Positions 1 through 10,259 of a stretch of 10,259 bases of DNA are shown here, in pieces. The translations under genes were made by a program, and so were the position numbers. Numbering within the stretch: position 1 is the first letter of the stretch; each line of letters opens with the position of its first letter. The stretch is from Geosiphon pyriformis uo1 (Eukaryota > Fungi > Glomeromycota). Where the stretch lies: positions 1 to 10,259 of the forward strand of contig JAAOMT010000401.1 of assembly GCA_016748015.1 (NCBI GenBank). Reading direction: 5' to 3'. A model generated the notes under the pieces. That model worked only from the letters and a program-made list of their open reading frames with translations, made no database searches and was not told the DNA's origin.

Positions 1-49
1 GGGGGGGGGTAAATTCCCAATTAGAGTATTGGACATCCGATGTACACCC

Positions 50-2562
50 GATTGGACCTTCCAGAGCTGGTAGTAGTTGTGTATGTTCAAGTCAATAGGG
101 TCCTGGGGGGCATAGTACCTACTTTTACGTGGTACAATGGCACTCCATAATGGTCCTACTGTCCTTACCATTATACCCGGTAAGCATAGAAAGAATGTTA
201 CTATCCTTTATAGGGTAGATTGGCGGACAGTCTAGGGGGCTCTCCCGACCAGAATTCTGATTTTAGAATGGACTTATCCTACTCTCAGCCTCCCTGGACT
301 GATAAGTAGAGCCATTATGATCTATTCAAGGTTGGTTATAGGGTACAGAGGCCATCTTAATAGCTCCCAACAGCTAGGACGACAAACTCCTTAGTAAGGA
401 GCGTCTCCATGAATGTACTGGGTTCTATGCTTATTCCTTGTAGGCAACCATAATGGTTACGAACAAAGGTTACTGGATTGGTTGGGGGTGGGGAGGTCTG
501 GTTGGAAGAATTATGGGTAACCTCTAGATCTATCTTAGCAAAATACCCAACATTCTATTTACTGCCTGGCTAGTGGAATTCACTAGGTCAGACACCAAAT
601 TCCACAACCCCAAAAGTGGGATTATGGCTATGATATAGCTACAAGGTTCAGTACAAATCGTACCTAAGTACCTTACTAACCATTTGGTACCCGATAGGTA
701 GAGTGCCACACTGCCCTTAAAATCAAATTATGGGCAAGCAGGCTATCACCAAGTACCCTCAGGCAGTTTGGTACTGCAGATGGGGGCAAACGGGGACAGG
801 GGTGGGAGGCTATAGCCACTACCAGCTTTATCTCCCGAATTGGGATGGGAGGCTAGCTAGGGCCCCCATGGGTATGGGGCTATCGGTAGTCAATAACACC
901 AAGGATTGGTGAGTGCTTAGAGGGCCCGATACGAGTAGGAAGTGTTCCCTACTTGCAGATCGCCAGAAGCCCCCCTTTTTCCCGCATACACTACTGTATG
1001 TACCACATGAACCCTAAGCCCTATGGAGGACTCAGTGTACCTATGGTAGGGTCAGCGATACCTAAAGGTCATACCCCCATTGGCCAAGGGATCTACCTAC
1101 GTATTAACTACTGCAGTCCATCAAAAGGGACCTAAGGGGTGACAGCCTTTGTTTGTTTATGACTACCCCAGTTCAGGATTAAAGGGGGTTTATGAGGTTG
1201 CTTCCCTAAAGCATGGTCCCATAGTCTCTGTTCCACTGCTCTTAGGATACCCACATTCAATGGGAATGCCTAAGTATAGTTCCTACGTTGGTAGCAGTGT
1301 GCATAGCTATAGACCGGTCTTATGGGTACCTGTACCATACGGACGTATGGTAGGTCCCCCATCACTGTAGGACTATCTCAAGCCTCCCATTATGGGGAGA
1401 GCAGATTGGTATGTTTATACCGAGATAGTAAACACTGCCATTGATGGGAAGTATTACAGTAGGTGGATAGCCTACCAGCCTGTCTATCTCCCCAGGTACG
1501 CCTAAACATCCATTTCTGGACGAATAGAGTACTTGGTAAGATTCTAACCGCTCACCCATAAGGATGGAACGGTTGAGCAGAGGTCCATAGGTGTAATACC
1601 CTATTGGCCTTTGCTTCATAGGACAGGGGACATGTGTTACCTGTGGGATAGGATACCCTTCGATGTCTTCCAGACATCTTAGGGGCTGGAACGGAGACTG
1701 ATACCGGGGACGCAAAGCCTGGGTGGTGGGGGGACCACCGCAGACTCTGAATCCTGCGGGATCCTCCCCATCACAGACTACCTACTTAGATCACTATTGT
1801 TTCTCTCTAGGCCAAGGGAGTATGGTGGCTTAAGTCTATCCTCTTATTGAACAGGGAATCCCTAAAGTGTAGAACTCTAATGGTAAGGTTTACCATATCA
1901 CAGGGTTAGTAGACCAGTAGGTATTAGACATCTCTCCTTCCAAAGGAGGAAGGGATATCTTGTAAGGGGTCAGTAGTGCTAACAGCCTACATGACTATAC
2001 CAATCAATGGTTAGAAGTATGGCACTAGTACCAGTACACCCAATGTGTACCAATCCGTGACATATCCTCCCTTACCATTCAATGGGGTGGAGCGGATGGG
2101 AGGACTGTGTCCTTTATAAACAAGGATTTGCTAGAAACCCTAGCTATGGAGCCAAGGAACTCAACCAACCCCCGTTTAGAGGTCCACCCATAGGGGAGCG
2201 GAGACCTTAGGGATCCCTCCTCCAACCACACTTCCCTTACATTTCTACCCTACTTAATTAACTACTGAGTCCAATAGGAAGGGTTCCTACCCAATCAACT
2301 GTTGGGTCATCTGAGTACTAAAGCAATGATGTAGGCTATTATATTCCTAACAATCAAAGCTGAGTGGGCTACACATACAGTCGGTAATGGATAGTCCAGT
2401 TGATGCCCTACGGCTTATACTAACCTACTCTTAGGCGTATCCCGTACGGATCTACTGGTTATCTTCCCCAATTCCGAATTTGGGCATGTAGAGTACATGA
2501 ATCAGATACCAAATAGTTGTGTTGGATGGACTCAATTCCTGGATAATCACGATTGTGATTAG
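50..2562 (+). ncRNA. Large structured non-coding RNA module, paralog A (unknown family; true ends undetermined)
   Basis: Colinear anchors shared with B and C: atgttcaagtc(g)aataggg 83, gcttattccttg 429, gggcaaacg 784, atgaaccc 1007, ttacagtaggtggatagcctaccagcctgtc 1454-1484, ctacctact 1778, tggcttaagt 1826. Covarying stems at 934-953, 984-1001, 1333-1352 and 1880-1896. Confidence 0.75.
1454..1484 (+). repeat. 31-nt block invariant in all three paralogs (also 3906-3936, 6309-6339, 8759-8789)
   Basis: ttacagtaggtggatagcctaccagcctgtc was read directly at each site. Identity extends to 41 nt between A (1446-1486) and C (6301-6341). Confidence 0.95.
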
Positions 2563-4967
2563 AGTTGGATCTACCTAGGGAGTTCAATAGAGTTAGATGT
2601 TCAAGTCGAATAGGGTCCTGGGTACGGGATCGTGGGGATCTGTACGGAATCCAGAAGGGTCATACCGTACTAATAATCAGATTGGTATGGAAAGAATGGT
2701 ATTGGTTGGGCTATGTACTTCCAGCAAGGATTCTCCCGACCATAGTACTTGAGTCACGTATGGACACCGATGTATTGATAACCCTTTACCAACAATCATG
2801 CCCACATATGACTATTTAAAGGTTGGCATCGGGACGTAGGCCCCCCACGGCATTGTGCGTCAAGCACTCTGGACCGATGGGTTAGGATAGCCGATCTAAC
2901 TCAAAGCTTATTCCTTGGTATAAACAGTGTGGTTCTAACGAAGGTAGGGGGGGGGCTTTGGTACCTTGGTACGTCTGGTCTGAGAGTACTTTGGATAGCC
3001 CTGGTTGGATCCTACATAGTACCCCATTCTATCTCCTTATTGCTAGTAACGTCATCTAGATGACCTATATCCCTTATCTCCATACCCCCTTATTTAGGGG
3101 ATTTGGGATAGGATTCTAGCTACCAATAAAGGACTTAAATCGGACATCAATTCCTGTCTAACCAACAGGGATCCGATATGGTAGAGTGTAAAGCTCCTTG
3201 AGAAAGGAGAAGACTATCGCCCGCATCCCCTCAGGTGGATTGGTACCACCGAGTGGGCAAACGGGGTGAAGGGTGGGAGGCTAGGGCCACTATCAGGCCC
3301 ATACCTGGTAGGCAACTACACCAAGAGTTGGTAAGTTGTCCTAGAGCATATGGATGGTGCGCAATGGTTCGCGCACTACAGCCATGCTCCAAGCCCCCCT
3401 CCACACCGCAGATCCCTACTGGGATCTGTACCATATGAACCCCTAAACCGGAGTAACTTTATGTGTACTCTAGGTAGGTAAGCGGTACCGATGTCTGTCT
3501 CCACCATAGGCCAAGAGATCCAGCACCTGGTAACCATCTATGGATCCATTTGTGGACCTAAGGTGGTAATGATTAGAAGTGGTAGGTGTAAATTCCTACC
3601 AACCCCCCTAATTGAACCAGGGAGACTGTATTAGAGCCTATGGTCCCTTAGCTTATCATCCCACTGCACTTAGGTTACCCACACTCAATGGGGACCACCT
3701 GAGATTGGTTACTTTAGTAACTGGTAGTGAAATAAGCTTCTCACAGGTCTTACAAGTCCCTGTCCTGCACGGACAAGCAGGAGGTCCTTCACTACTGTGG
3801 ATCTTTCATCTGGGGGGGGGGTTTTGTACTCCCCCATATGACACCCTTCACTTCCCCATCGGGGAGGTAAAGAGGATCCGACAATACCTATTCTCATAGG
3901 ATGTCTTACAGTAGGTGGATAGCCTACCAGCCTGTCCTACTAATCGACTCTCCCCGAGTATAGTTAGATACCTTATTACCCGATTCTTTGGGATAATAGG
4001 TTGGAGTATCCCCCCTTTATGGGGGGACGCTTGAGGTACAGGGGACTTGTGTTACCGGTTGAACTAAGATACTTCGACAGTTTCAAACTGCCTTAGGGGC
4101 TGTAACTGGGATCGTGACCTCTTTTCGAACGCAAAGTAAAGTAGAGATGCACCTCTCCAGGACCTTACTCAGATAGAGGACCGAGAGCTACATACTACCT
4201 ACTAAGTCACTGTTGTTTTACCATGGCCAAAGGGAGTGTGGTTGGCTTAAGTCCTATACCTGTTGTCCATCCCCCCAATACCATAGGATAGGGTCAGAAC
4301 GGCTATGTTAGCCGTGTACAGTGCAAAGTAGTAAGAGTATTCATCCGACGCCTCCATGCCCTCCCGTATGGGGAAGACAGGATCTTGGAGTCAATTGAGG
4401 ATTTTACCCCAATCCTTGTTGGCTATCTTAGGAGTAGTAAGGATCATGGGTTTAGCACTAGCACACCCCTATGAGTGTAAAGCTGTTCATCCCCTTCCAC
4501 CCCACTCAATGTGGAGGGGCAGCTGAGTAGTACTCAATTGGTCTACGGACAACTGGACCCTTACGGGTTACCAGTGCAAGGTCCCCGCGGGGTTTTGGGG
4601 ACCATCGTGTGGTAATAGCAGAGGATATCTTACTCCCTATTATGCCATGTCTTACTATCCAAGATGCCTGGTTACCTAATGGATGGTACTCCTACCAAGG
4701 TTATTATAGTTGGTGGTTTGTTATTACGTATCTTATCCCGGTACCTACTCTTACTTATTAGGTAATGGTGATACAGCACATGAACCCTGGAGAAACACCA
4801 GTCATATCAGCTTGCTTCATAGCCCCCTTTTAAAGGAGGGACTAGAATATTTGGACGGAACGTGTAATCATTCCCCCCCCTGAGATAGACGAGTAGTCTG
4901 CTAATATGGGGGTTTGTATGTGATGCAGGCATTGTAATGGTAACCGATTGGCATTTGACTGTACTCT
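2563..4967 (+). ncRNA. Large structured non-coding RNA module, paralog B
   Basis: Same anchors at 2597, 2906, 3255, 3906-3936 and 4195. Covarying stems at 3357-3376, 3408-3429, 3763-3782 and 4299-4315. Confidence 0.75.
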
Positions 4968-7354
4968 GATTGGACCTTACATGGTTGGAGGACGGTTAGG
5001 ATGTTCAAGTCGAATAGGGCCCGACGGCTTTACCTTAACGGTTATGGCACGTCAGATTGGTCCTACTGTTCTCTGCAATCCCCTTGTAGAGTCAGGAAGA
5101 ATGGTTGGTTTAATTGGGGCACATGTACTACTAATGGGTCCTCCCGATCATAACTTTGGATTTTAGAATGGACTTATCCTACTATTGTAACAGTTTACTA
5201 ACTAGTAGAGCCATTGGATCTATTAAAGGTTTGTGGTGGAGATTCCAGTTGCGAACCCATAGTCTTAATACTCCTCCATAGGAAAGGGAGAGCCCTATGA
5301 GTAATAGGGTCCCTTGGTTCGAGACGGTTACCCATGCTTATTCCTTGGAGGCACCTAATGGTTACGAACGAAGGGGCTCTGAGCTCCAGTAGTGGGGAGG
5401 TTTGGTTTTAGATAGTTATGAGTAACCTCATTAGTACCTACATGGTGTCCAGCAATTCTATCCCAGCCTGCTAGGATAATCAACTAGGTCATACTTCATT
5501 TTCCACTACCCACATTATTTGTGGGATGTGAATAGGATCTAGCTACCAGGTATGGATCAAATCGGACCTCAGTACTTTGCTAACCACTGTACTCCGATAC
5601 GGTAGAGCGTAAAGCTGCTTGTAAGCAGAATACTGTCACCAACGCACCCTCAGGGGGTTTGGTACCACCGAGTGGGCAAACGTAGATTTAGGGGGAGGCT
5701 AGGGCCACTACATCTCACTACCCCATGGGGAGGGGGGGGGGTGGAAGTAAGACTTCCCCATTTAGGGGAGGTCCGGTAGTCAATCACACCAAGGATTGGG
5801 AGGCCACTAGGGCAAGAGTACGGTTGCGCAATGGTTCGCGCACTGCAGACTCGCCACAAGCCCCCTCTCTCTACGCATGGGATACTATCCCATGTACCAC
5901 ATGAACCCGGGCATTTGTAGACCTCAGGTGTACCTATGGTAGGTCAGCGCGGTACTGGGTCCTTCCCAACCATGGCCGAGGGGTCTACACTTGGGATACT
6001 AAGCGCTACGTACCCATTACATGGGTCCAAGGTGGTAATAGGTCCAAGGGTTTAAGTACTCTTGACTATGGTCCCATAGCTTACTATCCCACTGCTTGTA
6101 ATATCCACAGAGAATGTAAACGTCCAAGCGGGTCTCCTTAGTGTAGCAGTGATCTTAGCTATCACGGTCTTATGGGTCCCTGTACCATACGGACGTATGG
6201 TAGGTACCCACTACTGTGGAGCTATCATATGCTACCTCATTGTAAGAGGATAGTAGATTGGTATTTTCATACCATGATAGTGCTCACACTACCCTTTTCA
6301 GGGAAGTATTACAGTAGGTGGATAGCCTACCAGCCTGTCTACCTGTCAATACCCTCCCCGGGTATAACTAGGTACCATAGTACCCGACTTCGGGTACTTA
6401 TCCGTCCCCCAACGGGTGGGGGACTTATGGTGTACAGGGGACTCATGTTACCGGTTGAAGAGGATACCCTTCGACACCTTCCATATGTCTTAGGGGCTAT
6501 AATCGTAGACCTTTTGTAGACGTACAGCCTGAGAAGTATGGTACTTACACAGGACTGCATATCCTGGGGGGTCCACACGACTATAGACTACCTACTATGA
6601 CACTGTTGGTTTTATCCCATTGGCCTGGGAGTGTGGTGGCTTAAGTACTCCAACTTGACTACCAACCCCCATGGCTCTAGGATAGGGTCGGAATGGCTAT
6701 GTTAGCCATGTACATTTACAAGCGGAGCCAGCTATTCATTATACCTTAGAGACCCTAAGAGGAAGGAGAGTATTTTTAGGGTCAGTATGGCCATTCACCT
6801 ACTAGATCTCACTGAGTAGTGTAAGGGTCTTATGCTAGCACTTATCCCAGAAGTGTTAAGCTGTCTTCAACCACCCTACCCATTTAATAGGGGGGGTGGG
6901 CAGCTGAAGAGGCGTAAGATTCCCTATTTATAAGGGACAGTACCTAACAAGGTAATTAGTTGGATTTGTCCACTAATGGAGAAGAGTACCAATTGGACTC
7001 CCTTCCCTGCCACTGCCACTACCTCAGGATACTTTGGTAGAGAACTTGAAGACTAAAACTGTGAATAGCCCTCTAAATATAGTTGTGGGTTTGTTCTTAG
7101 GTTTAGGTAAATATTGGTATCCCTACAAGCTCTTATCATAGATTGGTAATACAGCACAATATCCTTACTGGGAAGTACCAACGGTACCAGTATGCCTAAT
7201 GGAGCCTACTAAATAGGAAGCCCATAGGACGGTGAGGAACGGGTTAGAATCCCAACATCTGGTACGAACCTTGTATATTACTGATATGAGGTTGATCTTT
7301 TAATAGGGGGGGGGTAAATTCCCAATTAGAGTATTGGACATCCGATGTACACCC
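4968..7354 (+). ncRNA. Large structured non-coding RNA module, paralog C
   Basis: Same anchors at 5001, 5336, 5674, 6309-6339 and 6588. Covarying stems at 5825-5842, 5875-5895, 6183-6202 and 6693-6709. Confidence 0.75.
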
Positions 7355-9867
7355 GATTGGACCTTCCAGAGCTGGTAGTAGTTGTGTATGTTCAAGTCAA
7401 TAGGGTCCTGGGGGGCATAGTACCTACTTTTACGTGGTACAATGGCACTCCATAATGGTCCTACTGTCCTTACCATTATACCCGGTAAGCATAGAAAGAA
7501 TGTTACTATCCTTTATAGGGTAGATTGGCGGACAGTCTAGGGGGCTCTCCCGACCAGAATTCTGATTTTAGAATGGACTTATCCTACTCTCAGCCTCCCT
7601 GGACTGATAAGTAGAGCCATTATGATCTATTCAAGGTTGGTTATAGGGTACAGAGGCCATCTTAATAGCTCCCAACAGCTAGGACGACAAACTCCTTAGT
7701 AAGGAGCGTCTCCATGAATGTACTGGGTTCTATGCTTATTCCTTGTAGGCAACCATAATGGTTACGAACAAAGGTTACTGGATTGGTTGGGGGTGGGGAG
7801 GTCTGGTTGGAAGAATTATGGGTAACCTCTAGATCTATCTTAGCAAAATACCCAACATTCTATTTACTGCCTGGCTAGTGGAATTCACTAGGTCAGACAC
7901 CAAATTCCACAACCCCAAAAGTGGGATTATGGCTATGATATAGCTACAAGGTTCAGTACAAATCGTACCTAAGTACCTTACTAACCATTTGGTACCCGAT
8001 AGGTAGAGTGCCACACTGCCCTTAAAATCAAATTATGGGCAAGCAGGCTATCACCAAGTACCCTCAGGCAGTTTGGTACTGCAGATGGGGGCAAACGGGG
8101 ACAGGGGTGGGAGGCTATAGCCACTACCAGCTTTATCTCCCGAATTGGGATGGGAGGCTAGCTAGGGCCCCCATGGGTATGGGGCTATCGGTAGTCAATA
8201 ACACCAAGGATTGGTGAGTGCTTAGAGGGCCCGATACGAGTAGGAAGTGTTCCCTACTTGCAGATCGCCAGAAGCCCCCCTTTTTCCCGCATACACTACT
8301 GTATGTACCACATGAACCCTAAGCCCTATGGAGGACTCAGTGTACCTATGGTAGGGTCAGCGATACCTAAAGGTCATACCCCCATTGGCCAAGGGATCTA
8401 CCTACGTATTAACTACTGCAGTCCATCAAAAGGGACCTAAGGGGTGACAGCCTTTGTTTGTTTATGACTACCCCAGTTCAGGATTAAAGGGGGTTTATGA
8501 GGTTGCTTCCCTAAAGCATGGTCCCATAGTCTCTGTTCCACTGCTCTTAGGATACCCACATTCAATGGGAATGCCTAAGTATAGTTCCTACGTTGGTAGC
8601 AGTGTGCATAGCTATAGACCGGTCTTATGGGTACCTGTACCATACGGACGTATGGTAGGTCCCCCATCACTGTAGGACTATCTCAAGCCTCCCATTATGG
8701 GGAGAGCAGATTGGTATGTTTATACCGAGATAGTAAACACTGCCATTGATGGGAAGTATTACAGTAGGTGGATAGCCTACCAGCCTGTCTATCTCCCCAG
8801 GTACGCCTAAACATCCATTTCTGGACGAATAGAGTACTTGGTAAGATTCTAACCGCTCACCCATAAGGATGGAACGGTTGAGCAGAGGTCCATAGGTGTA
8901 ATACCCTATTGGCCTTTGCTTCATAGGACAGGGGACATGTGTTACCTGTGGGATAGGATACCCTTCGATGTCTTCCAGACATCTTAGGGGCTGGAACGGA
9001 GACTGATACCGGGGACGCAAAGCCTGGGTGGTGGGGGGACCACCGCAGACTCTGAATCCTGCGGGATCCTCCCCATCACAGACTACCTACTTAGATCACT
9101 ATTGTTTCTCTCTAGGCCAAGGGAGTATGGTGGCTTAAGTCTATCCTCTTATTGAACAGGGAATCCCTAAAGTGTAGAACTCTAATGGTAAGGTTTACCA
9201 TATCACAGGGTTAGTAGACCAGTAGGTATTAGACATCTCTCCTTCCAAAGGAGGAAGGGATATCTTGTAAGGGGTCAGTAGTGCTAACAGCCTACATGAC
9301 TATACCAATCAATGGTTAGAAGTATGGCACTAGTACCAGTACACCCAATGTGTACCAATCCGTGACATATCCTCCCTTACCATTCAATGGGGTGGAGCGG
9401 ATGGGAGGACTGTGTCCTTTATAAACAAGGATTTGCTAGAAACCCTAGCTATGGAGCCAAGGAACTCAACCAACCCCCGTTTAGAGGTCCACCCATAGGG
9501 GAGCGGAGACCTTAGGGATCCCTCCTCCAACCACACTTCCCTTACATTTCTACCCTACTTAATTAACTACTGAGTCCAATAGGAAGGGTTCCTACCCAAT
9601 CAACTGTTGGGTCATCTGAGTACTAAAGCAATGATGTAGGCTATTATATTCCTAACAATCAAAGCTGAGTGGGCTACACATACAGTCGGTAATGGATAGT
9701 CCAGTTGATGCCCTACGGCTTATACTAACCTACTCTTAGGCGTATCCCGTACGGATCTACTGGTTATCTTCCCCAATTCCGAATTTGGGCATGTAGAGTA
9801 CATGAATCAGATACCAAATAGTTGTGTTGGATGGACTCAATTCCTGGATAATCACGATTGTGATTAG
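7355..9867 (+). ncRNA. Redundant second read of paralog A
   Basis: Matches 50-2562 at +7305. Confidence 0.72.
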
Positions 9868-10259
9868 AGTTGGATCTACCTAGGGAGTTCAATAGAGTTA
9901 GATGTTCAAGTCGAATAGGGTCCTGGGTACGGGATCGTGGGGATCTGTACGGAATCCAGAAGGGTCATACCGTACTAATAATCAGATTGGTATGGAAAGA
10001 ATGGTATTGGTTGGGCTATGTACTTCCAGCAAGGATTCTCCCGACCATAGTACTTGAGTCACGTATGGACACCGATGTATTGATAACCCTTTACCAACAA
10101 TCATGCCCACATATGACTATTTAAAGGTTGGCATCGGGACGTAGGCCCCCCACGGCATTGTGCGTCAAGCACTCTGGACCGATGGGTTAGGATAGCCGAT
10201 CTAACTCAAAGCTTATTCCTTGGTATAAACAGTGTGGTTCTAACGAAGGTAGGGGGGGG
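9868..10259 (+). ncRNA. Redundant partial read of the 5' part of paralog B (truncated by window end)
   Basis: Matches 2563-2954 at +7305. Confidence 0.7.

Follow-up and report, generated by a model that had tools for sequence, protein, structure and literature searches.

To our knowledge, hardly any conserved RNA fold longer than 1 kb has been described apart from those of ribosomes and self-splicing introns. The Varkud satellite (VS) plasmid of Neurospora mitochondria is a protein-less 0.88-kb circle with a single unit. Its sole product is a structured RNA of monomer length with a self-cleaving and ligating ribozyme, the propagation of which needs helper enzymes, the reverse transcriptase coming from a helper retroplasmid. 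Fungal mitochondrial introns can exist as amplified DNA circles (Podospora senDNA alpha); introns of group II are marked by a 34-nt domain V with the catalytic triad, the bulged A of domain VI, a GUGYG 5' end and often an ORF for a reverse transcriptase or maturase. The universal blocks of rRNA are the peptidyl-transferase centre, the sarcin-ricin loop, the 530 loop and the 3' end of SSU rRNA. The ori elements of yeast petites measure ~0.3 kb and contain three GC clusters, and the repeats in petites do not differ from one another. Multipartite minicircular organelle genomes occur in kinetoplastids and diplonemids, and we know of no report of a many-piece mitochondrial genome in fungi. The mitochondrial minicircles of red algae are another example of a multipartite organelle genome (PMC10250338). 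Fungal mitochondrial plasmids, as summarised in PMC3630166, comprise circular dpo plasmids, linear dpo/rpo plasmids and reverse-transcriptase retroplasmids, and all three types described there encode their own polymerase; traces of dpo plasmids are listed in the same source as common in arbuscular mycorrhizal fungi. OLE, ROOL and GOLLD are large bacterial or phage-borne non-coding RNAs of 0.6–0.8 kb, encoded by single-copy genes and present in Rfam (PMC12286853).

The locus compared here with these systems belongs to the assembly of Geosiphon pyriformis. The whole stretch analysed (the window) is 10,259 nt long and has an exact period of 7,305 nt, with 2954 of 2954 positions identical at offset 7305. 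It represents a 1.4× read-around of a 7,305-nt circle, or of a perfect tandem array. The monomer is composed of three colinear units, A, B and C, the lengths of which sum to 7305 nt:

1–7305, unstranded: monomer (circle or perfect array) lacking protein-coding capacity, defined by the exact period, the absence of ORFs and the absence of period-3.
7306–10259, unstranded: duplicate of 1–2954 (covering unit A a second time and the beginning of unit B) produced by the read-around, identical at offset 7305.
50–2562, plus strand (tentative): unit A, 2513 nt, from the alignment and a full-length profile match; folds better than its shuffles (z −4.2).
2563–4967, plus strand (tentative): unit B, 2405 nt, from the alignment and a profile match.
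4968–7354, plus strand (tentative): unit C, 2387 nt, spanning the monomer junction 7305/1, from the alignment and a profile match.
83–101, also 2597–2615 and 5001–5019, plus strand: start block ATGTTCAAGTC[G]AATAGGG, near-invariant and T-loop-like.
1838–2562 (A), 4255–4967 (B) and 6649–7354 (C), plus strand: variable tail, alignable among A, B and C only, with weaker conserved structure.

The alignment of A, B and C has 2672 columns, in which invariant blocks of up to 31 nt are separated by unalignable spacers. An earlier note, made from the letters of this DNA, had proposed three diverged tandem paralogs of exactly these lengths, and the colinear alignment bears this out; the anchor spacings given there (346, 309 and 335 nt) and the 1-nt deletion in the start block of unit A were both reproduced. 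The start block sits in a module of ~150 nt closed by GGACC...GGTCC, which the profile search finds in six of six copies, the truncated unit Z of the sister circle C81 included. The identity in the tail is 27–53% per 150-column window, and in the core it amounts to 53–65% between units, i.e. they are 35–47% diverged. In the unit tree A and C form a sister pair (support 87/90), and the nearest relative of unit B is neither of them but unit X of C81 (97/95). Judged from this topology, the paralog lineages predate the split of the two circles. The monomer has a k-mer depth of 120–145 in run X1 and is thus present in high copy, and further unassembled variants are also present.

The likeness to the VS plasmid is confined to two features, a protein-less circle and a likely mitochondrial, fungal setting; the element described here differs by its 2.4-kb units with a 1.35-kb core, by several diverged paralogs per circle and by the absence of a recognised cleavage motif. 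With the fungal mitochondrial plasmids summarised in the source cited above it has in common a small size, a high copy number and an extrachromosomal state, but the circles here encode no protein. The petite ori/rep elements are similar in being ORF-less, tandem, high-copy circular mtDNA with hairpin-forming conserved blocks and variable spacers; in contrast, the units here measure 2.4 kb, are 35–47% diverged and keep ~250 conserved pairs. Minicircular organelle genomes are likewise made up of small circles that are alike in size and composition, each with scant cargo or none. Theirs, however, have a constant region together with gene cassettes or guide RNAs, whereas the circles compared with one another here have no common sequence and no universal minicircle sequence (UMS), and the cargo is a giant folded unit. 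A kinetoplast minicircle was tried as a candidate and rejected: the UMS GGGGTTGGTGTA (CSB-3) has no exact match in any locus, and with up to 2 mismatches it is found 3 times vs 2.3 expected, which is chance level. A rolling-circle (CRESS) ssDNA satellite was also rejected, the origin nonanucleotide TANTATTAC giving 0 matches.

The units are non-coding under any triplet code. No open frame in the circle exceeds 139 aa, reassigning one stop raises this to 231 aa at most, and a Pfam search of the circle gave no match. The period-3 signal-to-noise ratio does not exceed 3.6 in the circle vs 8–18 in other, ordinary contigs of the assembly, which served as positive controls. Variable sites exhibit no codon-position bias (0.378 vs 0.390±0.007 for the null), and among the 194 pairwise indels just 26 have a length divisible by three. 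The claim made earlier that the constraint is not on codons therefore holds in all four tests (ORF, period-3, codon position and indels). A scan for tRNAs detected none in the window or in C81. Public annotation places a "hypothetical protein" on this non-coding circle, which is an annotation error; the spurious ORF, used as bait against a protein database, matched solely the contig's own annotated hypothetical protein.

Covariation was evaluated on five units, namely A, B and C together with two units from the sister contig C81; a strict column-wise Watson-Crick helix finder turned out to be too brittle for the MAFFT alignment. The secondary structure of the units is conserved, with compensatory changes beyond the null. 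The consensus energy of the five units is −182.4 vs −73.2±5.2 in 15 column-shuffled alignments. The consensus contains 249 pairs, with 87% of cells paired vs 38–46% when the partners are shifted, on a base of few and related sequences, since there are only five full copies and all come from one sample. The covariation of helices between copies, asserted in the earlier note, is confirmed by 90 doubly compensated pairs vs 18–30 with shifted partners and 28.8±5.1 in the 15 column-shuffled alignments. The long-range class comprises 94 pairs, 26 of which are doubly compensated (4–8 with shifted partners, 10±4 in the shuffled null). By part of the unit, the energy z is −11.4 for the ~1.4-kb core, −5.4 for the tail and −3.5 for the 5' part, and the compensated-pair z is +5.7 for the core and +2.6 for the tail; the rRNA-scale fold suggested earlier is thus supported, most strongly in the core. 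Every unit folds better than its own dinucleotide shuffles (z from −2.9 to −7.8). Two sister circles of unrelated sequence, C82 and C165, fold no better than theirs, so the excess of structure is specific to the units. The main structural elements are as follows:

495–1845 (A), ~2970–4254 (B) and ~5400–6648 (C), plus strand: structured core of ~1.35 kb, the sole part of the unit that is also conserved on C81.
1454–1484, also 3906–3936 and 6309–6339, plus strand: invariant 31-nt block, identical in A, B and C, with the hairpin GUAGG-UGGAUAG-CCUAC.
1617–1837, also 4032–4254 and 6428–6648, plus strand: 3' core domain, model R1 (222 positions, 53 pairs), 170–226 bits.
985–1000 (unit A), plus strand: covarying hairpin from the helix table, its stem different in each unit and its loop context preserved.
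671–687 (loop CUAACCA), 933–955 (loop AAUGGUUC) and 1662–1678 (unit A), plus strand: other covarying hairpins from the helix table.
741–1836 (unit A), plus strand: nested long-range helices closing the core, predicted in the consensus folds of both strands, with compensatory changes.
741–751/1826–1836, 1003–1007/1821–1825, 1035–1052/1780–1794 and 1311–1335/1621–1646 (unit A), plus strand: pairings of these long-range helices.

Units X and Y of C81 match profile positions 445–1809, and this ~1.35 kb is the only stretch that the two circles have in common. The loops and junction blocks are kept while the stems vary. In the hairpin of the 31-nt block, unit Y carries a two-sided change from A..U to U..A that preserves the pairing. 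The 3' core domain is 85% paired vs 38–45% when slid, 11 of its pairs have two-sided changes, and with a curated pair counter none of 500 shuffles matches its covariation score. Such changes bear on the view that the units are cryptic protein genes, subject to insertion/deletion editing or read in an unknown code, or else a neutral higher-order satellite. Pan-edited cryptogenes are likewise devoid of ORFs, with spacings not divisible by three, and three monomers diverged by ~30–40% in a perfect higher-order repeat do resemble satellite HORs. However, neither predicts two-sided stem changes with the pairing kept, long-range pairs included, or invariant loops beside unalignable spacers, and the period-3 signal and codon bias are both absent. 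We regard either version as very improbable.

The giant structured RNA of the earlier note stands as regards the conserved fold; its action in RNA found no such backing, as a search of sequencing runs revealed one DNA run, probably the source, as the sole carrier and 0 RNA runs, and there is no clear excess of G·U over A·C. A structured RNA would tolerate G·U on one strand, where it would be far commoner than A·C. Strand-neutral pairs give a G·U to A·C ratio of 39:25 and an alignment-free test one of 19:19, the 3' core domain has a few conserved plus-strand G·U pairs, and the sense and antisense strands fold about equally. It is conceivable that the fold acts in DNA or purely in cis, the units being arrays of replication or maintenance elements, comparable to the amplified ori/rep elements of yeast petite mtDNA circles or to single-strand origins. 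Such elements would take on their fold in single-stranded DNA or in a short transcript used for priming, and the units would then not be genes of a large trans-acting RNA. The lack of G·U asymmetry, the equal folding of the two strands and the confinement to one DNA run, with no transcript known, agree with this, and a protein-less circle needs cis maintenance signals somewhere while this one carries nothing else. Yet the conserved architecture extends over ~1.35 kb, with covarying nested long-range helices and with conserved loops of 7–8 nt over variable stems, a pattern that folded RNAs typically show and that is about ten times larger than any origin known to us. Moreover, C82 and C165 persist although they have neither such units nor an excess of structure. 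Action in DNA or in cis is considered unlikely, though the likeliest of the alternatives. Action of the fold in RNA, its function, the mitochondrial location and the strand that would be transcribed are all inferred.

The searches point to a type of RNA, or of folded single strand, that is found in no catalogue. Rfam 15 gave 0 matches with the whole window at E≤1 and 0 at E≤10 with unit C and C81; unit A had one chance miRNA match (E 3.3). The earlier expectation that the units belong to no Rfam family thus held even at E≤10 on single units. Group I and II introns, rRNA, RNase P, OLE, ROOL, GOLLD and ribozymes were all without an Rfam match. The invariant-block patterns, exact or gapped, had no match in metagenome, GTDB-genome and viral collections, nor had a sensitive blastn search of plasmids and phages, and the covariance model R1 retrieved from the whole assembly only the five full units already known. 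No catalytic or processing motif was recognised in the units. With OLE, ROOL and GOLLD they have in common that these are large non-coding RNAs found by covariation, with many conserved helices and a function unknown at discovery (PMC12286853). Unlike them, the units are two to three times larger, do not match any of them and form tandem paralogs on protein-less circles in a fungal-mitochondrial-type context. The bacterial frame in which the earlier note had placed them proved wrong, as the DNA comes from the Geosiphon pyriformis assembly and its composition is tied to a contig with a fungal-type nad4L.

It may also be asked whether the units are an extremely diverged form of a known mitochondrial RNA, most plausibly of ORF-less group I or II introns or else of rRNA, and thus no new class. 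As in such introns, one finds multi-domain folds with long-range closing helices, many diverged paralogs per organelle genome with a common core fold, and a possible circular DNA form, in a fungal mitochondrial-type context. The unit size is also about that of an intron with a decayed ORF, and some internal loops, read from the sequence, resemble GNRA-receptor motifs. Against this, single units have no match to Rfam introns, rRNA, RNase P or ribozymes at E≤10, and the units abut head-to-tail with no flanking exons recognised. No domain-V-like hairpin, P7 core or universal rRNA block was recognised in them, no traces of reverse-transcriptase, maturase or LAGLIDADG ORFs were seen, and GUGYG is absent from the aligned unit starts. 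As a specific candidate, a group II intron was rejected, with no match to RF00029 or D1–D4 and no ORF or Pfam match. Positions 1656–1690 of unit A bear a local resemblance to 23S rRNA 2495–2530, in the peptidyl-transferase region. LSU and SSU rRNA were rejected because the other units differ at the equivalent position, where the stem covaries, and because no rRNA model gives a local match at E≤10. A diverged known RNA is accordingly improbable. Contig C402 of the assembly, which has an SSU rRNA match, is a GC-rich eukaryotic 18S sequence with flanks given as N, possibly human-derived.

At least four small circles, namely the present one (C164) and its sister circles C81, C82 and C165, represent exact read-arounds and have one composition in common: GC 43–48%, CpG 0.2–0.4, GpC ~0.6, TpA 1.2–1.5 and GG/CC 1.4–1.8. 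The remaining 4.6 kb of C81 contains no gene and consists of degenerate repeats with a strong G/T skew, and C165 carries tRNA-Leu. The same signature is found in contig C52, the nad4L of which ranks best with fungal mitochondrial ND4L and has the same length of 89 aa. Given the composition common to the small circles and the nad4L contig and the tRNA-Leu on one circle, the circle is probably an element of fungal mitochondrial type and not bacterial, an assignment the basis of which is composition alone. Ordinary contigs of the assembly have a GC content of 24–36% and sharply different dinucleotide biases. This deviation would be explained if the circles stemmed from another organism in the non-axenic sample, as organellar or plasmid DNA from a protist, an alga or a bacterium. 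Two further runs of the same sample contain zero words of the circle sequence, and the assembly, from which COX1 and cytochrome b are absent, offers no mitochondrial core genes for comparison. The identical length and best rank of the nad4L on the contig of the same composition argue against a foreign origin, as do the missing kinetoplast UMS signature and the lack of matches among bacterial genomes, plasmids, phages and metagenomes; we give such an origin a low probability.

The best explanation, to which we attach about an even chance, is that of a complete high-copy protein-less circle with three ancient units of ~2.4 kb from an uncatalogued family, each likely yielding a very large structured non-coding RNA. 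Its composition would place the circle in a population of fungal-mitochondrial-type small circles within Geosiphon pyriformis. Each unit would most likely give rise to an RNA built of a multi-domain core of ~1.35 kb with ~250 conserved pairs and long-range closing helices, preceded by the start module of ~150 nt and followed by a freer tail. The fold most likely serves the propagation of the element itself as a template, a primer or a structure for processing long transcripts, and host or helper enzymes would be used. This role is favoured because the units encode no protein, occur in multiple copies of ancient divergence and lie on circles carrying nothing else. The "ribozyme or scaffold" role of the earlier note is speculation.

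A housekeeping function seems less likely than own propagation. The units would then be a family of organelle RNAs, for example scaffold or catalytic RNAs of the host mitochondrion, with several paralogs. Long-term purifying selection on the fold would fit, as would the normal genes (tRNA-Leu and nad4L) on other molecules of the same composition. However, at least five copies diverged by 35–47% in one organism are unusual, and no counterpart was found in Rfam or in the public collections searched, which leaves a slight probability for this function.

Taken further, the reading of the units as very large RNAs leads to a bolder proposal, to which we assign a little less than an even chance. The units may constitute a new rRNA-scale class of RNA, with a core of at least 1.35 kb and ~250 pairs. 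It would be borne by protein-less, high-copy mitochondrial minicircles consisting only of arrays of ancient paralogs in an early-diverging fungus. The circle might then be an RNA-centred replicon, or the RNA an uncatalogued ribozyme or scaffold, possibly with both polarities structured.

If true, this would widen the size range known for structured RNAs by a fold of 1.4–2.4 kb kept through 35–47% divergence, notably on circles without any protein gene and in a fungal host placed at the root of the mycorrhizal lineage. The units would lend themselves naturally to cryo-EM and to screens for ribozymes. The circle itself poses the question of how a gene-less replicon persists, and together the circles bear on a possible many-piece mitochondrial genome in Geosiphon.

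Positions 7306-10259 of the window repeat positions 1-2954 with 0 differences, and the window therefore reads 1.4 times around a 7,305-nt circle or along a perfect tandem array. Its k-mer depth in X1, the DNA sequencing run that is probably its source, is 120-145. The monomer is formed by three colinear units, the lengths of which total 7305 nt; the cargo of the circle is these units alone.

Units of the monomer (window coordinates)
50-2562: unit A, 2513 nt
2563-4967: unit B, 2405 nt
4968-7354: unit C, 2387 nt

Aligned together, the three units give 2672 columns, in which unalignable spacers lie between invariant blocks, the longest of 31 nt. The anchor spacings of 346, 309 and 335 nt listed in the earlier note are reproduced from this alignment, as is the 1-nt deletion it reported in the start block of unit A. 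The observation made in that note is confirmed and lies well beyond chance. Each unit junction harbors a conserved start module (GGACC...ATGTTCAAGTCGAATAGGG...GGTCC) with a T-loop-like motif inside. Homopolymer G runs of 8-10 nt are located in variable spacers and at the monomer junction (window 1-9, 2941-2949, 3814-3823 and 5738-5747); slippage hotspots or sequencing-prone sites are possible explanations.

The same note had considered the units to be noncoding, and all of the coding tests agree with this. In the window the longest open frame measures 139 aa when all three stops are used, and reassigning any single stop codon raises this maximum to no more than 231 aa; ten of the longest ORFs, taken from this circle and the sister circle described below, gave no match in Pfam. 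Variable sites have no codon-position preference (0.378 vs 0.390±0.007; 25 ungapped conserved blocks, 997 nt), and a length divisible by three is seen in only 26 of the 194 pairwise indels. The code-independent period-3 Fourier test reaches a maximum of 3.6 on this circle vs 8-18 in ordinary contigs of the same assembly. The public annotation of the contig includes a 201-aa "hypothetical protein G9A89_000474" of Geosiphon pyriformis (window 6172-6516, + strand, and surroundings); since coding signal is absent throughout, the predicted gene is almost certainly an annotation error. A protein-database search with a spurious ORF of the window matches this entry only. The tRNA scan of the window found none.

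The search of Rfam 15 proposed in the earlier note yields no known family: 0 matches at E≤1 for the whole window and, at E≤10 with single units or the sister contig as queries, nothing except one chance miRNA match. This rules out recognisable rRNA, group I/II introns, RNase P, OLE/ROOL/GOLLD and small ribozymes. Metagenome, prokaryotic-genome and viral collections yielded no exact match to patterns of invariant positions, and sensitive blastn against plasmids and phages gives no match. Kinetoplast and CRESS elements were rejected, as the origin motifs of both are absent.

The sister contig C81, which reads around a circle of 10,186 nt, has related units on its minus strand: X and Y are full, and Z is truncated. 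Only profile positions ~445-1809 (the core, about 1.35 kb) and the start module of ~150 nt are common to both circles. In the core the units are 53-65% identical, and terminal branches measure 0.24-0.55 substitutions per site. In the tree unit B groups with unit X of the other circle (support 97/95), and A and C also pair; the paralog lineages are therefore older than the present circles. A covariance-model search with the 3' core domain over the 128-Mb assembly returns the five known full units and no others. In run X1, contigs diverge from the window at conserved blocks (positions 886, 919, 1465, 1476 and 5022) into sequence not present in C164 (the contig that the window spans in full), C81, or two further read-around circles, C82 and C165, and thus the sample holds more family members than the assembly does. 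A gene-free stretch of ~3.7 kb on C81 (~7000-10186 and 1-500) contains short degenerate repeats and is extremely asymmetric between strands (GC skew +0.43 to +0.63; G 34-40%, C 9-14%); it appears to interrupt or replace most of unit Z.

The fold was examined on the five-unit core alignment (A, B, C, X and Y). RNAalifold predicts 249 pairs with 87% of cells paired, 90 of the pairs being supported by two-sided compensatory changes; with partners shifted, the same core gives 38-46% paired and 18-30 such pairs. As RNAalifold itself favours covariation, the result was compared with 15 null alignments, in which columns were shuffled inside classes of equal conservation and gap pattern and which were passed through the identical pipeline.

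Five-unit core fold, observed and column-shuffled null
Consensus energy: observed -182.4; shuffled null -73.2±5.2
Doubly compensated pairs: observed 90; shuffled null 28.8±5.1
Doubly compensated pairs, long-range (>150 columns): observed 26; shuffled null 10±4

Support is found separately for local, medium and long-range helices, and nested closing helices span 300-1200 nt. In typical hairpins the loops are constant while the stems are rewritten in each unit; the invariant 31-mer includes a hairpin GUAGG/CCUAC, which in unit Y reads GUUGG/CCAAC. For the 3' core domain, aligned with its covariance model and scored by a curated pair counter, pairing is 85% vs 38-45% with slid partners, 11 pairs have two-sided changes, and the covariation score is reached by 0 of 500 shuffles. 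The fold is retained throughout the paralog divergence.

Compared with dinucleotide shuffles of itself, every unit folds better (z from -2.9 to -7.8), whereas C82 and C165 do not, which shows that the structure is a property of the units and not of the genome that carries them. Along the unit in the window the energy z is strongest in the core (-11.4), followed by the tail (-5.4) and the 5' part (-3.5). Structure is thus present in all parts, but the previously claimed structured length of 2.4 kb is somewhat generous, and because of the weaker values in the tail and 5' part it is more cautious to speak of a 1.4-kb core with accessory parts. The reading as a new, very large structured non-coding element, as the earlier note had it, is supported; the note's terms "RNA" and "ribozyme or scaffold" are not established.

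The main weakness of the case is the question of RNA or DNA and of the strand. The sequence is in none of the RNA sequencing runs searched. The G·U:A·C ratio is 39:25 among the pairs found in the predictions for both strands, and it is 19:19 in an alignment-free test, where folding is performed with Watson-Crick pairs only and sandwiched single mismatches are then classed. The two strands differ little in consensus energy (-182 vs -168); individual unit energies are better on the + strand for C, X and Y, but not for A or B, and the 3' domain contains a few conserved + strand G·U pairs. The classic signature of an RNA made from one strand is either missing or, with five sequences, too weak to see. 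A need for structure in both polarities, if true, would account for this strand symmetry. In palindromic DNA elements the arms are conserved and not the loops, and the fold of the units is about ten times as large as known DNA origins. The substrate is nonetheless most likely RNA in the form of a folded single strand, given the size of the fold, the nesting of its long-range helices and the constancy of its loops above variable stems.

Two small contigs nearby, C82 (period 7265) and C165 (period 5771), also read exactly around a circle. They share no sequence with each other or with the other circles compared, and none of the circles compared has a period-3 signal. C82 (contig 1-8556) has no gene and no Rfam match, and C165 has no ORFs and no similarity to the structured units; at 1562-1645 (+ strand) of C165 lies a normal tRNA-Leu(UAG), scoring 50.5 bits, whose variable arm is long. 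Composition is common to all four circles (GC 43-48%, CpG 0.2-0.4, GpC ~0.6, TpA 1.2-1.5, GG/CC 1.4-1.8), unlike ordinary contigs of the assembly with GC of 24-36%. The same composition flanks an intact nad4L of 89 aa on the small contig C52 (1492-1761, minus strand). Its product is only ~36% identical to the nearest database proteins; among solved structures it matches fungal mitochondrial ND4L of equal length best (7zm7_L, 1.6e-17, then 4wz7_L), and plant, plastid and bacterial homologues rank below. We infer from the common composition and the fungal ranking of this ND4L that the element belongs among small circles of fungal-mitochondrial type, not bacterial; the comparison with bacterial ncRNAs in the earlier note is not borne out. 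COX1 and cytochrome b are not detectable in the 128-Mb assembly, so the main mitogenome is missing from it, probably filtered out, or else unrecognisable. Another small contig, C402, which an SSU rRNA search brought up and whose flanks are given as N, carries a GC-rich (54%) eukaryotic 18S rRNA (1506-3575, minus strand), while 18S copies on megabase contigs have 42% GC; it may be foreign rDNA, possibly human-derived.

The most economical reading comprises three steps. The circle would be transcribed into long RNAs, each unit would then fold into a large multi-domain RNA, and this fold would aid the persistence of the element itself as a template, primer or processing structure, with the enzymes encoded elsewhere. 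Such a role is suggested by the fact that the circle consists of units only, that these are multicopy and ancient with a fold under selection, and that the start module recurs at each junction. The VS plasmid of Neurospora is protein-less and persists via enzymes encoded elsewhere; for the present circle a similar RNA-based persistence is put forward as a proposal. In contrast to this circle, which encodes no protein, the known fungal mitochondrial plasmids all code for their own polymerase (PMC3630166). If the proposed mechanism is true, the element would therefore have a solution to persistence different from theirs.

Follow-up and report, generated by a model that had tools for sequence, protein, structure and literature searches.

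Position-conserved, compensated stem-loops in three diverged paralogous units of a 7305-nt non-coding element

When hairpins recur at homologous positions in diverged copies of a repeat while their stems differ in sequence, does this reflect selection on a folded molecule? The question was raised by the region 934-2050 of a 10,259-nt window (the whole stretch of DNA analysed here). The original prediction described five homologous hairpin sets in this region and concluded that selection maintains structure independently in each of three copies, all of which are probably functional. The window has an exact period of 7305 nt: shifted by that length, it matches itself over 2954 nt without a mismatch. 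Because 7306-10259 is identical to 1-2954, the 7305-nt element appears to be a circle or a head-to-tail array, of which the window would cover one and a half turns. The same repetition explains why the 934-2050 region recurs identically at 8239-9355. The period consists of three ~ 2.4-kb paralogous units, A, B and C, and nothing else; no protein genes flank them. The unit bounds were set at the invariant block that opens each unit, and rest on block positions, alignment and windowed consensus folding. The features are as follows (forward-strand coordinates).

1..7305: one full period, from offset self-comparison
83..2596: paralog A, 2514 nt
2597..5000: paralog B, 2404 nt, identity 52% to A and 59% to C
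5001..7387: paralog C, 2387 nt, identity 57% to A
2100..2596: hypervariable tail of unit A; alignment barely possible, consensus folding near zero
~ 4530-5000 (B) and ~ 6900-7387 (C): hypervariable tails of ~ 0.5 kb, like that of A
1454..1484 (A), 3906-3936 (B), 6309-6339 (C): at 31 nt the longest invariant block; several of the other blocks are complementary to it
1459-1475 (A), 3911-3927 (B), 6314-6330 (C): invariant 5-bp hairpin inside the 31-nt block

In paralog A, the conserved part (~ 83-2100) is rich in hairpins and is followed by the hypervariable tail (~ 2100-2596). Against a background of 44-49% mismatches, A, B and C share 32 invariant blocks, each 6 nt or longer. In the ~ 2-kb conserved part, about 30 invariant blocks alternate with variable hairpins. 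The transition-to-transversion ratio among the units is ~ 0.8, near saturation, indel lengths are long-tailed, and rates vary strongly between sites. Within the tract ~ 1315-1490, A and C are 78-84% identical, compared to 57% overall. Sub-periodicity within the unit was sought, and none was found. The arrangement would fit an old triplication of a ~ 2.4-kb non-coding unit that gave rise to the 7305-nt ORF-less element.

The element is non-coding. Under eight stop sets the longest ORF reached 139 aa and none exceeded chance; none of the 24 base relabellings, with and without reversal, restored an ORF. The substitutions between units had no period-3 pattern, only 6-11 of 58-67 indels were divisible by three, and frames compared by eye gave no open frame common to the copies. 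No Pfam match was obtained for 7 ORFs or 98 stop-to-stop pieces. No tRNA or tmRNA was found in the window, and sigma-70 promoter-like and intrinsic-terminator-like sites were at or below shuffle level. As regards Rep-dependent single-stranded DNA circles (CRESS viruses or satellites), an 8-mer resembling the origin motif is present at 1450-1457 and 6305-6312, though in no loop apex, and is altered in copy B; no ORF or Pfam match indicated a Rep gene. Rfam 15 gave 0 matches at the gathering score, for the whole period and per unit, and relaxing the threshold to E up to 5-10 added just two hits at chance level, whalefall-1 (17.8 bits, cut-off 37) and mir-6012 (19.4 bits, cut-off 59).

The composition is highly unusual in its dinucleotide usage (CG 0.39, GC 0.58, TA 1.34, CC and GG 1.5), with AAAA at 0.15 of expectation. 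The element is not AT-rich, A-tracts are absent, and both window ends lie within G-runs. To our knowledge, this base composition fits no known genome signature. Block patterns, exact or degenerate, detected no relative in viral (five patterns), metagenome (two) or genome (two) contigs, and blastn against plasmids and phages returned nothing. The ORF-based searches were empty (seven by exact sequence, one by encoding contig, and one, for a spurious ORF, by word-index protein search), and no mention of the invariant blocks was found in the full text of papers. Relatives of the element were thus found in none of the collections searched, which were without eukaryotic genomes.

The twelve fully spelled hairpins predicted for sets 1-4 matched the sequence letter for letter, with every stem position paired; the arms of set 5 were likewise located, so that all fifteen hairpins are present. 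Sets 1-4 contain no wobble except in set 2, where the outermost pair is G-T in A, B and C.

Hairpin set 1: A 934..953 (6 bp, 8-nt loop); B 3357-3376; C 5825-5842
Hairpin set 2: A 984..1001 (6 bp plus the outer G-T); B 3408-3429 (8 bp); C 5875-5895 (8 bp); three stems all different
Hairpin set 3: A 1333..1352 (8 bp, 4-nt loop); C 6183-6202, identical; B 3763-3782, a different 6-bp stem
Hairpin set 4: A 1880..1896 (7 bp, 3-nt loop); B 4299-4315; C 6693-6709
Hairpin set 5: A 2034..2050 (6 bp); B 4463-4478 (4 bp only); C 6838-6856 (5 bp plus G-T)

Direct sequence comparison bore out the description of set 1, in which A has an entirely different stem from B/C around a nearly unchanged loop. Read on the minus strand, this stem gains a wobble and an A-U pair, which leaves a 4-nt loop. 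In set 3, the loop core is conserved in A, B and C despite the different B stem, and in set 4 three base pairs are compensated, in two steps. Set 5 is marginal alone, with a B stem of only 4 bp, and was recovered in the relaxed but not the strict test described below. We must also note that the word "independently" was too strong for two sets. One stem is common to B and C in set 1, and set 3 offers a single contrast of A/C versus B, since A equals C there, within the tract of unusual A-C similarity.

The excess of such stems over controls was assessed on a MAFFT alignment of the units, which comprises only three sequences, all from one molecule, and therefore has little covariation power and leaves room for gene conversion. 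The strict test admitted only stems with Watson-Crick pairs throughout, at least 5 bp long and closing loops of 3-10 nt, whose centres lay at most 3 columns apart in all three copies. It returned five hairpin triplets, namely sets 1-4 and the invariant hairpin of the 31-nt block. Four triplets were compensated by at least two double substitutions, against 0.20 in register-shift controls (maximum 3 in 500); with stems of at least 6 bp, 3 triplets remained versus 0.004. Column shuffles that kept gaps, conservation classes and local composition gave 0.07-0.11 compensated triplets, and 0 of 900 reached the observed 4, so shuffled alignments did not reproduce the predicted signal. Relaxed criteria raised the count to 13 compensated hairpin triplets, where shift controls gave 2.2 ± 1.5 and never more than 7 in 200, and the five predicted sets proved to be a subset of this larger group.

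387..2085 (copy A): span with all 13 position-conserved compensated triplets
387-401, 609-620, 891-908, 1595-1605, 1662-1678, 1722-1739, 1934-1948 and 2075-2085 (copy A): triplets besides sets 1-5
668-690 (copy A): further hairpin, presenting an invariant 7-nt loop block

Each pair of copies exceeded the controls in co-located hairpins (A-B 8, A-C 15, B-C 12, versus 2.4-3.3). Watson-Crick hairpins of at least 6 bp numbered 39, against 15.9 ± 3.8 in dinucleotide-preserving shuffles, and single-sequence folding over 25 windows gave mean z values of -1.6 (plus strand) and -1.9 (minus strand). Three-way consensus folding, proposed originally as a check, yielded an energy of -340.6 for the full alignment versus -213.8 ± 7.8 in column shuffles. 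In the 880-1110 domain, both-sided changes affected 21 of 60 pairs, compared to 9.3 ± 2.2 in shuffles, 0 of 500 of which were as high, and to 2-7 in slid controls. The loops are short (3-5 nt in 28 of the 39 stems of at least 6 bp, where loops of up to 10 nt were allowed) and the stems near-perfect; no GNRA or UNCG-type loops occur among them. In these respects the hairpins look more like DNA palindromes than typical RNA helices. Hairpin density in the unconserved tail of A is about equal to that in the core, suggesting a general sequence propensity. Loops and flanks are kept while stems turn over, as seen in the set 1 loop, the set 3 loop core and the invariant loop at 668-690. Conserved loops and flanks beside replaced stems are not predicted by a purely mutational process.

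In terms of pairing distance, double-change pairs spanning less than 40 columns numbered 59, versus 30.8 ± 4.0 in controls. Long-range compensated pairs were at control level (39 versus 33.8 ± 4.9), and the antiparallel count equalled the parallel control, so no global fold is demonstrated. Covariation above background could be demonstrated for local, short-looped stems and for no others. Four approaches to assigning the folding strand gave mutually conflicting answers. The consensus energy of the whole alignment was alike on the two strands (-340.6 and -343.5), the 880-1110 domain leaned to the minus strand, and a sequence-wide scan for interior wobbles leaned to the plus strand, with G-T 10 versus A-C 2 (2.1 expected each). 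In the 15 conserved hairpins, wobble-type extensions were evenly split (G-T 7, A-C 7), so that neither strand stands out as a transcribed one.

Position-kept stem-loops that change in sequence point to a structure-dependent non-coding element. Given the directly observed period, paralogy, lack of coding signal, invariant blocks and statistical excess of position-conserved compensated stems, the best reading, to which we attach moderate confidence, is that purifying selection acts on how a single-stranded form of the unit folds locally. Compensation is local only and the strand signals conflict; selection as the cause, RNA as the folding molecule and the roles of the modules are inferences. Short invariant blocks alternate with small stem-loops in the ~ 2-kb conserved part, and the stem-loops hold their position while the stem sequence is free to change. 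The folding form would most probably be a transcript, otherwise a single-stranded replication intermediate. The stem-loops might serve as local modules that display conserved loops and flanks, or might act in recognition or stability. The same constraint would still be acting on all three units. None of these has the look of a decaying copy, as all three take part in the hairpin excess and retain the same ~ 30 invariant blocks. The proposal that all three are functional is plausible, with the invariant blocks as its stronger support, ahead of the hairpins. As to the central claim, that selection maintains structure, the compensated stems are real, exceed chance by a wide margin and involve all copies; selection on RNA structure as their cause is not established, the excess being purely local and G-T equal to A-C.

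The latter features also agree with a serious rival, which we regard as unlikely, though by no means negligible: palindromes in a satellite-like, organellar or plasmid-like non-coding repeat would be kept up neutrally, through intrastrand template switching and without selection for a folded product. In quasipalindrome correction, a template switch during replication copies a change in one arm onto the other, so that stems stay perfect and mimic compensation. Strictly local compensation, perfect Watson-Crick stems with minimal loops, a hypervariable tail equally dense in hairpins and strands that fold equally well speak for such a process, as do the balanced G-T/A-C extensions, which transition mutations without strand preference would give. 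Nevertheless, loops and flanks are conserved across ~ 50% diverged copies despite stem turnover, and invariant blocks of up to 31 nt imply purifying selection or repeated conversion anyway. Stem lengths also vary among copies (6, 8 and 8 bp in set 2), and the interior mismatches, richer in G-T than in A-C, hint at single-strand constraint. Were template switching the cause, the element would be a clean natural case of apparently compensatory hairpin evolution without selection, and a useful caution for covariation-based RNA discovery. Constraint beyond local folding is assumed by another model, in which each unit is one large, globally folded ~ 2-kb RNA of the ribozyme or RNP-scaffold type, with the blocks as core and long-range helices and the five hairpin sets as peripheral parts. 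The invariant blocks are mutually complementary above controls, with 24 reverse-complement 5-mer matches where direct, reverse or complement relations gave 11-14; for 6-mers the figures are 5 versus 0-2. Moreover, 10 long-range Watson-Crick helices, each 6 bp or longer, sit at matching positions in A, B and C, versus 0.04 in shift controls, 182 long-range pairs are retained in all three versus 132.7 ± 10.4, and two long-range helices (635-639 with 809-813, and 312-319 with 449-456) each have a true double change. However, covariation at long range stays at control level, many block-to-block pairings exclude one another, and a small self-complementary sequence vocabulary inflates such matches. 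With no Rfam match above chance even at E up to 10, we find a global fold distinctly doubtful.

It might also be asked whether the sequence is natural at all. An assembly or amplification artefact, or a construct, is suggested by the odd dinucleotide usage, the window ends inside G-runs, and the fact that neither a relative nor the contig itself was found in any collection searched. We hold this to be improbable, as the divergence looks natural in its substitution ratio, long-tailed indels, rate variation between sites and local tract of A/C similarity. In addition, homology is colinear through the internal G-runs, which are thus not chimeric joints. Scarcely credible is the idea that the units descend from a protein-coding gene or transposon and have degenerated, wrecked for instance by repeat-induced point mutation, with hairpins that are incidental. 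The sequence is rich in stop codons and both indices of repeat-induced point mutation are formally positive (TpA/ApT 1.31, (CpA+TpG)/(ApC+GpT) 0.91), yet the units lack period 3, indels in multiples of three, a common open frame, any Pfam hit in the 98 pieces, and any relabelling or reversal that restores an ORF. Repeat-induced point mutation as the main process was rejected because transitions do not dominate, the transition-to-transversion ratio being only 0.8.

If selection on local folding does keep the stems, the units would represent a previously undescribed family of structure-dependent non-coding units. As the element carries nothing else, its function would then have to reside in the folded nucleic acid, and three ~ 50% diverged paralogs on one molecule would form a built-in comparative data set for the fold. 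A more far-reaching version, speculative and rather unlikely, is a complete ORF-less 7.3-kb circular replicon made only of three anciently diverged, structure-constrained RNA units and dependent on host or helper enzymes. All three units might be needed, e.g., for a hetero-oligomeric RNA assembly or as sub-functionalised cis-elements. Such a giant non-coding replicon would lie far beyond viroids, satellites and known large non-coding RNAs in size and architecture.

Among known systems, viroids, together with viroid-like circular or satellite RNAs, resemble the element in being ORF-less and apparently circular, with a sequence dominated by secondary structure that compensatory change keeps up, and a folding signal in both polarities. 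The element differs in size (7.3 kb versus ~ 0.25-1.7 kb) and in its three diverged internal paralogs. It has no rod-like genome-wide fold, the longest inverted repeats (17-29 nt, 70-90% complementary) being scattered and without two-arm symmetry, and neither strand matched self-cleaving ribozymes (hammerhead, hairpin, HDV-like, twister) at E up to 5-10. Kinetoplast minicircles with several conserved regions are likewise ORF-less circles of internally repeated units with conserved blocks and hypervariable stretches. In contrast to them, the element is neither AT-rich nor A-tracted, its units are far longer, its conserved part is 2 kb instead of ~ 0.1 kb, and the universal CSB-3 12-mer does not exceed chance (3 matches with 2 mismatches, 2.3 expected, none within an invariant block). 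Extrachromosomal rDNA circles of protists, too, are small DNA circles without protein genes that hold structured RNA genes and spacers, but the element resembled no rRNA model, even when thresholds were permissive. Template-switch hairpins and palindrome-rich organellar non-coding DNA are marked by short perfect stems, minimal loops and apparent compensation, all of which the element shares, and by no strand preference, which matches the even split of wobble-type extensions in its conserved hairpins. Its hairpins, however, are unique in sequence and not a dispersed family, occupy homologous positions in ~ 50% diverged paralogs, and have conserved loops and flanks. Large structured bacterial non-coding RNAs such as GOLLD, ROOL, OLE and HEARO differ from the element, which has no Rfam match, ~ 2-kb units, no flanking protein genes and covariation in local stems only. 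Nevertheless, the element agrees with these RNAs in its invariant blocks among sequence-variable helices, its lack of coding capacity and its occurrence in several copies, which is possible per genome for these RNAs as well.

The 10,259-nt window has an exact period of 7305 nt, positions 7306-10259 being identical to 1-2954 with 0 mismatches, and it therefore spans a circle, or the unit of a head-to-tail array, 1.4 times. A single period is composed of three colinear paralogous units of ~2.4 kb (A, B and C).

Features of the units (window coordinates, forward strand)
83-2596: unit A, start set by the invariant block that opens each unit
2597-5000: unit B, start set by the same block
5001-7387: unit C, start set by the same block
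1454-1484 (A), 3906-3936 (B), 6309-6339 (C): longest invariant block, a 31-mer
1450-1457 (A), 6305-6312 (C): 8-mer resembling the origin nonanucleotide of Rep circles, at the edge of the 31-nt block
934-953, 984-1001, 1333-1352, 1880-1896, 2034-2050: hairpin sets 1 to 5, copy A members
1510-1590: segment found in A only
839-883 with 5729-5774: segment absent from B
1160-1200 with about 3590-3630: segment absent from C

The units share 52% (A-B), 57% (A-C) and 59% (B-C) identity, with 58-67 indels per pair. Conservation along them is very patchy, with 32 invariant blocks (6 nt or longer) set against a background of 44-49% mismatches, and the final ~0.5 kb of each unit is hardly alignable. The copy-specific segments, 40-80 nt long and within the conserved part, gave no coding or Rfam signal. 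Copy A alone carries an imperfect tandem duplication at 1020-1064 (period 20, 2.2 copies, 80% matches). We also observed that A and C, 57% identical overall, reach 78-84% at 1315-1490 versus 6165-6345, including two stretches of 44-45 nt at 96-98%. This tract, which holds hairpin set 3 and the 31-nt block, suggests gene conversion or locally stronger constraint.

The original prediction listed five homologous hairpins, each compared across the three copies. Sets 1-4 matched the window exactly, with all stem positions paired, and the arms of set 5 were found as well. In a strict test on the three-way alignment (stems 5 bp or longer with Watson-Crick pairing, 3-10 nt loops, centres at most 3 columns apart, all three copies), five such triplets were found; sets 1-4 carried at least two double substitutions each and the fifth was invariant. 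Sliding the copies out of register gave a mean of 0.20 triplets (maximum 3 in 500), and with stems of at least 6 bp the counts were 3 versus 0.004. Shuffles yielding as many compensated stems had been named as what would speak against the prediction: four were observed, and column-shuffled alignments, permuted within conservation classes, gap classes and local blocks, gave 0.07-0.11, with 0 of 900 reaching 4. Dinucleotide content is kept by the register-shift and dinucleotide-shuffle controls and not by these column shuffles, and the comparison rests on three sequences, all from one molecule. Set 5 has just 4 bp in B and passed only a relaxed test (no fewer than 5, 5 and 4 bp across the copies plus at least two double changes), which returned 13 triplets versus 2.2 ± 1.5 in the control (maximum 7 in 200). 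Every one of the 13 falls between 387 and 2085 in copy A and in the homologous spans. Co-located hairpins exceeded the control for every pair of copies. Perfect hairpins with stems of at least 6 bp numbered 39 against 15.9 ± 3.8 in dinucleotide-preserving shuffles, and single-sequence folding energy lay below such shuffles (mean z -1.6 and -1.9 for the two strands). Sets 1-5 are thus part of a larger hairpin pattern.

Consensus folding of the entire alignment gave an energy of -340.6, and column shuffles gave -213.8 ± 7.8. Among the base pairs of this fold, those changed on both sides were in excess at spans below 40 columns (59 versus 30.8 ± 4.0 in shuffles) and not at long range (39 versus 33.8 ± 4.9). 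When covarying long-range helices were sought column by column under strict criteria, parallel and antiparallel arrangements came out about equally (e.g. 38 versus 37), the parallel orientation being a meaningless control; in variable stretches the MAFFT alignment is not reliable, and the power to detect long-range covariation is reduced accordingly. Since the excess of compensation is local and the long-range signal stays at control level, what is shown is a set of position-conserved local stem-loops, not a global fold. Near-perfect stems enclose short loops (3-5 nt in 28 of the 39 stems of at least 6 bp, where loops of up to 10 nt were allowed), with no classic stable RNA tetraloop among them. 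As a separate observation, at least five further invariant blocks (near 807, 1044, 1364, 1627 and 1786 in copy A) show complementarity to the 31-nt block, through overlapping pairings that are partly incompatible with one another. Judged from complementarity, the 31-nt block could be a pairing hub or an alternative-pairing element; covariation does not reach these pairings because all partners are invariant.

The two strands were equal in consensus energy (-340.6 and -343.5), and windowed scores were similar. The domain at 880-1110, which contains sets 1 and 2, folded better on the minus strand (60 pairs, 93% of cells paired, 21 pairs changed on both sides versus 9.3 ± 2.2 in shuffles) than on the plus strand (39 pairs, 86%, 11 changed on both sides). 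Interior mismatches of local stems, counted sequence-wide, favoured plus-strand wobble (10 G-T versus 2 A-C, 2.1 expected for each), and wobble-type extensions across 15 conserved hairpins were split 7 to 7. In consensus folding, several core windows (839-1860) favoured the minus strand and those nearer the ends of the units (2207-2760, 301-500) the plus strand, a regional preference that could reflect transcripts of opposite polarity, or noise.

The window is non-coding. Its longest open frame (139 aa) is near chance expectation; no long ORF appeared under alternative stop sets, base relabellings or reversal, and no open frame was common to several copies. Mismatches between the paralogs lacked period 3, only 6-11 of the 58-67 indels per unit pair were divisible by three, and the transition-to-transversion ratio was ~0.8. 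Pfam searches covered 7 ORFs together with 98 stop-to-stop pieces (38 aa or longer) and gave no match better than E = 0.013. Rfam returned 0 matches at the gathering score and two, both chance-level, at E up to 10. No tRNAs, kinetoplast universal sequence or rod-like self-complementarity were found, and promoter-like and terminator-like sites were not in excess. Invariant-block patterns found no match in viral, metagenome and prokaryotic genome contigs, nor did blastn against plasmids and phages or exact and word-index look-ups of the spurious ORFs; a full-text search of published papers found nothing.

The dinucleotide usage of the period (1-7305) is highly unusual, with CG at 0.39, GC 0.58, TA 1.34, CC and GG 1.5, and AA and TT 0.76-0.86; AAAA occurs at 0.15 times its expected frequency, GTAC at 2.4 times. 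The sequence draws on a small, self-complementary set of words (GGTA/TACC, TAGG/CCTA, GGTACC), and no genome signature known to us matches this usage. Each period has four runs of 9-10 G, far above chance expectation and at non-homologous positions; all are on the plus strand and none lies in unit A.

G-rich and C-rich features (window coordinates, plus strand)
1-9 and 10252-10259: G-runs in which the window ends
2947-2955, 3812-3821, 5732-5741, 7306-7314: further G-runs
4873-4880: C8, the only comparable C-run
784-806 (A), 3255-3277 (B): G-quadruplex-type motif (four tracts of at least three G) in a conserved block

The G-runs at the window ends may be the reason why the contig breaks there. 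Copy C is missing the fourth-tract arrangement of the quadruplex-type motif.

We lean, with roughly even confidence, towards purifying selection acting on the local folds of each unit in single-stranded form, most probably as a transcript, with all three units still constrained. Loops and flanks are kept while stems turn over; set 1 shows this in its 8-nt loop, set 3 in its loop core, and the hairpin at 668-690 with its homologs in an invariant 7-nt loop. The stem-loops would then act as presenters of these conserved loops and flanks. The main rival, appreciably less probable, is that intrastrand template switching maintains palindromes neutrally in repetitive non-coding DNA. This would account for a strictly local signal, perfect stems with minimal loops, an absence of strand asymmetry and an equal hairpin density in the unconserved tail. 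Selection is favoured over such a purely mutational process because loops and flanks are conserved while stems are replaced, because stem length varies between copies, and because the invariant blocks are strongly conserved.

We consider a giant RNA with a global fold unlikely. Long-range stems are co-located among the copies, more long-range pairs are paired in all copies (182 versus 133), and invariant blocks are complementary to one another somewhat more often than in control relations (24 reverse-complement 5-mer matches versus 11-14); many of these block pairings are mutually exclusive, and covariation is uninformative for invariant blocks. We give still less weight to an artefact or constructed sequence, and degenerate coding copies are very improbable. 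The original prediction that selection maintains structure is partly supported: compensated stems exceed the shuffles, and the pattern fits template switching too. All three copies look constrained, mainly through the invariant blocks. Maintenance independently in each copy was overstated in two cases: A and C are the same in set 3, inside the 78-84% identical tract, and B and C are the same in set 1.

The element most closely resembles a structure-dominated non-coding element, and the tested membership features failed for each candidate class. It differs from viroid-like RNAs in size and in lacking a rod-like fold and a ribozyme, matches no Rfam family, large bacterial non-coding RNAs and rRNA included, and, unlike kinetoplast minicircles, has no universal sequence. 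Rep-dependent single-stranded DNA circles differ in their Rep gene and apical origin motif, both absent here; the origin-like 8-mer, altered in copy B and not at a loop apex, is probably due to chance (about 0.2 expected per period). Template-switch hairpins and palindrome-rich organellar DNA share the stem anatomy, but the hairpins in the window are unique and position-conserved. To our knowledge, the overall architecture of the carrier element has no described counterpart; position-conserved, covarying stem-loops within a non-coding unit are a known kind of feature.
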